In this document: positions 1-64,000 of the stretch, piece after piece | Position numbering within the stretch: position 1 is the first letter of the stretch | Layout: every line of letters begins with the position of its first letter | Assembly: GCA_002919195.1 (NCBI GenBank) | Contig: PKEU01000149.1 | Location: forward strand, 8,130-72,129 | Direction: 5' to 3' | Length of the DNA: 64,000 bases | Source: a bacterium | Lineage (GTDB): Bacteria > Bacillota > Limnochordia > DTU080 > RSA5 | Notes under the pieces: generated by a model | What the model was told of the DNA's origin: nothing | Databases searched by the model: none | What the model saw: the letters and a program-made list of their open reading frames with translations, nothing else | Made by a program: the position numbers and the translations under genes

Positions 1-393
1 TCGTAGCGACCTGCCCGGCCAGATTTCACCTGGTACCGCCGTGCCAGTTTGATGGCTGCCTCGTTGGCCTCCGCGCCGCTGTTGGCGAAAAAGACCCGGT
101 CAAAGCCGGTCACCTCGGCGAGCCTTTCGGCCAACTGGGCCTGGGGAAGGATATAAAAGTAATTGGACGTGTGCAAGAGGCTTTCGGCCGCTTCGACGAT
201 CGCCTGCTTCAGCTTGGGGTGGCCGTGCCCCAGGGAGGTGACCGCCAGCCCGCTCACAAAGTCCAAAAACGACCGGCCCTCGACGTCAAAAAGGCGGGAG
301 CCTTCGCCCCGGACGAAGGCCAGCTTGATCCGGCCGTAGGTGTGCATCACCCAGCGATCGCTCATGGCAAAGATCTCGTCAGCTCGGAGTTGA
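1..393 (-). CDS. argD: acetylornithine aminotransferase, N-terminal part (gene runs off window start)
   Basis: Reverse translation from ATG (complement of 391-393) gives MGVQLRADEIFAMSDRWVMHTYGRIKLAFVRGEGSRLFDVEGRSF...LHTSNYFYILPQAQLAERLAEVTGFDRVFFANSGAEANEAAIKLARRYQ, typical class-III PLP aminotransferase ArgD. GGAGGG SD at 397-412 (minus strand). Lies downstream of argB in argCJBD order. Confidence 0.85.
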
Positions 394-413
394 ACGCCCA
401 TTCCTTTGCCCTC

Positions 414-1298
414 CTAAGGCACCACCATGGTGCCGATCCCTTGATCCGTAAAAATCTCCAAGAGAAGGGAGTGCATCTTGCGACCGTCGATGATGTGGGT
501 GCGGGCCACTCCCGCGTCCAGAGCCCGGATGCACGCCTCGACTTTGGGAATCATGCCGCCCGAGATCTCGCCGTTTTGGATCATCCTCATGGCCTGCTCG
601 GTTCCCAGGGCCGAAATGAGCGTGCTCGTGTCATTGGGATCGCCAAAGATCCCCTCGACGTCAGTCAACATGATCAACTTGTCCGCCTTTAAAGCCGCGG
701 CCAAGTGCCCGGCGACTGCGTCGGCGTTGATGTTGTAGCTTTCGCCGTCGAGGCCGACCCCCACCGGCGCGACCACGGGGATATACCCTTTCTCGGACAG
801 GAGGTGGATCGGCTCAGGGTTGATGCTCTCCACATCGCCCACGTAGCCGAGATCGACCTCCCCCGGACCGTCCACGGTGGCATGCCCCCCGGTACGGCGC
901 CGGGCGACGATCAGGTTTCCGTCCTTGCCCGACAGGCCTATGGACTTGCCACCGTATTTGTTGATCAGCGAGACGATCTCTTGATTGATCTTGCCGACCA
1001 GGACCATCTGCACGATCTCCATGGTCTCGGCGTCAGTCACCCGGTGGCCTGCGACAAAGACCGGCTTTTTGCCGAGCCGTTCCATCGTGCGGCTGATGTC
1101 CGGCCCCCCGCCGTGAACGATCACCGGGTTGATGCCCACGTACTTAAGGAGGATCACGTCGAGCATGACCGCCTTTTTGAGCTCGGGGTCCGTCATCGCG
1201 TTGCCGCCGTACTTGATCACAAAGGTGCGTCCGAAAAAGGTGCGTATGTACGGTAGCGCCTCGATCAACACCTGGGCTTTTTCAATCGATCCGTTCAC
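414..1298 (-). CDS. argB: acetylglutamate kinase
   Basis: ORF 414..1427 contains SIEKAQVLIEALPYIRTFFGRTFVIKYGG...VVHGGGP...MLTDVEGI...GGMIPKV, ArgB/AAK-family motifs. Start placed at GTG (complement 1296-1298) preceded by GGGAGGGA; the upstream in-frame extension to 1427 is R-rich and unlikely to be coding. Confidence 0.9.
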   Translation of the reverse strand: MNGSIEKAQVLIEALPYIRTFFGRTFVIKYGGNAMTDPELKKAVMLDVILLKYVGINPVIVHGGGPDISRTMERLGKKPVFVAGHRVTDAETMEIVQMVLVGKINQEIVSLINKYGGKSIGLSGKDGNLIVARRRTGGHATVDGPGEVDLGYVGDVESINPEPIHLLSEKGYIPVVAPVGVGLDGESYNINADAVAGHLAAALKADKLIMLTDVEGIFGDPNDTSTLISALGTEQAMRMIQNGEISGGMIPKVEACIRALDAGVARTHIIDGRKMHSLLLEIFTDQGIGTMVVP

Positions 1299-1344
1299 CG
1301 GGTTCCCTCCCGCCGTGCCGATAGGATCCTCTGCCGCGCGTGCA

Positions 1345-2574
1345 TCACGTGCGGTAACTTGCGTTGATCTTGACGTAATCGTAGGTAAGATCGCACGTCC
1401 ACCCCGTCGCCTCGCCCTCGCCTTCACCCAGATCGATCAAGATCGCGACTTCCTCCGCCGCTAAAACGCTCTTTGCCTCGTGCTCGTCAAAGGGGACGCC
1501 CATACCATGCTCAAAAACCTTGACGTTGCCCAGATAGACGGTGGTGGTCTCGGGATCAAAATCGGCGCCTGAGTAGCCGACGGCGCAAAGGATCCGGCCC
1601 CAGTTGGCGTCTTCGCCGTAGACCGCCGTCTTGACCAGCGAGGAGCCGGCGACGGCCTTGACGGCCAAGCGAGCGTCGTGCGCGCTCTTGGCTCCCTTCA
1701 CCCGCACCTCGATCAACTTCGTCGCACCTTCGCCGTCGGCGGCGATCATCTTGGCGAGCTCGATACAGACGCGCGTCAGCGCCTCTGAAAACACCTCGGC
1801 GATGGGCGTGCCTGGCTTGATGGCAGCGCCCGGCGCCGCACCGTTGGCGAGCACCACCGCCATGTCGTTGGTGCTCGTGTCGCCGTCGACGGTGATCATG
1901 TTAAACGAGACGTCCACCGCCGCCTTGAGCCTCTCTTGCAAGAACTCCCTCTCCACTGCGGCGTCCGTGGTGATGAAGGCCAGCATCGTAGCCATATTGG
2001 GATGAATCATCCCGGAGCCTTTGGCCATGGCGCCGATACGAAACTGGACGCCGTCGCACTCGCAGACGACCGCAACCTCTTTGGGCCTCGTGTCCGTGGT
2101 CATGATGCCCAGGGCGGCGTCGTGGGCTCCAGAGACGCTGAGGGCCGCGGCCGCCTGCGCGATGCCCGCTTCAATCTTTTCCATCGGTAAGAAGACGCCG
2201 ATGACTCCCGTGGAGGCCACGACCACCTCCTCCGGCCGGATGCCCAGCTTTTCTGCGCAGATGGCGGCCATCCGGCGTGCGTCGGCCAGGCCCTGCTCGC
2301 CGGTGCACGCGTTGGCGTTGCCGCTGTTGACGACGATGGCGCGCACAGAGCCGGCCTGCACGTGCTCCTTTGTCACCAAGAGCGGCGCAGCCTTTACCCG
2401 GTTGGTCGTAAACGTGGCCGCGGCGCTGCACGGCCTCTCGGAGAAAACCAAGGCGATATCCTTCTTTTGCCGCTTGATACCGGCATGAACGCCCGCCGCC
2501 ACAAATCCCTTCGGGGCCGTGATCCCGCCAGCTATTGGGCGAATGGCCTGATTGGTCTCCACTGCCGTCGGCAT
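1345..2574 (-). CDS. argJ: bifunctional glutamate N-acetyltransferase / ornithine acetyltransferase
   Basis: 409-aa ORF with ArgJ hallmarks (ATMLAFITTDA autoprocessing threonine region, GDTSTNDM, YGEDANWGRI). GGAGGGATTTTA RBS just upstream. Confidence 0.9.
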   Translation of the reverse strand: MPTAVETNQAIRPIAGGITAPKGFVAAGVHAGIKRQKKDIALVFSERPCSAAATFTTNRVKAAPLLVTKEHVQAGSVRAIVVNSGNANACTGEQGLADARRMAAICAEKLGIRPEEVVVASTGVIGVFLPMEKIEAGIAQAAAALSVSGAHDAALGIMTTDTRPKEVAVVCECDGVQFRIGAMAKGSGMIHPNMATMLAFITTDAAVEREFLQERLKAAVDVSFNMITVDGDTSTNDMAVVLANGAAPGAAIKPGTPIAEVFSEALTRVCIELAKMIAADGEGATKLIEVRVKGAKSAHDARLAVKAVAGSSLVKTAVYGEDANWGRILCAVGYSGADFDPETTTVYLGNVKVFEHGMGVPFDEHEAKSVLAAEEVAILIDLGEGEGEATGWTCDLTYDYVKINASYRT

Positions 2575-2723
2575 TTCTTTAAAATCCCTCCAAGAAGCGC
2601 GTGCACGAAGCCGCGGTCGCGCTTAAGACGCGGGCTTTCAAGCACACTGTTTCGATTATACTGGAGCCTCAACCGCCGATCAAGAAGTCTGAAAAGCGCC
2701 CCCCATCCGTCCTCACCGAGCCG

Positions 2724-3764
2724 TCACGGCGTGAAACCAGGGTGCCAAAGACCTGCCGTCTCGGCCAAACCAAAGCGGACGTTCATGTTTTGAATCGCCT
2801 GGCCCGAAGCGCCCTTCACCAGGTTGTCGATCACGCTGGTGACGACGATCCGCCGAGCGCGATGATCGAGACGGGGCGCAAGGTCACAGAAGTTGGTGCC
2901 AGCGACGCTCTTGGTGTCGGGGAGCCTCTCCGCGAGCACCCTGACAAAAGGCGATTCCTTATAAAACTCGGTGAAATGGTTGACCAAGTCCTGGGGGCCG
3001 ATGTCGACCGTCGCCCGGGCGCTCACATGGGTCAAGATCCCCCGGCTCATCGGCACCAGGTGCGGGCTGAAGGTGATGGGCGGCACCTCTTTTCCCAGGA
3101 ACCGGCTCAAGCCCTGTTCGATCTCGGGCGTATGGCGATGCCCTGGATAACCATAGGCCTGCACGTTTTCGACGCAGTGGGGAAAGTGATACATCGGCTT
3201 GGGCGTCGCACCGGCTCCCGACACCCCTGACATCGACGTGACCACCACGGTCTCCAGATCGATCCATCCGGAGGCAGCAAGCGGCGCCAGAGCAAGAAGC
3301 GCCGACGTAGGATAACATCCAGGATTGGCGATCAACCTCGCCTCTTTCACTTGATGGCGAAAGAGCTCCACCAACCCGTAGACGGCTTCTTGAGCCAGCT
3401 GGGGTCGGGTGTGCTCTTGTTTATACCACGCCTCGTAAACCTGAGGATCCGAAAAACGAAAATCCGAACCGATATCGATCAGGACCACTCCGCCGTCGAG
3501 CAACTCCTGGGCCAGCTCCATGGCGACGCCGTGGGGAGTCGCTGTAAAGACCACGTCGCACCGGCGGGCCATCGCCTGGGCATCCACAGGCTCAAAGACG
3601 AGGTCGTAAACGCCTTGAAACGCTGGCAACACCTCCGCTACCTTCTCCCCCACTTTGGACGTCGACGCGACATACTCGACAGTGGCCTGGGGGTGCGACG
3701 CCAAAAGGCGCAGCAGCTCGCCGCCCGCATACCCTGAAGTGCCGACGATCCCTACCTTCATCAA
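2724..3764 (-). CDS. argC: N-acetyl-gamma-glutamyl-phosphate reductase
   Basis: 346-aa ORF MMKVGIVGTSGYAGGELLRLL..., with the semialdehyde-dehydrogenase NAD-binding N-terminus and catalytic-Cys region (ANPGCYPTS). First gene of the arg operon. Confidence 0.9.
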   Translation of the reverse strand: MMKVGIVGTSGYAGGELLRLLASHPQATVEYVASTSKVGEKVAEVLPAFQGVYDLVFEPVDAQAMARRCDVVFTATPHGVAMELAQELLDGGVVLIDIGSDFRFSDPQVYEAWYKQEHTRPQLAQEAVYGLVELFRHQVKEARLIANPGCYPTSALLALAPLAASGWIDLETVVVTSMSGVSGAGATPKPMYHFPHCVENVQAYGYPGHRHTPEIEQGLSRFLGKEVPPITFSPHLVPMSRGILTHVSARATVDIGPQDLVNHFTEFYKESPFVRVLAERLPDTKSVAGTNFCDLAPRLDHRARRIVVTSVIDNLVKGASGQAIQNMNVRFGLAETAGLWHPGFTP

Positions 3765-3806
3765 AGTCTCGTCCTTTCTCCATCTCTTTGCGGCACTTGA
3801 TCTAGT

Positions 3807-3845
3807 AATGGATAAATTATAGCCCGGGATGAATAATAATGCAAG
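3807..3845 (-). promoter_or_regulatory. tandem ARG boxes (ArgR operator) overlapping a sigma-A-like promoter for argCJBD
   Basis: Two 18-bp AT-rich boxes separated by 3 bp: AATGGATAAATTATAGCC (3807-3824) and GATGAATAATAATGCAAG (3828-3845). The second matches the TNTGAATWWWWATTCANW / CATGAATAAAAATKCAAK consensus. On the minus strand the boxes overlap -35 TTGCAT (complement 3839-3844) and -10 TATAAT (complement 3816-3821) with a 17-nt spacer, about 50 nt upstream of the argC ATG. Confidence 0.55.
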
Positions 3846-4019
3846 GCATCCCGCTTGTTCCTGAGAAAAAATTCATTGTCGCGCGGCAGGCTGTTGAAAT
3901 CCCAACCCACCCTTGAGAAACCAACACCCTTCTTCTGGCAAGAGGCGTTCGGCGGAAACGCCGGCGACACCTGCCGCGCCTGTCCCAGAGGAAATGCTGC
4001 CAAGGCCCTCACAAGCCGG

Positions 4020-4640
4020 TTACGGCCCCAAAACCGCATGGAGGACCCGGTATCCGCCATCCTTTTCTAGTTCCGCCACGTTGCCGAACACCGACTCGAT
4101 GTGCGCTCGCAGGCTCTTCGCGCCCTGCTTGGTCTGGGCGACGCACGTCAACGTCCCTCCCGCAAGGAGCCGCTCCCTCGCTCCTTCTACAAGGCCGTAG
4201 ACGACGCGCTTTCCCGCACGGATAGGCGGATTGGTCACAATGGCGCCAAAGCGCACCTCGGGGGGAAAAGGCGTGTACCCCTCTCCCACGTATACCCGGA
4301 CGTTGGCCGCGCCGTTGCGCTCGGCGTTTTGCTGCGCTAAACTCGCGGCGCGCCGGTTGGGATCGCTCATGTAGACGACGAGGTGAGGGAGGAGCTTCGC
4401 CAAGGTGATCCCGATGGGACCATAGCCGCATCCCAGATCGAGGATGGGGCCCACTTGGGGCAGCGGCACCGTTTCGATCAGGAGCCGGGTGCCAAAATCG
4501 ATCCTTCCCCGGGAAAAGACCCCCGCGTCGGTCAATAGGGTAAGGGAAACCCCCCGCACCTCCTCCCGTATCTCCCTGAGGGCGTGGCCGGTCTTGGGCT
4601 CCTCGGAGTAATAATGGTCGTGTCCCTTGCTACGAGACAC
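4020..4640 (-). CDS. class I SAM-dependent methyltransferase (RsmC/YbxB-like small rRNA methyltransferase)
   Basis: HYYSEEP N-terminus, DLGCGYGPIG (motif I) and VTNPPIRAG (NPPxxxG motif IV). Start probably GTG at 4640 (GGGAGG is adjacent to the ATG at 4646, too close). Confidence 0.7.
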   Translation of the reverse strand: MSRSKGHDHYYSEEPKTGHALREIREEVRGVSLTLLTDAGVFSRGRIDFGTRLLIETVPLPQVGPILDLGCGYGPIGITLAKLLPHLVVYMSDPNRRAASLAQQNAERNGAANVRVYVGEGYTPFPPEVRFGAIVTNPPIRAGKRVVYGLVEGARERLLAGGTLTCVAQTKQGAKSLRAHIESVFGNVAELEKDGGYRVLHAVLGP

Positions 4641-5523
4641 CCTCATCCTCCCTTTCCCAAATGCCCCGATCGAACTCGCCGCTCCACAGGGCGTCCAGGA
4701 GCTGTGTCAAAGCGAAGAGGTCATGGGCATTGTGCTCAAGGAGCAAAGCGAGGGCTTGTTGGTCTCCGTCCCTGAGGAAACGGTAGTAGAGATCGGGCGC
4801 CTGGTCTCCGGTAATGTCTTCCCCGCGGTCGATGCCCAGCACTCCTTGAGCAATGGTGGTCAGGCGGCAATTGGGGAAACGGGTCGAAAACCTCCGCCGG
4901 CACGTGTGCAGCAGATCGACGTGCAGGCGAAAGGTCAAGGGGGTCAGGCCGTAAAAGCGAAAGCGCGCCCGGACAAAGGGTTCATCAAAGGCCTTTCCGT
5001 TGTACGTAATGCAGACGCTTCGCCTTTCAAGATCCTCCGCTGCTTGCCACAAGATCGCGCCTTCTTGTTCAAAACCTTCAGCGACGTATTGGCAAACTTC
5101 CCAATGAGTGGCGCCGGCATAGGCCACGCCGATGAGAAAGACGGGGAGCACTTGAGCGAGGCCCGTCGTCTCGATATCGACGACCACCCACTCCCGGCGC
5201 GGAAAGAGGGGAAGCAGCTCCAGATCGCGCGCTCCAAAGTTGATGAGAGCCCGGGCGTCGCGCCGGGCCAAAGCCGCCCAGACCCTCGTCGCGCCGGGGC
5301 CAAACCGGGGGTGCCTCGCCAGGTCAACCAGCGTCTCGTAGCCAGCGTCTTTCAGCTTTTGAAAAGTGTGGGGACCCACTCCCCGGACAAGATCGAGGCG
5401 GCGGTCCAAAGGGACCTCGTCCTGCGCCAAACTTCCCAGCGATCCAAGGGGAAACCGCCGCAGGACGCGAACCCCTCTTCCCAGCGGGTTTTCAAACTCT
5501 TCGCGCACCCCAGAGCTCTCCAT
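4630..5523 (-). CDS. RNase H-like (DnaQ/DEDD-type) exonuclease with N-terminal helix-hairpin-helix, YprB/MrfB-like
   Basis: HhH (GVGPHTFQKLKDAGYETLVDLARH), then VVVDIETTGL ... ITYNGKAFDEPF ... HVDLLH ... HNAHDLFAL exonuclease motifs. Start set at ATG 5523 (MESSGV...), which removes the overlap with MTHFS; the track ORF extends to a GTG at 5586 that has no RBS. Confidence 0.6.
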   Translation of the reverse strand: MESSGVREEFENPLGRGVRVLRRFPLGSLGSLAQDEVPLDRRLDLVRGVGPHTFQKLKDAGYETLVDLARHPRFGPGATRVWAALARRDARALINFGARDLELLPLFPRREWVVVDIETTGLAQVLPVFLIGVAYAGATHWEVCQYVAEGFEQEGAILWQAAEDLERRSVCITYNGKAFDEPFVRARFRFYGLTPLTFRLHVDLLHTCRRRFSTRFPNCRLTTIAQGVLGIDRGEDITGDQAPDLYYRFLRDGDQQALALLLEHNAHDLFALTQLLDALWSGEFDRGIWEREDEGVS

Positions 5524-5534
5524 GTTCAAAGGCG

Positions 5535-6158
5535 TCACCCATCCTTTGCCAACGGTCCCAAGCAACGCCTCTCCGTCACGACCCACCGCACGGGATGATC
5601 ATGCCGATCCACAGGAAGTTGCTCCACTAAGAGCTCCTCGTAGGTCAACCCCACCAGCTCGGCCGACGGTAAAAGAGTCGGCAAGAAGCGATCGTAATAA
5701 CCCCCGCCGTAACCCAACCGGAATCCACGGGTATCGTAGGCCACGGCCGGGACAAGCACCGTGTGAATTTCTTCGGGTGCGACCGCCGGGCAGGTCGACG
5801 CCGGCTCCATAATACCAAAGGCGCCGCGGACAAAATCCTGCGGCGAACGGGTCCGCCGGGCGATCAAACCCTTCCCCTTTTCGACGACGGGAAAAGCCAC
5901 CTCCAATCCCTGACTCCAGAGGCGGCGGATCCAAGGCAAGGGGTCCACTTCGCCCCGGATGGGCCAGTAAGCCATCACCAGCCCTTCGCCAAAACCGAGG
6001 CGGACGAGTTCCCGGCACACGGCGGAAGAGGCCCGCTCCCGCACGGCGCGAGCTATCCTCTCACGGCGGGCGAGAAGCTCGGCGCGGAGCCTCGCTTTAA
6101 GCTCTGCGATCTCCCCGGGACGCTCCACTGCCCCGGGCCACCTCCCGTCCTTTGACAA
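5535..6158 (-). CDS. 5-formyltetrahydrofolate cyclo-ligase
   Basis: 207-aa ORF. The N-terminal LKARLRAELLARRERIA pattern and ...YDTRGFRLGYGGGYYDRFL C-terminal motif are typical of MTHFS. Its 5' end overlaps the 3' end of the upstream transporter gene by about 60 nt (alternative GTG at 6128). Confidence 0.75.
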   Translation of the reverse strand: MSKDGRWPGAVERPGEIAELKARLRAELLARRERIARAVRERASSAVCRELVRLGFGEGLVMAYWPIRGEVDPLPWIRRLWSQGLEVAFPVVEKGKGLIARRTRSPQDFVRGAFGIMEPASTCPAVAPEEIHTVLVPAVAYDTRGFRLGYGGGYYDRFLPTLLPSAELVGLTYEELLVEQLPVDRHDHPVRWVVTERRCLGPLAKDG

Positions 6159-7077
6159 AGGCGTACACGCCCGTCAAGATCAAGATCGCGCCGGTCGCTT
6201 GCCAAAAGCCCGGGATTTCGCCAAAGAGCAAGAACGCGAGGATCGAGGCTCCCACCGGCTCTCCCAAGATGCTCACGGAGACCACCGATGGGCCCGTATG
6301 TCGCAGCGCCCAGTTGAAGAGCGTATGCCCCATCAACGTGGGAACAACCGCCAAAAGGCCGATGATCACCCACTCGCGCGGGGGGATGGGCCAAAAGGAA
6401 AGGCGTTGCAGGCTGCCGTAGAGAAAGACGGTCGCCGCGCCAAAGGCGTTGACCCAGACCAGATACGACGCCAGCGGAAAGCGAGCGCGCACGAGGCTGC
6501 CGATCAGGAGGTAGGCGCCCATGGCGCACGCGGCGGCTACAGCCAAGAGGTCGCCGGCGAGGTGAGAGCCGCCCAGGCCCAGATCGCCCAGCCCGATGAG
6601 CGCGCTGCCGAGCAAGGCCGCTGCCATGCCCAAAAGGGCCTTGCCGCTTACCCTTTCTCTCCACAAGAGGTAACTCGCGGGCACGATCAACAAGGGGTGG
6701 ATCGTCACCAGCACCGCTGCGCTGGCGACGGAGGTCTCTTCCAGCGACGCGAACCAAAGCGCGAGATGAGCGCCGAAAAAGACCCCCGATGCGGCGGCCA
6801 ACCCACGCAGCCGCGGGCTGTTAGGCACGCGTTCGCCACGCGGGATGAAAAGCATCCAGGGCAGAAGCAAGAGAGCGCTGACGGCCAAACGGTATGCCGC
6901 CAACACCACGGGTGAGATCGTCGCAAGCCGCGCCAAAATCGCCGACGTCGAAACGGCGAAGACCGCGACGACCAGAGCTCCTGCGAGCAGCGGATGCCCC
7001 GCTGGTTGCGGCCGCTCGTGCGAAGACGGAGGTGCGTGGGCCGGCGACTGAGCTCCCACAAGGCGCCTTTTGGCCAT
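6097..7077 (-). CDS. DMT-superfamily (EamA-like) transporter
   Basis: About 10 predicted TM helices and duplicated EamA-type halves. Start set at ATG 7075-7077 (MAKRRLVG) with AAGGGGGGG SD; the track ORF extends further upstream through an R/G-rich stretch. Confidence 0.75.
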   Translation of the reverse strand: MAKRRLVGAQSPAHAPPSSHERPQPAGHPLLAGALVVAVFAVSTSAILARLATISPVVLAAYRLAVSALLLLPWMLFIPRGERVPNSPRLRGLAAASGVFFGAHLALWFASLEETSVASAAVLVTIHPLLIVPASYLLWRERVSGKALLGMAAALLGSALIGLGDLGLGGSHLAGDLLAVAAACAMGAYLLIGSLVRARFPLASYLVWVNAFGAATVFLYGSLQRLSFWPIPPREWVIIGLLAVVPTLMGHTLFNWALRHTGPSVVSVSILGEPVGASILAFLLFGEIPGFWQATGAILILTGVYAFVKGREVARGSGASRGDRRA

Positions 7078-7091
7078 CCGCACGCCCCCCC

Positions 7092-7673
7092 TTACGGCTC
7101 CCGGCCGTCGGAATATTCGTCCGGCCGCAAAAAGGGCGCCAGGGCCAAAGCGAGGCACTCTTCAAAAAAGCGCTGCCGATCGATTAACCCCCGGGTCAAA
7201 TATCCGACCGCCCCTTCCTTGGCGTTGACGTCGCTGCGGCCTACGCGCTCCACCATCAAGTCACCCAAGACCTTTCCCGAGCGGATCGCCTCCGCCAAGG
7301 CCACCGGTAAGAGGAGCTTGGCCGATGGAGCCGCTCCCATGCGGCCATCCTTGGCCATTACCACCGCCCAATTGAAAAGGTAGCACTCACCGTCGACAAA
7401 CTCGACGCCGCCTTCAAGGCCTACCCCAAAGGCATCCTCGGATGAGAGCGCTCCTTTCGCCCGGTGGATGGCGCCGAGCTTCACCTGCTCGCCGACGGGC
7501 ATCTCCCCGATTTCTGGCGGCATCACCACGGCGACTGGCCGCACCTTTACTTCCCTGACGATCCGTCCAAAAACCTTTTCCACCGCGGCAACCTTCGCGG
7601 GGTTGGTCGAACCCACCGCCACCGTCAACCCTGGAGGAAAAAGATCGGTCGTCACCCCACCACACGCCTCCAA
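7092..7673 (-). CDS. non-canonical purine NTP phosphatase (YjjX/inosine-xanthosine triphosphatase family)
   Basis: VAVGSTNPAKVAAVEKVF N-terminal motif and overall Maf/Ham1-like pattern; start uncertain (possibly a non-ATG codon near LTVAVG). Confidence 0.65.
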   Translation of the reverse strand: MEACGGVTTDLFPPGLTVAVGSTNPAKVAAVEKVFGRIVREVKVRPVAVVMPPEIGEMPVGEQVKLGAIHRAKGALSSEDAFGVGLEGGVEFVDGECYLFNWAVVMAKDGRMGAAPSAKLLLPVALAEAIRSGKVLGDLMVERVGRSDVNAKEGAVGYLTRGLIDRQRFFEECLALALAPFLRPDEYSDGREP

Positions 7674-7697
7674 CCCTTCGCGCGGGCTCCTCGCGCT

Positions 7698-9980
7698 TTA
7701 GAGCAGAATAGAGACTTCGTCCCGGTCCATCCGCTCGATGCAGCGGGAGAGCTTGGCCACAAGGGCTTCATCTTGGCGGGCCGCCTGGCGCACTTGCCGC
7801 AAGACGTCGATGGCCCGGCGAAACGCGAAGACGATGTCGCCTTCGTCGACGCCACTGGCGGCCACCACCTCGCTAAACGACGCTCCCTGGCTCCAAAGGG
7901 ACGCCGCCTCGGCCAGCTGGTCGTAAAAGTCCGTCTGGGAGTAGCCCAGGTACAACCGTTCCATCCTGGAGATCAAGTCGACAGCCCGCATCACGACGCC
8001 CACGTCAAATGCGCGGTGCCGGCGGCGCTCCTCCCCTTTGCGAGGCTCGTAATCCATCGAGGCTGCCAGGGCGTTGATCTCATCCTCGCTCCAGTCGTGA
8101 AAGACGCCGCGAAAGAAGAGCTCGGTCACCAAGAGCTCGCTGCCGTTGATCTCCGCTGCAAAGATCCCCCGGGCGGTAAGCTCGCCGTCGCGCACGTAGT
8201 CGAGGGCCTCAAGCAGCGCCAGCTTCTCTTCAAACTCCCGGATAAACGCGTCGTCGCTGGGCAGCTCGTCCAGGGCGCGCTCCACCCGTTCGATGCGCGC
8301 CCGGATCCGGCGGTACTCCTTCGCCACGGGCTGGAATCGGGCCCGCACCCGCTCACTGCACCCGGCGGCCTCGAGCTTTTTGAGCGCCCGCCGGTGGGCG
8401 CCGATCTCGCGCCGAAGCTGCTTGATCCCTTTGCGGTCTCCCGCATCTTTCCTCCGTTTCAGCCGGTCGTTGAGGCGAGCGAGGGCCTTCTCTTGCTCCA
8501 GGGCTTCCAACGCAAGCTCAGCTTCGCGCAGGCTCAGCTCGCCGAGGAGGGCGGTCCGCGCTTCTTCGAGCCGGGAGAGCTCTGCACGGTACCGCCTTCT
8601 TGCCTGCTCCTGCTGGAAGCTCGCAAAATTGCGGCGCAGGATCGACTCGATCTGGGGCCGGTCGTAGCTCTTGACCAAATTGAGGACCGTGTTGTACGAC
8701 AGGGTAAACCGGCTTTCGATGGGCTCCACTTGGTCCTCGCGCATCGAGGGGAACTCCCTCGGGTTGAAAAAGTTGAAGTCCACCGCGGTAAAGACGTACC
8801 CCTTCTCGTCGATGCCCCGGCGCCCCGCTCGGCCCGCCATCTGGAAGTACTCCCGGTTAGTCAGCGCGCGAAACTGCCTGCCGTCCCACTTGGTGACGGA
8901 GTCGAAACAGACGGTGCGGCAAGGGAAGTTGAGCCCCACCGCAAAGGTCTCGGTGCAGTAGAGGAGCCGGATCAACCGGCGCTCAAAAAGCTCCTCCACC
9001 ACGTCCTTGACGATCGGCAAGAGCCCCGCGTGGTGATAAGCGATCCCCCTCTTGAGGAGCGGTTCGATCTCTCTCACGCTCCGCTCGCCCGCCCCGTCGT
9101 ACCGCTCGATGGCCCGGGCGATCACCTCGTCCACCTCTTGTTGTTCTTGGACCGAGAGCCATTGGCTCTCGTGAGCGGCCTCCCGGGCGTTGATCTCGCA
9201 CTTTCGGCGTGAGAAGGTGAAAAAGAGGCAGGGCAAAAGGTCGGGAGAGATATGCCGCACCAGCTCCAAATGGTGGGTGGGCTCAAATTCGGCCGCGACG
9301 GTTCCCGACTGGGTAGTGCCAAAGCGCGCCGCGTACCTGCGGTACCGCTTTTCCAGCTGCTTATACGTACACTCACCCAACGAGTGTTCGTACAGGTGGT
9401 GCTCCAAGGGCACGGCCCGGACGTGGTGGGTGATGACCCGGACCGGACGGCCGTGGATTTCACTGATCCAGCGGGCCAGCTCATCGATGTTGGGAATGGT
9501 GGCGGAAAGTCCCAAAAACCGCATCTCGGGCGGCATAAAGATCAGGCTCTCTTCCCAGACGCTCCCCCGGACCGGATCGTCGATATAGTGAATTTCGTCA
9601 AAGATGACGTGGCTCGTACCTGCCAGGCGGTCCCGGTCGGTGTGCAAGAGGTTGCGAAAGATCTCCGTCGTCATGATGAGGATGGGCGCCTGCGGATTGA
9701 TGACCACGTCGCCGGTCAAAATCCCGACGTTTTCCTCGCCCAGGTGTGCCTTGAACTCCTTAAACTTCTGGTTGCTCAGCGCTTTGATCGGCGCCGTATA
9801 CACCACCTGGCGGCCTGCCTTAAAGGCCATTTCGGTGAGGTAATCGGCGATGAGCGTCTTGCCCGTGCCTGTCGGCGCGGAAACCAAGACCGAATCTCCC
9901 GCCTCCAAGGCCCTGATGGCGTCTCGTTGAAAATCGTCGAGCGTGTATCCCCGGTATGTGATGAACTCCTGGCGCAACAC
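7698..9980 (-). CDS. DEAD/DEAH-box helicase of Ski2/HelY type (DSHCT-like C-terminus, coiled-coil arch insertion)
   Basis: 760 aa. Walker A SAPTGTGKT, DEIH box, SAT, QMAGRAGRRG (motif VI). A long R/E/L-rich coiled-coil insertion (res. ~460-560). C-terminal region resembling the Ski2/Mtr4 DSHCT domain. Confidence 0.85.
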   Translation of the reverse strand: MLRQEFITYRGYTLDDFQRDAIRALEAGDSVLVSAPTGTGKTLIADYLTEMAFKAGRQVVYTAPIKALSNQKFKEFKAHLGEENVGILTGDVVINPQAPILIMTTEIFRNLLHTDRDRLAGTSHVIFDEIHYIDDPVRGSVWEESLIFMPPEMRFLGLSATIPNIDELARWISEIHGRPVRVITHHVRAVPLEHHLYEHSLGECTYKQLEKRYRRYAARFGTTQSGTVAAEFEPTHHLELVRHISPDLLPCLFFTFSRRKCEINAREAAHESQWLSVQEQQEVDEVIARAIERYDGAGERSVREIEPLLKRGIAYHHAGLLPIVKDVVEELFERRLIRLLYCTETFAVGLNFPCRTVCFDSVTKWDGRQFRALTNREYFQMAGRAGRRGIDEKGYVFTAVDFNFFNPREFPSMREDQVEPIESRFTLSYNTVLNLVKSYDRPQIESILRRNFASFQQEQARRRYRAELSRLEEARTALLGELSLREAELALEALEQEKALARLNDRLKRRKDAGDRKGIKQLRREIGAHRRALKKLEAAGCSERVRARFQPVAKEYRRIRARIERVERALDELPSDDAFIREFEEKLALLEALDYVRDGELTARGIFAAEINGSELLVTELFFRGVFHDWSEDEINALAASMDYEPRKGEERRRHRAFDVGVVMRAVDLISRMERLYLGYSQTDFYDQLAEAASLWSQGASFSEVVAASGVDEGDIVFAFRRAIDVLRQVRQAARQDEALVAKLSRCIERMDRDEVSILL

Positions 9981-10020
9981 GACGGACAGACACTCCTTTA
10001 GACGCAGGCCTTTTCCCGAC

Positions 10021-10485
10021 CTACTCCCGCGCGTTGTGGGCGATCCGGGCGCAGGCAGCCGCGACGATGGCCGCCAAGAGGTCGTCGAGGAATGTGTTCA
10101 CCTGCTGGGCCTCGTCGAGTTCGACCAGGATCTTGGGGCGCTCCACGCCGAGATAGCCAAAATTGGACAGGCTGATCGAACCGTAGATATTGATGATGGA
10201 AAAGGCGAGCACCTCATCGATCGCAAAAAGGCGGTCGTTTTCCCTGACAATCTCTCCCAAGGGCTCCTTGAGCGTGCCCTCTTCAGCCATCATGTCGAGG
10301 GTGATCCCGGTGATCACGGCGTGCTGGACTTCCCTCTTGGCCAAGACCTGCCTCACGCTCTCCCTGCACTTGTCGAGGGTGAGGGAAGAATCGTAGGGTT
10401 TTTGCAGCTCCAACACCAGCTCGGCCAGCGCGTCGAGGTCGACGCCTCGCTGCTCCAGCAACTCAACGGCGATGTTTCTCACGAT
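10021..10485 (-). CDS. pgpA: phosphatidylglycerophosphatase A
   Basis: PgpA-like pattern (SIVRNIAVELLEQRGV..., ...FGYLGVERPKILVELDEAQQ). Start set at GTG 10485 with GGAGG 8 nt upstream; the track ORF extends to 10623. Confidence 0.7.
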   Translation of the reverse strand: MVRNIAVELLEQRGVDLDALAELVLELQKPYDSSLTLDKCRESVRQVLAKREVQHAVITGITLDMMAEEGTLKEPLGEIVRENDRLFAIDEVLAFSIINIYGSISLSNFGYLGVERPKILVELDEAQQVNTFLDDLLAAIVAAACARIAHNARE

Positions 10486-10844
10486 GGATCCATCTCCTCG
10501 GGGACGTCCCGCAAGCGAGACGCTTTGGGCGTCCAGCGGTTTTGATCGCGCCGGCGGTACTTCTCCATCACCGCCCGAAAGGCTTCGCCCAAGTCGATCC
10601 CCAGGGAGTTGGCAAAAGCGCAAAGGATGAAGAGGATATCGCCCATCTCCAAAGCCAAGTCGCTTTCAGCCTCGCCCGGCTTCTTGGGCTTTTCGCCGAA
10701 GCGGTGGTTCACTTCCCGGGCGAGTTCACCCACCTCTTCGGTGAGGCGGGCGAGCATGGACAGGGGCTTCCAGTACCCTTCTTGAAATTGGGAGATCCAC
10801 TGGTCGACCTCCCGCTGCATCGATTTGATGTCCATCGCGCTCAC
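10479..10844 (-). CDS. MazG-type nucleotide pyrophosphohydrolase domain protein
   Basis: 121 aa; EEVGELAREV ... E/D-rich metal-binding helix pattern of the MazG/YpjD family. Confidence 0.7.
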   Translation of the reverse strand: MSAMDIKSMQREVDQWISQFQEGYWKPLSMLARLTEEVGELAREVNHRFGEKPKKPGEAESDLALEMGDILFILCAFANSLGIDLGEAFRAVMEKYRRRDQNRWTPKASRLRDVPEEMDPS

Positions 10845-10909
10845 AAGCCTTTACCTGTTAGACTACTCACCCAACGCGGCCCCTGATATACTGGGGGCGA
10901 GGTGTCACC

Positions 10910-12067
10910 ATGTCCCAAGGCCACCGACTCAAAGATGAGCTGAAATCCTACGCCCGCTCGATCGGCGTGCATCACCTGGCGGTCGGCGAGGCGGCGCCCT
11001 TTGGCCGAGAGGCCGAGCTTCTTGAGGCCATGCGCTCTCAAGGAACGTATCCGGCCTTTACCGACACCGACATCGAGCGGCGGACCCGGCCTGGGCGTTG
11101 GCTCCCCGACGCCAAGAGCATCATCGCCATCGCCGTGTCGTACCTGACCGACGACGATCACCACCCGCCCCGCCAGGGCGTCCTGCGGGGCATCGTCTCC
11201 CGCTATGCCTGGGGCCGGGACTACCATCCGATCCTCCGCGAAAAGCTTGAGGCCATAGCCGCCTTCCTCGCCCAGCGCGTCGATCATCCCGTCCGCTTCG
11301 TCCCTTACGTAGACACCGGACCGCCCGTCGACAGGGCTGTGGCAGTTCGCTCGGGGATTGGCTGGTACGGGAAAAACGCTTGTGTCTACACGCCCCGGTA
11401 CGGCTCGTACATCTTTTTGGCGCAAGTGGTCACCAACGTCGAGTTAGAGCCCGACCCCCCGATCAGCCGCTCGTGCGGCCCCTGCGACCGGTGTATCCGG
11501 GCATGTCCCACCGGCGCCATCGAAAGGCCCTTTTGGGTCAATCCCGCGAAGTGCCTTTCCTACATTACCCAAATGCCAGGCATGATCCCCAAAGAGTATC
11601 GCAAGGCCATGGGGCGCCGCCTTTGGGGATGCGACGTCTGCCAGATCGTCTGCCCGTGGAACTGGGAGGCCGAAGCGGCCGGCGATGACGCCTTCCGGCC
11701 CAGCCCGGAGCTCACCGCCCGCCCTGCGCTGATCCCTCTCCTCACCATGACCAACTCGCAGTTCCGCCGGTGGTTTGGCCCCACCGCCATGAGCTGGCGA
11801 GGGAAAAAGATCATCCAACGCAACGCGTGCATCTGCCTTGGCAACATCGGCGACCCCGAAGCCGTCCCCGCTCTAGAGGATCGCCTGTTGCACGACGCGA
11901 AGCCCGAAGTCCGGGCCAGCGCCGCTTGGGCCCTAGGCCAAATCAGCGACGACCGCTCCTTGCGTGCCCTCGAGCGGGCCCGCAGGGCCGAAAGCCACCC
12001 CATGGTGCTCGAGGAGATCGACGACGCGATGGCAGAAGCGGTCCAAAAGAGCACGCCCTCCCCTTGA
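10910..12067 (+). CDS. queG: epoxyqueuosine reductase
   Basis: 385 aa. 4Fe-4S ferredoxin motifs (CGPCDRCIRACPTGA, CDVCQIVCPW), a QueG-type N-terminal domain and C-terminal HEAT-like repeats. GAGGTG SD 6 nt upstream. Confidence 0.85.
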   Translation: MSQGHRLKDELKSYARSIGVHHLAVGEAAPFGREAELLEAMRSQGTYPAFTDTDIERRTRPGRWLPDAKSIIAIAVSYLTDDDHHPPRQGVLRGIVSRYAWGRDYHPILREKLEAIAAFLAQRVDHPVRFVPYVDTGPPVDRAVAVRSGIGWYGKNACVYTPRYGSYIFLAQVVTNVELEPDPPISRSCGPCDRCIRACPTGAIERPFWVNPAKCLSYITQMPGMIPKEYRKAMGRRLWGCDVCQIVCPWNWEAEAAGDDAFRPSPELTARPALIPLLTMTNSQFRRWFGPTAMSWRGKKIIQRNACICLGNIGDPEAVPALEDRLLHDAKPEVRASAAWALGQISDDRSLRALERARRAESHPMVLEEIDDAMAEAVQKSTPSP

Positions 12068-13036
12068 CTATAAACCCGAGAAGGGCTCGAGGACAAAGAC
12101 AACCGCGAAGCGGCCCAAGAAATCGTACTCCTCGACCGCTTCCCGGATGCGCCGGGCATCAGCGGCACCGATGATGACGTCGGTGCGGGGAAGACCCCGC
12201 GTCCCCTGGGCATCGATGATCAGCGGCAGCCTAAAAGGATAGGCGTCGCTCACCTTGAGCCGGGGATGAGACGTCGCCTCCCTCAGATCGGTGCTGTATG
12301 CCACGATGCCCAGGCTGTAAAGCTGTGTCTCTCCCGCTTCAATGCCGGCAAAGACCAACTGCCCATTTTCGTCCCAGATGCGCGGGCTCATCCCCCGCTG
12401 GAGGTCGGTCCCCTTCGCGTTGATGACGAGCCCGGTGTAGATGGGACGGCCCGATGCGAGTCGCTCCTCCCACTCCCGCGCGAGGCGCTCTTCGAGCGTG
12501 TCGGCCTCATACAGCCCCACGTCGTCCCACACCAACGCGCCCGAGCCCGACAACACCACCTGCCTCCATCCCGGCCGGGAGGGAGCGTCAAAGCGAAACT
12601 CGATCTTGACCCAGCCGTCCTCGGGTTCGATGCCCCGAAAGACCCGGGGATGCCCGCCTTCCCAACGGACGCCTACCACGGCCACCGAGCCGGGAGAAAG
12701 CGCCTTCACCCACGCCGTCACCGTGTAGCGGACGCCGGGCTCGAGGGTGGGCCCTACCGTCTGCACCAATTCCGCCGACGGGTCGATTTCGGGATACATC
12801 ACCACGGCCCCGTCGCCGGAGCGGCCGCCCCTTTCAACGAAACGGGTCCCTTCCCCTTTGAGGATCCAGTAGTCGGCGCCCACAAACGACGAGTTGCGGA
12901 GAAAATTGAGGGCAGGAGCTCCCGAGAGCACCGCCGTCACGCCGGTGGCTCCGACGCCTGAGGCCGGGAGCACGAGGAGCAGAGCCGCCCAAAGGATAAA
13001 CACTCCTCGAAATCGCCGATTTACTCCTCGGAACAC
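12068..13036 (-). CDS. secreted hypothetical protein with CBM4/9-like carbohydrate-binding-module fold
   Basis: N-terminal signal peptide (VFILWAALLLVLPASGVGA). Central region with a galactose-binding-like pattern (...VTAWVKA...VWDDVGLYE). Abuts the queG stop with no spacer. Confidence 0.5.
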   Translation of the reverse strand: MFRGVNRRFRGVFILWAALLLVLPASGVGATGVTAVLSGAPALNFLRNSSFVGADYWILKGEGTRFVERGGRSGDGAVVMYPEIDPSAELVQTVGPTLEPGVRYTVTAWVKALSPGSVAVVGVRWEGGHPRVFRGIEPEDGWVKIEFRFDAPSRPGWRQVVLSGSGALVWDDVGLYEADTLEERLAREWEERLASGRPIYTGLVINAKGTDLQRGMSPRIWDENGQLVFAGIEAGETQLYSLGIVAYSTDLREATSHPRLKVSDAYPFRLPLIIDAQGTRGLPRTDVIIGAADARRIREAVEEYDFLGRFAVVFVLEPFSGL

Positions 13037-14082
13037 ACCAACCGGACCTCCTCACCCGTCTGCGCCGACCGGTAGATGGCCCGGACCAGTTCGACGGCTC
13101 GCATCCCTTCCCGGCCGTCGACCAGGGGGGATCTTCCTTCCCGCACAGCTTGGACAAAATCTTCCAGTTGCCTTTGGTGATTGTCAAAGGAGATCGCCAT
13201 GGGGTCGCTGGCGGCCCCTGAAAGCTCCTTGGGCCCGTACTTCTCGATCATCTCGGCGCTCAGCTCGCTCTTGCCGCCTTCGTACCACTCGGCGACGGCA
13301 TCGTCCACCAGCACCACGCCTCCTTTGTCCCCGTGGACCTCGATCCTCTTGGGGTATCCGGGGAAAACCGAGGTGGTGGCTTGGATCACTCCCATGGCGC
13401 CTGATGAAAACCTGAGCACGGCAACCAGAGTATCTTCCACTTCAATGCCCGTGTGGGCCAGACAATCGGAGTAGGCATAGACACGCTCGACGGGGCCCAT
13501 GAGCCATAGGAGAAGATCGACGGCGTGGATGGCCTGGTTCATCAGCGCGCCCCCGCCATCCAGCTCCCACGTGCCGCGCCAAGCGCCGCTGTCGTAATAC
13601 GATTGCGGGCGGTACCATTTCACGTACGCGTCGCCCATGACAATCCGCCCAAACCTGCCTTCTACCAGAGCTCGCCGGGCCGCCTGATTGGCAGGCGCAA
13701 AGCGGCTTTGAAAGATGACCCCCACCTTGACGCCCTTGGCCTCGGCAGCCTCGACGATGCGAAGGCACCGCTCCTCCGTCACCTCCAGGGGCTTTTCGAC
13801 CACGACGTGCTTGCCCGCCTCGATCGCTGCCAAGGCCGGTTCCATGTGGTAGCCCGACGGGGTGCAGACGATGACACCGTCGACATCATCTCGCGAAACC
13901 AGCGACTCCAGCCGCTCCTCCCACTCAACCCCGTACTTTTCGGCCACGGCCTGAGCCCTTTGAGGCGTCCGGCTCCATACCGCAACCAGGCGGGCGTCCT
14001 CCATCTTGCGAATACTTTCGATATGCGCCTGGGAGATATTGCCGCATCCGGCAACGGCAAAGCGAAAGGGTGCACGCGACAT
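13021..14082 (-). CDS. Gfo/Idh/MocA family oxidoreductase
   Basis: N-terminal Rossmann fold FAVAGCGNISQAHIESI..., EKP motif, and C-terminal alpha/beta domain typical of the family. Confidence 0.8.
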   Translation of the reverse strand: MSRAPFRFAVAGCGNISQAHIESIRKMEDARLVAVWSRTPQRAQAVAEKYGVEWEERLESLVSRDDVDGVIVCTPSGYHMEPALAAIEAGKHVVVEKPLEVTEERCLRIVEAAEAKGVKVGVIFQSRFAPANQAARRALVEGRFGRIVMGDAYVKWYRPQSYYDSGAWRGTWELDGGGALMNQAIHAVDLLLWLMGPVERVYAYSDCLAHTGIEVEDTLVAVLRFSSGAMGVIQATTSVFPGYPKRIEVHGDKGGVVLVDDAVAEWYEGGKSELSAEMIEKYGPKELSGAASDPMAISFDNHQRQLEDFVQAVREGRSPLVDGREGMRAVELVRAIYRSAQTGEEVRLVCSEE

Positions 14083-14112
14083 CCCATGTGACCTCCTCGC
14101 CGTACTTTCGCG

Positions 14113-14454
14113 TTAGGCTTCGACCTGTGCCAAGGCTTGCGCCAGCGACTGGAAAAGCTCGTCCCGGCTCTTCTTTCCCACCCAGCGCTGGATCTCCTTT
14201 CCTCCAGCAAACAGGATGAGCGTGGGGATGCTGGTGACTTCGCATTGCTGGGGGGTGGCGAGATTTTCATCGGTGTTGACCCGAAGCCGCCGCAAACGCC
14301 CCTGGTACTCGGAGACGGCATCCGCGACCACGGGAGCAAACTTGAGGCACGGCCCGCACCAAGGCGCCCAAAACTCCAACAGCACAGGATAAGGGGCTTT
14401 CAGCACGCGCTCCTCAAACTCGTCTTCGCGAAGCTCCAAGAGAGTCATCGCCAT
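14113..14454 (-). CDS. trxA: thioredoxin
   Basis: 113 aa with the WAPWCGPC active site and thioredoxin fold length. Confidence 0.85.
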   Translation of the reverse strand: MAMTLLELREDEFEERVLKAPYPVLLEFWAPWCGPCLKFAPVVADAVSEYQGRLRRLRVNTDENLATPQQCEVTSIPTLILFAGGKEIQRWVGKKSRDELFQSLAQALAQVEA

Positions 14455-14549
14455 CCCGTCCTCCCCAAGGGCGAAACGCTTTCCGGAAGCCTCAGGCCGC
14501 TACTCTAATTCCAAAAGCTGCCGCAAAACCCTTGCTCTCCAGGGGGCGC

Positions 14550-14588
14550 AAAGTCGAAAGGAAAAGGGCGACCCAAAAGAGGTCGCCC
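14550..14588 (-). terminator. rho-independent terminator downstream of the Nfu-C gene
   Basis: Perfect 8-bp GC stem (GGGCGACC / GGTCGCCC, 14566-14588) with a 7-nt loop. On the minus strand it is followed by a U-rich tract (complement of AAGTCGAAAGGAAAAG, 14550-14565). Confidence 0.5.
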
Positions 14589-14620
14589 CCAACCCGTCGA
14601 TACTAGTGAAAAGACGGATC

Positions 14621-14860
14621 TCAGACGGCTTGAACGGCGGTGATGCCGGGGACCTTCCGCTTGATGATCCGCTCGATCCCCGCCTGCAAGGTGACCAGGG
14701 ACATCGGGCAACCACCGCACGCGCCGACCATGCGGACCTGGGCCACACCGTCTTCGGTGATGTCGACCAGCTCCACATCGCCGCCGTCCATCTGGATCGC
14801 CGGCCGGATCTCGTCCAGAGCCTCCTGAACCTTGGCCATCAACTCAACCGTGCTCTCCAT
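14621..14860 (-). CDS. NifU/Nfu C-terminal-domain Fe-S cluster assembly protein
   Basis: 79 aa; VGACGGCPMS CxxC motif and flanking pattern of the Nfu C-terminal domain. Confidence 0.75.
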   Translation of the reverse strand: MESTVELMAKVQEALDEIRPAIQMDGGDVELVDITEDGVAQVRMVGACGGCPMSLVTLQAGIERIIKRKVPGITAVQAV

Positions 14861-14979
14861 CCACAGGCACCTCCATTCTACACGCTCCGGCGCCGCTGTC
14901 TGCGTTTAGCGTTGACTGGATCAAGCGTCTCCCAGCGCATTGACTCCATCTCTAAGTGTACGGTGGAACCCTCGGGGCG

Positions 14980-15963
14980 TCAACCGCCGATCTGCACCAT
15001 GTTCCTCTGTCCCCGCCAGGCGCCCAGGGCCTCGTGGTGCTCCGGTTTAAACTGGGAAGCGACGCGGAGAAGCTGCAGCAACTCTTCATCGCTGATTCCC
15101 GCCCGCAGCGGGCCCAAAATGTCGGTCTCAATCTCCGTCAGCAAGCAGGGCCGTACCTTGCCGTCGGCAGTCAAACGCAAACGGTTACACCCCGCGCAAA
15201 AGTGCTCTGTCATGGGTGTGATAAATCCGATGATCCCCTTGGCGCCCGGCAGGCGGAAATTTCTCGAAGCGGAAATGCCGGACCACTCCAGTTCCTCCAG
15301 CGCGCCAAAGCTCTGGATCAGCTGCTGCTTCACTTCGCTGGCGGGGACAAACCGTTGCTGATAGAGGTGCTCGTCGCCCCCGATCGGCATGTATTCGATG
15401 AAGCGCACATGCCAAGGCCTGGTCAAAGTGAGAGCGGCCAATTGAGCGACTTGATCGTCGTTGAACCCCCGGGTTACCACCACATTGAGCTTGATCGGAA
15501 CGAGCCCGGCTTCTTGGGCGGCGTCGATCCCTTCCAAAACGTCTTGCAGCCGCCCGCCCCCCGTCATCAAGGAGAAGATATCGGGATCCAGGGTGTCGAG
15601 GCTGACGTTGACGCGGTGGAGCCCATTGCGTGCTAAAGCTTCCGCGTGTTTCTTGAGAAGGAGACCGTTGGTCGAGAGCGCAAGGTCCCTAATCCCCGGA
15701 ACTTGCGCGACCTCCCCAATAAACTCGACCACGCCCGAGCGGACCAAGGGCTCTCCGCCGGTGATGCGCACCTTGTACAGGCCGGCGCCGGCCAACACCC
15801 TTACGACCCGCAGCATCTCGTCAAAATCGAGAAATTGATCGCGCCGCTCCTCAAAGCTGAGGTCAGAGGGGCGGCAGTAGACACACCTGAGGTTGCACCG
15901 CGTGGTCACCGAAATCCGAAGGTACCCTATGGTCCGCCCGAAAGACGACGCGATTTGGGTCAA
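14980..15963 (-). CDS. moaA: GTP 3',8-cyclase (molybdenum cofactor biosynthesis protein A)
   Basis: 327 aa; radical-SAM CNLRCVYC motif near the N-terminus and a C-terminal second cluster (CAGCNRLRLTADGKVRPCL). Confidence 0.9.
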   Translation of the reverse strand: MTQIASSFGRTIGYLRISVTTRCNLRCVYCRPSDLSFEERRDQFLDFDEMLRVVRVLAGAGLYKVRITGGEPLVRSGVVEFIGEVAQVPGIRDLALSTNGLLLKKHAEALARNGLHRVNVSLDTLDPDIFSLMTGGGRLQDVLEGIDAAQEAGLVPIKLNVVVTRGFNDDQVAQLAALTLTRPWHVRFIEYMPIGGDEHLYQQRFVPASEVKQQLIQSFGALEELEWSGISASRNFRLPGAKGIIGFITPMTEHFCAGCNRLRLTADGKVRPCLLTEIETDILGPLRAGISDEELLQLLRVASQFKPEHHEALGAWRGQRNMVQIGG

Positions 15964-16025
15964 AATCGCCGCCCCTTCCTCATTGCTCGCTCGCGACGAC
16001 GCCCATCGCCTCTTCCGCCTTAAGG

Positions 16026-17303
16026 CTATAGGTCATGCCGCCACCACTCGACCTCACCCAAAAAGCGGTCGAGAGCTGCGTCACGCTGCTCCTCCTTTTC
16101 CCGCACGCCTTCGTTGACGGCAGCGATCTCCTCTTCGTCCAGATACTCTTCCATGATGCTGTTGGCTACATCGATGACGTCGCGGCTGGCTGCCGTAGCA
16201 CCTGCGTCGGTGAAGATCTCGATCAGGACGGGGATCAGCCTTGGGCGATCAGCTTTGACCAGCGCCCGCAGCGCCGCAGCCTGGACGGACGAGGAGCGAT
16301 CTTCGATGGCGAGGCGTCGCACCGGGGCTGCCAAGCTCGAAGGATCCTGCAAAAACGGGACCAGCTTGACCGCCACCTCGCGCACCGAAGGGCTTTCGTC
16401 CCGCATGAGCTGCCCCAACGTCGCCTGCAGCGCGTCTTGTTTCGCCGACCGGATCAACTGGACCACCGATTGGGCCGTGGGGTGATCGGGAACCAGACGC
16501 AAACTGCCCTCGGCTTCAAACAAGAGCACCGTCGCCGCGGCCTTGGACCGCGTCTTGGGATCGATCAACACAAGGCTGACGATATCGCTTGTGGCAGAGA
16601 GGAGCATCCGGTCTTGAGCGATGGTGAGCGCGACGCTCCGCACACGGCTGCTCTTGTCTCTCAGCCACTTGATCACCAGTTCTTCAGAGCAGTTTTTGGA
16701 GCCCTCCAAGAGAGCGTCCAGGCTCTTTTTCTCCAGCCGATCGAGCTTTTCGCCCACAGGACGGCGGTAAAAGCGCGCCAGCGCCTGCAGGTGCCGGTCG
16801 TCGCCCGATTTGCCGATGAGATAGATCGCCAGGCACTGCAGCAAGTACTCCTGCGAGTCGAGAGCCTGCTCAAGGGGCTCCAAGAGCTCCTCAGGCGGAG
16901 CCGACAAGACGATGCGGATCAGCTCGCCGGCAAGCCACCCCTCTTCGGTCAGGGCGATGACGCGAAACAGCGCCGGCAAAGCCTCCCGGGTCGCGACCCG
17001 CGCCAGGATGGCTTTGGCATGCTCGCGATCGGTGTAAAACATATGCCTGATGTGCCGCTCCAGGTCGCTGGCCTCTTGGTCCGTACGGACGCGCGAAAAG
17101 ACCAGGCGGTAAAAATGCTCCTGAAGCGCAGGATCGTCTTGCGCCGCCACTGCCCTGAGGAAGTACCGGCTCTTTCGGGGCGTCGCCGCCAGCTGCTCCA
17201 GCTCGGCCATAATCATGCGGCTCGTTCCATCTCCATCCGCCGAGCGGAGGCTGTTAAACAAATTCTCCACCTTGAGGCGGAAAGTTTCGTTATCCATACG
17301 CAT
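16026..17303 (-). CDS. HEAT-repeat (PBS-lyase-like) hypothetical protein
   Basis: Repetitive alpha-helical ~30-40-aa units (…SVRSVAL…, …SVREVAV…, …SSSVQAAALRAL…). Start set at ATG 17303 (MRMDNETF) with GAGG upstream; the track ORF starts earlier. Confidence 0.55.
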   Translation of the reverse strand: MRMDNETFRLKVENLFNSLRSADGDGTSRMIMAELEQLAATPRKSRYFLRAVAAQDDPALQEHFYRLVFSRVRTDQEASDLERHIRHMFYTDREHAKAILARVATREALPALFRVIALTEEGWLAGELIRIVLSAPPEELLEPLEQALDSQEYLLQCLAIYLIGKSGDDRHLQALARFYRRPVGEKLDRLEKKSLDALLEGSKNCSEELVIKWLRDKSSRVRSVALTIAQDRMLLSATSDIVSLVLIDPKTRSKAAATVLLFEAEGSLRLVPDHPTAQSVVQLIRSAKQDALQATLGQLMRDESPSVREVAVKLVPFLQDPSSLAAPVRRLAIEDRSSSVQAAALRALVKADRPRLIPVLIEIFTDAGATAASRDVIDVANSIMEEYLDEEEIAAVNEGVREKEEQRDAALDRFLGEVEWWRHDL

Positions 17304-17526
17304 GGACGACAACCTCGCTCTTCTTCTATCAGTATTTCGTCGATACGATCGATACTTCTGAAAGCGGTCACTTATTTTGGAGGCGCAAGGGTACAAGTAG
17401 GCACGTAGGCGCCCCCCTTTAGGTGAGGCGCCTTGAGCGTGCCTCGTGTCTCAAGCGAGAGGACATGGATCGGACAGTTAACGCAACCTCATTATATCAG
17501 ACTTCTCCCAGCGGGGAAAGGGCGGC

Positions 17527-18159
17527 TCACGGAATTTGGTAGTCCCGATAGATGATGTCGAGGGTGAAACCAAAGGGTGTTGCCCGGGCTTTCTGCCTTG
17601 CCAAAAGTTGGTATCCCAAATCGCGTGTGTACTCTTGGCTGACATGGAGCTTGCCCCAGGGGTAGGCCGCCTCGGCTTTTTCGATCACCCACCGCTGGGG
17701 GTCGATCCAAAAAGTAGCCTCCCGAGCCCCGCTCCCTTGGTCCTTTAGGCGGGGGCCTTGGAGAACGTAAAGGCCGTCGTCTTGCACCTCGATCAGCCGC
17801 AGGTCAAACAAGTAAGGGCTCCGGCCCAGCTCCACGAGTTCGACGGCGAAGGAATCCGGCAAAAACGAGGGAGCGCCCTTGGTCTTCGACGAGACGCGGC
17901 CGTCGGGCTCCAGGCGTACCTCCGCTTCAAAGCGCCATGTGGAGAAGAAAGCCCTCAAGACGATTTCCTGGCGAAACCCGATGCCGGGGGGAAGCTCCGT
18001 CGCCCGGGTGACCTGCTCTAGGATCTCCGCGACGTCCAGTTCGGCCGGCGCCCGTGCTCGGCCTGGCTCCCCCAGCGCCCAAGGGGCGTGGGCGCCGACT
18101 ATGAGCAGCACGATCACTGCGCTGAAAACAACAGGTCGCGGCAACTTGAGGGAGACCAC
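17527..18159 (-). CDS. hypothetical exported protein (LolA-like / DUF with N-terminal signal anchor)
   Basis: Hydrophobic segment PVVFSAVIVLLIVGAHA near the N-terminus. Start placed at GTG about 18159, preceded by a G-rich SD; boundaries uncertain. Confidence 0.4.
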   Translation of the reverse strand: MVSLKLPRPVVFSAVIVLLIVGAHAPWALGEPGRARAPAELDVAEILEQVTRATELPPGIGFRQEIVLRAFFSTWRFEAEVRLEPDGRVSSKTKGAPSFLPDSFAVELVELGRSPYLFDLRLIEVQDDGLYVLQGPRLKDQGSGAREATFWIDPQRWVIEKAEAAYPWGKLHVSQEYTRDLGYQLLARQKARATPFGFTLDIIYRDYQIP

Positions 18160-18341
18160 GGGGGAGCGCCCCCTTTCCACCAACGTTGAGAAGACTCTGT
18201 TTCCGTGCGGGCCAAGAAAGGTATTGACAAATCTGGTGGTATCAGGCCAACTTCGGCGGCGCCCGGGCCGGATCCTTCCCTGGCGGTCTCCTTTCACCGC
18301 CAAGGCTCGTGTGTTATGCTTAAATTGCTGGGCAACGAGGG

Positions 18342-19145
18342 GTGATCGAGTTGCGCGAAGAGATCGTCACACTTACCTTGGAGGACCCGCGAAGCGCCTC
18401 GACCTGCATCGTGTGCGACAAGCCTTTAGGCCTAGGGGCTCAAGCCGTCTTTTGCCCCCGCTGCAAGACCCCTCATCACCTCGGCTGCTGGGTCGAAAAA
18501 GGCGGCTGCGGCAGGCAAGGTTGCCGGCAAGTCGCCCATCCCGACCTCCTGCCAAAAAAGATCGAAGAGCCAATTCGTCCCTCTAAGACCCCTGCTTGGG
18601 TCATCTGGGCCGTCGTGCTGGGTTTGGTCTTCGTCGCCGGAGGACTCACGTGGAGCGCCAAAAACGCTTCGGAGCTGAGGGCGTCCACGATGACCGTCAT
18701 GGTCCCCTCCCTCGACGACGAAGGGCTCTGGCTTCGAGCCGTCGAGGCGTACAACCAGGACCCCGCCAACACCAAGCGACTCGAGCTCTTGTACACGCCC
18801 TACGGCGTCATGGGCAATGCCTACGACCAGAAATTGGTCGTGCTGATCGCCGCGAGAGACGGGCCGGAGGTGGTCGTCCTCGAACCCGACCGCTTCCGGG
18901 CGTACGTCGAACAAGGGGCGCTCTTGCCCTTGGACGACCTGGTAGCCGCCCTCCAAAATCAGGGCATCTCCTTTGACGCCGAGCGGCTTGATGCAGCTCG
19001 ATACGAAGGCCGCATCTACGGGCTCCCCCACCCCGAGCGGGACGCGTATTTGGTAGCCCCTGTGGTCTCCCGTCACGGAGGTGCGGGTGAAGACGTGCTC
19101 CGGCACCTGGCTGCCCACCTGTACCAAGACGCGCCCGGCAATTGA
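18342..19145 (+). CDS. membrane protein with N-terminal zinc-ribbon and extracytoplasmic domain
   Basis: CIVCDKP...CPRCKTPHHLGCW...C Cys/His cluster, one TM helix (AWVIWAVVLGLVFVAGGL), then a soluble domain of unknown function. Confidence 0.5.
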   Translation: MIELREEIVTLTLEDPRSASTCIVCDKPLGLGAQAVFCPRCKTPHHLGCWVEKGGCGRQGCRQVAHPDLLPKKIEEPIRPSKTPAWVIWAVVLGLVFVAGGLTWSAKNASELRASTMTVMVPSLDDEGLWLRAVEAYNQDPANTKRLELLYTPYGVMGNAYDQKLVVLIAARDGPEVVVLEPDRFRAYVEQGALLPLDDLVAALQNQGISFDAERLDAARYEGRIYGLPHPERDAYLVAPVVSRHGGAGEDVLRHLAAHLYQDAPGN

Positions 19146-19165
19146 CGGACCGGGCGCGTTTTGCC
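19131..19165 (+). terminator. rho-independent terminator
   Basis: 8-bp stem GCGCCCGG / CCGGGCGC around an 11-nt loop that contains the stop codon of the preceding gene, followed by GUUUUGCC. Confidence 0.5.
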
Positions 19166-19206
19166 TTGCGTGTCCTCTCCTGAGCACAAAAGCTGCGGCA
19201 GCTGGA

Positions 19207-19674
19207 CTACACGAGCCTACGGTATGCCCCTTGGAAAAAGATCAGGGGTTTTCCGCCCGGAGCGTCGAGAGCCTCGACTTTCCCCACGATGATCGTGTGG
19301 TCGCCGCCATCATAGGTGCGCCAGACGGTGCAATCTAGCCACGCCAAAGACTCCTTGATCACCGGCGTTCCCAAGCCTTCTTCGATAAACGTGACGTCGA
19401 TCGGAATTTCCCTGGCTCCCGCAAAGTGTCGGGAGACGTTTTCGTGGTCTTCGGCCAAGACGCTCACGCCAAACCTGCCCACTTCCTGGATCAGGGCGTG
19501 GGTCCGGTTGCGTTTGTCGATACAGACTAGCACCAGCGGCGGGTCCAAAGAGACCGACGTAAAGGCGTTGGCGGTCATGCCGTGAAGCCCCTCAGGCCCT
19601 TTGACCGTGATTACCGTCACTCCCGTGGCAAACTGCCCCAAAGCGTTGCGAAACGCCCGTGAGTCAAAGGTCAT
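19207..19674 (-). CDS. flavin reductase family protein (NADH:FMN oxidoreductase, RutF/HpaC-like)
   Basis: 155 aa; FRNALGQFATGVTVITV ... MTANAFTSVSLDPPLVLVCI pattern typical of the flavin reductase-like domain. Confidence 0.8.
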   Translation of the reverse strand: MTFDSRAFRNALGQFATGVTVITVKGPEGLHGMTANAFTSVSLDPPLVLVCIDKRNRTHALIQEVGRFGVSVLAEDHENVSRHFAGAREIPIDVTFIEEGLGTPVIKESLAWLDCTVWRTYDGGDHTIIVGKVEALDAPGGKPLIFFQGAYRRLV

Positions 19675-19823
19675 GTCGTTCCTCCCCGTACGCAGTCAAT
19701 ATCTCTTTCACCGTACCGAAAGCGGCGGGAGTTTGCAACTCTGTGGTACAATCGGGACGGATAGGCGCGCCGGCTCGAAGCTTAAAGGCCCAGGTCGCGC
19801 TCGATGCTTCAGGAGGAGTGCCT

Positions 19824-20447
19824 ATGCTGGAAATCCACGCCCTTTCCATCGGCCCGATCGCGACCAACTGCTACATCGTGCGCCACCCGTCAGGCCGGTG
19901 TTTTGTCGTCGACCCCGGTTGCGACTGGCAACCCATCCTCGATGCCGTACAAGGGCTTGAAGTGAGCGATATCCTGATCACCCACGCGCACTGGGATCAC
20001 ATCGGCGGGGTCGGCGCCCTCAAAGAGAAGACCGGCGCCCGCATTTGGGCCCCTGCGAAAGAAGCACACTGGTTGGCTGACCCTACTCTCAACCTCTCGC
20101 CAGGACCCCAGTTTTGGCCGCAACCGATCACGGCGCCTCCCGCCGACGAGCTCTTGGAAGGTGGCGAGACGATCCAGCTCTTGGGAGAGGTGATCGAGGT
20201 GCGGGCCACACCCGGCCACTCCCCGGGGCACCTCTCCTACGTGATGGGCGACGTCGTCTTTGGCGGAGACGTCCTCTTTGCCGGCTCGGTGGGACGCACC
20301 GACCTTCCCGGAGGCGACTGGGAGTTGCTCCTTCGAAGCATCCGCGAACAGCTTTTTACGCTGGATCCCAAGACGACGGTTTTGCCGGGCCACGGTCCGG
20401 CGACGACCATCGAGCGGGAGATGCAGACCAATCCGTTCCTCCGGTAA
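19824..20447 (+). CDS. MBL-fold metallo-hydrolase (hydroxyacylglutathione hydrolase-like)
   Basis: ITHAHWDHIGG (HxHxDH), later H and D ligands, GHSPGH. Start ATG 19824 with AGGAGG 8 nt upstream. An extended -10 TGGTACAAT lies about 19744-19752. Confidence 0.8.
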   Translation: MLEIHALSIGPIATNCYIVRHPSGRCFVVDPGCDWQPILDAVQGLEVSDILITHAHWDHIGGVGALKEKTGARIWAPAKEAHWLADPTLNLSPGPQFWPQPITAPPADELLEGGETIQLLGEVIEVRATPGHSPGHLSYVMGDVVFGGDVLFAGSVGRTDLPGGDWELLLRSIREQLFTLDPKTTVLPGHGPATTIEREMQTNPFLR

Positions 20448-20473
20448 GGTTCGCCCTTTTCTCCCAGAAATGA

Positions 20474-20502
20474 TTGACGGTGGACGAGCCCCTGGGTATA
20501 AT
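20474..20502 (+). promoter_or_regulatory. sigma-A-type promoter for the aroF leader transcript
   Basis: -35 TTGACG (20474-20479), 17-nt spacer, -10 TATAAT (20497-20502). Confidence 0.6.
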
Positions 20503-20552
20503 GATCTCAACTTCTTTGATCGATCCAGCAGAGCCTACGGGAGGTGCACACG

Positions 20553-20642
20553 GTGCGGGCCGTCATCCAGCGCGAACAGAGCATGGCTTGGGGCTTTTTC
20601 GCTTTTGGGTACTGGTACGGCTTTCCGTATCGTGTGCCCTAA
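20553..20642 (+). CDS. candidate aromatic-amino-acid-rich leader peptide of the DAHP synthase attenuator
   Basis: From GTG 20553 (GGGAGGTG SD 6 nt upstream) to TAA 20640-20642: MRAVIQREQSMAWGFFAFGYWYGFPYRVP. The last 16 codons contain 4 Phe, 3 Tyr and 2 Trp. Alternative ATG start at 20583 has a weak SD. Confidence 0.6.
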   Translation: MRAVIQREQSMAWGFFAFGYWYGFPYRVP

Positions 20643-20728
20643 AGCGAGTCGCCTCTAGAGAGGACGGGTCGAGGGCACACGAAAGCCCCCGGCCCTATTT
20701 TTATACGCATCATGCAGAGAAAATTTCA

Positions 20729-20765
20729 GGGCCGCGGGCTATAGCACCAGCGGCCCTTTCCTTTT
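20729..20765 (+). terminator. leader (attenuator) intrinsic terminator immediately upstream of the DAHP synthase RBS
   Basis: 7-bp GC stem GGGCCGC (20729-35) / GCGGCCC (20750-56) with a 14-nt loop, followed by UUUCCUUUU. An upstream segment GCCCCCGGCCCU (20685-96) can pair 11/12 with AGGGCCGCGGGC (20728-39), a candidate antiterminator. Confidence 0.55.
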
Positions 20766-20798
20766 GCAGGCGGCCATCACAAACTGGAGGGATGAAGC

Positions 20799-21596
20799 AT
20801 GCCACTAAATCCCAAGGAGTTTGTCGTCATTGCGGGACCGTGCGCCGTCGAAACCTACGAGACCACGCTGCAATGCGCTAAAGGCGTCCGCCAAGCGGGA
20901 GCGACCTTCTTCCGGGCGGGAGCCTACAAGCCCAGGACCAACCCCAGGTCCTTTCAAGGCCTGGGCGAAAAGGGTCTGGAGATCCTGGCCGCCGTGCGCA
21001 AAGAGACGGGCCTTGCCATCGTCACCGAAGTGATGGAGCCCGCCGCCGTCGAGAAGGTGGCCGCCTACGCCGACGTATTGCAGATCGGCACACGCAACAT
21101 GAGCAACTTCCCCCTTCTCAAGGAGGTGGGAAAAGCCCGAATTCCCGTGATCCTCAAACGTGGGATGGCGGCCACCCTGGACGAGTTCCTTCACGCGGCG
21201 GAATACATACTAGACGGAGGAAACGACCAAGTGATCCTCTGCGAGCGCGGGATCCGGACCTTTGAGACGTACACGCGCAACACCCTTGACCTCAGCGCTG
21301 TGCCGGCTCTGAAAGAGCGCGCCGATCTGCCGGTCGTCGTCGATCCGAGCCACGGCACTGGCCGCCGCTCGCTCGTGCCCCCCATGTCGCTCGCCGCCCT
21401 CGCCGCCGGCGCCGACGGCTTGCTCATCGAAGTGCATCCCGACCCCGACAACTCGTGGACGTCCGACGGCAAGCAGTCCCTCGACCTGGCAGGTTTTCAC
21501 CAGCTGATGGCCGACCTCAAGCGGCTCGCACCTCATTTTGGGCGCACGCTCCCTGTACTGCGGGAGCAGGCGGCGGCGCAAGCTGCCCGCCTCTAA
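20799..21596 (+). CDS. 3-deoxy-7-phosphoheptulonate (DAHP) synthase, class I-beta (KDO8PS-like fold)
   Basis: 265 aa; GAYKPRTNPRSFQGLG (KPRT[SN]P is the DAHPS I-beta signature rather than KdsA) and the DPSH metal-site motif. GGAGGG SD 7 nt upstream. Confidence 0.9.
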   Translation: MPLNPKEFVVIAGPCAVETYETTLQCAKGVRQAGATFFRAGAYKPRTNPRSFQGLGEKGLEILAAVRKETGLAIVTEVMEPAAVEKVAAYADVLQIGTRNMSNFPLLKEVGKARIPVILKRGMAATLDEFLHAAEYILDGGNDQVILCERGIRTFETYTRNTLDLSAVPALKERADLPVVVDPSHGTGRRSLVPPMSLAALAAGADGLLIEVHPDPDNSWTSDGKQSLDLAGFHQLMADLKRLAPHFGRTLPVLREQAAAQAARL

Positions 21597-21611
21597 ACGG
21601 CGCGAGAGCGA

Positions 21612-21683
21612 GAGCCTGAAAGGCCTTTCCCGTCAGGCTCAAAAAGAGATCACGGGCGGTTTACTCGCCCGTGATCTCTTTCA
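21612..21683. terminator. tandem hairpins forming a bidirectional terminator between convergent aroF and M42 peptidase genes
   Basis: Hairpin 1: GAGCCTGA...TCAGGCTC (21612-21640). Hairpin 2: perfect 15-bp stem AAGAGATCACGGGCG / CGCCCGTGATCTCTT (21644-21680), with a 7-nt loop, flanked by AAAAA upstream and TTT downstream. Hairpin 2 overlaps the last ~7 codons of the minus-strand gene. Confidence 0.55.
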
Positions 21684-22737
21684 CCCGGTCGGCGTCGAGA
21701 CGGCGAATCACCTCGACCATCAACCGGGCCGTGTTTTCCACGTCGTCGAGGTGCAGGATCCCGGCGTGGCTGTGGATGTAGCGGACCGGCACCGCGATGG
21801 CCAACGACGGAACGCCCCTGCCAAAAAGGTGCATCCTGCCCGCGTCGGTCCCTCCGCCTGCCATAGAGTCAAATTGGATAGGTATGCCGCACTCCTCGGC
21901 GACGTCGAGGACGAAATCGCGGAGCCTGCGGTGAGGCACCAGCGACGCGTCGTACAAGAGGATCACGGGGCCCTGGCCCAGCTTTTCTTGAGCGTCTTCC
22001 TTGCGGATCCCCGGTGTATCCCCGGCGACTCCCGTGTCGAGGGCAAAGGCGATATCGGGTTCGACCGCAAAGGTGCTGGTGGCCGCCCCCCGCAAGCCGA
22101 CCTCTTCCTGTACCGTAGCCACGCCATAGGCGGTGTTGGGGTGGGGGACCGACTGCAGCCTCTTGATGATCTCGACCACCAGAGCGCATCCGACCCGGTT
22201 GTCAAAGGCCTTGGCCATCACGTACTTGGGGTTGGCCAGGGGAGTGTACGGGCAGAGGGGAACGATGGGATCCCCCGGACGCACTCCCTTTTCCATAGCC
22301 TCTTCCCGGCTCGCAACCCCGATGTCAACAAACATGTCCTTCTTTTCGACGATCTTCTTCCGCTCTTCGGCCGAGAGGATGTGGGGCGGCTTGGAGCCGA
22401 TGACGCCCACAAGCTCACCCTTGCGGGTGTGGACCACCACCCGCTGAGCCAACATCACCTGCTCCCACCACCCGCCGAGGGTTTGAAATTTGAGGTACCC
22501 CTCGTCGGTGATCTGCGTGACCATAAAGCCGACCTCATCCATATGTCCCGCAAACATGATCCGGGGCGAGTCGGCCGAGCCTTGCTTCCTGGCGATCAGG
22601 CTGCCCAACCGGTCGCCGGAAAGCTCGCACAGGCCTTGGAGACGACTTTCCATAATCTTGCGCACCGGCTCTTCAAACCCCGGTACGCCGGGTGCCTCCG
22701 TCAGCTCCCTTAGCAGCTCGTTGATCGACTCCGACAT
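21661..22737 (-). CDS. M42 family metallopeptidase (glutamyl aminopeptidase / Frv-like)
   Basis: HMDEVGFMV..., DNRVGCA..., EEVGLRGA..., typical M42 metal-ligand motifs. Start ATG 22737 with GGGGAAAGAGG SD. Confidence 0.8.
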   Translation of the reverse strand: MSESINELLRELTEAPGVPGFEEPVRKIMESRLQGLCELSGDRLGSLIARKQGSADSPRIMFAGHMDEVGFMVTQITDEGYLKFQTLGGWWEQVMLAQRVVVHTRKGELVGVIGSKPPHILSAEERKKIVEKKDMFVDIGVASREEAMEKGVRPGDPIVPLCPYTPLANPKYVMAKAFDNRVGCALVVEIIKRLQSVPHPNTAYGVATVQEEVGLRGAATSTFAVEPDIAFALDTGVAGDTPGIRKEDAQEKLGQGPVILLYDASLVPHRRLRDFVLDVAEECGIPIQFDSMAGGGTDAGRMHLFGRGVPSLAIAVPVRYIHSHAGILHLDDVENTARLMVEVIRRLDADRVKEITGE

Positions 22738-22872
22738 CCTCTTTCCCCTTTCCGTGTCATCACTTTTGAAACGATTGGGCCGTCTCAACACCGCGTCAGC
22801 CAGCAGGCATTTGCCGTGGCGACTCGAACAGCATCAAGGAATCATGCGAAGCAGACGGGAGGACGTACCTCC

Positions 22873-23085
22873 ATGATCAGGCTCGGCCGCCTACTCTTTC
22901 TCCTTCTTGTCATCGCCGGCGTTATCGTAGCGCTGCGCCGCCTCAGCGAGCAGCACGTGCTCTGGAGCGACGTGGCCCTTACTGGACTCTGGTTTGTCGT
23001 AGGCTTGCTCGCTTTTTTCCTGCTCTTACTAGGCTTTGGCAAACTCCTGGGGCGTTGGCTATCCAGCGACAAGTCCCAAGAGTGA
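22873..23085 (+). CDS. small hypothetical membrane protein (2 TM)
   Basis: 70 aa from ATG 22873 (GGGAGGA 9 nt upstream); two hydrophobic helices. Confidence 0.4.
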   Translation: MIRLGRLLFLLLVIAGVIVALRRLSEQHVLWSDVALTGLWFVVGLLAFFLLLLGFGKLLGRWLSSDKSQE

Positions 23086-23092
23086 CTCCCTC

Positions 23093-23584
23093 TTACGCCG
23101 GGCGGACGATCCACGCAGCGAACCGGAGCCTTTCCCACACCCAAACGTAGAAAAAACTCCCTAGCCAAAAGCCGACCGGCGCCGGCAAGATCAGCCGGTG
23201 GGGAAACCAACCTCTCCAAACGTCGATTCCCACCACAGGACACAAGAGCAAGATGAGCCCGGTCAAGATCACGCTGTACCCCGCCGCGGTGAGCCGGAAG
23301 CGGTCCTGCTCGCTCAGCACAGCCAAAGCCAGTCCCCCCGCGCCCGCGGCGAGAAGCACGACGAGCGTGCTCAACCCAAAGGCGACCCAACTGGCCCAGC
23401 CGCCCAGAGCTTGAGCGACTTTCACAAAGGTGCCGACAGGCACGACTTCAAAAAGACGGAGGGCGATCAACTCCGGCGGAAAAGGCACAAGCTCCCCTAG
23501 ACGGGCGATGCCCATCATCGCGAGCGCCGCAGCGCCGGCGCCCACGCCGCGGATGAAAGCCCTGCGCGGCCGGACCACGGCCAT
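23093..23584 (-). CDS. hypothetical integral membrane protein
   Basis: 163 aa, 4-5 predicted TM segments, no recognised motif. Confidence 0.45.
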   Translation of the reverse strand: MAVVRPRRAFIRGVGAGAAALAMMGIARLGELVPFPPELIALRLFEVVPVGTFVKVAQALGGWASWVAFGLSTLVVLLAAGAGGLALAVLSEQDRFRLTAAGYSVILTGLILLLCPVVGIDVWRGWFPHRLILPAPVGFWLGSFFYVWVWERLRFAAWIVRPA

Positions 23585-23587
23585 CCG

Positions 23588-23992
23588 TTAAAGCCTCTCC
23601 TCACCCGGTTCGGGCGCCTTGCTCCGCATAAAGCGGAACAAAAGCGCGCCGAGGACGGTGACAGCCACGATCACCACCGCTTTCACGACCACCGGCATCA
23701 ACGTCATGAGCGTCCCGACCACAAAGAGCAAATAGGCGGCGATCAAGCCTCCGTAAAGCAGCGGGTCGACGACGTTGACGGGCTTTTTCGGCACCGGGAT
23801 AATTCCCAAGATGCGGAGCGGCTGGTCGACGGGATGAGCGTAGCGAAAGTCGAAGTAGGCGCCCGGACAACCCCGAGGGCAGGTGTACTGGCGCACATCC
23901 CGGTAAAGGACCATGCCCCGCGGGGTATGGCGGTAGTGCTCGCCTACCTTGTACACCATCTCTTCTCCGCAGACTTGGCACTTGCGAGACAT
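23588..23992 (-). CDS. zinc-ribbon-containing membrane protein
   Basis: CQVCGEEM...CPRGCPGAYF four-Cys ribbon followed by TM helices. Confidence 0.45.
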   Translation of the reverse strand: MSRKCQVCGEEMVYKVGEHYRHTPRGMVLYRDVRQYTCPRGCPGAYFDFRYAHPVDQPLRILGIIPVPKKPVNVVDPLLYGGLIAAYLLFVVGTLMTLMPVVVKAVVIVAVTVLGALLFRFMRSKAPEPGEERL

Positions 23993-24017
23993 CCCACCAC
24001 TGCCTCCTAACAGCGAC

Positions 24018-25622
24018 TTACCATCCTAGGGCGTAGCCGTCCCCCCGGGGATCTGCGGCTCCGATCAAGAGGTCGCCATCGATCCAAACGCCTTGAGCAT
24101 GGCCCATCACATCTTCCCAAGGCCCCACGACAACCACATCGTGGCCCATCTGCCGCAGATCGTGGGCGACCTTTTCCCCAAACCGGGATTCGAGGTACAA
24201 CCGGGCCCCCGCCCTTTGGGGCCCCACGTCCCCATGAAGCCACCGGGGTGCTTCAATAGCCTCCTGAAGATCCATACCGTGGTCAAACAAGTTGGAAAAG
24301 ACCTGCATATGGGTCTGAGGCTGCCCGTCGCCCCCCATGGTACCAAAGGCTAGCACGGGGCGATCTCCCTTAAAGACCATCGACGCGATCAGCGTGTGAA
24401 AGGGCCGTTTCCCGGGCGCAATCACGTTGGGGTGCGACGGGTCGAGCGAAAAGTAGGACCCGCGGTTGTGCAGCGATATGCCTGTCCCTTCGGGCACTAC
24501 CAGCGCGCCAAAGCCTTGAAAGAGGCTCTGGACACACGAGACGATGTTGCCGTGACCGTCCACAATGGCAAAGTACGTCGTCCCCCCCGGATGCGGTTGC
24601 ACTTCCTCAGGATCCACCGCGTGCTCGGGGTCGATCCGGCTCCGCAGCTCGCTCGCGTAACTCTTGGAAAGGAGTCGCTCGAGAGGAGCCTGGTAAAAGG
24701 CGGGGTCGGCCACGTGGCGATCACGCTCGGCAAAGGCTAACTTCTTCGCTTCGATCTGCAGGTGGAGCCTTTTTGCGTCCAGCCACTCCCCGCCCATCGC
24801 AAACCCTTCCATGATGTTGAGGCCGATGAGAGCGGCGAGGCCTTGAGTGTTGGGTGGCGTCTCAAAAATGGTATACCCCCGATACTCGGTCTGGATCGGC
24901 TCGCCCCATTCCGAGGAATGCAGAGCCAGGTCCTCCAGGGTAAACCAGCCTCCCAGCGAATCAGAGAGGTCGACGATCGCCCGGGCAATGGGACCTTTGT
25001 AAAACGCGTCGCGCCCTCCTTCGGCGATGAGGGTCAGCGATCGGGCTAGATCCCGCTGGACGAAACGGCTCCCGGCCTTTGGCGCCCGTCCCTGCGGGGC
25101 GTAGGTCGCGGTCCACGAAGGATGCGGATCGAGCTTTAACGTCGCGGCAATAGCCGCCGCCATCTTGTCGCTGATGGGAAAACCTTGATCAGCCAGCCGG
25201 ATCGCGGGCGCGAGCAGCTCGGCGACCGGGAGGCTCCCGTAGGCCTCGTGCATCGTAAACCAAGCATCGACGCAGCCGGGGACGCTCACCGAGCGGATGC
25301 CCCGCTGGGGCATCGCGGCCCCCGACTGCAACAACGCCACATCCGTCGCCGCGGGCGTCCTGCCACTGCCGTTGAGAAAACGGACTCGCCCCTCTTTGGC
25401 CCAATAGATCAGGGCGAAAAGATCTCCGCCAATGCCGCAAGCACCCGGCTGCGTCACATTGAGAACGGCGTTGACGGCGATCGCGGCGTCGACCGCGTTG
25501 CCCCCGCGCCGCAACACGTCGACACCCGCCAGCGACGCCAAAGGATGCGCCGACGCGACCATCCCGTGGTAACCCATGACGAGAGGGCGATGGCGCTTGG
25601 GCCGCAATCGGGAAGAGCTCAT
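24018..25622 (-). CDS. ggt: gamma-glutamyltransferase
   Basis: 534 aa; the GGT autoprocessing/nucleophile region (...LAFGTMGGDGQPQ...) and overall GGT family pattern. Confidence 0.85.
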   Translation of the reverse strand: MSSSRLRPKRHRPLVMGYHGMVASAHPLASLAGVDVLRRGGNAVDAAIAVNAVLNVTQPGACGIGGDLFALIYWAKEGRVRFLNGSGRTPAATDVALLQSGAAMPQRGIRSVSVPGCVDAWFTMHEAYGSLPVAELLAPAIRLADQGFPISDKMAAAIAATLKLDPHPSWTATYAPQGRAPKAGSRFVQRDLARSLTLIAEGGRDAFYKGPIARAIVDLSDSLGGWFTLEDLALHSSEWGEPIQTEYRGYTIFETPPNTQGLAALIGLNIMEGFAMGGEWLDAKRLHLQIEAKKLAFAERDRHVADPAFYQAPLERLLSKSYASELRSRIDPEHAVDPEEVQPHPGGTTYFAIVDGHGNIVSCVQSLFQGFGALVVPEGTGISLHNRGSYFSLDPSHPNVIAPGKRPFHTLIASMVFKGDRPVLAFGTMGGDGQPQTHMQVFSNLFDHGMDLQEAIEAPRWLHGDVGPQRAGARLYLESRFGEKVAHDLRQMGHDVVVVGPWEDVMGHAQGVWIDGDLLIGAADPRGDGYALGW

Positions 25623-25675
25623 CGTACGCCTCCGAAAAACCAGCCTTTGTCGGCCTCGATTTTGCCTGGGTCCTG

Positions 25676-26914
25676 CTAGTAGAGCGGCGTGTTCGCGTCG
25701 TAAGATTCGAGACGCCTCTTGACACTGCGCAAAAACCGGCCGGCCACCGCGCCGTCCAGGATCCGGTGATCCAGGCTCATGCAGAGGTTCATCATGCTGC
25801 GGATCGCGATCGCGTCACCCACCACCACCGGGCGCTTGGTAATCGTCTCCATGCTGAGGATCGCCGCCTGGGGATAGTTGATGATCGGGGCGGAGAGGAT
25901 CGAGCCAAACGCGCCCGTGTTGTTGATAGTAAACGTGCCCTCCGAGACGTCATCGGGAGTGAGCTTGCCCGCCCGGGCGCGGGTCGCAAGATCTGCGATC
26001 GCCCGAGCGATGCCGACGATGCTCTTTTGATCGGCGTCTTTGATCACCGGAACAATGAGACCGTCCTCGAGGTCGACCGCGATCCCGATGTTGATCCGCC
26101 GCTTGATCACGATCCGATCCTCTTCCCAAGTGGAGTTGAGGATGGGATACTCGCGCAGCGCTTCGACCGCAGCTTTGACCACAAAGGCCAAGTAGGTGAG
26201 GTTAAACCCTTCCCGCCGGCGGAAATCCTCTTTAATCCGCTCCCTCCACGCCACCAACGACGTGACGTCCACCTCGACCATGGTCCACGCGTGGGGCACG
26301 GTGCGGGTACTGTGGAGCATTCGCTCGGCGATGGTCCGCCGCATACGGGTAATCGGGAGCACCTCATCGCCATCGGCCAAGGGTCGATGAGCCGCTGAAA
26401 GCGCAGCGGGCTGCGGAACCGCCTGCGTCTCCTCACGGGCCGCGATGGCCCGTTCCATATCTTTCTTGCTCACCCGGCCGCCGACGCCCGTCCCCACCAC
26501 GGTGGCCGGGTCGATTCCGGTTTCAGCCGCTAGGCGACGCACCGCCGGGGTATAGACGTGGGGCGAACGCGGCGCCCTTTGCCGGCGGTCCGCCAGCGCG
26601 GCCACGCCGGCGGCCCCATCATGAGTCCGTTGACTTGTATCGCCGCTTTCATCAGCGTCTTCAACGACCGTCTCACCTTCCAAGCGGATCAGGGCGATCG
26701 CCTGGCCGACCGCCACTCTTTCGCCTTCTTTGACCAAGAGGCGATGGACGATGCCTTTGGCCGGCGACGGCACTTCAGCGTTGACTTTGTCGGTATCCAC
26801 CTCGACCAAAGGCTCGTCCTCTTCGATGGGATCGCCCTCCGCCTTGAGCCACTTGCCGATGACCCCTTCGACGACGCTCTCGCCGAGCTTGGGCATCTTA
26901 ATCTCTACGGGCAT
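25676..26914 (-). CDS. 2-oxoacid dehydrogenase E2 component (dihydrolipoamide acyltransferase)
   Basis: N-terminal lipoyl domain (EVDTDKVNAEVPSPAKG), peripheral subunit-binding domain, C-terminal catalytic domain with SLDHRILDG. Confidence 0.85.
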   Translation of the reverse strand: MPVEIKMPKLGESVVEGVIGKWLKAEGDPIEEDEPLVEVDTDKVNAEVPSPAKGIVHRLLVKEGERVAVGQAIALIRLEGETVVEDADESGDTSQRTHDGAAGVAALADRRQRAPRSPHVYTPAVRRLAAETGIDPATVVGTGVGGRVSKKDMERAIAAREETQAVPQPAALSAAHRPLADGDEVLPITRMRRTIAERMLHSTRTVPHAWTMVEVDVTSLVAWRERIKEDFRRREGFNLTYLAFVVKAAVEALREYPILNSTWEEDRIVIKRRINIGIAVDLEDGLIVPVIKDADQKSIVGIARAIADLATRARAGKLTPDDVSEGTFTINNTGAFGSILSAPIINYPQAAILSMETITKRPVVVGDAIAIRSMMNLCMSLDHRILDGAVAGRFLRSVKRRLESYDANTPLY

Positions 26915-26949
26915 AACGCTCCGCTCCTGTCCTTTACCAAGAAATGCGC

Positions 26950-27936
26950 CTAGTAGCGGGCGAGCTCACGGATCGCCTCTTTGATTTGCTGCTTGCTGGG
27001 CAGCATCGCCCTTTCCAGCGCCGGGTGATACGGCGTCGCCGGAATGTCCGGCGCCGCGATCCGGCGTATGGGCGCATCGAGGTACATCAACGCGTGCTCG
27101 GCGACGGTGGCGGCCACTTCGGCGCCCACGCCGCCCGTCAGGTTGTCCTCGTGCGCGATCAAGAGCTTGCCGGTCTTTTTCACCGACTCGATGATCGTCT
27201 CGCGGTCCAACGGCAGGAGGGTCCTGAGGTCGATGAGCTCGACTTCGATACCCTCCTCCTGAGCGAGGGCGTCGGCAGCCTCCCAAGCGTAATGCATGGT
27301 CATGCCGTAGCTCACGACGGTCACGTCGGTTCCGGCTCGCTTGATGTCGGCGCCGCCGATGGGGATGATGTAATCCCCCTCGGGATACTCTCCTTTGATC
27401 GTCCGGTACGACGCCTTATGTTCCAAAAAGATCACGGGATCGGGGTCGGCGATGGCGGCTCGCAAAAGCCCTTTGACGTCGGCGGGCGTCGTCGGCGCGA
27501 CGATCTTAAGGCCCGGCGTGCTGAAAAAGAGCGCCTCGACACTTTGAGAGTGATACAAACCGCCTGTGATGCCGCCGCCGTAGGGAACCCGGATGACGAT
27601 AGGACAGCCGAAGTCGTTGTTGGAACGGTAGCGGAGTTTGGCCGCCTCGTTGATGATCTGATCCACGGCGGGGTGAATGAAGTCGGCAAACTGGATCTCC
27701 GCGATGGGAAGCAACCCGCCTACAGCCGCGCCGATGGCGATCCCGACAATGCTGGACTCGGCCAAGGGCGTATCGACGACCCGATCTTCCCCAAATTCAT
27801 CCAGGAGCCCCTGGGTTGCGTTAAAGACACCGCCGTGACGACCCACGTCTTCGCCCAGGATCATCACTCGGGGGTCGCGGCGCATCTCCTCAAACAGGGT
27901 GGCACGCACGGATTCCAGGATGTTTTTAACGGCCAA
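26950..27936 (-). CDS. 2-oxoacid dehydrogenase E1 component beta subunit
   Basis: Transketolase-like pyrimidine-binding and C-terminal domains. Start set at TTG 27934-27936 (LAVKNILESV...) with GAGGAAGGGAG SD; the track ORF extension upstream is R-rich antisense of E1alpha. Confidence 0.85.
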   Translation of the reverse strand: MAVKNILESVRATLFEEMRRDPRVMILGEDVGRHGGVFNATQGLLDEFGEDRVVDTPLAESSIVGIAIGAAVGGLLPIAEIQFADFIHPAVDQIINEAAKLRYRSNNDFGCPIVIRVPYGGGITGGLYHSQSVEALFFSTPGLKIVAPTTPADVKGLLRAAIADPDPVIFLEHKASYRTIKGEYPEGDYIIPIGGADIKRAGTDVTVVSYGMTMHYAWEAADALAQEEGIEVELIDLRTLLPLDRETIIESVKKTGKLLIAHEDNLTGGVGAEVAATVAEHALMYLDAPIRRIAAPDIPATPYHPALERAMLPSKQQIKEAIRELARY

Positions 27937-28984
27937 CGCCGTCGCTCCCTTCCTCGGCGTAAACAAAGCGCCCGACAGTCGCCGGATCGGGATCAGGCTG
28001 CGCTTCGGCCCACGCCGCCGCCTCCCTGACCTCCGCCTCCACCTCCGCTCGCAAGCGGGCGTCCTTCTCGTCGTCGAGCAGTCCCACTCCCTTGAGGTAC
28101 ACGGCCATGCGACGGATGGGATCCTTTTGCTTCCACATTTCCACCTCATCGCGGGAGCGGTAGCGCCGGTCGTCGTCGTTGCTGGTGTGCGGTACAATGC
28201 GGTAAGTCCTGGCCTCGATCAACGTAGGACCTTCCCCCGCCAGTGCCCGCTCGACGGCCTCCCGCGTCGCTTGATACACCTCAAAGACGTCGTTGCCGTC
28301 GACGCTCACACCCGGCATCCCGTAGGCTGCGGCCCGGTCAGACACCCGCTCGACGGGAGACTGTTTGGAGAACGGAACCGAGATCGCGTAGTAATTGTTC
28401 TCACAAAAAAAGATCACCGGCAATTTGTGAATCCCTGCGAAGTTGAGCCCTTCGTGAAAATCGCCCTTGCTTGCGACGCCGTCTCCAAAGGAGACCCAGA
28501 CGACCCCAGGCTCCTTGTTGACGCGCATCGCCCATGCCAGACCGCAAGCGTGGGGCAACTGCGTGGCTACAGGGCTGGACTGGCTCATGATCTTGAGGCG
28601 ACGGCATCCCCAGTGCTTGGGCATCTGCCTGCCACCGCTGTTGGGGTCGGCGGCCTTGCCAAATTCCGCAAGCATGATCTCCCGGACGGTCATTCCCAGC
28701 ATCAGCACGACTCCGATGTCGCGGTAGTAGGGCAGCACCCAATCGCGGCCTGGGGTCAGGCACTTGGCCGCGCCCACCTGAGCCGCCTCATGACCGTGCC
28801 CGGTGACAGTGAAGGGGATCTTTCCCTGAGTAAACAAAATCGAGGCGCGATCGTCGAAAGCCCGTGCCAGGAGCATCGTGCGATACATGTGCAACACATC
28901 GGCGTCGGTGAGGCCTAGGGGTGTGTGCCGGTCGACGCTCCCCGCCACGCTCTCTTCGATCGGCTCATTTCTCGTGCTCTTCAC
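27926..28984 (-). CDS. 2-oxoacid dehydrogenase E1 component alpha subunit (TPP-dependent)
   Basis: TPP-binding GDG...N motif region (SFGDGVASKGDFHEGLNFAG) and a phosphorylation-loop-like region; overlaps the E1beta start by 11 nt. Confidence 0.85.
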   Translation of the reverse strand: MKSTRNEPIEESVAGSVDRHTPLGLTDADVLHMYRTMLLARAFDDRASILFTQGKIPFTVTGHGHEAAQVGAAKCLTPGRDWVLPYYRDIGVVLMLGMTVREIMLAEFGKAADPNSGGRQMPKHWGCRRLKIMSQSSPVATQLPHACGLAWAMRVNKEPGVVWVSFGDGVASKGDFHEGLNFAGIHKLPVIFFCENNYYAISVPFSKQSPVERVSDRAAAYGMPGVSVDGNDVFEVYQATREAVERALAGEGPTLIEARTYRIVPHTSNDDDRRYRSRDEVEMWKQKDPIRRMAVYLKGVGLLDDEKDARLRAEVEAEVREAAAWAEAQPDPDPATVGRFVYAEEGSDGVGR

Positions 28985-29709
28985 TCGAGCACCTCCCAGT
29001 CGCTTTTACTTTTGCCAGAGAGCGGAAACTTCCTGCCAAAAGCGACTGGGCGCACCCGCACCGGCTCGTGCGCGCATGACGCGTCCTCTGGCCGGTTGAA
29101 GTTCCAAAAAATGCACGGCGCTGCCATTTCGTAAAGCGCCATCCTACCTTCTTGTTCCAACCGGCGGATGAGAGCGCGCAGGCCTTGATGCTCTTCCTGG
29201 AGCGATCCGAGATCCTCCCTTAAGCCGGCTGACAAAGCGATGGGATGACCTTTCCGTCCCCCGGCGCCGGGCAGCGTCACGGGTTTTCCCATGGTTTCAT
29301 GAGCGCCCATGAGCCCCTCGAGGACCTCGGCCCGGATGGGTTGGTCCACCGTAAGGAGCAAGAGGTCGGTCGCCTCCGCGGACAACGCGCTGACGCCCGA
29401 CCTGATAGAAGAGCTCTTTCCTTCGCGCCACTTGGAATTGACGACGATCTCAACCCGCGGTTCCGCTCCCCAAGGCGCGGCCGGTGGTTGACGTACGTGA
29501 CGCTGCAGCTCGGCAGCGATCTGTTGCGCCTGGGCTCCTAACACCACAACGACCCGGCGCGCCCGGGTCGCGAGAAGTTCCTTCACTTGATGGGCTACCA
29601 GCGGCTGCCCCTCCCAAGCCATAAGCGCCTTGTGAATACCCATGCGGGTCGAGGCGCCCGCCGCCAAGACGACGGCCTCCCAGCGCCGCAAGACCCCGCT
29701 ATCGCTCAC
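28981..29709 (-). CDS. MobA-like nucleotidyltransferase (molybdenum cofactor cytidylyl/guanylyltransferase, MocA-like)
   Basis: AVVLAAGASTRMG NTP-transferase P-loop-like motif. Start GTG 29709 with GGGAGAAG SD; 4-nt overlap (ATGA) with the E1alpha start. Confidence 0.7.
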   Translation of the reverse strand: MSDSGVLRRWEAVVLAAGASTRMGIHKALMAWEGQPLVAHQVKELLATRARRVVVVLGAQAQQIAAELQRHVRQPPAAPWGAEPRVEIVVNSKWREGKSSSIRSGVSALSAEATDLLLLTVDQPIRAEVLEGLMGAHETMGKPVTLPGAGGRKGHPIALSAGLREDLGSLQEEHQGLRALIRRLEQEGRMALYEMAAPCIFWNFNRPEDASCAHEPVRVRPVAFGRKFPLSGKSKSDWEVLE

Positions 29710-30046
29710 GGGGCTCTTCTCCCAGGCCCTTTGGTCCTTGGCCGACCGGCTCAATGAATACCTCCATCCGGCCGCCGCACACTTCTTGTTCATCGCCGAA
29801 AAACCCGCTCAAGTCGATGGTGATCAACTTGGCAGCGCCGGTATCCATCACATCCAAGGCGGCTTTGCGCACTTCCGCTTCCCCGCAGCCGCCGCCGATC
29901 GTGCCCGACAGCCGGCCGTCCCGGAAAATCAGCATCCGCGCCCCCGCCTCCCGGGGAGTCGAACCTCTCGCCGAGACGACGGTGGCCAGCGCAGCCTGGA
30001 CCGGCTGCTCCTCCAGCGCCAAGATTTCATCGAGCCAGCGGTGCAT
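29699..30046 (-). CDS. XdhC/CoxI N-terminal-domain-only protein
   Basis: 115 aa matching only the N-terminal XdhC_CoxI domain (ATVV...GSTPR..GA.M); there is no Rossmann C-domain. Confidence 0.55.
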   Translation of the reverse strand: MHRWLDEILALEEQPVQAALATVVSARGSTPREAGARMLIFRDGRLSGTIGGGCGEAEVRKAALDVMDTGAAKLITIDLSGFFGDEQEVCGGRMEVFIEPVGQGPKGLGEEPRER

Positions 30047-30845
30047 CGATGCTTTCCCCCTTTCCTGGGCGCCAACGCAAATGTCCTCCCGTGCCGCCCC
30101 GCATCACGCAGATGATCTCCGCCACGATGGCCAGCGCGATCTCCTCGGGCGTCTCCGCACCAATGTCCAAGCCGATGGGCGCATAAATTCGATCGAGAAA
30201 ATCTTGGGGCGCGCCTCGCTCCTTCAACTGCTCGAGCACGGTCAGCACCCGTCGCCGGCTGCCGATCATCCCCAGGTACCACGGCCGTACATGGAAAAGT
30301 GCGGCGAGCACCTCGAGGTCGTGCCGGTGTCCCCGGGTGATCACGACGACAGCGCAGTCATCGTCCACTCCTGCTTGGGCGAGGCCCGGGCCAAAATCGT
30401 CGCAGATCACCTGGGCCGCGTGGGGAAAGCGCTCGCGGTTTGCAAAGTCAGGCCGGTCATCGATCACGGTGACCGCAAAGCCCAGGCGGGCGGCAAACCA
30501 GTGGGTCGGCTGGGCGATGTGTCCTGCCCCTGCGATGATCAAGCGCGGCGCGGGCGCAAAAAACTCAAAGGCGACGCGAAAGCCGGGATCGTCGCCGGGA
30601 GACTGGATGACCACCCGCTGGCGCCCTTGCCCTGGCTTTGCCACGCATCTTTCCTTGGTCCATTCGCACCACTGGGACGGAAAGTCTGCGGTCCACCAAA
30701 ACGCGCCCGAATCCGCGACCCAAAGAGCCTTGGCGCCTACCTCAATGGCCCTTCTTGAGGCGATCACCGTCGCCATCACCGCCGGGCTGCCCCGCGCGAG
30801 GGCCGATTTGAGCTCGCGATAAATCTCGAGTTGCCGGGAGTGCAT
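30027..30845 (-). CDS. XdhC family molybdenum-hydroxylase accessory protein (full length)
   Basis: N-terminal XdhC_CoxI domain plus C-terminal Rossmann-like domain (LIIAGAGHIAQ, VIDDRP). Confidence 0.75.
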   Translation of the reverse strand: MHSRQLEIYRELKSALARGSPAVMATVIASRRAIEVGAKALWVADSGAFWWTADFPSQWCEWTKERCVAKPGQGRQRVVIQSPGDDPGFRVAFEFFAPAPRLIIAGAGHIAQPTHWFAARLGFAVTVIDDRPDFANRERFPHAAQVICDDFGPGLAQAGVDDDCAVVVITRGHRHDLEVLAALFHVRPWYLGMIGSRRRVLTVLEQLKERGAPQDFLDRIYAPIGLDIGAETPEEIALAIVAEIICVMRGGTGGHLRWRPGKGESIDAPLAR

Positions 30846-30972
30846 CGCGTGCCACCTTCACTTTGCCTCACAAAGGGGGTCCAATTTTGGGCGCGCCAGC
30901 GGGAGCACGAAAGCCCGCCCGGACCTACTCGTGCTCTCGCTGGCCTTGGGACAGAGCTTGTCTTATGCCGGA

Positions 30973-31254
30973 TCACCCGCCGGAGCCGAGCTCCTCCTCG
31001 AGAATCGCGGTGATCTCAGGAACCAGATCGCTCCAGGACGCCTCGTCCGTCTTGTTCACCGTGACGAAGTTGCCGAGCATAAACACGCTGGTCACCCCCG
31101 GCAACTCAAAGATGCGCTTGGCCAGGGGCGATTCGGCAGCGGCTTCTTTTGACGTGTACGACTTGCTTCCTTGCTCGATGACTTTCACGCTGAGGTTAAA
31201 CTTGAGCGCATTGGGATTTGGGGTCGGCTGGACGTCCACGCTTACTGCTGCCAT
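30973..31254 (-). CDS. Nfu/NifU N-terminal-domain protein
   Basis: 93 aa; VQPTPNPNALKF motif diagnostic of the Nfu_N scaffold domain. Confidence 0.7.
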   Translation of the reverse strand: MAAVSVDVQPTPNPNALKFNLSVKVIEQGSKSYTSKEAAAESPLAKRIFELPGVTSVFMLGNFVTVNKTDEASWSDLVPEITAILEEELGSGG

Positions 31255-31336
31255 GCTTTCACCTCCCCACGCACCTGGACTTCGTTTCCACGCCTTCCCT
31301 TCCTCTTTCGGCCGCGCCGGCTGGGGGTAGCATTCC

Positions 31337-32740
31337 CTAGCGCCTCACGGCGGAGTTTGCAAGAAACCGCCCCTGAGGCTCGGCAGCAAGCGAACCCTGC
31401 CACGATACCAGGCGGCCGCGCACCAGCGTCGCCACCGGGAGGCCCTTGCCCCTCCGGCCCCAAAAGGGCGTGTTCCGGCTTTTCCCTTTCCACCACGTCT
31501 CGTCGACGCGCCACTCGGCCTCTGGGTCAACGAGCGCCACATCGGCGTCCGCGCCGGGCAAGAGGGAGCCCTTTTGCGGGTACAGGCCATAGGCGCGGGC
31601 CGGATTGGCACTCGTCCAGCGCACCACGTCGGAGACCGTGCACGCGCCTTGTAGCGCCTGGTCGAGGAGAAGAGGGAGCATCGTCTGCACCCCGGCGATG
31701 CCAAAGGGCGGCTCCCACACCGCCTCGTGGGCCGAGCGCTCCCGGCGATGGGGCGCATGGTCGGTGGCCACAAGATCGATCGCGCCCTCGAGCAGGCCCT
31801 GCCACAACGCTTCCCGGTCGCCGGCCGAGCGGATCGGAGGCAGCGCCTTCATCGCCGGGCCGTGGACCGGATAATCTCCGTCGCTCAAAAGCAGGTATTG
31901 CGGGCACGTCTCCGCCGTCACCTGCGCTCCCCAGCGTTTGGCCTGCGCGATGGCCACCACCGCCTCTTTTAGCGCCACGTGGGCGATGTGCACCCGCGCG
32001 CCCGTCTCCAGGGCGAGCCGCAGGACACCGTCAGTGGCAAGGAGCTCGCCAAAGCGGGGCCTAAGCTGGAGCAGGCTTTGATAATCGGCAGGGTCCAGAC
32101 GCCTCCTGCGGGCTCGCGCCCTTTGAATCACGTCGCGGTCTTCACAGTGGAAGGTGAAGACGAGCCCGCTTTTTCCAAAGTGGCGGCAAAGCTCGTAAAG
32201 AGCGCCCCATCCGGGAGCCTGAATATCGCCCGTCGTGGGCCCGAGAAACACCTTGATCCCGCACGCTCCCAGGGCCGCCATCGCTTCGACCGCGGCGAGC
32301 AAGTCGTCCTCCCTCTCCGCGACCGCTGCGCCAAAGAGCCCGTAGTCGACGTAGGAGCGGCCAGCAACCGCCCGGATCTTTTCGCCCAACGCTCCAGGAT
32401 CCCCCACGGGCGGCAGCGTGTTGGGCATGTCGAGGACCGTGGTGACCCCGCCCAAGGCGGCCGCGGCAGAGCCGGTGAGGAAATCCTCACTCTCCACCAA
32501 ACCGGGATCGCGAAAGTGGACGTGAACGTCCACGGCTCCAGGAAGAAGCCATAGCCCTGTGGCGTCGATCACTCCGCCTTCTTCAAGGCGCGGCCCCTTT
32601 TCATCGCGAGCCCCAGTATCTTGAGACCCGCGCACTTCTAAAGCTTCGACCTTTCCCTCCGCGTCGAGCACCAAGTCTGCTTGGAGGGGTCCGTCCTCCG
32701 ACCAGACGGTGCCGCCTATGACCCGTGTGATTTGCTGCAT
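31337..32740 (-). CDS. pyrC: dihydroorotase (type I, cyclic amidohydrolase)
   Basis: VDVHVHFRDPG (HxH), carbamylated-Lys region, HCED, HIAHV, ATDHAPH. Close in pattern to Bacillus-type PyrC, with an N-terminal extension. Confidence 0.8.
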   Translation of the reverse strand: MQQITRVIGGTVWSEDGPLQADLVLDAEGKVEALEVRGSQDTGARDEKGPRLEEGGVIDATGLWLLPGAVDVHVHFRDPGLVESEDFLTGSAAAALGGVTTVLDMPNTLPPVGDPGALGEKIRAVAGRSYVDYGLFGAAVAEREDDLLAAVEAMAALGACGIKVFLGPTTGDIQAPGWGALYELCRHFGKSGLVFTFHCEDRDVIQRARARRRRLDPADYQSLLQLRPRFGELLATDGVLRLALETGARVHIAHVALKEAVVAIAQAKRWGAQVTAETCPQYLLLSDGDYPVHGPAMKALPPIRSAGDREALWQGLLEGAIDLVATDHAPHRRERSAHEAVWEPPFGIAGVQTMLPLLLDQALQGACTVSDVVRWTSANPARAYGLYPQKGSLLPGADADVALVDPEAEWRVDETWWKGKSRNTPFWGRRGKGLPVATLVRGRLVSWQGSLAAEPQGRFLANSAVRR

Positions 32741-32779
32741 CGCTTGACCGGCTCCCTTAAGGACGACTTGTCGCGCCCC

Positions 32780-34081
32780 TCAGGCCATGGTGTTGAGTTG
32801 CTGCTTGCTCCTCTGCTCGATCGCCTGGTGCCGGGCAGCCCGGGACGTCTCCCGCACCGGGTCGAGCTCCATTTTGCCGCCGGAGAGGAGCGCGGCGACA
32901 CCCTCTTGCTTGCCCATGGCCTCGCGGCAAAAGCTGCACTTTTCGGGATCGTGGGTGTCACCGTGATCGGGCTCGGGATAAGCCACGATCCTCCCCTCGT
33001 AGTTGCGCAACACGATGGCGTGAGGCGACTGCGACACGATGTAGTTGGGACCCACAGGCACTTTCCCGCCGCCGCCAGGAGTGTCGACCACAAAGGTCGG
33101 CACCGCATACCCCGAGACGTGCCCCCGCAGGTGTTCGATGATCTCGATTCCCTTGGAGACCGGCGTGCGGAAGTGCTCGATCCCCTCGGAAAGGTCGCAC
33201 TGGTAGATGTAGTACGGGCGGACGCGGGCCTTGACCAGCTTTTTCACCAGGGCTTTTTGAATGTGCGGGCAGTCGTTGACCCCCCGCAAGAGAACGGTCT
33301 GGTTGCCCAAGGGCACACCCGCGTCGGCGAGCCGCCCGCAGGCCGCTACCGCCTCCTCGGTGAGCTCATAGGGGTGGTTGAAATGGGTGTTAATCCAGAT
33401 AGGATGGTATTTCCTGATCATCTGGCAAAACTCGTCGGTGATCCGGAAGGGATTGGTGACCGGCACACGCGTGCCAAACCGGATCACTTCGACGTGATCG
33501 ATGGCCCGCAGCCCGGCGAGGATGTACTCCAGCCGCGAATCGCTCAAGGAGAGGGGATCTCCCCCCGAAATGAGGACGTCCCGGATCTCGGGCGTGCCCC
33601 GGATGTAGTCCAAAGCCCGGTCGATCGCCGGCGTGGGAATGCTCCCTTCCTTGGAACCGACGAGCCGCCGCCGGGTACAATGCCGGCAGTACATGGGGCA
33701 CATCTCCGTCACGATAAAGAGCACCCGGTCAGGGTAACGGTGCGTGATGTAGGGCACCGGCGAATCGACATCCTCGTGCAGCGGGTCGTGCATGTCGTGG
33801 TGGGAAATGAGCGCCTCGTCGTCAAGGGGCAGCCCCTGCCTGCGGATTGGGCAGTTGGGGTCATCCGGGTCCATCAGGCTGGCGTAATATGGGTTGATCC
33901 CGGCGGGAAAGCCGTGCGCCGCGTACCGCATCCCCTCCTCTTCCTCCGGCGTCAAGTTGATGACCTGACGCAGCTCGTCGAGGCTGCGGATGCGGTTGCG
34001 CATCTGCCACTTCCAGTCGGTCCACTGCTCTTCGGTCACGTCTTTCCACAACGGGATCTCCCGGTAGTGTCGTCGCCTCAC
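32780..34081 (-). CDS. kamA: lysine 2,3-aminomutase (radical SAM, KamA family)
   Basis: 433 aa; CPMYCRHCTRR radical-SAM cluster motif, PLP-binding region, C-terminal Cys cluster; length and pattern of KamA rather than the shorter EpmB. Confidence 0.85.
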   Translation of the reverse strand: MRRRHYREIPLWKDVTEEQWTDWKWQMRNRIRSLDELRQVINLTPEEEEGMRYAAHGFPAGINPYYASLMDPDDPNCPIRRQGLPLDDEALISHHDMHDPLHEDVDSPVPYITHRYPDRVLFIVTEMCPMYCRHCTRRRLVGSKEGSIPTPAIDRALDYIRGTPEIRDVLISGGDPLSLSDSRLEYILAGLRAIDHVEVIRFGTRVPVTNPFRITDEFCQMIRKYHPIWINTHFNHPYELTEEAVAACGRLADAGVPLGNQTVLLRGVNDCPHIQKALVKKLVKARVRPYYIYQCDLSEGIEHFRTPVSKGIEIIEHLRGHVSGYAVPTFVVDTPGGGGKVPVGPNYIVSQSPHAIVLRNYEGRIVAYPEPDHGDTHDPEKCSFCREAMGKQEGVAALLSGGKMELDPVRETSRAARHQAIEQRSKQQLNTMA

Positions 34082-34134
34082 TTGAGCATCAGCTCCTTAA
34101 AGAGCATGTAGTGAAAAAACGGCTCCGCGCCTTG

Positions 34135-35565
34135 CTATCGGACGGCGACCGGAGCCATCACCGCCTCGCTCATGCCGTGGATGATCTTTTTGTCCAAAGA
34201 CACCGCCGTCGCCAGGATGCCGCCAAGACGCGCCTCGCCGTTGTACACGAAAAAGTAGGGGCACAGGCGGACTCTGGCGGGCATGGATTTGACCTCCCCT
34301 GACGCGAAGTCGAAGTATCGCACCTCAAACCTTCTGCCCTTGTGAAACCTCTGGAGGACGTGGGGCGTCGTCTCAAAAGCCTGGAGCGCCTCGTCAATAC
34401 CCTGCGCCCACTCGTCCTGCGGGAGGTCGTGCCCGATCTTGACGCCCCTGCTCCCCCAAGCCGTTGGACTAAACCCCGACGGCTTGATCACCAGCTCGCG
34501 CTCCCGTTGGGTCGCCCCTTTGAGCTGGTTCCAATCGACCACGGGGAGCCCCCCGACCTCAAGACCAGGAATCTGGGCGTGTGGCGGCAGCGGCCGGGCG
34601 TCCATCACCCAGCTCATCGGAAAGATGCGCCGCAAGAGCTCGTAGGTCTCTCGCCCCAGCTGCTCCAACCAAAAGGAACGGAGCGACCCGTGGTGCAGCA
34701 AGGCCATCCAGAGCTTCTCTTCAAGGTGTGACTTGAGAGGCGGGGTCACCTGGACCAGCTCTTTGCGGATCGCGTACAAGATCAGGTCGATCTTGGGGAT
34801 GTTTTTGAGGTCAAACAGCTCGAAAAAGCGGTAGAGGACGTCGATGCGAGTCGTTTGTCCCTCGACTTCGGCAAAGAGCCCATCTTCGGTGAAGATAAGC
34901 TCCCGGGGGTGCACCGTCACTGCGCGGCGCCCCAGCGCCCGCAGGCGATCGCTCAGCCATTGCATCTCTCCCCGGTACGCATCGGATTCGTCGCTTACGA
35001 CGATCGCCAAGAAGGGGTCGTCGTCGCCCCGGGCCAGCGCGGAGACCGCCTGCCAAAAGCCTTCGACGATTCCGTTCGCGCCTCCCACCAGATCAAATCC
35101 CAACCGAGCATAGGCCTGGGACAGCGCCGCCAAGAGGCCAAAGCCGCCAGGCACCGAGTCGAGCTCCGAGACGATGATGCCGTCGTCGGTAGGAATCACA
35201 TCCGGCCGGATGATCACCGGAAGATCGGTGCGGAAGCGGCGCATTCTTTGATAGTCCAGCACGGTCTCGCTCTTGCCCCGCTCGAGATAATCCCTCACCC
35301 AATCGGGCTGGCTTCCCCTCACGCTCTGCAGGTAGAGCCGGTTGGCCGCTTGGTAAAAGGCGACGAGATGAGGGCCAAGCGCCTCGATTTCTTCGTAGAG
35401 CTCGCGATCAATAAAAAAGGGATCGGGAGAGATGCGAAACGGGGTGTTTTGCTCCCCCTCCAACATCATCCCCCGGTGCAGCTCTGTCCCTTCCAAATCT
35501 TTATTGATGAGCAACGCGCGATCTTTCTCAGTCAATTTGACGCTTTGCGATTGACAGTTAGCCAC
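34135..35565 (-). CDS. ATP-grasp-fold ligase-like protein (C-terminal ATP-grasp; YheC/YheD- or GspS-like) of unknown substrate
   Basis: 476 aa. The C-terminal half has ATP-grasp-like elements (ELVIKPSGFSPTAWGSRGVKIG, VLQRF, RVRLCPYFFVYNGEARLGGI). The N-terminal half is unassigned. Confidence 0.55.
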   Translation of the reverse strand: MANCQSQSVKLTEKDRALLINKDLEGTELHRGMMLEGEQNTPFRISPDPFFIDRELYEEIEALGPHLVAFYQAANRLYLQSVRGSQPDWVRDYLERGKSETVLDYQRMRRFRTDLPVIIRPDVIPTDDGIIVSELDSVPGGFGLLAALSQAYARLGFDLVGGANGIVEGFWQAVSALARGDDDPFLAIVVSDESDAYRGEMQWLSDRLRALGRRAVTVHPRELIFTEDGLFAEVEGQTTRIDVLYRFFELFDLKNIPKIDLILYAIRKELVQVTPPLKSHLEEKLWMALLHHGSLRSFWLEQLGRETYELLRRIFPMSWVMDARPLPPHAQIPGLEVGGLPVVDWNQLKGATQRERELVIKPSGFSPTAWGSRGVKIGHDLPQDEWAQGIDEALQAFETTPHVLQRFHKGRRFEVRYFDFASGEVKSMPARVRLCPYFFVYNGEARLGGILATAVSLDKKIIHGMSEAVMAPVAVR

Positions 35566-35610
35566 GCACTCGCCCCCAAAGTGATCTGTCTCAACCTCTC
35601 CATCTTGACG

Positions 35611-37371
35611 CTACGCTCTCTGTGCCGCGGCAGCCGCATCGACCAAGATTCCCCGAGCCTGGTGCTCGACGAGGCGGGCGTAAAGCCCGTCCTGAGCCAT
35701 GAGCTCGCGGTGGGTGCCTAGCTCGACGATACGGCCGCCATCGAGGCACACGATCCGGTCGACCGACCGGATGGTGCTCAACCGGTGCGCGATGACAAAC
35801 GTCGTCTTATCCTTCATCAACCTCTCCAAAGCCTCTTGGATCTGCATCTCGGTCACCGTATCGACCGAGGAAGTCGCTTCATCGAGAATCAAGATCCTTG
35901 CCTGCTTTAGGAGGGCCCGGGCGATGGAGATGCGCTGCTTTTGCCCGACGGAGAGCTTGACGCCCCGCTCACCCACCACGGTGTCAAGACCGGCCGGGGC
36001 CTTGCGGATAAACTCCTCGGCGTTGGCCAGGCGAACGGCCTCCCACAACTCCTCCTCCGTCGCGTCGGGCCTGCCAAAGAGCAGGTTGTCACGGATCGTC
36101 CCGTTAAACAAAAAGGGTTCTTGCGAAACGACGGCGATCTGCGCCCGCAGTTCGGCCAGGGAAAGCTCCCTCACATCGATCCCGTCGATCATCACCCTCC
36201 CGCCCGTCACGTCATAAAATCGGGGAATGAGAGAGACCAGGGTCGTCTTTCCAGCGCCCGTCGGTCCCACCAAAGCGATGGCCTCGCCTGGTTTGACCCG
36301 GAGGTTGATCTCGCGTAGGACGTCCCACCCTTCGGTGTAAGCAAACGAAACGTTGTCAAAAACCACTTCGCCCCTCACGGGACGCGGCAGGCGCTTTGGA
36401 CGGGGAGGATCCTTGATCTCCGGCGGCGTGTCCATGATCTCAAACACCCGCTCGCTCGAGGCTAACGCGTCCTGCCATAGGTTGTTGAGCGCATGCAAGC
36501 GGTTGACGGGCTCATAAAAAAGATTGAGGTAGAGCAAAAACGCAAAGATATCGCCCAAGCTCGCCCGGCCGCCGATGACAGCGGCGCCCCCCGCAAAGAG
36601 AACCAAGAGGCCTCCCAAAGAGCCGAGGAAGTTCATCCCCGGAGAGAAGTAGGCCCAGGTAAACATCACCTTCAATTGGCTCTTGCGATATTCATCGGCC
36701 TTTTCGTAAAAGAGCCTCTCTTGTTGCTTTTCCCGGCCAAAGATTTTTACCTGCATCAATCCGGAAAGAGAATCGTGCAACGCCGCGTTCATCTCGGCCG
36801 CCTTTTCCCGGGAAAGCCTGTAGAGCCGTCGCATCCTGCGGGTGTACCACAGCGCCCCAGCGATCAACAGGGGAATGGGAACCAGGGCCAAGGTAGCGAG
36901 GAACGGGTTGAGGGAAAAGAGGATGCCCGCGACGCCAAACAAGGTGAGCAGGGCCACGATGAGCTGCTCCGTCCCGTCGAGGAGGACCCGTTCCACGTGG
37001 TTGACGTCGTCGACCACCCGCGACATCAGCTCTCCCGTGGCGCGATTCGCGTAAAACCCGAGGGAGAGCTGCTGCATCTTGGCGAATACCTCGTTTCGCA
37101 TGTCGAGGATGACCTGCTGCTCCAGCGTATTGTTGAAACGGATCCGGAGCATGTTGAAAAGGTCCCGCAAGAGGTAAGCCAAGCCGATGGCTGCGACGTA
37201 CAAGCCCAGGAGCCGGATGCTGCCCGAACTGACGGCGGCATCGATGAGCACTTTGACAAAGTACGGGGGTGCCATGGCGGTCAGCGTGGACAAGACGGCA
37301 AAGGCGAGCGTCAGCGCCGCCCGGGCGCGATAGGGCTTAAAGTAGCGTAAAACTCGCCACAGCGGTCTCAT
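35611..37371 (-). CDS. ABC transporter, fused permease/ATP-binding exporter (MsbA-like)
   Basis: 586 aa. 6-TM N-terminal domain. NBD with Walker A GPTGAGKTT, LSVGQKQRISIARAL signature, ILILDEATS Walker B, H-loop. Confidence 0.85.
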   Translation of the reverse strand: MRPLWRVLRYFKPYRARAALTLAFAVLSTLTAMAPPYFVKVLIDAAVSSGSIRLLGLYVAAIGLAYLLRDLFNMLRIRFNNTLEQQVILDMRNEVFAKMQQLSLGFYANRATGELMSRVVDDVNHVERVLLDGTEQLIVALLTLFGVAGILFSLNPFLATLALVPIPLLIAGALWYTRRMRRLYRLSREKAAEMNAALHDSLSGLMQVKIFGREKQQERLFYEKADEYRKSQLKVMFTWAYFSPGMNFLGSLGGLLVLFAGGAAVIGGRASLGDIFAFLLYLNLFYEPVNRLHALNNLWQDALASSERVFEIMDTPPEIKDPPRPKRLPRPVRGEVVFDNVSFAYTEGWDVLREINLRVKPGEAIALVGPTGAGKTTLVSLIPRFYDVTGGRVMIDGIDVRELSLAELRAQIAVVSQEPFLFNGTIRDNLLFGRPDATEEELWEAVRLANAEEFIRKAPAGLDTVVGERGVKLSVGQKQRISIARALLKQARILILDEATSSVDTVTEMQIQEALERLMKDKTTFVIAHRLSTIRSVDRIVCLDGGRIVELGTHRELMAQDGLYARLVEHQARGILVDAAAAAQRA

Positions 37372-37658
37372 ACGCGCGGGGCGGCCTCCCGCTCCAGCGC
37401 CGCCAAGAGGCGGTCGACATCGAGGCCATACTCGGCTAAGAGCTCGCTGTTGAGGCTACAATAAATCCACTGACCGTCCTTTTCCCCTTTGACCAGGCCG
37501 ATATCGCGCAAGACTTTAAGATGATGCGATAACGTGGGTTGCGGGATGTTGAGGAACCTTGCGAGATCGCAGACGCAGTACGTCTCCTTCGCCAGCGCCG
37601 CAAGGATCCTCAGGCGGTTTTCATCCCCCAGGGCTTTGAAGAGTTTCACCACGTCCGT
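37368..37658 (-). CDS. ArsR/SmtB-family metalloregulator
   Basis: 97 aa from GTG 37658 (AAGGA upstream): LGDENRLRILAAL wHTH, CVCDL (alpha-3 metal site), LSHHLKVL recognition helix. 4-nt overlap with the ABC exporter start. Confidence 0.7.
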   Translation of the reverse strand, partial: TDVVKLFKALGDENRLRILAALAKETYCVCDLARFLNIPQPTLSHHLKVLRDIGLVKGEKDGQWIYCSLNSELLAEYGLDVDRLLAALEREAAPRV

Positions 37659-37673
37659 CACGTAGATCAATCC

Positions 37674-37701
37674 TTGTCGATATTTGCATACATCGATACA
37701 C
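37674..37701. promoter_or_regulatory. candidate ArsR operator / AT-rich repeat element in the arsR-ispH divergent region
   Basis: TGTCGATATTTGCATACATCGATACA: repeated TCGATA half-sites and a TGCA-centred imperfect palindrome (ATATTTGCATACAT, 10/14 symmetric), immediately upstream of the ArsR start. Confidence 0.3.
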
Positions 37702-37839
37702 CGATGATAACCGAGGCAGGTTGGTTTGTCAAAATCGACGAGGCGGCGGCCGGAGGGCCGGGGGAGGATTGACCCCCCCGTTCGCCAATAATGGTTAGCG
37801 TATGACCATCGACAAGATTGCCCGAGGGGAGTGTCAACG

Positions 37840-38742
37840 ATGGAAGTGATCAAAATCACGCCCCGGGGCTACTGCTACGGTGTGGTCGATGCAATTCAGA
37901 TGGCAAAACAGGTCGCTCAAGAGCCGGCTTACCCCCGGCCTATCCATATCCTGGGATTGATCGTTCACAACCGCCACGTCGTAGAGAGCCTGGAAAAGGA
38001 GTACGGCATCATCTCGCTCGACGGTCCCGACCGGTTGAGCCTGCTGGATCAAATTACCGAAGGGACCGTCATCTTTACCGCCCACGGCGTCTCGCCCGCC
38101 GTCAAGGCCAAGGCGAAGGAGAAGGGCCTCGTCTGCATCGACGCCACGTGCCCTGACGTGACTCGCACCCACGAGCTCATCCGCGATCTGGCCGGGAAAG
38201 GATACCAGATCATCTACATTGGAAAACGGGGTCACCCCGAGCCCGAAGGGGCGATGGGAGAGGCGCCCGGTCGCGTGCACCTCGTCGAAAACGAGGAAGA
38301 CGTCGATCGCCTGCAGCTTGGCGATGGGCCGGTCGCGGTGACGACCCAGACCACGCTCAGCCAGTGGGACACCGAGGAGCTGATTGAATACATCCGCTCC
38401 CGCTATCCCAACGTCCTGGTCTACAATGAGATCTGCTTTGCCACGCAGGCCCGCCAAGAGGCCGCGGTCACCCAAGCGAAAGACGCGGACTTGGTGCTGG
38501 TGGTAGGCGACGTGCGCAGCAACAACTCCAATCGCTTGGTCCAGGTCGTGCGAGAGCGGGCGGGCCGCCCGGCATACCTCATCGACAGCGTGAACGAGAT
38601 CGACCTTCGCTGGCTGAAGGGAGCCCGCCGGGTCGCGGTGACGTCAGGCTCGTCGACGCCTACGCACCTCACCCGCGAGGTGATCGAGTTTCTCGAGGCG
38701 CTCGATCCCGATCAAGTGGACCTGATGGCCGCTAAGGCGTAA
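37840..38742 (+). CDS. ispH: 4-hydroxy-3-methylbut-2-enyl diphosphate reductase
   Basis: MEVIKITPRGYCYGVVDAI..., with conserved Cys ligands (C at ~14, ~100, ~200) and the HNRHVV motif. GGGGAG SD 9 nt upstream of ATG 37840. Confidence 0.9.
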   Translation: MEVIKITPRGYCYGVVDAIQMAKQVAQEPAYPRPIHILGLIVHNRHVVESLEKEYGIISLDGPDRLSLLDQITEGTVIFTAHGVSPAVKAKAKEKGLVCIDATCPDVTRTHELIRDLAGKGYQIIYIGKRGHPEPEGAMGEAPGRVHLVENEEDVDRLQLGDGPVAVTTQTTLSQWDTEELIEYIRSRYPNVLVYNEICFATQARQEAAVTQAKDADLVLVVGDVRSNNSNRLVQVVRERAGRPAYLIDSVNEIDLRWLKGARRVAVTSGSSTPTHLTREVIEFLEALDPDQVDLMAAKA

Positions 38743-39865
38743 TCTCTTGGAGGCGCCTTTCCACTTGCTCCCACACCTTTTGCATGACCCGGGGCAGCGG
38801 GCGCTCGGCTAGTTCGTCGCGCGAGACCCACTCCGATGCCGGCTGCTCCGGTGCGCGCTCTTCGACGCCTCCAGACCAGGCGCCAAGGTAATACGCGTCG
38901 ATCTCCCACTCGATATGGCTAAAGCGGTGGATGACCCGCCCAGCATAGACCAGGGTGAGCTCGTCCGTTCCGGAAAGCTCTTGGGCTTTCGCCAGCAACG
39001 CTTCCCCCGCTACGTCCGGATCGGTCTCGAGGTTGAGAAACTCCCACATCCCGGCAAGAAGGCCCTCGGGCGGCCTTTTCAACAAGAGAATTTTGCCATC
39101 CCGCTCCACGACCCCGACAGCCCGGCGGGAGCGCTCCACCTTTCCTCTCGGTTTTCGCACCGGCAAGCGGGTGGAGTGCCCGTGGGCATGGGCCCAGCAA
39201 GCCGCTTGCAAGGGACACGCGCCGCATCCGGGACGCTGAGGCGTACAAACCGTAGCGCCTAGCTCCATCAGGGCCTGGTTGAAGTCGCCGGGCCGCTGGC
39301 GCGAGATCGCGCGATCGACGGCTGCTTGGATCTCTCGCTTGACCCGGGCGTCGTCAATGGGCTCCTTGATGCCTAGAAACCGGGCCATCACCCGCAGGAC
39401 GTTGCCGTCGACCACGCCCTTTGCCTCGCCAAAGGCGATACTGGCTACTGCGGCCGCCGTGTAGTCCCCGATCCCCTTTAAACGCCGCAGCTCTGAAAAG
39501 CTCCGGGGAAGGACGCCCCCAAGATCGGAGACGACAGCTTGGGCCAGGGCGTGGAGGCGGCGGGCTCGTTGGTAATAGCCCAATCCTTTCCACGCAGCCA
39601 GCACCTCCTCCTGGTCTGCGGCCGCGAGGGCTTCGAGAGTGGGAAAGCGCTCGAGAAAAGGCTCGTAGTATTCGAGCACCGTCTTGACTTGCGTCTGCTG
39701 CAGCATCACTTCGGAGACCAAGATCCGGTACGGGTCCCGCGTGTGGCGCCAAGGAAGATCGCGTTTTTCCCGGTCGTACCACCTGAGGAGCTCCTCGGCC
39801 GGAAAAGCTTCTACCGCAGGCTGCCGCGCGAGGGAGCCATGCATCATCGCTCGCCCGCTCTCCAA
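38732..39865 (-). CDS. mutY: A/G-specific adenine DNA glycosylase
   Basis: HhH-GPD motif (LKGIGDYTAAAVASIAFG), 4Fe-4S loop CTPQRPGCGACPLQAAC, C-terminal NUDIX-like domain. Confidence 0.8.
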   Translation of the reverse strand: MESGRAMMHGSLARQPAVEAFPAEELLRWYDREKRDLPWRHTRDPYRILVSEVMLQQTQVKTVLEYYEPFLERFPTLEALAAADQEEVLAAWKGLGYYQRARRLHALAQAVVSDLGGVLPRSFSELRRLKGIGDYTAAAVASIAFGEAKGVVDGNVLRVMARFLGIKEPIDDARVKREIQAAVDRAISRQRPGDFNQALMELGATVCTPQRPGCGACPLQAACWAHAHGHSTRLPVRKPRGKVERSRRAVGVVERDGKILLLKRPPEGLLAGMWEFLNLETDPDVAGEALLAKAQELSGTDELTLVYAGRVIHRFSHIEWEIDAYYLGAWSGGVEERAPEQPASEWVSRDELAERPLPRVMQKVWEQVERRLQEITP

Positions 39866-40962
39866 CGCTCTTCGATCCGTTTCAGCCCTGCCCGCACCGC
39901 GATTTCGGTCGCGTCCACCCGGTAAGCCAGGGGCCGTTCCATGCCCATCTCCGTGGTAAAACAGACGGCGCCAATGCTGCTCGCATAGACACCAAAGGCG
40001 TCGGGAGGAAGCCGCCGCTTGGGATTGGCACTGTAGACGCCGGGATAGAGTTCGATGATGGCTTGCTCCGGCAGGTTGAGATAAGGCATCAGTTCCGCTA
40101 GCGGCATGATGGGAAAACCCTTGGCGATCACCGTGTCGATCATCGCACGGTAGACGTCGTCCCCGCGGGAGAGGAAGGCGGAGTTGGTGTACATACCAAA
40201 ACGGTCGCCGAAATTTTCGTGGAGATCAAAGATCCAGTCGGGCCTCTGCTCGAGCGCGAACGATCGGAGCGCCGCCACCTCGACCGGAGGCTTTTCCGCC
40301 GCGAAAAACCGGTTGAAGTTGCCCACGCGACCAGTCTCGTCCACATACACGCTGGGGCCGCCTCCCCAGCCGTACACGCTCCGGCCTTCGGCGTGGGCGG
40401 GTGATCCGGGCACCAGCAGCGTCCGTCCTTTTAACACGTCCACGAGCTCAGGCTGCTCAGGGATGTACGCCTGGATATACTCGCCCGTATCCCGATTGCC
40501 CGGGTGGTCGGGAGCAAAGCTCAAGAAAGCCAAGGGACCGACGATGGCGATCGCCATCCCATTTCGATCCCAAACCACGTCCCCATGCTCCCGGAACAGC
40601 CCGACGGCGTGCTCATGGCCTGCGATCTTGAGCTCCGGCTCGCCGATGATCCTGCCGAGGGTGCGCTCAATTCCGTCCCAGCCCAGGGGATCCCGGCAGG
40701 GTACAAAGAGCATCCTTCCAGGAAAGCCCGGGCGCTCCGCGATGCGCCATGCGGCGATGACCCCGGCGGCCTCCTCGGCGTGAGCCCCTGCGGCGATCAA
40801 CACCGGAGGGCGCTCGGGAAACTCAGTCTCGTCTTTCGAAAACGCGACGATCGGGGTGTCGAGGTGGGTGGTTGCCAGTTCAACCTTGCGCAAGCCTAGG
40901 CGCTCGTACGCTTCGATGAGCCGGTCGTAACGGGTATACGGATGCTGCTCGTGAAAAGACAA
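39844..40962 (-). CDS. M14/AstE-AspA-like zinc hydrolase family hypothetical protein
   Basis: 372 aa; His/Glu-containing segments (AAGAHAEE, DLHE) reminiscent of the succinylglutamate desuccinylase/M14 fold. Weak call. Confidence 0.45.
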   Translation of the reverse strand: MSFHEQHPYTRYDRLIEAYERLGLRKVELATTHLDTPIVAFSKDETEFPERPPVLIAAGAHAEEAAGVIAAWRIAERPGFPGRMLFVPCRDPLGWDGIERTLGRIIGEPELKIAGHEHAVGLFREHGDVVWDRNGMAIAIVGPLAFLSFAPDHPGNRDTGEYIQAYIPEQPELVDVLKGRTLLVPGSPAHAEGRSVYGWGGGPSVYVDETGRVGNFNRFFAAEKPPVEVAALRSFALEQRPDWIFDLHENFGDRFGMYTNSAFLSRGDDVYRAMIDTVIAKGFPIMPLAELMPYLNLPEQAIIELYPGVYSANPKRRLPPDAFGVYASSIGAVCFTTEMGMERPLAYRVDATEIAVRAGLKRIEERWRAGER

Positions 40963-41001
40963 GGATCCTCGCTCCTAAAACCGGGCGGTCAAATGATAAC
41001 T

Positions 41002-42087
41002 TTAGGCCAAAAAGGGATTGGACCGCTTTTCCTGGCCCACGGTGGTCAAGGGGCCATGCCCCGGTAAAAGCCAGGTCTCGTCGGGCAGCGACAAGATGGC
41101 GCGGGCGGATCTCAAGAGCCGGTCGTAATATTTGGGGCCCTGGTGCGCTCGTCCCAGCGAGCCTGCAAAGAGGGTGTCTCCCACCGCCGCTGCCCCCTCC
41201 ACCACAAAGGTGAGGCCGTTGGGGGTATGACCCGGGGTGTGGATCACCCGGATCCGGGTCGCCCCGGCGACGAGCTCTTGACTATCGGTCACGGGCACCA
41301 CTCTGGGGTGGGGACACTCGTTGGGATGGGCATACACGGGCACGTTCCAACGAGCGAGCACTCCATCCAGCCCAGCGATATGGTCGGAGTGGCCATGAGT
41401 GATCAGGACGGCGGTCAACCGCCGCCCCAAGCGCTCAAGGGCGCCGTGGATTTCCTCGGGAGAGCCGCCCGGATCGACCAGAAAGGTGTCTTCGTGGTCG
41501 CGCCGGCACAGGAGATACCCGTGGGACCCCATCGGCTGAAACGTGAAGCTTTCGACGACCAGGCCCGGCAACTCCCCTTTTACCTCGGGAAGGTACTCGC
41601 CGGTCGCGATGCGCCAGAGTGCTTCTTTCTCTAGGCCTAGGGTCTCCGCCAGCCGATCGGACTCGTCGCGCTCTGGAGCCCGTTGATAGGACTCAAACTG
41701 GGCCAACACGGAAGGGGAGAGCCCGGTCAACCGGCTGACCGCGTCCAACGCAAGGCCCTTCCCCTCCCTGGCTTTCCGCACGATGTCGCCAAATTCGTCC
41801 TCCAGGCCTGCGGAGCCCCCGCTGATCGCAGGCACGATGACGATTTCGGATCCCGCCTGCACCGCTGTGAGGAGCCCATCACCCCGGGCCACATCCACGC
41901 CGTCAACAAAAAAGGCGACGTGGGGATGTGGGGCGCCCTCCTCGTCGACGAGGAGGGCTCTCATCCCAGGAAACTTCTCATCGAGGCGGGCGATCACCTC
42001 TTTGAGGGTCGACGCCTCGACCTCCACGAGTTCGGCTCCTTGGGTCAGCTCTCGCATCACGCTCGGAATTACGACCTTGACCAACAC
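41002..42087 (-). CDS. three-domain fusion: MoaD/ThiS-like ubiquitin-fold domain (ends ...AISGG) - XRE-type HTH - MBL-fold metallo-hydrolase
   Basis: N-terminus VLVKVVIPSVMRELTQGAELVEVEASTLKEVIARLDEKFPGMRALLVDEEGAPHPHVAFFVDGVDV...EIVIVPAISGG matches the MoaD/ThiS beta-grasp pattern. The linker resembles an XRE-type HTH (KGLALDAVSRLTGLSPSVLAQFESY). The C-terminal THGHSDHIAG...HTPGHTPN is an MBL fold. Start TTG/GTG at 42084-42087 with GGAGGTG SD. Confidence 0.6.
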   Translation of the reverse strand: MLVKVVIPSVMRELTQGAELVEVEASTLKEVIARLDEKFPGMRALLVDEEGAPHPHVAFFVDGVDVARGDGLLTAVQAGSEIVIVPAISGGSAGLEDEFGDIVRKAREGKGLALDAVSRLTGLSPSVLAQFESYQRAPERDESDRLAETLGLEKEALWRIATGEYLPEVKGELPGLVVESFTFQPMGSHGYLLCRRDHEDTFLVDPGGSPEEIHGALERLGRRLTAVLITHGHSDHIAGLDGVLARWNVPVYAHPNECPHPRVVPVTDSQELVAGATRIRVIHTPGHTPNGLTFVVEGAAAVGDTLFAGSLGRAHQGPKYYDRLLRSARAILSLPDETWLLPGHGPLTTVGQEKRSNPFLA

Positions 42088-42098
42088 CGCACCTCCGC

Positions 42099-44381
42099 TC
42101 ACGAAGCCTCCTGCTCCACGCGGCTTTGCCGTTGGCTCATCGCCCTCCAAACCCGCTCACTGGTCATCGGCAGCTCGTTCATGCGCACGCCAGTCGCTCG
42201 GTAGATCGCATTGGCGATCGCTGCCGGAGGAGGCACGATCGAGACCTCACCCACGCCGCGCACACCGTAGGGACCGTCGGAGGCCGGCACCTCGATGATA
42301 CAGGTGTCGATCATCGGCAGGTCCAGCGCGGTGGGCAGCCGGTAGTCGAGGAAGGTCGGGTTGAGCATGTGGCCGTCTCTAAAGATGTACTCTTCGTAGA
42401 GTGCCCACCCAATACCTTGGGCCGCTCCGCCCTGAAGCTGCCCTTCGACGTAGGAAGGATGAATCGCTTTACCCACGTCTTGAAACTGGGTCCAGCGGAG
42501 GATTTCTACCTTGCCGGTTTCGGGGTCGACGGCCAGATCGACCAGGCTCGCGCCAAAGGCAGGCGCCATCTTGAGGCCACCCGAAACGCCCACAGCCTCA
42601 AAGTGTCCACCAGTGTGGCGAAGGTTGCGGATGACCTCCCGGATGTTGACCGAGCGATCAGGATGGCCCTTCACCTTGAAGTCGCCCGCCTCAAACACGA
42701 TCTCCTCGGCGTCGACTTCCAGCATTCTCGCCGCCCGGACCTTAAATTCAGCGATGGCGTTTTGGCACGCTTTCCAAACAGCTACCCCCGTCGAATAGGT
42801 GGTGCGGCTCCCGCCGGTGCCGTCGTTGAACCCGACGATCTGGGTATCGCCCACCATAGGCTTTACTTCTTCCATCTCCAACCACAGCTCTTCCGCGACA
42901 ATCTGGGCCATGGTGGCGCGGGTGCCGCCGATGTCGGTGGACCCCTCGATCAGGTTGACGGTGCCGTCCGTGTTAAAGGTAAGGTGCACCGTCGAGACGC
43001 CCGAGCCGTTCATCCAAAAACCGGCGGCAAATCCGCGGCCCACCCATTTGCCCTCGAGAGGAGCGTTGTAGTGCGGGTGCTCCTTGACTGCCGTCAAGAG
43101 CTCCCGGAAGCCAATGGACGGGTACGGCACGCCGTTGGTCATCCGGTCGCCCGGACCCACGGCGTTTTTCAGCCTGAGATCGACGGGGTCGATGCCCAGC
43201 CTTTCGGCGATCTCGTCGAGCACCGTCTCCACGGCAAAGGCGATCGCCGTCGCGCCGGGGGCGCGGTACGCCTTGACGCGCGGGCGGTTGGTGACGACGT
43301 CAAACCCCAGGATCTTAAAGTTGGGAATGTTGTAGGGCGATAGTCCCGTCACCGACGCGCCACCCACCGGCGAGCCCGGAAACGCCCCTGCATCATACAC
43401 CATAAACGCGTCGGCCGCGACGAGGGTGCCGTCGCGCTTTGCTCCGATCTTGAGGCGGATATAAGTGCCGGAGCTGGGGCCCGTCGCCTGAAACACTTCG
43501 GCGCGGGTCATCACCGCCTTGACGGGGCGGCCGGTCTTTTGCGACAGGAGGACGACCACGGGATCGAGGTAAGCGGTGAACTTTCCTCCAAACCCGCCCC
43601 CGATCTCCATCGGGATCACGCGGATCATGCCCTCAGGGATCTGTAGAATGGTCGCCACCTGGTTGCGGATGTCCCATGCCCCTTGAGTGCTGGTCCAAAT
43701 GGTGATCCGGCCGTCGGGAGCGACGTAGGCCGTCGAGTTGGTGGGTTCGATGTACCCTTGGTGGACCATCTGGGTCCGGAACTCCCGCTCAATCACGACA
43801 TCGGCCTCGGCCATCCCCTTGTCGACGTCGCCTCGCGCATGTTCGACCCGGCCGGCGATGTTGCTCGGCTTCGAACCCTTCCCCGCCAGGGACTCGGTAT
43901 AGAGGTCGCCGTGGAGCAACGGGGCGTCTTCTTTCATCGCCTCCAAGACGTCATCGACCACAGGCAAGGGTTCATACTCTACCTCGATGAGCGAGAGGGC
44001 CTCTTGCGCCGTCGCAAGGCTCGTCGCGGCGACGGCCGCCACGGGTTGCCCCTTGAAGTACACCTTGTCCTGGGCAAGGCACAGGGCCGTCATAAAGCGG
44101 GCTTCGATGGTCTCCTCTCCCGAAGAGACCTTTTCCGAGGACTCGATGCGCGGCAGATCATCGCCCGTCACGACGGCCATCACGCCCGGGAGCGCCAAAG
44201 CCTTGCTCACATCGATCGCTTTGATGATCGCGTGAGGATGGGGACTGCGCAGCACCTTGCAATAGAGCATTCCGGGCAGGATAACGTCGGCGCCGTATTG
44301 GTCTTTGCCCGTCACTTTCCCGTATCCGTCGGGGCGGATCGGCCGGGTGCCGATCACCCGGTACTGGGTGGCGGTGGCCAT
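42099..44381 (-). CDS. molybdopterin-dependent hydroxylase large subunit (xanthine dehydrogenase / CoxL-like)
   Basis: 760 aa with aldehyde-oxidase/xanthine-dehydrogenase a/b-hammerhead and Mo-binding domains (GGGFGGK motif, E near the C-terminus). Confidence 0.85.
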   Translation of the reverse strand: MATATQYRVIGTRPIRPDGYGKVTGKDQYGADVILPGMLYCKVLRSPHPHAIIKAIDVSKALALPGVMAVVTGDDLPRIESSEKVSSGEETIEARFMTALCLAQDKVYFKGQPVAAVAATSLATAQEALSLIEVEYEPLPVVDDVLEAMKEDAPLLHGDLYTESLAGKGSKPSNIAGRVEHARGDVDKGMAEADVVIEREFRTQMVHQGYIEPTNSTAYVAPDGRITIWTSTQGAWDIRNQVATILQIPEGMIRVIPMEIGGGFGGKFTAYLDPVVVLLSQKTGRPVKAVMTRAEVFQATGPSSGTYIRLKIGAKRDGTLVAADAFMVYDAGAFPGSPVGGASVTGLSPYNIPNFKILGFDVVTNRPRVKAYRAPGATAIAFAVETVLDEIAERLGIDPVDLRLKNAVGPGDRMTNGVPYPSIGFRELLTAVKEHPHYNAPLEGKWVGRGFAAGFWMNGSGVSTVHLTFNTDGTVNLIEGSTDIGGTRATMAQIVAEELWLEMEEVKPMVGDTQIVGFNDGTGGSRTTYSTGVAVWKACQNAIAEFKVRAARMLEVDAEEIVFEAGDFKVKGHPDRSVNIREVIRNLRHTGGHFEAVGVSGGLKMAPAFGASLVDLAVDPETGKVEILRWTQFQDVGKAIHPSYVEGQLQGGAAQGIGWALYEEYIFRDGHMLNPTFLDYRLPTALDLPMIDTCIIEVPASDGPYGVRGVGEVSIVPPPAAIANAIYRATGVRMNELPMTSERVWRAMSQRQSRVEQEAS

Positions 44382-44888
44382 CTACGCGCTCACCTCCGCG
44401 GCTTTTTCACTCTCTTCCCGCAGGACTTGGGCCGCTTTGAGGACGGCTCGCACGATCTTGTCGTAACCGGTGCAGCGGCAGAGGTTGCCAGCCAGGTAGT
44501 GGCGGACCTCAGCTTCGGTGGGATCCGGATTGACGTCGAGGAGAGCTTTGGCTGCCATGAGAAAGCCAGGGGTGCAGATGCCGCACTGCAGCGCGGCTTC
44601 TTCGAGGAAGACTTGCTGCAACGGATGCAGTTTGGAGCCGCGAGCCAAGCCTTCGACGGTTTCGATGACCGCATCCTGGGCTTGCACCGCCAGCATGAGA
44701 CAGGAGTTTACCGGCCTGCCGTTGACGATCACGGTGCACGCACCGCAGTTACCGTTTCCACAGCCTTCTTTGGTGCCCGTGAGGTGCAGCTCCTCCCGCA
44801 ACACCTCAAGCAGCGTCTGGCGGGGATCCGCCAGAAACTCGCACTCTTGCCCATTGAGCACGGCCCGGACGACCACTTTACCCAGCAT
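44382..44888 (-). CDS. (2Fe-2S)-binding small subunit of the Mo hydroxylase
   Basis: CGNGNCGAC plant-type and CGICTPG ... C..C second [2Fe-2S] motifs. Confidence 0.85.
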   Translation of the reverse strand: MLGKVVVRAVLNGQECEFLADPRQTLLEVLREELHLTGTKEGCGNGNCGACTVIVNGRPVNSCLMLAVQAQDAVIETVEGLARGSKLHPLQQVFLEEAALQCGICTPGFLMAAKALLDVNPDPTEAEVRHYLAGNLCRCTGYDKIVRAVLKAAQVLREESEKAAEVSA

Positions 44889-45786
44889 AGGCCTCTCCTC
44901 CCAAGTCTTTCACGTCAACCCCTGCCCGCTCTAACGCGGCCAGCAGAGTGCGGCGCACGAGCACTGACACTAAATGCCTACGATACTCCGCGCTGCCGCG
45001 AACGTCCGAGATGGGCCGGGCCGCGTTGACTGCCAAGCGGCTCGCCTCGTCGATCACGTCCCATGAGACCTCTTTCCCAATGAGCGCCGCCTCCGCTTCA
45101 GGGGCCCGTACCGGTGTAGGCGCGACGGCTCCCAGCGCGATGCGGGCGTCGGTGATGCGACCGCTTTGCGGCTCCCAACGTATCCACGACCCGACGCCGA
45201 CCACCGCGATGTCCATTTCATTGCGGGGAATGAAGCGCAGGTACTTGCCCCCCTCATTCTCGCCGGGGGCGGGGACGACGATCTCGACGACTAGCTCGGC
45301 GGGCTGCAAAACGGTTTGCCCTGGCCCGGTGCAAAACTCCTCGACCGGCACCACGCGCCGGCCGCTCGGACCCTGGATGACGGCCTGGGCACCAAGGCAA
45401 ATCAACGTCGGGATCGAATCGCCCGAGGGCGACGCGTTGCACAAGTTGCCGCCGATGCTGGCCCGGCTCTGTACCTGCACGGAGCCGATGATCGACGCCG
45501 AATCGACCAGCATGGGAAAAAGTCGTTGGACGTTGAGGTGCGAGTACACATCGACGCACGGAGCGGCAGCTCCCAGCCTCAGCTGCCCTTGCGCATCCAC
45601 GTCGACTCTTTTCAATTCGGGAATCCTGCCGATATCGACCACCCGGTCGAGGGTGATGCGCCCCTCGTTGAGTTGGACGACGAGATCGGTGCCGCCTGCC
45701 AAAGGCTTCGCCGGCCCTTTGCTGCTGGCCAAAGCCTCGACGGCCTCATCGATGGTCCGCGCCGCGACGTACTCAAAAGGTTTCAT
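44878..45786 (-). CDS. FAD-binding medium subunit of the Mo hydroxylase (CoxM/XdhB-like)
   Basis: PLAGGTDL FAD-binding motif and the CO-dehydrogenase flavoprotein C-terminal domain. Confidence 0.85.
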   Translation of the reverse strand: MKPFEYVAARTIDEAVEALASSKGPAKPLAGGTDLVVQLNEGRITLDRVVDIGRIPELKRVDVDAQGQLRLGAAAPCVDVYSHLNVQRLFPMLVDSASIIGSVQVQSRASIGGNLCNASPSGDSIPTLICLGAQAVIQGPSGRRVVPVEEFCTGPGQTVLQPAELVVEIVVPAPGENEGGKYLRFIPRNEMDIAVVGVGSWIRWEPQSGRITDARIALGAVAPTPVRAPEAEAALIGKEVSWDVIDEASRLAVNAARPISDVRGSAEYRRHLVSVLVRRTLLAALERAGVDVKDLGGEAYAG

Positions 45787-45969
45787 CGCAAACCTCCTCC
45801 CGGGAAACTCCCAACGCCTGGCACCCGATCCGCAACAAACCGAGAACTAATATTCTGTACCCTCCGCGAGTTTCCCTCGTCTAGCCCCGAAAAGGGCGCC
45901 ACCCTCCTTTTCCACTCCCTTTCACCTCATAGAAGAGGCTCGCGCCGGGCATGACAATCCGCGGAGGCG

Positions 45970-47760
45970 ATGGCGTTGACCGACTTGAGCATCACCATCG
46001 GCGGCGACGCGGGCCAAGGTGTCGAGTCCAGCGGCTCCACCTTCAGCTTGGCGTCGCTCCGTTCAGGCTGGAACGTCTTTAGCATTCAAGACTACCGTTC
46101 CCGCATCCGGGGTGGGCACAACTTTTACCAGATCCGCGTCGCTTCACGAGAGATCCGCTCCCACAGCGATCCCGTCCACCTCCTCCTGGCGCTCACCAAG
46201 GAGAGCATCGACATTCACCTTGCAAACCTCGCTCCCGGCGCAGGCATTTTGCACGACGACAGTTTGCGCCCCGATGAAGAGGCCGCAAGGGCTCATGGCG
46301 CGCATTTCTTTCCCATGCCGTTTACCGAGATCGCCACGCGCCATGGCAACCGGGTGATGACCAACACCGCCGCCGTCGGCGCCGGCGCCGGGCTCTTGGG
46401 CCTGTCGCTGGATGCGCTGAAAAGCGTCATCGCGGAAAGGTTTTCGGCAAAAGGCGATAAAGTGGTGGAGTCCAACCTGGCGGTAGCCGAGGAAGCGTAC
46501 AACCTCGCGCTCAAACGTTACCAAGGGACGTTCCAGCACTCGCTGAACGGCCGGGTGCCGCCCCGGAGCGAGAGGCGATCCCGAACTCCTGGACCGATGC
46601 TCATCAGCGGCAACGAGGCCTTTGCCCTGGGCGCTGCTCTGGGCGGGTGCCGGTTTGTCTCCGCCTACCCGATGACACCCGCCACCACCATTTTCGAGTG
46701 GCTGGTGAAGCGGGAAAAACAGCTCGGCATCGTCACCAAGCACGCCGAAGATGAAATCGCGGCCATCTGCATGGCGATCGGCGCTGGCTACGCCGGCGCC
46801 CGGGCCTTGGTGCCCACATCAGGCGGAGGCTTCTCGCTCATGGTGGAGGCGCTGGGAATGGCTGGCATGGTGGAAGTCCCGGTGGTGATCGCTGAAGTGC
46901 AGCGGGGCGGTCCTTCTACGGGGCTTCCGACCCGGACCGAACAGGGCGACCTCCTCTTTGCCCTTCACGCCTCGCAAGGCGAGTTCCCCAGGATCGTCCT
47001 GGCGCCGGGCACCCACGAGGAATATTTCGAAGCTGGTTGGCGCGCGTTTAACCTCGCGGAAAAGTACCAGTGCCCGGTGATCGTCCTAGCCGACCAGTTT
47101 CTCGCTGCTTCACTATCTACCATTGCGTGGGAAGCCCTCTCGTTTCAATCTGTCCGGCGCGACCGCGGCCAGCTCCTCACCGGCCAAGAGCTCGACGCCT
47201 TCGACAACGGCGAGTACCGGCGGTTTAAACTTACGCCCACCGGCATCTCGCCCCGCGCGCTGCCCGGCCACCCCAAAGCGGTCTACACGGTGGTCACCGA
47301 CGAGCACGATGAAGAGGGCCATATCACCGAGGCCATCGACAACCGCGTGGCCCAGATGGACAAACGGATGAGAAAGCTCGAAGAGGCGCGAAAAGAGATG
47401 CGCGGGCCCAAGAGGTACGGGCCTAAAGACGCGGAGCTCACCCTGATCTGCTGGGGATCGCTGGCCGGCCCTGCGGTGGAAAGCCTGCCCCTCTTGGAAG
47501 CCCAGGGGGTGCGGGCCAACGTCCTGCACTTCAGCGACATCTGGCCCTTTCCAGTCCAAGAGGCTGAAAAGGCCCTGCAAGCCGTGAAAAGAGCGGTCGC
47601 CGTGGAGCAAAATTACACGGGCCAGTTCGCCCGCCTGCTGCGCATGTGCACCGGGTTTTCGGTCTCGAGGATCATCCGGAAGTTTGACGGGCGGCCTTTC
47701 TCTCCCCAACAGATCGCGACGGCATGTCTCGAGGAGGTGGCGCAGCATGCCAGGAGCTGA
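45970..47760 (+). CDS. korA: 2-oxoacid:ferredoxin oxidoreductase alpha (alpha/gamma-fused) subunit
   Basis: 596 aa; KorA/PorA-type pattern with an N-terminal gamma-like domain (IGGDAGQGV) and an alpha domain. Confidence 0.85.
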   Translation: MALTDLSITIGGDAGQGVESSGSTFSLASLRSGWNVFSIQDYRSRIRGGHNFYQIRVASREIRSHSDPVHLLLALTKESIDIHLANLAPGAGILHDDSLRPDEEAARAHGAHFFPMPFTEIATRHGNRVMTNTAAVGAGAGLLGLSLDALKSVIAERFSAKGDKVVESNLAVAEEAYNLALKRYQGTFQHSLNGRVPPRSERRSRTPGPMLISGNEAFALGAALGGCRFVSAYPMTPATTIFEWLVKREKQLGIVTKHAEDEIAAICMAIGAGYAGARALVPTSGGGFSLMVEALGMAGMVEVPVVIAEVQRGGPSTGLPTRTEQGDLLFALHASQGEFPRIVLAPGTHEEYFEAGWRAFNLAEKYQCPVIVLADQFLAASLSTIAWEALSFQSVRRDRGQLLTGQELDAFDNGEYRRFKLTPTGISPRALPGHPKAVYTVVTDEHDEEGHITEAIDNRVAQMDKRMRKLEEARKEMRGPKRYGPKDAELTLICWGSLAGPAVESLPLLEAQGVRANVLHFSDIWPFPVQEAEKALQAVKRAVAVEQNYTGQFARLLRMCTGFSVSRIIRKFDGRPFSPQQIATACLEEVAQHARS

Positions 47761-48676
47761 CGGAACGACGAGCGCAAGCCGAAACGGCCGGAAAGACACA
47801 CAGGGCCTTACGGTCCGGAGCTTCGCCAACCACGTCAAGCCCACGTGGTGCCCGGGTTGCGGCGATTTCGGCGTCCTGACCGCCCTAAAACAGGCGCTGG
47901 TCCAACTGGAGATCTGGCCCCACGAGGCCGCAGTGATCTCGGGGATCGGCTGCGGCTCCAAAATCGTCGACTACATGCGGATCAACGGTTTTATGACTCT
48001 CCACGGCAGGCCGCTGGCCGTCGCGACGGGGGTGAAGCTCGCCAACCCCTCTTTGCACGTGATCGTCGTCAACGGCGACGGGGACGGTTACGGCATCGGA
48101 GGCAACCACTTTATGCACACGGCCCGGCGCAATCCCGACATCACCCACATCGTGGAGAACAACCAGATCTACGCGCTCACCAAAGGGCAGTACTCGCCGA
48201 CGTCGGACCGGGGCTTCAAGACGAGCACCTCTCCCGACGGAGCCGCCGAGCTCCCGGTCAATCCCCTGCTGCTGGCCCTGGCGTGTGGTGCGACCTTCGT
48301 CGCCCGGGGGTTTGCCGGCGAACCCAAGCACCTCGCCAGCCTCATCGCAGCAGGCATTCGCCACAAGGGGTATGCTCTCATCGACGTGCTGCAGCCCTGT
48401 GTCACCTTCAACAAGGTCAACACCTACGAATGGTACGCGGAGCGCATTTATCGCGTTGACGAAGAGACTGGTTACGACCCAGCCGACTTTGACGCCGCGT
48501 GGCGCATGGCGCAACAATGGGGAGACCGCATACCGGTCGGTATCATCTACCAGCGGGAAGGGATTCCGTCGTACGAGGAGTTCGTCCCGGCCCTCAAAGA
48601 GGGACCGGTAGTGCACCAACCCTTTGCCAAGGTCGACGAAGCCGTCTTTGAGAGGCTCAAACTGGAGTATACCTAG
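47747..48676 (+). CDS. korB: 2-oxoacid:ferredoxin oxidoreductase beta subunit (TPP-binding)
   Basis: WCPGCGDFG Cys motif and TPP-binding GDGDGY. Start ATG 47747 with GAGGAGGTG SD; overlaps the korA stop. Confidence 0.85.
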   Translation: MPGADGTTSASRNGRKDTQGLTVRSFANHVKPTWCPGCGDFGVLTALKQALVQLEIWPHEAAVISGIGCGSKIVDYMRINGFMTLHGRPLAVATGVKLANPSLHVIVVNGDGDGYGIGGNHFMHTARRNPDITHIVENNQIYALTKGQYSPTSDRGFKTSTSPDGAAELPVNPLLLALACGATFVARGFAGEPKHLASLIAAGIRHKGYALIDVLQPCVTFNKVNTYEWYAERIYRVDEETGYDPADFDAAWRMAQQWGDRIPVGIIYQREGIPSYEEFVPALKEGPVVHQPFAKVDEAVFERLKLEYT

Positions 48677-48716
48677 ACCCGTCAGATCACAACGTCTCGT
48701 GTGTGGAGGGACTGGT

Positions 48717-49139
48717 GTGAATTTCATCCAGCGCGTCCAAGAAAGGGCTACCGCGTTGAGCGAGGAAGAGGCCGAGGCCCTGGTCCGCCATGTGATGTAC
48801 AGCCTCTCGCAGGTGATGGATCAAAAAGACCGGGAGCGACTGGCGAAAAAGCTTCCCAAACCCATCGCAGCCTTCCTCCGCTCGGACGTGGAGTTTGCCG
48901 ATCCGTTCATCGACGAGCAGGTGTTTGTCGGCCCCCTCGTCAATGGCCTCGCCACCGAAGGCCTTTACGATCAAACGCTGGGCGGTTTGGACGTCCTGTC
49001 AGTGCATACCGGCGACGAGGCGACCCGGCGGCTGCAAGCCGTCTTTGCCGCCTTAAAAGAGTGCTTGGACGAAACTGAAAGAAGACGCCTCCAGGATGTG
49101 CTCCCGGGAGACGTCTCCCAATGGTACCAAGACGCGTGA
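48717..49139 (+). CDS. DUF2267-like hypothetical protein
   Basis: 141 aa from GTG 48717 (GGAGGGA SD); helical protein, weak family assignment. Confidence 0.5.
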   Translation: MNFIQRVQERATALSEEEAEALVRHVMYSLSQVMDQKDRERLAKKLPKPIAAFLRSDVEFADPFIDEQVFVGPLVNGLATEGLYDQTLGGLDVLSVHTGDEATRRLQAVFAALKECLDETERRRLQDVLPGDVSQWYQDA

Positions 49140-49170
49140 GACGGCCCATGTTTTCGGGTGCCATCCGCGT

Positions 49171-50127
49171 CTAGCGAAGCCACTGGCGAGGATCGACAGC
49201 CTCCCCGTTGACACGCACTTCAAAGTGGAGGTGTGGACCCGTCGAGCGCCCTGTCGAACCCACCTGCGCGATGATCTGGCCAGCCTTTACCTTGTCGCCG
49301 GGCTTCACCGCAAGCCGCGAGTTGTGCGCGTAACGGGTCTCGATGCCGCCCCCATGGTCGATCTTGACCAAAAGGCCGTAACTGCCCGCCCAGTCGGCGT
49401 AGCTGACCGTTCCGGCGGCCACGGCTCGCACCGGCGTGCCGTGGGGAGCGGCGATATCGATTCCCTCGTGCATCCTGCCGCTGCGAAGCCCAAATTCGGA
49501 CGACACCGTGCCCTGGACCGGCCAAAGATCAAAGCGGCGCCTCAGGCCTTGAGCGCCCCTGGGCGCCAGCGCCTCGACCGCGCCGCCGCCTGTGGGCGGG
49601 ATGATGAGGGTTTGCCCAACGAAAATGCGGTCGGGGTGGACCAGATTGTTGACCGCCACGAGGCTTTGCACCGTCACGCCATACTTTTGGGCAATGATCG
49701 TGACGTTTTCTCCGGCCCGGACCCGGTGCTCGATCGAGCCCGCGGAGACGATCAACTCCTGGCCCGGTCGCAGCCGACTGGGATCCGCCACACCATTCCA
49801 CGCGATCAACTGCTCGACCGTCACGCCGTAGGTACGGGCGATGTCCCATAATGTATCGCCCCGCTGGACGAGATGGATCGTGGGCGTCGTTGAAACCAGG
49901 AGGCGTTGACCGACACGCAACCGGTTGGGATCGTCAATCTGGTTGAGAGCGACCAACAACTCGACGGTGGTCCCGTAGTCTCGTGCGATATGATACAGCG
50001 TCTCTCCGGGCCGAACCACGTGGACGACCGATGCTGTTGCAGTGCCGCGAACCACTGCCAACCAAGTCCAGATCGCAGCGAGGATCACGACGGCAAGGCC
50101 CCGCGGTTGCCGTAAGATCGAGGTCAT
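49171..50127 (-). CDS. LysM-repeat (x3) M23 family peptidoglycan endopeptidase
   Basis: TM anchor, then three LysM units (Y.V..GDTL..IA..YG), and a C-terminal M23 domain (HEGIDIAA..GTPV, GYGLLVKIDHG, GRSTGPHLHFEV). Start uncertain (ATG 50127 chosen). Confidence 0.7.
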   Translation of the reverse strand: MTSILRQPRGLAVVILAAIWTWLAVVRGTATASVVHVVRPGETLYHIARDYGTTVELLVALNQIDDPNRLRVGQRLLVSTTPTIHLVQRGDTLWDIARTYGVTVEQLIAWNGVADPSRLRPGQELIVSAGSIEHRVRAGENVTIIAQKYGVTVQSLVAVNNLVHPDRIFVGQTLIIPPTGGGAVEALAPRGAQGLRRRFDLWPVQGTVSSEFGLRSGRMHEGIDIAAPHGTPVRAVAAGTVSYADWAGSYGLLVKIDHGGGIETRYAHNSRLAVKPGDKVKAGQIIAQVGSTGRSTGPHLHFEVRVNGEAVDPRQWLR

Positions 50128-50439
50128 TCCGATCCGCCCGGCCGCATGATCCAGATCCCCAACTCGCCTGCGCCTCATTGCACTCCTCCTCACCGCTACC
50201 AGCCGCGAAGCGAGGCGAATCATCCCGGCTGGACATCGCGCCTTCCCCGACCCCATGTGGACGATCAACCCCAGCTGATTCGCCCCGTCAGCCATATTAC
50301 CACAACCTGGGGCCGCATCCACTCCTAAATCGTGATCTTTTTCGCAGGTCGGCACGATGGAGAGCAGCGCCCTAGCTCGCGTAATCGACACCGCAGCCGG
50401 AAAGCCTAGTCACAAAGCCCGTCGCGGGTTGTTTGAGGA

Positions 50440-51843
50440 GTGTCCAAGGCCATGACCACCAGCCGCCGCAACCTGCTGCTTTTGGGGACAGGGGCGATCC
50501 TCGGGGGCGCCGGCCTCGTCGCCGCCGGCCGGTACTTGATCGCCCACATCGCCGACCGGGCGGTCTCGATCATCACGCGGGATCCTTACCGGGAAAACCT
50601 GTTTGAACTCTATTCGTCGGCGCGGCGAGCCGGACTGCAGACGATTGTCGAGACCGATCTGCGGGCCCAAGACCCTCGGCTGCTTCTCCGCCCATTAGGA
50701 AGCCCGAAATCCTTTCCTCACCTAGGCTCGTTGATGTTTAACCCGGCCCAGCTCTACCGGCTGCCGACGCCCTTCGATCGCCCGGTGGCCATGAACGCCG
50801 TCCTGGGCGTCCGGGCAAAAAGGCCGCTCGAAGTCGACATCCCGATCCTGGTCAGCGGTATGGGATACGGCGTGGGATTGAGCAAAGCGGCGAAGATCGC
50901 GATTGCCCGGGGGGCGTCCCTAGCCGGCACAGCGACCAACACCGGCGAAGGTCCTGTCCTCGAGGAAGAAAGGGAGGAAGCACGCAAGCTCGTCGTCCAG
51001 TACCACCGGGGTAACTGGATGGACGAGCGATGGCTCCAGCGCGCGGACATGGTGGAAATCCACCTGGGGCAAGGTGCGAGCGCGAGCGGGGGAGGCGTTC
51101 TCCCACCCGAAAAAACGAGTCCCCGCCTCAAACGCGCCATGGGTCTTCGGCGCGATCAAAAAGCCTACATTCGCTCCACCTTTCCTGAGCTGGAGCGGGG
51201 AGAGCCCCTTTCTACGTTGGTGGAGCGCGCCCGGAAGCTTTCGGGCGGCGTCCCCGTGGCGGTGAAACTCGCGGCCTCCCATTGGCTCGAGCACGATCTC
51301 GATCTTTGCGTCGAAGCAGGTGTGGACGGCGTGGTCATCGACGGCGCCCAGGCGGGCACCGCCCAATCTCCCACCATCACCGAGGATGACTTCGGCATCC
51401 CCACGCTCTATGCCCTGGTTCGCGCCCGCCGCCACTTGGATCGCATCGATCCGGGCCGGGAGATATTTCTTATCGTCTCTGGGGGGCTGTTTACACCCGG
51501 CGATTTCCTGAAATGCATCGCGCTAGGAGCCGACGCGGTTTACGTGGGGAGCGCCATCATCTTTGCGGCGATGGCTGGCCAACAGCAGCGAGCGACGCCC
51601 TGGGAGCCTCCTACCGAAGTCTTGCTCTTTCAAGGGAAAAGGAAAGGCCGCTTCTCCATCGAACAGGGCGCCCGCAATGTCGCCCGCTTTCTTAAGTCCG
51701 CCGCCGACGAGATGGCCCACGCGGTGCGCATGATTGGGAAAGAGGACGTTTACGACGTGGGCCCAGAGGACATGTGCGCTCTCGATGAGGAAACCGCGCG
51801 CATCACGGGCGTCGAACTCGCTTTTCCTTCTCATCACAGTTGA
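50440..51843 (+). CDS. glutamate-synthase-related FMN-binding (GltS FMN domain) protein with N-terminal RR-containing hydrophobic segment
   Basis: 467 aa; conserved central GltB domain-2-like region (GEG, VVIDGAQAGT, SGG...G). N-terminus MTTSRRNLLLLGTGAILGGAGLVAAG. Confidence 0.75.
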   Translation: MSKAMTTSRRNLLLLGTGAILGGAGLVAAGRYLIAHIADRAVSIITRDPYRENLFELYSSARRAGLQTIVETDLRAQDPRLLLRPLGSPKSFPHLGSLMFNPAQLYRLPTPFDRPVAMNAVLGVRAKRPLEVDIPILVSGMGYGVGLSKAAKIAIARGASLAGTATNTGEGPVLEEEREEARKLVVQYHRGNWMDERWLQRADMVEIHLGQGASASGGGVLPPEKTSPRLKRAMGLRRDQKAYIRSTFPELERGEPLSTLVERARKLSGGVPVAVKLAASHWLEHDLDLCVEAGVDGVVIDGAQAGTAQSPTITEDDFGIPTLYALVRARRHLDRIDPGREIFLIVSGGLFTPGDFLKCIALGADAVYVGSAIIFAAMAGQQQRATPWEPPTEVLLFQGKRKGRFSIEQGARNVARFLKSAADEMAHAVRMIGKEDVYDVGPEDMCALDEETARITGVELAFPSHHS

Positions 51844-52784
51844 AGATGAAGTTGCAACGGGGGCTTGGAGGTCGCCGGGGAGGCGGGCAACGCCGTTGCC
51901 GCCGGCCTGCGCTGGGCGGCTTCACCCCTTGCGCCGCGTTCGCTCGTTCGCGGAGGCTCCAACTTCGACAGGCGGGAGTCGATGCGGTGAGCGTACTCTT
52001 CGGGGGCGTAGACGCCCGGATACATGCGCCCGTACATTGAAAGCAACCGGGGCGCAAAGTCCTCCAGAAAACTGTAAAATACCTCTTTGACGCCCTCGTC
52101 GAGGCGCAAGACGCCCCACTGGACAAACCGGGCGCCACGGCGGAAAGCTTCGTCGACCAGGCGCTCGAGTTGGGGGCCGTCGGTAAGCCCCGGCAGGATC
52201 GGCGCCACCATGACGCCGGCGTGGATCCCGGCCTCCACGAGCCGGGATAGAGCCGCAAGCCTTTTTTCCGGAGGAGGCGTATCGGGCTCCAGCCTCTGGG
52301 CCAGCGCCTTGTCTAACGTGGTGATGCTCAAAAACACCTTGCAGCCCGGCCCGCGGCCAAGCTCGGACAGGAGATCGATATCGCGGAGGAGCATCGTGTT
52401 TTTGGTGATGATAGAGCAAGGTGTCCAGTAGTCGAGGAGCGCCTTGAGTATCGCTCGGGTGAGCCGGTATTTTCCTTCGACGGGCTGGTACGGGTCGACC
52501 GCGGTGCCGATCGCGACGTGCTCCCGCTGCCAGCTCTTTCTCGAAAGCTCCTGCCGGAGCACCTGAGGCGCATTGACCTTGACAAAGATCTTGTTTTCAA
52601 AGTCCGCTCCAGGATTGAGGTCAAAGAAGGTGTGGTACCGCCTCGCGTAGCAGTAGACGCACTTATGCTCGCATCCCCTGTAGGGATTGACCGACCACTT
52701 GAAGGGCATTTTCTGCGAGACCACCCGGTTGAGCACGCTCTTGCACTCGATCTCGATAATCTCTCGCTCAGGCCGCTGCGTCAT
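51834..52784 (-). CDS. radical SAM protein of the SplB/DNA-repair-photolyase family (COG1533)
   Basis: GCEHKCVYCYAR CxxxCxxC motif. Start ATG 52784 with GGAGGTG SD. P/A-rich C-terminal tail. Confidence 0.7.
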   Translation of the reverse strand: MTQRPEREIIEIECKSVLNRVVSQKMPFKWSVNPYRGCEHKCVYCYARRYHTFFDLNPGADFENKIFVKVNAPQVLRQELSRKSWQREHVAIGTAVDPYQPVEGKYRLTRAILKALLDYWTPCSIITKNTMLLRDIDLLSELGRGPGCKVFLSITTLDKALAQRLEPDTPPPEKRLAALSRLVEAGIHAGVMVAPILPGLTDGPQLERLVDEAFRRGARFVQWGVLRLDEGVKEVFYSFLEDFAPRLLSMYGRMYPGVYAPEEYAHRIDSRLSKLEPPRTSERGARGEAAQRRPAATALPASPATSKPPLQLHLQL

Positions 52785-52865
52785 GCCGCACCTCCAGAGA
52801 TTTGGGTCATGGCGTCTTGGTTCGCCCAAAACCAAACACTTGTTCGCCCAGGGGTATCCTAAGCA

Positions 52866-52914
52866 TAAAAAAAGCCGCCCCCGCTGTCAAGAGTTTCTGA
52901 CAACGAGGGCGTGC
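52866..52914 (-). terminator. rho-independent terminator downstream of nagB
   Basis: Imperfect ~12-bp hairpin (52876-52911). On the minus strand it is followed by a U7 tract (complement of the A-run 52867-52873). Confidence 0.45.
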
Positions 52915-52952
52915 CAAATCGCCTGCGGATCGGTAGGATCTGCCAGGGGCCG

Positions 52953-53678
52953 TCAGAGAAGTTTGGCGGCCTCCCGGTCGAGCAAGACGATCACATTGGG
53001 ATGCGTTTGCAACACCGAGGCGGGCACCTCGGGAGTGGGCGTTTCCTTGAGCGTGCGGCGGATCGCCTCGGCTTTGGAGGCGCCCTTCGCTAACAGGATG
53101 ATCTCGCGCGCGGCCATGATGTTGCGAATGCCCAAAGTGATCGCGTACCTGGGAACGGCTTCGGGGGAGCCAAACGCGGGCGCGTTGGCGATGCGGGTTG
53201 CTTCTGCAAGCTCGACCACATGGGTCACCGAATCAAAGGGGGTCCCAGGCTCGTTAAAACCGATGTGGCCGTTGGAGCCGATCCCCAACACTTGCGCATC
53301 GACGGGCCCGATCTCCCAATAAAGCTTTTCATACCGCTCCGCCTCTTGGACCGGATCGGGCGCTGCGCCGTTGGGTATGTGCCGATCCTCTGGCGCAATG
53401 TCGACCCAACGAAAGAGGTGCTCCTCCATAAAGGCCGCAAAACTCTCCGGGTGCTCCCGGCTCAGGCCCACGTACTCGTCAAGGTTGATGGCGCGCACAC
53501 CGGCGAAGCTGATCTGGCCGCGCCGGTGCATCGCCGCGAGCTCTCGATACATGCCGATGGGAGTATTCCCGGTCGCTAAGCCCAAGACCGCCCCGGGGCG
53601 CACCCGGGCGGCGAGCCACTCCGCGGCCTTACGGTCCAGTTCTTGTTCCGATTCGAAAATCTGTACATCAATCGCCAT
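52953..53678 (-). CDS. nagB: glucosamine-6-phosphate deaminase
   Basis: 241 aa; GLATGNTP, the DEYVGL ... GHIGFNEPG active-site pattern. Confidence 0.85.
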   Translation of the reverse strand: MAIDVQIFESEQELDRKAAEWLAARVRPGAVLGLATGNTPIGMYRELAAMHRRGQISFAGVRAINLDEYVGLSREHPESFAAFMEEHLFRWVDIAPEDRHIPNGAAPDPVQEAERYEKLYWEIGPVDAQVLGIGSNGHIGFNEPGTPFDSVTHVVELAEATRIANAPAFGSPEAVPRYAITLGIRNIMAAREIILLAKGASKAEAIRRTLKETPTPEVPASVLQTHPNVIVLLDREAAKLL

Positions 53679-53691
53679 GGCGTCCCTCCCG

Positions 53692-54462
53692 TCACATTCC
53701 CACAGCGTGGTAGCCAGCGTCGACGTGGAGCACCTCGCCGGTGACCCCCGAGGCGAGATCCGAGAGCAGGAAGAGCGCCGCTTTACCCACCTCTTCCTGC
53801 GTCACGTTGCGCCGGAGCGGGGCGCGCTCCGCGTGGAGCTTGAGCATTCCGGTAAAGCCCGACACTCCTCGCGCCGCGACCGTGTTGATCGGCCCGGCGG
53901 AAATGGCGTTGACCCGTATGCCCTCGGGGCCGAGGTCGCTGGCCAAGTACCGCACCGCGGACTCCAAAGCCGACTTGGCGACGCCCATGACGTTGTAATT
54001 CGGCACGGCCTTTTCCGCGCCGTAATAGGTCATCGCCACGATGCTGCCGCCGCCTTGCATCAGGGGACGCGCTCCCCGGGCCAGGGCGACCAATGAGTAA
54101 ACACTCACGTCCTGCGCAATGCGATAAGCCTCGCGCGCGGTGTTGACAAACTCCCCTTCCAGCGCTTCCTTGGGGGCAAAAGCGATGCTGTGCACCAAAA
54201 AGTCGAGCCGGCCAAACTCCTTTTCCAGCGTGCGAAAGAGCTCGTCGATCTGGCCGTCATCGGACACATCGCACGGGAGCACCAGGGGGTTGTCCAACTC
54301 GGCGGCGAGGGAGCGTACGCTTTCTTCGAACCGCTCGCCCTGGTAGGTCAAAGCCACCCTTGCTCCGGCTTGGCACACAACTTGGGTGATGCCCCAGGCG
54401 ATGCTCCGCTTGTTGGCGACGCCCAGGATAACACCCTTCTTTCCTTCCATCAATCCCGTCAA
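53692..54462 (-). CDS. fabI: enoyl-[acyl-carrier-protein] reductase (NADH)
   Basis: GVANKRSIAWGI NAD-binding motif, Y..K catalytic pair region (YNVMGVAKSALE), ~256 aa. Confidence 0.9.
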   Translation of the reverse strand: MTGLMEGKKGVILGVANKRSIAWGITQVVCQAGARVALTYQGERFEESVRSLAAELDNPLVLPCDVSDDGQIDELFRTLEKEFGRLDFLVHSIAFAPKEALEGEFVNTAREAYRIAQDVSVYSLVALARGARPLMQGGGSIVAMTYYGAEKAVPNYNVMGVAKSALESAVRYLASDLGPEGIRVNAISAGPINTVAARGVSGFTGMLKLHAERAPLRRNVTQEEVGKAALFLLSDLASGVTGEVLHVDAGYHAVGM

Positions 54463-54617
54463 AGCGACTGCCTCCCAACGGCCTCGAGTCTTAAGCCGTC
54501 AACCCGAGGTCATTTGCACGTTTGACACCACCCGATTCGTTGCTTCGCATAGGATTCCCTGCCCCCGACCTCGAAGCGTCCTTTCTATGTGTACTCTTGA
54601 TCGGGTGGGATCCGCGC

Positions 54618-55559
54618 ATGCAGATTGCCTACATCGTCAATCCAATCGCTGGTTCCGGCCGGGCCCAAAGGGTCTGGGCCAAGCTCGCGGCAAGACATCC
54701 CCACGTCGCCGAACATGCGCATTTCACCCGTGGTCCAGGCCACGGGGAAGAGATCGCTGCCCAGTTGGCGGAGGAGGGATGCGAAGCCGTGGTCGCGGTG
54801 GGCGGTGATGGCACCCTCCACGAGGTGCTCAACGGGGTGCTCCGGGCCACGTCGAAGCCCTGCGTTGGGGTCATTCCCGCCGGGACCGGCAACGACTTCG
54901 CCCGCAGCGTCTCGCTTCCGAGAGATCCCGAAAAAGCGCTCGAGGTCTGCCAGCGCGGCCAAGCGGAGCCCATTGACGTCGGCTTGGTCAACGGCAGGGC
55001 GTACATCAACGTCGCCGGGTTTGGCTTTGACGCCGCCGTCGCCGAAGAAGTGGCGAGCCGGTCCAACAAAGGAGCGACGGGCCCCATACCCTATTTGATG
55101 GCTGTCTTTCACCAGCTCGTCACTTTTCGCCCCCGCCAGCTTTCGATCCACATGGACGATCAAGTGATCGAGGCGCCGGTCCTCTTTGGCGCGGTAGGAA
55201 ACGGCTCGACCTACGGCGGGGGCATGAAAATCTGCCCGCGCGCCCGGGTGGACGACGGCCTCCTCGACCTGTGCGTCGCAGGCGACTTTGGACCTTTCGA
55301 AACCCTGGTCAACCTCCTCAAAGTGTTTCGCGGGTCGCACGTGACCCATCCCAAGTGTCAATACTTCCGGGCGCAGCGGGTCGTCGTCGACGGCGACCCT
55401 TCGGTGCGGGTCCACGCGGACGGGCAGCTCTTGGGCGGCTTGCCCGTCACATTTGAAATCCTCCCGCAAGCCGTCCGTTTCTTGATGGGCCCCGCATTCC
55501 AGCGGAGCCAAGAGGAGACTCGAAAAGAGTCAGAAAGGGATTTCCGGCTCCACGCCTAG
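54618..55559 (+). CDS. diacylglycerol/lipid kinase family protein (DagK/YegS/BmrU-like)
   Basis: Start ATG 54618 (MQIAYIVNPIAGSGRA). GGDGT motif (VAVGGDGTLHEV) of the DAGK catalytic domain. Confidence 0.75.
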   Translation: MQIAYIVNPIAGSGRAQRVWAKLAARHPHVAEHAHFTRGPGHGEEIAAQLAEEGCEAVVAVGGDGTLHEVLNGVLRATSKPCVGVIPAGTGNDFARSVSLPRDPEKALEVCQRGQAEPIDVGLVNGRAYINVAGFGFDAAVAEEVASRSNKGATGPIPYLMAVFHQLVTFRPRQLSIHMDDQVIEAPVLFGAVGNGSTYGGGMKICPRARVDDGLLDLCVAGDFGPFETLVNLLKVFRGSHVTHPKCQYFRAQRVVVDGDPSVRVHADGQLLGGLPVTFEILPQAVRFLMGPAFQRSQEETRKESERDFRLHA

Positions 55560-57269
55560 TCGCTCTAAGCTCGCCTCAAGGCATGCGACGTACTCCGGCG
55601 AGAGCAGCCCCCGAGCGCCGTCCAAGATCAACCCGGCATACTCGTCGGAAGGACGAATATCCTTCGGCGCTTTGTTGACCACCGTGTACGTCAGCACGGG
55701 TTCGAAGCGCACCCCCAGCGCTTCGACGTTGACCCATTCCCGCTGGTAGTGGCCGAGTGAGACGCCTTCCCGCTCGTCGAGCTCAGGCAGGTGGGCCCTG
55801 GAGATGCGATAGAGGATTCCCCTCACTTCGCCGCCCTGTTCAGGGACGATATCGGCCACGCCGCCTCCCCGGACCGCCGACCGGTGCGTAAAGCCGAGCC
55901 GGTAACCTTTGAGCACCGCTTCGCCGATGAGTTCAAATTTGGGAATCGTCTCCCGAAAGCTCGGCCGCGACATGCACGAACCGTAAGAAAAATACAGGAG
56001 GGTGCGCGGCCTCAGCCGCCTTTGCAGCGGGACGAGCTTGCCATCGCGGGTCAGCCTCCAAAGCAGCTCGACGGCGGACTCCCACTCGAGGCCAAACTCA
56101 ACGCTCAAACGCAACGCCATCTCCGCGAGCGTGCGTTCGCCGTCCGCCAAGGCGAAAAGGCGCTCTGAAAGCCCTCGCGAAAGCCCCGCAAGCCGCGGCC
56201 AAGCGCACGGCTGCTCCCGGCTGGTCATCGCCACGTAGTAGGCGTTGGGCAGGAACGATCGCCGTTCACCCAAAGGGGGAGGCCAGCGCCACGCACCGCC
56301 GGCTCTCAACCGGTCGCCGATCTCCCCAAACCTCCCGATTGCAGGGGGATTCACCTGCCGCCAGGCCGCCTCCAACTCCCGGCACCAGCCTGCGACCTCC
56401 TCCTCGGCGTCCGCGCCGGCGCCGAGAAGGCTCGCCAGCGGCCACAGACCTTGCAGAAAGGCTTCGACGACCATCGACTCGACTGCCTCTTTCGCCAGCA
56501 CGTCCGTAAGGGGATGCGCCTCGCTCTTTTTCCGGAGAAGGCCGGGAGCAGAGTGGAGGAACCAGCCGAGGATGGCAACGACCCCATCGATACCGGCGAA
56601 GCGCCACCAAAGCGCGGCCGCAAGCAACACCTCAGCCGCCGCGAGCTCCCCCCTCGATCCAGCACAGGCGACGCGCACCCTTCCGAGCGGTGGCACCCAT
56701 TGCGCTTTGGCATCCGCGGTGCGCTGGGCAAAAAAAGCGAGGACGGGAGCGAGGATGCCCCCGGTTTCTAAGTGCACCCCGCCCTCCTTTGGAAAAGATA
56801 CCTCCACCCTCTGCGCGTGAGAGAGGTTGTACCACCCTGGGGGGAAACGCGGCGAGATTGGCTCTTCTTCGCCGAGGAGAAACCGGACGGACCGGCGGGG
56901 ACGGGCTCCCGGATCCTTGGGGCGAGCAATCCGGTGAAAAGCGCTTGCCACCTTGAGCCACCAACGGAGCCCCAAAGCGGCCGTCCGGCGGGTGTGAAAG
57001 GGCACAGAAATCGAGGCGATCAAGTCGCTGAAGGACGCGGGCAGGAGCCACCGGGCTTCAAGCCAAAGGCGCGGGACCGCCCGGTCGCGCCGGAACCCGC
57101 CTCCAGCCCACACCGTCTTTCGAATCGGGAGGCTCCTCTCCCGGCATCGGTCGACCAATTGACAAAACGCTTCGCTCACCGGCGCGCCGCCCTCCAGCGA
57201 GAAGACCTCCTCGTGTTGCGCTTGGGCGAGCGACGATACGGCGTGGGCCAGGAAGTCCAGGGTGCACAC
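55530..57269 (-). CDS. multidomain protein: unassigned N-terminal ~340 aa + PqqD-like (RiPP-recognition-element-like) domain + gamma-glutamylcyclotransferase (GGCT/AIG2)-like C-terminal domain
   Basis: PqqD-like stretch LSRGLSERLFALADGERTLAEMALRLSVEFGLEWESAVELLWRLTRDGKLV. C-terminal LLYFSYGSCM...GEAVLKGYRLGF...YRI... resembles the GGCT/AIG2 fold (YGS motif, catalytic Glu region). 30-bp convergent overlap with the dagK 3' end. Confidence 0.5.
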   Translation of the reverse strand: MCTLDFLAHAVSSLAQAQHEEVFSLEGGAPVSEAFCQLVDRCRERSLPIRKTVWAGGGFRRDRAVPRLWLEARWLLPASFSDLIASISVPFHTRRTAALGLRWWLKVASAFHRIARPKDPGARPRRSVRFLLGEEEPISPRFPPGWYNLSHAQRVEVSFPKEGGVHLETGGILAPVLAFFAQRTADAKAQWVPPLGRVRVACAGSRGELAAAEVLLAAALWWRFAGIDGVVAILGWFLHSAPGLLRKKSEAHPLTDVLAKEAVESMVVEAFLQGLWPLASLLGAGADAEEEVAGWCRELEAAWRQVNPPAIGRFGEIGDRLRAGGAWRWPPPLGERRSFLPNAYYVAMTSREQPCAWPRLAGLSRGLSERLFALADGERTLAEMALRLSVEFGLEWESAVELLWRLTRDGKLVPLQRRLRPRTLLYFSYGSCMSRPSFRETIPKFELIGEAVLKGYRLGFTHRSAVRGGGVADIVPEQGGEVRGILYRISRAHLPELDEREGVSLGHYQREWVNVEALGVRFEPVLTYTVVNKAPKDIRPSDEYAGLILDGARGLLSPEYVACLEASLERLGVEPEIPF

Positions 57270-57336
57270 CCCCCAAGGGATACCTCTACTCTTTGCTATG
57301 TCCCAAGGGGGGCGCGCGTTCTATTCGAGGCTAGCT

Positions 57337-58341
57337 CTAGAGAGGGAGTTCGATAGGACGGCCTTCTTGATGGGATCGGGTCGCAGCTTCCATCAGCTCG
57401 GTCAGATCCCGGCCGTCTTGCAAAGAGATCTTGGGAGGCACACCCTCCTCGATCGCCGCAAGCCACTGGGAAAGAGGCGACGGATCCGCCTCAGGCAGCC
57501 GTGCAGGACGGATCCAGCCGTCGATCTTGCCTTGACCTGCCCGCGTGCGCACCCATACCCCGTCGTCGGGTCCGCCGACGAGGATCGCCCCTTCAGTCCC
57601 GTACACTTCCAGCGCAAAGGGGCTGTAGGTCGACACGAAGGAACTCTCGACGACCCCGAGCACCCCGCTTTCAAACTCGATGATGACCACTGAGTTATCA
57701 TCGACCTCGTACCGGTCGAAAAAGCGGGTAAAGCGGGCCGTCACCTTTTTGGGCTTACCGCCGATCCAGCGGGCCAAGTACATGGGATGGCATCCCAAGT
57801 CGATCATCGCGCCCCCGCCGCAAGCGACGGGGTCGAAGAAGTGAGGCGGCAGCCACCCATCGGATGCGCCGTTGTGGGCCATGCGGGTGCGCACCGACGT
57901 GACCTGGCCGATCAGGCCCTCGTCCGCCGCTTGCTTGGCATATTTGAAGCGCGGCTGTCCCCGAAAGGGAAACGATACGACAAAGTGGACACCCGCCTCC
58001 GCCGCCGCCCGTCCGATGCGGTCCACCTCTTCCACCGTCAGCGCGACGACTTTCTCCGTAAAGACGTGCCGGCGAGCGCGCAAAGCCGCCAGGATCACTT
58101 CGGTGTGCATCCGCGTCGGAGCGTCGACCACCACACCGTCGACGTCATCCCGAGAGACGGCCTTTTCCAAATCGGGCTCAAAAGGGACGCCCAGTTTTTC
58201 GGCCCATTCCCGGCCCCGCGCCTCGTCCTCGTCCCAGACCACCGTGATCCGGGCGTTGGGGTGCGACTGGACTTCCCTGGCGTATCCCGGGGCGTGGACG
58301 TGCCAAAAGCTCAACATCGCGACGTTGACCATGCTGTTCAC
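57337..58341 (-). CDS. Gfo/Idh/MocA family oxidoreductase
   Basis: Rossmann N-terminus and a C-terminal GFO_IDH_MocA_C-like domain. Confidence 0.8.
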   Translation of the reverse strand: MNSMVNVAMLSFWHVHAPGYAREVQSHPNARITVVWDEDEARGREWAEKLGVPFEPDLEKAVSRDDVDGVVVDAPTRMHTEVILAALRARRHVFTEKVVALTVEEVDRIGRAAAEAGVHFVVSFPFRGQPRFKYAKQAADEGLIGQVTSVRTRMAHNGASDGWLPPHFFDPVACGGGAMIDLGCHPMYLARWIGGKPKKVTARFTRFFDRYEVDDNSVVIIEFESGVLGVVESSFVSTYSPFALEVYGTEGAILVGGPDDGVWVRTRAGQGKIDGWIRPARLPEADPSPLSQWLAAIEEGVPPKISLQDGRDLTELMEAATRSHQEGRPIELPL

Positions 58342-58357
58342 CTCATTTCAAAATCGA

Positions 58358-58828
58358 TCAGCCCGAAGAGTCCTCTACCGGCTTGATAATATGGATCCAA
58401 TACTTTCCGTCAAAGTGGTCATATCTGATATGAAATCCCGTGTACTCGCTGATGTAGGAAGCCGATTCTTTCCAACCTTCCCGCACTTCCTCTTGGGTGA
58501 GACCCCATCGCTCCACCTCTTCTTTAAAGAGCTCTTCGATGGGGACGGCTACCAAGCTCACGCCTCGCTCATCAGCGAACACCCGGAATTCGTCGTCGAG
58601 CATGGGAGTATGCTGCTGAAAATTGAGGACAAACGCCTGAAAAACCCGCTCAATGTCGCCTTTCAGCTTTTCCCACTCGGTTTGGCGCTCCATGAAAAAC
58701 CGGACAAACTCGCCCGGATCCCTGCCGATGGACTTGGCATAACCCATCGCCGCGATGATGGTTTCAAAGAGATACGTCGGCCTTTGCGTCGCGAGCTCAC
58801 GCAGCGACCGCTTTCGGATCTCAAACAT
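58358..58828 (-). CDS. hypothetical protein (156 aa, acidic)
   Basis: ORF with good coding composition in an operon context; no recognised motif. Confidence 0.45.
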   Translation of the reverse strand: MFEIRKRSLRELATQRPTYLFETIIAAMGYAKSIGRDPGEFVRFFMERQTEWEKLKGDIERVFQAFVLNFQQHTPMLDDEFRVFADERGVSLVAVPIEELFKEEVERWGLTQEEVREGWKESASYISEYTGFHIRYDHFDGKYWIHIIKPVEDSSG

Positions 58829-58840
58829 CAGCTCCCCGCC

Positions 58841-59434
58841 CTACTCTGCCGCGCCTCGAGGAGAGCCAAACTCGCTGCGCAAGCGGCCGTGAATCTCTTC
58901 GAGCTTGTCCAACATCGCAGCGCACACATCGGCCAGCTGCTCCCACCAAGGCTCTTCGGAGATCATGGGCGCCGAGGTGTTGATCTCAAAGCGAAGGCAC
59001 TCGAGCCGGGCGTCCGCCGACGTCATGCTCACCTCGGCGACGACCCCTCCGTCATCGCCGAAAAAGGCCTCGGCGTGCCGCTTGATTTCAGCCGCCACCC
59101 CGCTCATCGCCTCGGTCGAGATGGAAAGGGTGGCAAAATGCAGGTGAAAGGCGGCGTTCATCATCACTTCAGCATCGGGATCTAGAGGCATGTCGGGATC
59201 GTAAACGTCGCCCTGCTCATGAATTTCTTCAAAGAGGGCCTGGTTTGCCGCCACCCACTCGAAGCTCACTTTCCCCCAGACCTCTCCTGGCTCGTCGTCA
59301 TGGTGGATCAACAGCTCGCAGCCGCGGGAGTTTGTCCCCAAAAAGACAGCTTCATCAATCGAGACTTGGAGCCCCTTGGACGTAATCGCGTCCACAAGGG
59401 TGTCTCGAAAACCTGCATAATCCAGCACATGCAC
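58841..59434 (-). CDS. hypothetical protein (197 aa, acidic)
   Basis: ORF with coding composition, tightly packed between neighbours; no recognised motif. Confidence 0.45.
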   Translation of the reverse strand: MHVLDYAGFRDTLVDAITSKGLQVSIDEAVFLGTNSRGCELLIHHDDEPGEVWGKVSFEWVAANQALFEEIHEQGDVYDPDMPLDPDAEVMMNAAFHLHFATLSISTEAMSGVAAEIKRHAEAFFGDDGGVVAEVSMTSADARLECLRFEINTSAPMISEEPWWEQLADVCAAMLDKLEEIHGRLRSEFGSPRGAAE

Positions 59435-59452
59435 GGTCTTGACACTCCCATC

Positions 59453-60637
59453 TCATCCGAAACAGTTGCCACGTGAGAGTTCCCCTCCTGGCCTTTGACT
59501 CCTGCGATCTGTATCGCGGGAGCGGCTGCAAATCGTCGCCAATGCCTGGGCCAGCGCCCTGGGCGCGCTGATGACCCCCTTGCCCTGAGCCTCCGGCAAG
59601 AGGCCGCGGAGGGGCTCGGCGCCTCGGAGAAGTGCCTCCCGCAACCACGCGCCGGCACGGTCCCCAGAAAAACGGGCTGCAGCCAGCAACAGCGCCGCCA
59701 CGCCGGCAACATGCGGAGCCGCCATCGAGGTTCCGTCGAGCCGCCGGTAACCGTCGCGAAGCCAAGTCGAATAGATATCTTTCCCAGGCGCAACGACGTC
59801 CAGTCCTGCACCGCGGCTCGAAAACGAAGCGACACCGCCGGACGGATCGCACGCGCCCACCGCCAGCGCGCTCTCGTAAGCAGCGGGATACTCCAGCGTT
59901 TGGGGGCTCGGGCCTGAGTTGCCCGCGGCAGCCACCACCAGGACACCCGCGGCCGCCGCTTGATCGACGGCCTTTTTGAGCAGAGGATGAGGCACGGGCG
60001 TTCCCAGGCTGAGGTTGGCGATGGGTGCGCCCTTTTTGACGCACCAGTCGAGCCCATCAATGATGTCAGACAGGCGGCCGGAACCGTCGTCGCCTAGCAC
60101 TTTCACCGCCAAGAGGGAGGCCTTCGGAGCCACTCCGTAAACTCCGCCCGGAACACCGCACCCTGCGACGATACCCGCCACGTGGGTACCGTGACCGTTG
60201 TGGTCCTCATCGCTGCCTCCCACCGCGTTATACACAGCGCGAAGCCTCGGCGCAAGATCAGGGTGATCGAAGCTGATCCCCGTATCAAGAATCGCGACCG
60301 CCACGTCTTCACCCCGGGTGAGCCGCCAGATCTGGGGCGCCCCGATCCGCCGCACACCCCAGGGGACGACACCGCAACACTGCTCGACGCGCAAGGGCCT
60401 CCAAGGCCGTGCGACGACCGCGCCAATGGCCCGGACGGGAATGTCGTCCTCGATCCCTTCCACGCCATGGCGACGCCCGAGCAGCGAGCACCGCTCTTGA
60501 TCCAATCCCTCCACGACGAGGGCGCGGATCAGCGACAGCCTCTTGACCACCCGGCCGCCCAAGCGGACGACGGCCCTGCAACACTCCTCCTCGACTGCTT
60601 CCGGCGCGAGGATGACAAGGTTCCTTTGCGGCCTCAC
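59453..60637 (-). CDS. S8 family subtilisin-like serine peptidase with N-terminal I9 inhibitor/propeptide domain, no signal peptide
   Basis: Catalytic triad motifs ILDTGI (Asp), HGTHVAG (His), GTSMAAPHVAG (Ser). I9-like N-terminal ~70 aa. GTG start with GAGGAGG 8 nt upstream. The N-terminus is not hydrophobic. Confidence 0.8.
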   Translation of the reverse strand: MRPQRNLVILAPEAVEEECCRAVVRLGGRVVKRLSLIRALVVEGLDQERCSLLGRRHGVEGIEDDIPVRAIGAVVARPWRPLRVEQCCGVVPWGVRRIGAPQIWRLTRGEDVAVAILDTGISFDHPDLAPRLRAVYNAVGGSDEDHNGHGTHVAGIVAGCGVPGGVYGVAPKASLLAVKVLGDDGSGRLSDIIDGLDWCVKKGAPIANLSLGTPVPHPLLKKAVDQAAAAGVLVVAAAGNSGPSPQTLEYPAAYESALAVGACDPSGGVASFSSRGAGLDVVAPGKDIYSTWLRDGYRRLDGTSMAAPHVAGVAALLLAAARFSGDRAGAWLREALLRGAEPLRGLLPEAQGKGVISAPRALAQALATICSRSRDTDRRSQRPGGELSRGNCFG

Positions 60638-60735
60638 GTCGCACCCCTCCTCGATCCTTCCGGTGACGGCTATGCAGCAAGATACGGAAGGAGCTCCTAC
60701 GGGGTGCCGATCACGCGGTCCGCGACGGCCGCGTT

Positions 60736-61230
60736 TTAATCCGTAGAGGTGCTTTGCTCCTTTTGGGCTTCGGCCGCCGAACGGGCCAACCGGTCGCAGC
60801 GCTCGTTAAACTCGTGGCCCGCGTGCCCTTTCACCTTCGTCCACGTAATTTGGTGAATCTTCGAAAGCTCCAGGAGCCGCTCCCAAAGATCGCGATTTTC
60901 TACGTCCTTTTTATCGCTCCGGCGCCATCCCGTCGCTTGCCACCGGTCAAACCAGCGTTCCCGGAAAGCGTTGATCAAATAGGCGCTGTCGGAGTAGAGC
61001 GTCACCTTGCACGGACGCTTGAGCGCCTCAAGGCCCTTGATCGCCGCCGTGAGCTCCATCCGCTGATTGGTCGTCTGCGGCTCTCCTCCCGAGAGCTCCT
61101 TTTCGTGGTTGCCATAGCGCAAGATCGCGCCCCATCCGCCGGGGCCGGGATTGCCCAGGCAGGCGCCGTCGGTGTAGATCTCGACGTGAGGTTGACCGGA
61201 ACCATTCAATACCATGGATGCCTCCGTCAC
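60736..61230 (-). CDS. rnhA: ribonuclease HI
   Basis: VEIYTDGAC...GWG ... TNQRMEL ... YSDSAYLIN ... [16 protein letters not shown], canonical RNase H DEDD residues. Confidence 0.8.
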
Positions 61231-61238
61231 AACGCTGA

Positions 61239-61985
61239 TTACGCCAGGGTGATGCGGCTGCCGCTCAAGGTCTGGACCACAGAAGCGGCGTTGCCGTCTT
61301 TCAAAGCGATTTCCAAGGTGCCGTAAGAGTTTTCAATCAAGAAAAGCACACCCTCGGGGGCGTCCTGATAGCGGGCGAAAAAGGGGAGACGATCGGGCAG
61401 GCGGCCCACCTCGATCCGGGCCATGTACTCCTTTTTTCCTGGCACCGGAGGCAAATTGGTGAGGCAGTTGCCAAAGCGGTCGATACGGACGATCTCTCCT
61501 TCCCGGCCCTCCCGGTGAAAGCGCAGGGAAACGAGGTCGGACACAGCTGGTCCAAGGGCCTCAAGGGGCCGGCCGTTTGCCAACTGGGCCGCTGCGGGGG
61601 CAAACACGTCGCGCCCGTGAAAGGTGCGGGACGCTCCGGGAGGAGGCGTGAGCTCAACCGCCTGGACGACCCCATCTCGAGTGGCGCACGGGTAAAGCAG
61701 GCCGTTGTCGGGGCCGACAAAGAAGTAATTTTCGCTCTGGATCGCGACCGCCCGCCTCTCGCTGCCGACGCCCGGATCGACGACGCAGAGAAAGACCGAT
61801 CCCCGAGGGAACCACCGGTACGTCTCGGCCAGGAGCCAAGCCCCCTCCCGGATCCCTTGGGGGCTGACGTCGTGGCACAAATCGATCACCCTGGCCTCGG
61901 GCGCATGGGTTGCGAGGACGCCTTTCATCACCCCGACGTACTCGGAAAAGCCGAAATCCGTGAGGAGCACGATGCTCGCTGGCAC
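61239..61985 (-). CDS. SAM hydrolase / SAM-dependent halogenase family protein (DUF62, S-adenosyl-L-methionine hydroxide adenosyltransferase)
   Basis: IVLLTDFG N-terminus, [16 protein letters not shown] motifs of the fluorinase/SAM hydroxide adenosyltransferase family. Confidence 0.75.
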
Positions 61986-61988
61986 GGC

Positions 61989-62756
61989 CTAAAGCTCCCC
62001 CCGGACCAGGGCCTTGGCCAGCTCCCGGTAGGCCTCGGCGCCCGGGATGTTTTGGGCATAGGTAAAGATCGACTCCCCGCTCGCGGCAGCCTCGGCAAAA
62101 CGGATGCTCCGGTAGACGATGGTGTTGAGCACCCGGACCTTGGGTTCAAACTCCTTTTTCAGTTGGTCGAAGGTCTCCTGCGCATGCCGGGTCCTCTTGT
62201 CAAACATCGTCGGCAACAGGCCGATCACCTTGAGCTGGCTGTTGGCCTGGCCTTGCACTTTCTTGATAAACGTAAGAATGCCCTTGACCGCCCGCATCGC
62301 AAGATACTCGCAGGCCACTGGGATCAAGACGCCGTCGGCGACGACCATCGCGTTGAGCGTCAACAAGCCCAAGGAAGGCTGGCAATCGATGATGATCGTG
62401 TCGTACTGGTCGCGTATTCCGGCCAGCACCGCGGCCAGCCGCCGCTCGCGGGCAAACAGGTTGACCAGCTCGATCTCGGCCAGAGCCAAATCGACGTTGG
62501 CCGGAATGAGATCCGCCCCAAAGCTGGTCTTGTGCAAAAGGGCCCCGATCTCATACCCCTTCATCAGCCCGTCGTACACGGTCTTTTCCAGGGCGTCGGG
62601 CTCAAGGCCGCTCGCGAGCGTCAGGCCTCCCTGGGGATCGAGGTCGACCACCAGCACCCGTTTGCCCATCGCTGCCAGCGACGCGGCCAGGTTGACGACC
62701 GTCGTCGTCTTGCCGACACCACCCTTTTGACTTGCCACCGCAATGCACTCGTACAA
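61989..62756 (-). CDS. ParA/Soj-family P-loop ATPase (orphan; no adjacent parB)
   Basis: Deviant Walker A KGGVGKTT, DLDPQGG, and Soj-like pattern throughout. Start placed at TTG 62756 with GGGGAGAGG upstream (GTG 62795 also possible). Confidence 0.75.
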   Translation of the reverse strand: MYECIAVASQKGGVGKTTTVVNLAASLAAMGKRVLVVDLDPQGGLTLASGLEPDALEKTVYDGLMKGYEIGALLHKTSFGADLIPANVDLALAEIELVNLFARERRLAAVLAGIRDQYDTIIIDCQPSLGLLTLNAMVVADGVLIPVACEYLAMRAVKGILTFIKKVQGQANSQLKVIGLLPTMFDKRTRHAQETFDQLKKEFEPKVRVLNTIVYRSIRFAEAAASGESIFTYAQNIPGAEAYRELAKALVRGEL

Positions 62757-62846
62757 GGACCTCTCCCCACTTCCGCCGCTCCGTAAGCCAGCCACACGCG
62801 AGCCGCGATGGGCGCGCTCGACGCTGGCGACTGCTTTTCGCTCGCT

Positions 62847-64000
62847 TTAGCGCTCGTCCGCGTTTTCTCCCTCGCGATCTCCAGGCTCTGCGTCTTTGCC
62901 CGTGCCCCATGCGCGCGCCATCTGGAGCAAGGCTTCCCGGGTGTTTTTGGCCGGATCCTCGAGCACCGCCTCGTGAAGGCGGGAAAGGATCTCGCCGACG
63001 CGCGGTCCGGGGCCGATGCCGAGTTCCCGCATGACATCGTGACCATCGATCGCGAGCCGGCGGACCGGCAGGGCCTCGCCCCTTCGGTGGATCTCCTCCA
63101 CCTCTTGTTGGACGCGGTCGAGATAAGGAATCTCCCCTTGCCAGCCGCTGGCCCAGGCATCGGCGCGGCAAAGGTGCACGAGATCGATCAGCCATTCCTT
63201 GTCCCACGCCAGCATCCAGCGCCGGAGCGTCTTCGCGCTGATCGACGGATCGACTGACATGTGCCTTTCGATCCACCCGGCCATCCGCTCGATCTCCCGC
63301 TTGGAGAGCCGAAGCCGCGTCCCGATGCGCCGGGCAAGCTCCGCCCCGGCGCGGGCGTGGCCGTGGTAGGTGACCCTCCCGTCAGCCCGGATGGCGCGGG
63401 TGCTGATTTTGCCCAAATCGTGCAAGAGCCCTGCGAATCGCAGCAATGGATCAGGCGGGCATCCCGCCGCCGTCAGGATCAGGTGATCGAGGAGCGTTGG
63501 CTGACCCGGCTTGAAGCTGGCGACCCGGTCCGCCTCCTTGAGCTCAGGAAGGATCTCGAAGAGGAGGCCGCTTTCCCGCAGCATTCCTAGGGCCCTTTGA
63601 ACATCGTCTACTTCCAGGATCTTAAAGAGTTCGTCCCGCACCCGTTCGGCGCTGAGCCGGCGCACTCCTTGAGCCTCTGTCTCCAACGCCCGCCAGGTAT
63701 CGAGCTCAATGTCGAAGGAAAGCCTTGCCGCAAGGCGGACGGCCCGTAAAGTCCGCAAAGCGTCTTCCCGAAAGCGCTCCACCGGATCGCCCACGGCGCG
63801 GATCAGGCAAGCCTCCAAATCGTCCAGGCCCCCGTGGGGGTCGGCCAAGCGGCCGCTCGCCATGTCCCAGGCGATCGCGTTGACCGTAAAATCCCGCCGC
63901 GCCAAATCGTCTTCGATCGCATCGGCGTACTCGACGCGGCTTGGCCGGCGGCCGTCGACGTAATCGTGCTCCTTGCGAAACGTCGTCACGTCGACAAATC
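62847..64000 (-). CDS. cca: CCA-adding tRNA nucleotidyltransferase (C-terminal HD-domain part; N-terminus beyond window end)
   Basis: ...TTFRKEHDYVDGRRPSRVEYADAIEDDLARRDFTVNAIAWD..., then an HD domain (LLHDLGK). The reading frame stays open through position 64000, so the polymerase-beta head domain lies outside the window. Confidence 0.8.
   Translation of the reverse strand, partial: FVDVTTFRKEHDYVDGRRPSRVEYADAIEDDLARRDFTVNAIAWDMASGRLADPHGGLDDLEACLIRAVGDPVERFREDALRTLRAVRLAARLSFDIELDTWRALETEAQGVRRLSAERVRDELFKILEVDDVQRALGMLRESGLLFEILPELKEADRVASFKPGQPTLLDHLILTAAGCPPDPLLRFAGLLHDLGKISTRAIRADGRVTYHGHARAGAELARRIGTRLRLSKREIERMAGWIERHMSVDPSISAKTLRRWMLAWDKEWLIDLVHLCRADAWASGWQGEIPYLDRVQQEVEEIHRRGEALPVRRLAIDGHDVMRELGIGPGPRVGEILSRLHEAVLEDPAKNTREALLQMARAWGTGKDAEPGDREGENADER

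Follow-up and report, generated by a model that had tools for sequence, protein, structure and literature searches.

The enterobacterial his leader (hisL) is laid out as a chain of three hairpins, in which the pairings A:B, C:D and E:F are set against the alternative pairings B:C and D:E, and in Firmicutes T-boxes or TRAP are commonly used to control aromatic genes. Leader peptides directly upstream of aroF have been described in two other groups. In Corynebacterium glutamicum, aroF is preceded by aroR, which encodes an F-Y-F leader peptide (Mentz et al. 2013, PMC4046766; PMC11802643), and ribosome stalling raises the expression of the aroF operon (Neshat et al. 2014, cited in PMC11802643), a response that is reported there to phenylalanine (Phe) limitation only. 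The uORF-type attenuator uORFC-13-1, found only in Acholeplasma and environmental sequences, occurs exclusively upstream of 3-deoxy-7-phosphoheptulonate synthase (aroF) and is a computational prediction that comprises a promoter, a ribosome binding site, a start codon and codons for Phe, with an intrinsic terminator next to them, and is defined by a U run coding for at least one Phe (Brewer et al. 2021, PMC8632094). Aromatic gene control in Firmicutes was treated by Panina et al. 2003, as cited in PMC1262725. In the preliminary description of the locus reported here, an attenuator at this pathway step was considered unusual, which was overstated, since both aroR and uORFC-13-1 precede aroF.

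The DAHP synthase gene and its leader

The window, that is, the whole stretch of 64,000 nucleotides analysed here, encodes a core-only type I-beta DAHP synthase that is preceded by a promoter, a short leader ORF (uORF) and several alternative RNA hairpins (Table 1). The enzyme matches TIGR01361 with 355.9 bits (cut-off 267.75) and also PF00793, and its match to NF006421 spans profile positions 93-335 only. As this alignment starts at position 93, the protein lacks an N-terminal regulatory domain, and a chorismate mutase domain is likewise absent. As the enzyme has no allosteric domain, this step may receive its feedback mainly through attenuation of transcription.

Table 1. Positions in the window of the DAHP synthase gene and of the elements of its leader.
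Feature	Position	Strand	Details
Sigma-70-type promoter	20474..20502	+	-35 TTGACG 20474-79, spacer 17 nt, -10 TATAAT 20497-502
Shine-Dalgarno (SD) sequence of leader ORF	20539..20546	+	GGGAGGTG; 6 nt before GTG 20553
Leader uORF	20553..20642	+	GTG start, 29 codons, TAA stop 20640-42; product MRAVIQREQSMAWGFFAFGYWYGFPYRVP
Regulatory codons	20604..20624	+	UUU GGG UAC UGG UAC GGC UUU (F-G-Y-W-Y-G-F); conserved
Segment A	20599..20620	+	5' strand of intra-uORF 'sensor' hairpin A:B; holds F, Y and W codons
Segment B	20625..20647	+	3' strand of A:B; arm CGUGUGCCCU 20631-40, stop 20640-42, AAAGCGA 20641-47
Segment C	20666..20682	+	20672-82 pairs with B; GGGUCG and GGGC (20666-76) pair with D
Segment D and U-tract	20684..20705	+	D 20684-95/96; U-tract UAUUUUUAUA 20696-705; partners C (T1) or E (antiterminator)
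Segment E	20728..20739	+	AGGGCCGCGGGC; 5' arm of main terminator, alternative partner D
Segment F and U-tract	20744..20765	+	3' arm 20744-57, then UUUCCUUUU; with E, predicted intrinsic terminator T2
DAHP synthase (3-deoxy-7-phosphoheptulonate synthase), core-only type I-beta	20786..21596	+	SD GGAGGG 20786-91; ATG 20799; CDS 20799-21596, 265 aa

The promoter, already recognised in the preliminary description, agrees with the consensus at 11 of 12 positions and is the sole sigma-70-like match that a consensus scan returned within 19-23 kb. Among nine aligned relatives, TTGAC does not vary and the TATAAT of the -10 box hardly does; transcription is predicted to start near 20509-11. The uORF with its strong SD, which had likewise been described, is present and conserved. 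Its reported richness in aromatic codons stands, while the count given (nine of the last 16 codons) has to be corrected to eight of the last 16, or nine of the last 17. With seven aromatic residues in a 10-residue stretch, it is the only one to reach six or more among the 562 ORFs of 15-60 aa that the six frames of the whole window contain, the next-best ORFs containing five. A Pfam search of the leader peptide returned no match. Two other starts were rejected: ATG 20583 (MAWGFF...) has no SD and is unconserved, the ATG of relatives aligning with GTG 20553 instead, and GTG 20544, a start listed by the ORF finder, falls within the SD. The leader (291 nt) folds with a z-score of -4.4 relative to dinucleotide shuffles.

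Conservation in Limnochordia-like Bacillota

The comparative search for an aromatic-rich uORF upstream of DAHP synthase suggested in the preliminary description recovered the leader in 12 distinct relatives, all Limnochordia-like Bacillota, with DAHP synthases that are 73-85% identical where measured. The promoter, SD, start position, reading frame, aromatic core, a stop codon adjoining the hairpin arm and all helices are kept in these relatives. An SD followed after 6-7 nt by ATG or GTG is present in all 12 family members (GGAGGTG in 10, GGGGGTG and AGGGGTG in the remaining two), and the ATG of five relatives aligns with the leader start of the window. The N-terminal part of the peptide is variable, and start and aromatic core are separated by one of six distances (45, 48, 51, 54, 57 or 93 nt), all of which are multiples of three. 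The core F-G-Y-W-(Y/F)-(G/V)-F is found in every member, with changes that are either synonymous (UAC/UAU) or from one aromatic residue to another (Y to F, F to Y). Together, these comparisons argue for conservation of the uORF as a reading frame that is translated. Within the core, UUUGGGUACUGGU is invariant at the nucleotide level, which fits a constraint on RNA structure as well as selection on codons, and the nucleotides of CGTGTGCCC are invariant even in the two relatives (L091 and L221) that read them in a different frame. In one further relative (L093), the stop codon lies 12 nt farther downstream.

The leader is also present in two relatives with a different upstream gene (L081 and L082). 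A metagenome scan with a gene-agnostic DNA pattern, which proved too loose, returned at least 120 stretches; at least five true leaders are among the stretches listed, all duplicates or near-duplicates of known sequences or of the window that added no new diversity. A DAHP synthase gene follows in all three that were checked (L172, L186 and L195). The leader thus travels with the DAHP synthase gene and not with its neighbourhood. Another Limnochordia MAG (L097) contains a second leader that is unrelated in sequence and shares the same layout, and this leader switches in folding calculations when the ribosome is placed on late Phe codons.

A scan of a genome collection with the DAHP synthase protein yielded no close relatives, only proteins of at most 65% identity from many phyla, which were used for a cross-phylum survey. 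Aromatic-rich uORFs unrelated to the Limnochordia leader were found in this survey upstream of DAHP synthase in other phyla at 15 of 74 loci, compared with 0 in controls; they precede I-beta DAHP synthase genes at loci labelled as Ignavibacteria-, Armatimonadota- and Deltaproteobacteria/Syntrophobacteraceae-type.

Alternative RNA structures

Five pairings among the six segments were examined. The A:B hairpin inside the uORF (20599-20647) reaches -30.4 kcal/mol in local folding, and C:D (20666-95), followed by UAUUUUUAUA, forms a terminator-like hairpin of -20.1 kcal/mol; neither had been noticed in the preliminary description. Three other elements of that description were recovered with small adjustments: the hairpin adjoining the stop codon corresponds to B:C (CGUGUGCCCU 20631-40 / AGGGCACACG 20672-81; 10-11 bp, with 11 bp and -33.1 kcal/mol when folded locally), the GC-rich terminator just before the DAHP synthase SD to E:F (stem 20728-39 / 20744-57, then UUUCCUUUU to 20765; -21.5 kcal/mol), and the antiterminator proposed between 20685-96 and 20728-39 to D:E, which extends over 20684-96 / 20728-40 with 12 pairs and one C.C mismatch and whose pairing potential is conserved. 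The E:F terminator went unflagged in the consensus scan, presumably because its 8-bp main stem encloses more than the 8-nt loop limit. The conserved layout is a his-leader-like chain of six segments, in which A:B, C:D and E:F would terminate transcription and B:C and D:E would permit read-through.

Alignment of the whole leader with MAFFT misregistered segment D and the outer A:B stem, owing to variable internal loops, and RNAalifold applied to this alignment recovered the invariant inner A:B helix only. The alignment was replaced by comparisons of cognate with non-cognate duplex energies and by anchored gapless extracts. On this basis, the comparative data reveal covariation in A:B, C:D and E:F: the outer A:B stem covaries with the sequence 3' of the stop codon (cognate vs non-cognate, p = 0.0002), C:D is distinguished with p = 0.005 and E:F with p < 5e-5, and for E:F, 86% of cells are paired, three pairs carry compensatory changes and the covariation score was reached by none of 500 shuffles. 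B:C stays paired in L093, L094 and L096 through one-sided G.U changes. D:E is paired in 83% of cells (12 sequences), compared with at most 56% in slid registers; as its columns are almost invariant, its covariation does not exceed that of shuffles. The cognate test of D:E gave p = 0.08. The same comparison bears on the sensor first proposed, a pairing of GGGGCUUU (20590-97) in the aromatic codons with AAAGCCCC (20682-89). Their complementarity is genuine, and a wider duplex reaches -18.3 kcal/mol, but cognate and non-cognate duplex energies are alike (p = 0.66), so that this pairing is specific to the window and was rejected as a conserved sensor. The conserved sensor is instead A:B, which joins the aromatic codons to the stop-proximal arm. 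Ten of 13 sequences have a U-rich tail after D (at least six U in 10), while this tract is weak or absent in L091, L093 and L094 (three to four U in 10), so that C:D may act only as an anti-antiterminator in part of the family.

Folding of the leader in the window with the nucleotides under a ribosome masked, a check put forward in the preliminary description, yielded A:B, C:D and E:F for the free RNA, C:D and E:F for a ribosome placed at F20622 or on the stop codon, and B:C (10 bp) and D:E, with the terminator gone, for a ribosome stalled at F20604, Y20610 or W20613. In truncated transcripts that represent the first decision point, B:C formed in 11 of 13 sequences under a stalled ribosome and C:D in 13 of 13 with a ribosome at the stop codon; in transcripts ending just before F, a stalled ribosome led to D:E in 11 of 13 family sequences. 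Equilibrium folding of the whole transcript produced the full switch in only six of 13 sequences; minimum free energy folding of whole transcripts was set aside as the wrong model for a kinetic process, and the case for an attenuator therefore rests on the co-transcriptional truncations. Three sequences depart from this pattern in silico: no switch is seen in L096, the first decision fails in L091 and D:E does not form in L081, which may be due to the poorly defined 5' ends of these sequences. With the ribosome at the stop codon, D:E is still preferred at equilibrium in truncated RNA of the window and of L088, so that termination there depends on the prior formation of C:D, a kinetic assumption.

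A model for attenuation of DAHP synthase

The leader combines a promoter, an SD-led short ORF, codons for the end products of the pathway, a terminator before the gene and a predicted, ribosome-dependent and mutually exclusive antiterminator, which are the defining parts of an attenuator. From its sequence and predicted folds, we consider it highly probable that the leader is a ribosome-mediated transcription attenuator of the monocistronic DAHP synthase gene, and it most likely switches this gene on when any of Phe, tyrosine (Tyr) or tryptophan (Trp) runs short.

In the proposed mechanism, the RNA would begin near 20510, and a ribosome would initiate at GTG 20553 and translate the 29-codon leader, the core of which has codons for each of the pathway's three end products. 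By default, the terminating fold would form, with A:B between the aromatic codons and the stop-proximal arm, C:D with its U-tract as probable first terminator (T1) and E:F as main terminator (T2), and a ribosome that reaches the stop codon and covers B would lead to termination too. The leader would thus probably contain two termination points. If charged Phe-, Tyr- or Trp-tRNA became limiting, the ribosome would stall at UUU 20604, UAC 20610, UGG 20613 or UAC 20616 and cover A, leaving B free to pair with C. As B:C precludes C:D, segment D would be released to pair with E once E is made, and as D:E precludes E:F, RNA polymerase would read through into the DAHP synthase gene. The preliminary description had stalling free 20685-96 directly; its read-through logic is supported by the comparative and folding results, whereas the relay differs in that A:B is broken, B:C forms and 20684-96 is thereby freed. 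The expected physiological response would be that of an OR gate with the three aromatic amino acids as inputs, and this would suit an enzyme without an allosteric domain.

Comparative sequence evidence identifies the element as real, well conserved and of a classical control type with published precedents. It overturns no concept, and provides a testable model for the entry control of the shikimate pathway in an uncultured Limnochordia-like lineage, a well-supported GC-rich leader family, missing from Rfam, with some 12 distinct sequences, and a clean natural case of attenuation in which three amino acids are combined by OR and two terminators are apparently placed in series. The uORFs in other phyla suggest that leader-peptide control of aroF is far wider than the two published cases, which may matter more and would be useful for genome annotation and for engineering the production of aromatics.

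Alternative explanations

A TnaC-like nascent-peptide arrest has a slim chance of replacing or accompanying the sensing of tRNA charge. Whenever free Trp, Phe or Tyr is plentiful, the core and a C-terminal Pro-stop would then halt the ribosome on the stop codon, and the arrested ribosome would hold segment B and enforce termination. Pro-stop is a slow-termination context, with which TnaC also ends, and it closes the uORF in 11 of 12 members and in two frames, mostly as RVP-stop and as VCP-stop in L091 and L221, where a deletion of 1 nt is matched by a shift of the stop by 1 nt. The stop moreover adjoins segment B, so that the dwell time of the ribosome at this codon matters in any model, and under arrest the core and Pro-stop would prolong it when free aromatics are abundant. 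However, the residues between the core and the terminal Pro vary (PY/TY/TT/TH/IS and RV/VC), the invariant CGUGUGCCCU is fully accounted for as a helix arm, L093 lacks the Pro-stop, and the classical model requires no arrest. Equally improbable is a broader reading, in which the leader would be an arrest peptide in addition, with read-through upon shortage of charged tRNA and, upon amino acid excess, arrest at the stop and termination at two serial terminators, and would belong, together with the aromatic uORFs of other phyla that are unrelated to it, to a wide class of regulators that has yet to be catalogued.

Compared with ribosome-mediated attenuation, control by a trans-acting factor or ligand (a T-box binding tRNA, a TRAP-like protein or a metabolite riboswitch), with the uORF being incidental, appears very unlikely. 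In principle, any effector could set the conserved alternative hairpins, and T-box or TRAP control of aromatic genes would be in keeping with Firmicutes. At the gathering score, however, the Rfam search detected no riboswitch, T-box or leader family, either in the window or at 16 related loci. The T-box model gave no match even at E<=10, in agreement with the lack of a T-box consensus noted earlier, and Phe_leader, Trp_leader, His_leader, Leu_leader, Thr_leader and leu/phe leader were absent even among the E<=10 Rfam matches at 20400-20860. The matches to DUF3800-IX, BjrC68 and ctRNA scored far under their gathering scores, aligned only to terminator-like hairpins and were taken as chance. Invariant positions lie in the promoter, SD, codons and helix arms, whereas loops and junctions vary and thus carry no signature of a ligand pocket; an array of TRAP-like triplets was ruled out, as the apical loop with its few GAG/UAG triplets is unconserved. 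The six N-terminal lengths in frame and the fixed spacing between SD and start are, furthermore, inexplicable without translation.

It is barely credible that the uORF encodes a functional hydrophobic micro-protein and that no switch exists, the hairpins serving as ordinary terminators or insulators between the genes for the MBL hydrolase and DAHP synthase. The peptide is hydrophobic, rich in aromatic residues and conserved in its C-terminal half, and two terminator-like hairpins follow the uORF. These hairpins, however, separate the promoter from the only gene downstream, and constitutive termination at them would silence DAHP synthase; the C-terminus shifts frame in L091 and L221 over an invariant RNA arm; both alternative pairings, B:C and D:E, are conserved; the peptide has no Pfam counterpart; and aromatic-rich uORFs of unrelated sequence precede DAHP synthase genes in other phyla and are absent from controls.

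Comparison with known systems

The T-box and TRAP systems of Bacillota share with the Limnochordia leader the broad phylum, the pathway and the principle of transcription antitermination, and differ from it in that the latter has neither a T-box match nor a conserved (G/U)AG repeat array and is proposed to need translation of its uORF. With hisL and pheL/trpL, the leader has in common that the regulatory codons lie within a leader ORF and that the position of the ribosome chooses between alternative hairpins, an intrinsic terminator among them. Those leaders precede terminal-branch operons and contain a run of one amino acid, whereas the Limnochordia leader mixes the codons of three amino acids and has a middle hairpin, C:D, with its own U-tract.

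Judged by its description, uORFC-13-1 shares functional features only, namely the association with aroF, a uORF with Phe codons and a terminator; unlike it, the Limnochordia leader is GC-rich and has the F-G-Y-W-Y-G-F core. The likeness to aroR, again taken from descriptions, consists in a short mixed-aromatic leader ORF directly upstream of the DAHP synthase gene, at the same pathway step. The C. glutamicum AroF is a type I-alpha DAHP synthase. While aroR belongs to the Actinomycetota and has three regulatory codons only, with no Trp among them, the Limnochordia leader presents Phe, Tyr and Trp codons in a six-segment chain with probably two terminators.

Leader region and downstream gene

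A stretch of 350 bp separates an MBL-fold hydrolase gene from a DAHP synthase gene and contains every element that a preliminary description, which proposed an aromatic amino acid attenuator at 20474-20798 from the sequence alone, had located there. The promoter is the sole sigma-70-like site within 19-23 kb, and among 562 short ORFs of the 64-kb window (15-60 aa, six frames) the leader ORF alone reaches at least six Trp, Phe or Tyr per 10 residues, with seven. Aromatic residues fill 8 of the final 16 positions of its peptide (9 of the final 17), not 9 of 16 as first counted. The leader RNA folds far more stably than its shuffles (z = -4.4).

The downstream gene encodes a type I-beta DAHP synthase exceeding the TIGR01361 cut-off. 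Since its alignment to full-length models begins only at profile position 93, the enzyme is without the N-terminal regulatory domain, and profile searches found no chorismate mutase domain in it. The gene is monocistronic and is followed by an M42 aminopeptidase gene on the opposite strand. When 20510-20800 is folded without constraints, the leader's 5' end pairs with the SD region of the DAHP synthase gene; as the 5' UTR is not conserved among relatives, this pairing is probably incidental.

Positions of leader elements, predicted helices and associated features (forward strand of the window unless a comparison locus, L-number, is named; A-F, successive pairing arms of the leader RNA)
Feature	Position	Sequence or detail	Energy (kcal/mol)
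Gene order shared with L084, L088, L091, L093	18342-25622		
MBL-fold hydrolase stop	20447		
Promoter	20474-20502	TTGACG-17-TATAAT, 11/12 consensus positions matched	
Leader 5' end	20515-20528	UUUGAUCGAUCCAG	
Leader ORF SD	20539-46	GGGAGGTG, 6 nt before GTG 20553	
Leader ORF	GTG 20553 to TAA 20640-42	29 codons, peptide MRAVIQREQSMAWGFFAFGYWYGFPYRVP	
Pro-stop	20637-20642		
A:B	within 20599-20647	UCGCUUU + GGGUACUGGUACGG with CCGUAUCG + GUGCCC + AAAGCGA	-30.4
B:C	20630-40 with 20672-82		-33.1
C:D	20666-76 with 20685-95	GGGUCG/GGGC with GCCC/CGGCCC, then UAUUUUUAUA	-20.1
T1 U-tract	20696-20705		
D:E	20684-96 with 20728-40	12 bp, one mismatch	-27.0 (folded 20681-20741 stretch)
A-rich stretch upstream of E	20719-20724	GAGAAAAUUU	
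E:F (terminator T2)	20728-39 with 20744-57	then UUUCCUUUU	-21.5
Relay first proposed	20590-97 with 20682-89	GGGGCUUU with AAAGCCCC	
DAHP synthase SD region	20783-20797	CUGGAGGGAUGAAG	
DAHP synthase ATG	20799		
Second leader	L097:2170-2503	...GFTYSWRFYFSFFFTRSVPVAGCTL	
tRNA gene, minus strand	L016:2358-2430		
tRNA gene, minus strand	L029:2362-2434		
Distant aromatic uORFs	~2500-2720 of each locus	L005, L006, L016, L022, L029, L036, L040, L043, L048, L053, L057, L064, L069, L070, L072, L073, L077	

Six-segment RNA architecture

The hairpin (B:C), antiterminator (D:E) and terminator (E:F) of the preliminary description were all recovered, within a richer architecture in which six segments can be defined. 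In the predicted switch, A:B, C:D and E:F are the terminating pairings, and B:C and D:E those of read-through. In A:B, the partners of the aromatic codons are the stop-proximal arm and 7-8 nt past the stop. C:D resembles an intrinsic terminator (T1) because UAUUUUUAUA comes directly after it. The minimum free energy structure without constraints combines A:B, C:D and E:F, a layout shared with the enterobacterial his leader. When the window adopts its antiterminated fold, the T1 U-tract pairs with an A-rich stretch just upstream of E, lengthening D:E.

Conservation of the leader ORF

The enzyme's nearest homologues (73-95% identity) derive from metagenomes and MAGs, one of them labelled Limnochordia, and the uORF was found in all of their fetched genomic contexts. 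Most relatives share the order Prok-RING protein, flavin reductase, MBL hydrolase, ~340-bp gap, DAHP synthase and M42 peptidase; L081 and L082 keep the uORF though the gene upstream of it is another one, transcribed divergently. In L084, L088, L091 and L093 the gene order of the window is preserved from the Prok-RING_1 protein through the M42 aminopeptidase and into small ORFs of unknown function, with the HpaC-like flavin reductase and the M42 aminopeptidase both on the minus strand. A gamma-glutamyltranspeptidase gene comes after the small ORFs in L088, L091, L093 and L096.

Twelve distinct leaders are complete, and a thirteenth, L222, is partial. Both promoter hexamers (-35 and -10) are conserved across the 12, and an SD, GGAGGUG in 10 of them and differing by a single base in L091 and L096, precedes ATG or GTG by 6-7 nt. 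The N-terminal parts of the peptides are unrelated in sequence and extend 45, 48, 51, 54, 57 or 93 nt ahead of the core, always a multiple of 3. The core itself follows the consensus F-G-Y-W-[Y/F]-[G/V]-F. Changes in it are either synonymous (UAC/UAU) or exchange one aromatic residue for another, with Phe replacing Tyr in L096 and L221 and Tyr replacing Phe in L221. Such a combination of SD, frame and core would be predicted for a translated regulatory leader, and a purely structural RNA is an unlikely source of it.

A gene-agnostic scan for the leader DNA pattern returned metagenome contigs that, among those listed, are mostly chance matches; at least five are true leaders, and all three checked downstream (L172, L186, L195) enter a DAHP synthase gene. 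Contig L177 (Ga0079224_100159907, 3257 bp) is collinear with the window from 17416 and carries the same leader up to the contig end; with just 12 identical 40-mers among the 161 sampled, it comes from another, closely related strain and is not the same sequence.

Pro-stop ends the leader in 11 of the 12 family members, in two reading frames: a 1-nt deletion in L091 and L221 changes RVP* to VCP* (peptide ...TTVCP*) and moves the stop by one base (CCCUAA vs CCCUUAA). In the exception, L093, reading continues for four more codons. Such recurrence would suit a TnaC-like arrest peptide, a reading we consider improbable, as the residues ahead of Pro vary and the nucleotide conservation is accounted for by arm B. 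This arm (CGUGUGCCC) does not vary, even in L091 and L221 where it lies in another reading frame, and is therefore constrained as RNA. Pro-stop may adjust how long the ribosome dwells on segment B.

Evidence for selection on the helices

The A:B outer stem shows compensatory changes among relatives (CGCUUU:AAAGCG in the window, CUCGUUCU:AGAACGAG in L084 and L088, UUUGCUUU:AAAGCAAA in L096). Column-based tools miss this covariation because the internal loops differ in size, and segments paired with their cognate partners were therefore compared in duplex energy with non-cognate pairs. The resulting p values, indicative only because the permutations ignore phylogeny, were 0.0002 for the A:B outer stem (-11.3 vs -8.5 kcal/mol), 0.005 for C:D, 0.08 for D:E and < 5e-5 for E:F.

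In anchored gapless extracts, 86% of E:F cells are paired, three pairs carry compensatory changes (e.g. U-A, C-G and G-C at one position) and the covariation score was reached by 0 of 500 shuffles. D:E is 83% paired, compared with at most 56% in slid registers; the same extracts gave no D:E covariation above shuffles, because its columns barely vary. C:D is 71% paired, a count blurred by 1-nt indels, and changes in arm C are one-sided with G.U pairs retained (L093, L094, L096).

Ribosome position and the predicted switch

A ribosome was mimicked in the window by masking 31 nt around the A site before folding. Masking at UUU 20604, UAC 20610 or UGG 20613 yielded B:C (10 bp) and D:E with loss of the terminator, and masking at UUU 20622 or the stop codon yielded C:D and E:F. 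The first decision point was represented in 13 family sequences by RNA ended at the end of D, with polymerase on the first U-tract; here a stalled ribosome gave B:C without C:D in 11 of 13, and a ribosome at the stop gave C:D in all 13. With RNA ending just before F, D:E formed in 11 of 13 under stalling and was absent in 11 of 13 with the ribosome at the stop. When complete leaders were folded at equilibrium, only 6 of 13 reproduced the whole switch, so the model depends on co-transcriptional order, as do all classical attenuators. Ten of 13 sequences have a U-rich tail (at least 6 U in 10) after D, and T1 may act as a genuine first terminator in some family members and in others only as an anti-antiterminator.

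The relay first proposed between ribosome and antiterminator forms a good duplex in the window, yet it is not conserved and its cognate and non-cognate energies are equal (p = 0.66). The conserved route would instead lead from A:B through B:C to D:E. A functional micro-protein with constitutive terminators would leave these alternative pairings unexplained and, as constitutive termination would silence the sole downstream gene, is scarcely plausible. The invariant positions lie in the promoter, SD, codons and helix arms and not in loops or junctions, which argues against a ligand pocket and hence against a riboswitch of a kind still unknown. A T-box or other described riboswitch is excluded, as the preliminary description had anticipated, since no Rfam match reaches the gathering score in the window or 16 related loci and a permissive scan of 20400-20860 gave only sub-threshold terminator-like matches.

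The initial observation is thus confirmed and the essentials of its interpretation are supported, with the wiring corrected. Conservation and modelled folding make it likely that the leader is a real, conserved attenuator of the classical type; we infer all mechanistic steps past sequence, conservation and thermodynamic prediction.

Other aromatic leaders

A second, sequence-unrelated leader occurs in L097 and L098 (Limnochordia MAG GCA_900198705.1 and a Logan contig), where the DAHP synthase (300 aa, 67% identical) has different neighbours (XRE-type HTH regulator, CodY). Two tandem terminator hairpins follow (GGCCGCAGG...CCUGCGGCC-UUUUCUU and GGGGCCGU...ACGGUCCC-UUUUUAUUUUU), and the in-silico switch is present with the ribosome on late Phe codons and absent at an earlier UAC codon.

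The genome collection supplied 74 distant loci, of which 15 have a uORF with at least 7 aromatic residues in 10 upstream of an I-beta DAHP synthase ORF, against 0 when these regions are reverse-complemented or shuffled. The distant uORFs are unrelated and precede I-beta enzymes with an N-terminal regulatory domain. By record label, they include FYYYFYF in an Ignavibacteriae MAG, AYFFAFYFW in a MAG of Candidatus Caldisaccharidevorator (an Armatimonadota MAG has a similar leader), and FNFWYYFYYYF and GFFFFFF in MAGs labelled delta proteobacterium, Thermodesulfobacteriota or Syntrophobacteraceae. Of the loci inspected, the five clearest (L005, L036, L048, L069, L064) additionally have a promoter-like TTGACA or a clear terminator. 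In L016 (Ca. Caldisaccharidevorator) and L029 (Armatimonadota), the leader promoter is directly preceded by a tRNA gene. Neither the L097/L098-type nor the distant leaders are in Rfam.

Comparison with known leader peptides

Control of DAHP synthase by a leader peptide is not new. The Corynebacterium glutamicum aroR is an F-Y-F leader upstream of aroF at which stalling increases transcription under Phe limitation (PMC4046766; PMC11802643), and it has been applied in strain engineering (PMC7356990). Brewer et al. describe uORFC-13-1, a Phe-codon uORF with a terminator found exclusively upstream of aroF in Acholeplasma (PMC8632094), and point to an earlier proposal that E. coli aroF is attenuated (PMC8632094; compare PMC2659441). 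The window leader, which matches none of the Rfam leader families, is of the same kind as aroR and uORFC-13-1 but belongs to a different sequence family and a different class of Bacillota, and is set apart by its mixed F/Y/W core, its his-like chain of three hairpins and, probably, two terminators in series.

Follow-up and report, generated by a model that had tools for sequence, protein, structure and literature searches.

The minus-strand interval 55530–60637 of the window, i.e., the whole 64,000-nucleotide stretch of bacterial DNA analysed here, is neither a RiPP-type cluster nor a single peptide-modification module, and, as judged from sequence, two bipartite promoter-like elements divide it into separate units. 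Our tentative reading is that the interval would represent a syntenic block, specific to Limnochordia and passed on vertically, which consists of three or more units, and that its functional core would comprise the 197-aa and 156-aa proteins together with a large protein carrying an active cyclotransferase. We regard this as a lineage-restricted variant of the γ-glutamylcyclotransferase (GGCT)-family enzymes with two orphan partners, possibly a sporulation-phase system. The host lineage and the homologue-bearing lineage are Limnochordia, a class of spore-forming Bacillota that stain Gram-negative and have been little studied.

ORF calling confirmed five ORFs, all co-directional on the minus strand, as described in the initial annotation, and the genes are, as stated there, uncharacterised. 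The gaps within the block amount to 67, 16, 12 and 18 nt, and the 3' end of the gene encoding the large protein of 579 aa overlaps a convergent DAGK-like ORF (54522–55559) by 30 nt. As the GC3 is typical for the window (0.76 for the 579-aa ORF and 0.73 for the S8 ORF, within the range of the window's other genes) and as homologues were found for each of the five ORFs, the set is not a chance feature.

The 579-aa protein (55530–57269, minus strand) is, according to its ORF and family alignments, composed of an orphan N-terminal region, a small winged helix and a GGCT domain. The C-terminal GGCT/AIG2-like domain (aa 422–570; 55560–56006, minus strand), already recognised in the initial annotation, has the GGCT fold and was found by Pfam HMM search with both AIG2_2 (PF13772; E 6e-12, 46.3 bits versus a cut-off of 27) and GGACT (PF06094; E 4e-10, 40.7 versus 22.8) above the gathering thresholds, covering residues 426–563. 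Both the YGS motif and the catalytic glutamate are kept: Y429-G430-S431-C432 and E501-G502 are invariant or nearly so in 17 aligned family members, with conservation of S428 and Y429 scored on a 12-sequence alignment. The Y429-S431 and E501 motifs line up with YGSN and DEQ-E-GV of human GGCT, in which we take E98 to be the catalytic glutamate and YGS(N) the substrate-binding loop. The nearest relatives of the domain are the C-terminal domain of Bacillus subtilis YkqA (PDB 2qik, UPF0131) and human GGCT/C7orf24 (2i5t, 2pn7). In contrast to the 579-aa protein, YkqA (approximately 285 residues) and human GGCT (188 residues) lack the N-terminal region of about 340 residues and the winged helix. To our knowledge, neither YkqA nor the bacterial YkqA-type GGCT enzymes have an established substrate. 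The γ-glutamyl-removing enzymes of the BtrG and GGACT types belong to the same AIG2-like superfamily and would share the presumed chemistry, i.e., cyclisation to 5-oxoproline with release of the amine.

The architecture, flagged initially as unfamiliar, is indeed unusual. Among the best 150 of 4,033 matches (E<=0.001) from a search of 1.84 billion proteins, about 10 representative clusters combine the N-terminal region, the small winged helix and the GGCT domain. The other matches among these best 150 comprise the GGCT domain only, save one N-terminal fragment, and outside the approximately 10 Limnochordia clusters no protein among them matched beyond the GGCT domain. The 579-aa gene evolves fastest in the block, with 47% identity to its orthologue in locus L001 compared to approximately 86% for ParA, FabI and Gfo. 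Between the window and locus L007 the winged helix and GGCT parts are 51% identical, and the N-terminal regions barely align, with one weak 73-residue match. Residues 1–340 (56250–57269, minus strand), which could not be assigned earlier, stay orphan: the N-terminal regions of the family show no DUF4910 or M28 match at E<=10 and no PDB match. The AF2 model of the whole protein is poor (pLDDT 61), so that these residues are not interpretable structurally, and Foldseek returned no match outside GGCT.

The 156-aa protein (58358–58828, minus strand) and the 197-aa protein (58841–59434, minus strand; very acidic) were described earlier as small acidic proteins with no recognisable motifs. This still holds, with pI values of 5.10 and 4.36 and no family match in Pfam, NCBIfam, PADLOC or PHROG. 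A confident model gives the 197-aa protein a fold of the T3SS-chaperone/YbjN type (α-β-β-β-α-β-β-α), resembling class I chaperones of the CesT/SicP/SycE type and YbjN/DR_1245/AmyR at 7–14% identity. It differs from both families by a length greater by 50–70 residues, by a long C-terminal helix at its end and by the invariant residues H97, H99, C146, E134 and E150; no CesT/YbjN family match was obtained in Pfam and NCBIfam (E<=1), a PDB profile search gave chance matches only and the fetched loci contain no secretion-system gene. Homologues of the 156-aa protein form 24 clusters, all of Limnochordia type, with 69% mean column identity, and this protein has no PDB match. Neither of these two small proteins has a characterised homologue, nor does the N-terminal region of the large protein.

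The comparison of 13 distinct related loci, with the 197-aa gene as search anchor and hence present in all 13, does not bear out the suggestion that the five genes form a module. The S8 gene is found in 6/13 loci and absent from 7/13; Gfo is found in 4/13 (the window, L001, L002-4 and L012) and absent from 9/13; and PHP, GH18 and MFS genes are intercalated in some. The large GGCT protein is encoded in 9/13 loci and the 156-aa gene in eight, always together with the GGCT protein (8/8), while all four GGCT-less loci (L008, L010, L011 and L013) keep the 197-aa gene and lack the 156-aa gene (0/4; Fisher 9/1287 = 0.007, a value that ignores the kinship of the loci). As the 197-aa gene persists in these four lineages, its product cannot be a dedicated GGCT partner. 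Most loci, in fact nearly all, share the housekeeping flanks CCA-ParA-RNase H ... DAGK-FabI-NagB, and therefore the adjacency may be inherited gene order.

The leading alternative, which we consider less likely than our main reading, is that only synteny is inherited. The neighbours would be unrelated, the 579-aa protein would be a stand-alone salvage cyclotransferase of the γ-glutamyl-dipeptide or glutathione type that bears an appendage particular to the lineage, and the roles of the 197-aa and 156-aa proteins would lie elsewhere. The common flanks, the GGCT-less loci with a 197-aa gene, the loss of every component but the anchor in one lineage or other and the many free-standing GGCT-only proteins found by protein cluster search as close relatives of the domain all agree with it. 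Against it stand the strict co-occurrence of the 156-aa and GGCT genes, locus L007, which keeps the 197-aa gene and a GGCT protein of 799 aa in a different neighbourhood, and locus L014, where 197-aa, 157-aa and 604-aa (GGCT) genes stand alone and contiguous. Moreover, the conserved extension of 420 residues would be superfluous for a plain salvage enzyme.

Two elements conserved across loci subdivide the block. The first, AGGAGTC-N13-GGAAC followed by TCTCACGTGGCAACTGT (59462–59503, minus strand), lies 5' of the 197-aa gene, within the 3' tail of the S8 ORF as called, a tail that is not conserved. It is present in eight lineages with or without S8, its spacer being fixed in length and variable in sequence, and it matches once in the window versus 0.06 expected. 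We label it σH-like by its resemblance to the σH consensus, which for this organism of 62% G+C is a pattern likeness. Because this conserved promoter-like element separates S8 from the 197-aa gene regardless of the presence of S8, the S8 gene is regarded as a separate unit. The second, AAC-N17-CATAGCAAA (57292–57320, minus strand), lies 5' of the 579-aa gene. Both of its blocks are conserved with a free spacer sequence in the window, L001, L002, L005, L009 and L015, and L006, L007 and L014 lack it 5' of their GGCT genes. Its AC-N17-CATA core fits the mother-cell σK/σE pattern, with AC at -35 for σK and CATA.... at -10 (PMC3789822), again as a pattern likeness at 62% G+C. The SASP genes of L007 and L010 served as internal control: they have GTATC-N17/18-CAT..TA, so sporulation promoters in this lineage seem to follow the Bacillus-type grammar. 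Limnochorda forms spores and has σK-dependent genes (10.1101/2022.02.25.481979).

In the proposed block, unit 1 would consist of the intracellular S8 subtilase, which appears dispensable and was presumably lost in many lineages. Unit 2 would start at the σH-like element and encode the 197-aa and 156-aa proteins, followed in some lineages by a PHP phosphoesterase and/or the Gfo oxidoreductase, and unit 3 would encode the 579-aa protein, in this clade with its own AC-N17-CATA mother-cell-σ-like element. The 197-aa, 156-aa and large proteins would act as functional core. The large protein is a putative active γ-glutamylcyclotransferase of the YkqA/GGCT type, the C-terminal domain of which would cleave a γ-glutamyl-amine (amide) bond by intramolecular cyclisation to form 5-oxoproline and a free amine. 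The fast-evolving N-terminal region and the winged helix are predicted to be non-catalytic and may target or regulate the enzyme, probably through protein-protein contacts, the partners being the 156-aa protein, which is inherited along with it, and the 197-aa protein, acidic and chaperone-like; expression would probably occur in stationary phase or sporulation. If this is true, Limnochordia possess a GGCT-family enzyme that is fused to a large targeting region specific to the lineage and works with two orphan proteins of strong conservation, one with a secretion-chaperone-like fold, and the co-inherited partners and possible sporulation-phase promoters give a handle on the substrates of YkqA-type enzymes.

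The S8 subtilase (394 aa; 59453–60637, minus strand) was identified by Pfam (Peptidase_S8, PF00082; 197 bits, E 4e-58), and its triad motifs DTG, HGTHVAG and GTSMAAPH do not vary among four orthologues. Its lack of a secretion signal, noted initially, stands: the ORF cannot start further upstream, and the N-terminus, MRPQRNLVILAPEAVEEE..., shows no hydrophobic signal sequence, as in three orthologues. The I9 propeptide assigned to it does not; residues 1–104 gave no Inhibitor_I9 HMM match at E<=10, although the N-terminal extension of approximately 90 residues with its invariant CC pair is conserved among orthologues. The S8 catalytic domain with an intact triad, the N-terminal extension and the lack of a signal peptide are shared with the intracellular subtilisins Isp and Csp, while the NCBIfam matches to CspBA and CspC are partial and far below the cut-offs, NCBIfam ranks a mycosin-like family first, again with a score under the cut-off, and no SleC-type substrate gene was seen near S8. 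Isp and Csp enzymes are well known in spore formers (PMC3789822), so a cytoplasmic S8 enzyme is not in itself remarkable.

It is conceivable, if improbable, that the genes constitute a spore-envelope or germination set with an Isp/Csp-like S8, in which the GGCT enzyme, located in the mother cell or the spore, would act on γ-glutamyl isopeptides, e.g., ε-(γ-Glu)-Lys from cross-linked coat proteins, and the N-terminal region would be a coat-targeting part. Coat proteins typically show rapid N-terminal divergence, as does the 579-aa protein. The σK/σE-like element 5' of the 579-aa gene, the SASP and GerA-type genes close to the block in L007, L009, L010 and L014 and the sporulation of Limnochordia (10.1101/2022.02.25.481979) agree with this, as do the σE-dependent csp serine protease operon of Clostridium difficile and the Isp orthologue of Bacillus thuringiensis linked to sporulation (PMC3789822). 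However, S8 and GGCT are not conserved together, the region 5' of S8 showed no shared element, no coat or germination family in Pfam or NCBIfam matches any of the proteins and the promoter reading is pattern-based.

The winged-helix segment (aa ~360–415; 56025–56192, minus strand; motif DGERTLxE) had been interpreted as a PqqD/RiPP-recognition element (RRE). Its L..LADGERTLAEMA... pattern resembles PqqD, a level of likeness shared by many winged helices, but PqqD (PF05402) does not score in HMM searches, either on the whole 579-aa protein at E<=1 or on eight isolated winged-helix segments at E<=10. HTH_47 (PF16221) is the only Pfam family touched, with sub-threshold matches in 4/8 segments over DG-x-R-x-L-x-E-I-A (E 0.004–0.065; 13–17 bits versus a gathering score of 27.1). 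This winged helix is found at the C-terminus of aminopeptidase-like DUF4910 proteins, from which the family of the 579-aa protein differs by its N-terminal regions. In the AF2 model the segment adopts a helix-strand-helix-helix-strand topology, and, in the alignment, distant family members do not conserve the helix with which the putative RRE begins.

With slight probability, the three core genes form a protein-directed γ-glutamylcyclotransferase system, in which the RRE-like winged helix and the N-terminal region would recognise the 156-aa protein as macromolecular substrate or partner, presented or held by the 197-aa protein, and the GGCT domain would remove γ-glutamyl from a protein or peptide in sporulation. 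This would amount to a reversible step of protein γ-glutamylation or de-glutamylation, of which we know no description in bacteria. The initial idea of a non-classical peptide-modification or RiPP-like module, with a PqqD/RRE part binding a peptide or small acidic protein, GGCT removing a γ-glutamyl group and S8 processing the product, matches the PqqD-like pattern and the AF2 topology of the segment but is very improbable given the missing PqqD match, the variable first helix, the absence of S8 from 7/13 loci, the GGCT-only Foldseek result and the element between S8 and the 197-aa gene. The precursor peptide and RiPP enzyme of PqqD/RRE systems are likewise missing: a precursor ORF would not fit into the gaps of 12–67 nt, and in none of the related loci fetched does the block contain a radical SAM, YcaO, LanB or similar enzyme, in line with what was noted at first. 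The locus should thus not be listed as RiPP-like biosynthetic cluster.

The 334-aa protein (57337–58341, minus strand) is a Gfo/Idh/MocA-family oxidoreductase, as proposed initially, with all three Pfam domains, which cover the N-terminal Rossmann and C-terminal α/β parts, scoring above threshold (PF01408, 67.5 bits; PF22725, 110.2 bits; PF02894, 65.5 bits). In NCBIfam the top match is iolG-like, but its 140 bits stay below the cut-off of 355, and the protein is therefore not an iolG equivalog. As variable neighbours, the S8 protease and the Gfo oxidoreductase are to be annotated as independent genes.

All five co-directional minus-strand ORFs on which the initial annotation had built a peptide-modification or processing module are present: a 579-aa ORF (55530-57269, -), a 334-aa Gfo/Idh/MocA oxidoreductase (Gfo; 57337-58341, -), ORFs of 156 aa (58358-58828, -) and 197 aa (58841-59434, -) and a 394-aa S8 peptidase (S8; 59453-60637, -), separated in this order by gaps of 67, 16, 12 and 18 nt. 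The GC3 values of the 579-aa and S8 ORFs (0.76 and 0.73) are within the range of other window genes. The family assignments proposed earlier were recovered with Pfam for Gfo, for which all three domains score, for S8 (Peptidase_S8) and for the γ-glutamylcyclotransferase (GGCT)/AIG2-like C-terminal domain of the 579-aa protein (AIG2_2/GGACT, residues 426-563), and all three are ordinary members of known families. An Rfam scan of the whole window yielded no RNA family, and a scan for σ70 promoters and terminators yielded nothing informative. The 579-aa ORF and a convergent DAGK/YegS-like ORF (54522-55559, +) share 30 nt at their 3' ends (55530-55559), and this overlap is also called in L001, L002 and L009, three of the related Limnochordia loci.

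The block was compared with 15 related loci (L001-L015), representing 12 distinct lineages and 13 together with the window, which were scored by tblastn and precomputed Pfam calls; the 197-aa gene was the search anchor and is present in all. L004 (ena:ERZ25039577 contig_97058) is a copy of the L002/L003 locus full of frameshifts with many genes in pieces, so its 506-aa 'homologue' P0012 (33% identity) is an assembly artefact and not a distant relative. Most loci share the flanking genes for CCA-adding enzyme, ParA, (SAM_HAT) and RNase H, and for DAGK (opposite strand), FabI and NagB, and the gene content in between is a mosaic. S8 is found in 6/13 loci (window, L001, L006, L009, L010, L015), Gfo in 4/13, a PHP phosphoesterase, missing in the window, in 5/13, an opposite-strand gene for GH18 or MFS in four, the 156-aa gene in 8/13 and the large GGCT protein in 9/13. 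L014 contains just 197-157-604(GGCT), contiguously, in L007 the 197-aa gene adjoins a 799-aa GGCT protein in another neighbourhood with SASP upstream and Dus downstream, and in L011 and L013 the 197-aa gene survives alone. This variability places S8 and Gfo outside any conserved module, so that the five genes cannot be taken as one unit, and the defensible core consists of the 197-aa protein, the 156-aa protein and the large GGCT protein. The GGCT protein is present in all eight loci with the 156-aa gene, and the latter in none of the four loci without GGCT protein (Fisher 9/1287 = 0.007, uncorrected for phylogeny).

Our preferred reading, to which we give slightly less than an even chance, is that the block is composite. 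Its core enzyme would be an active cyclotransferase of the YkqA/GGCT type, equipped with a lineage-specific region for targeting or regulation, with the 156-aa protein as co-inherited partner, a chaperone-like 197-aa protein as usual neighbour and S8, Gfo, PHP, GH18 and MFS as variable neighbours. From family membership, the enzyme is predicted to cleave a γ-glutamyl-amine bond, with cyclisation to 5-oxoproline; what substrate, partner contacts and timing the GGCT system has is what we infer. The main rival, inherited synteny alone with a stand-alone salvage enzyme, draws on the shared flanks, which indicate vertical inheritance of the block and make adjacency by itself weak functional evidence; it has to accommodate the joint distribution of the 156-aa and GGCT genes, and we regard it as rather doubtful.

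Pattern matches upstream of the genes, which are not mapped promoters, speak for two or more transcription starts within the 'five-gene cluster' and give a hint of expression in stationary phase or during sporulation. Eight lineages share, ahead of the 197-aa gene, the sequence AGGAGT(C/A)-N13-GGAA(C/G), in most cases with TCTC(A/T)CG.G.CGAC after it (window 59479-59503, -, or 59462-59503 including TCTCACG.G.CGAC; L001 6843, L002 6881, L005 7881, L006 7264, L009 7932, L014 5920, L015 5929). The window, in which the element reads AGGAGTC-N13-GGAAC, contains a single match to the pattern against 0.06 expected. The spacer is fixed in length and free in sequence, as is characteristic of bipartite promoters. 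The σH pattern is AGGAwww-N14-GAAT, and the resemblance of the element to this consensus is no more than a lead. The element occurs in loci with and without S8 and falls, in the window, within the unconserved 3' tail of the S8 ORF as called; since this ORF reads through the element both here and in L006, the final ~25 residues of the 394-aa S8 probably represent read-through without function. The idea that S8 has an upstream element common to the loci was rejected, conservation being limited to the window and L001.

Upstream of the 579-aa gene, (G/T)AAC-N17-(C/A)ATA(G/A)CAAA is conserved across six loci (window AAC-N17-CATAGCAAA, 57292-57320, -; L001 9941, L002 9950, L005 9934, L009 10253, L015 8525). 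L006, L007 and L014 lack it ahead of their GGCT genes, and L006 and L014 have another conserved sequence there. In B. subtilis and C. difficile, mother-cell promoters have a -10 CATA.... common to σE and σK and a -35 AC for σK (PMC3789822), a pattern which the putative GGCT-gene element fits. As a control for sporulation promoter grammar in the lineage, the SASP genes of two distant loci are preceded by forespore-type, σG/σF-like elements, GTATC-N18-CATCCTA (L007 7400-7432) and GTATC-N17-CATGCTA (L010 3213-3246). Limnochorda forms spores and has dpaAB along with the other core sporulation genes (10.1101/2022.02.25.481979). These patterns would suit a gene set for the spore envelope or germination with S8 as a member, a possibility we consider improbable, S8 not being conserved together with the GGCT gene.

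The 579-aa protein evolves fastest within the block, with 47% identity to its L001 orthologue compared to ~86% for ParA, FabI and Gfo, 79% for the 197-aa and 74% for the 156-aa protein. The divergence is concentrated in the N-terminal ~340 residues, in which W221-W222 and an EE..GW.RE.E motif are the only conspicuous features among 17 aligned sequences. Residues 1-340 gave no match in Pfam, NCBIfam, PADLOC, PHROGs or the PDB search and contain no hydrophobic segment of transmembrane grade; the hydrophobic LWW region was rejected as a transmembrane segment (maximal KD19 1.0-1.7 across the family). With a mean pLDDT of 61, the AF2 model is poor as a whole, though acceptable for residues 365-414 and 422-570. 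The winged helix and GGCT part shows 51% identity between the window and L007 proteins, and a PDB profile search with the GGCT domain found YkqA (E 3e-23) and human GGCT (E 2e-12). The YFSYGSCM loop and DEREGV...Y.R show little or no variation across the aligned family members, and E501 aligns in the PDB profile alignment with the Glu of human GGCT DEQEGV, which we take to be the catalytic E98. With the intact YGS loop and the E501 match, the domain looks catalytically competent.

The winged helix had been annotated as a PqqD/RRE segment. PqqD scored neither with the whole protein (E<=1) nor with eight isolated winged-helix segments (E<=10), the sole Pfam family touched by these being HTH_47, sub-threshold at E 0.004-0.065. 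An RRE-guided peptide-modification module is very improbable, and a peptide-modification system of a new type finds no support in the evidence. Prompted by the sub-threshold HTH_47 match and the appearance of the longer L007 protein, we considered whether the N-terminal region could be a DUF4910/M28 aminopeptidase-like domain that has degenerated; the idea is unsupported by Pfam and PDB, both without matches. The L007 protein (8821-11220, 799 aa) is the most distant family member, and its ~220 extra N-terminal residues recall a PA/M28-like domain by eye (…IVLTSGDPDRVRRLAVERYGAAGIVLDG…), with no Pfam or PDB match.

The novelty lies in a GGCT architecture restricted to a single class and in two conserved orphan families, of which one has a recognisable fold. 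The named relatives are Limnochordia or 'Clostridia' MAGs. A word-indexed search gave 12, 44 and 24 clusters for the 579-aa, 197-aa and 156-aa proteins and missed the 579-aa family proteins of L006, L007 and L009, which were recovered by exhaustive search. An exhaustive HMMER search covering 1.84 billion representatives yielded 4,033 proteins with a GGCT domain; among the best 150 of these, the N-terminal and winged-helix parts were also matched in only ~10 representatives, and the nearest GGCT-only proteins are YkqA-like, two-domain proteins of ~290 aa. A literature search turned up neither a GGCT-RRE fusion nor any work on what YkqA does.

Both small proteins are acidic (pI 5.1 for the 156-aa, 4.4 for the 197-aa protein) and lack matches in Pfam, NCBIfam, PADLOC and PHROGs, in agreement with their initial description as motif-free. 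PDB profile searches with the two families gave chance matches only (Cyt1Aa, E 0.5; Spot14, E 0.007, through an acidic stretch and FHLHF), and for the 156-aa family no relative was detected in Pfam, NCBIfam or the PDB profile search. The 197-aa family has a mean column identity of 57% and invariant W53, K55, E59, W60, H97, H99, E134, C146, R148 and E150; the 156-aa family, at 69%, is more conserved. The model of the 197-aa protein (pLDDT 87.6, pTM 0.84) suggests, because of its fold, small size and low pI, an adaptor or chaperone that binds proteins and not an enzyme, a reading that leaves the invariant His, Cys and Glu unexplained. A relationship of the 156-aa to the 197-aa protein was rejected (hhalign probability <1%), as was a LysW-like carrier role of the small acidic proteins, whose C-termini are unconserved and without invariant terminal Glu.

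The position of the 156-aa gene is taken in three deeper-branching loci by a ~112-aa family (L010 8870-9208, L012 3223-3573, L008 6230-6565) with the motif ERARLYGQAV...RRG.(K/R)(E/D)PW(E/D)M and no Pfam match, unrelated to the 156-aa family (hhalign probability <1%) and immediately followed by the PHP gene in two of the three. In five lineages the PHP gene (L001 7991-8821, L002 8040-8876, L005 9025-9852, L010 9242-10075, L012 3707-4534) follows the gene of the small protein (156-aa or ~112-aa) and precedes Gfo in those that have it. The PHP-Gfo adjacency is still found where identity of the 197-aa protein has fallen to 40% (L012); in the window, without PHP, only 16 nt separate the 156-aa gene from Gfo.

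The absence of a signal peptide in S8, as initially proposed, is conserved in four orthologues; the I9 propeptide proposed alongside was not recovered, Inhibitor_I9 giving no match on the N-terminus. The N-terminal extension of ~90 residues is conserved in the same number of orthologues and contains a Cys-Cys pair (residues 19-20) invariant in 4/4; the window protein has 10 Cys altogether. In the N-terminus of Gfo (57337-58341, -), the usual position of the GxGxxG dinucleotide-binding loop reads VAMLSFWHVHAPGYA and the Pfam Rossmann match begins only at residue 20; its cofactor-binding loop may be atypical.
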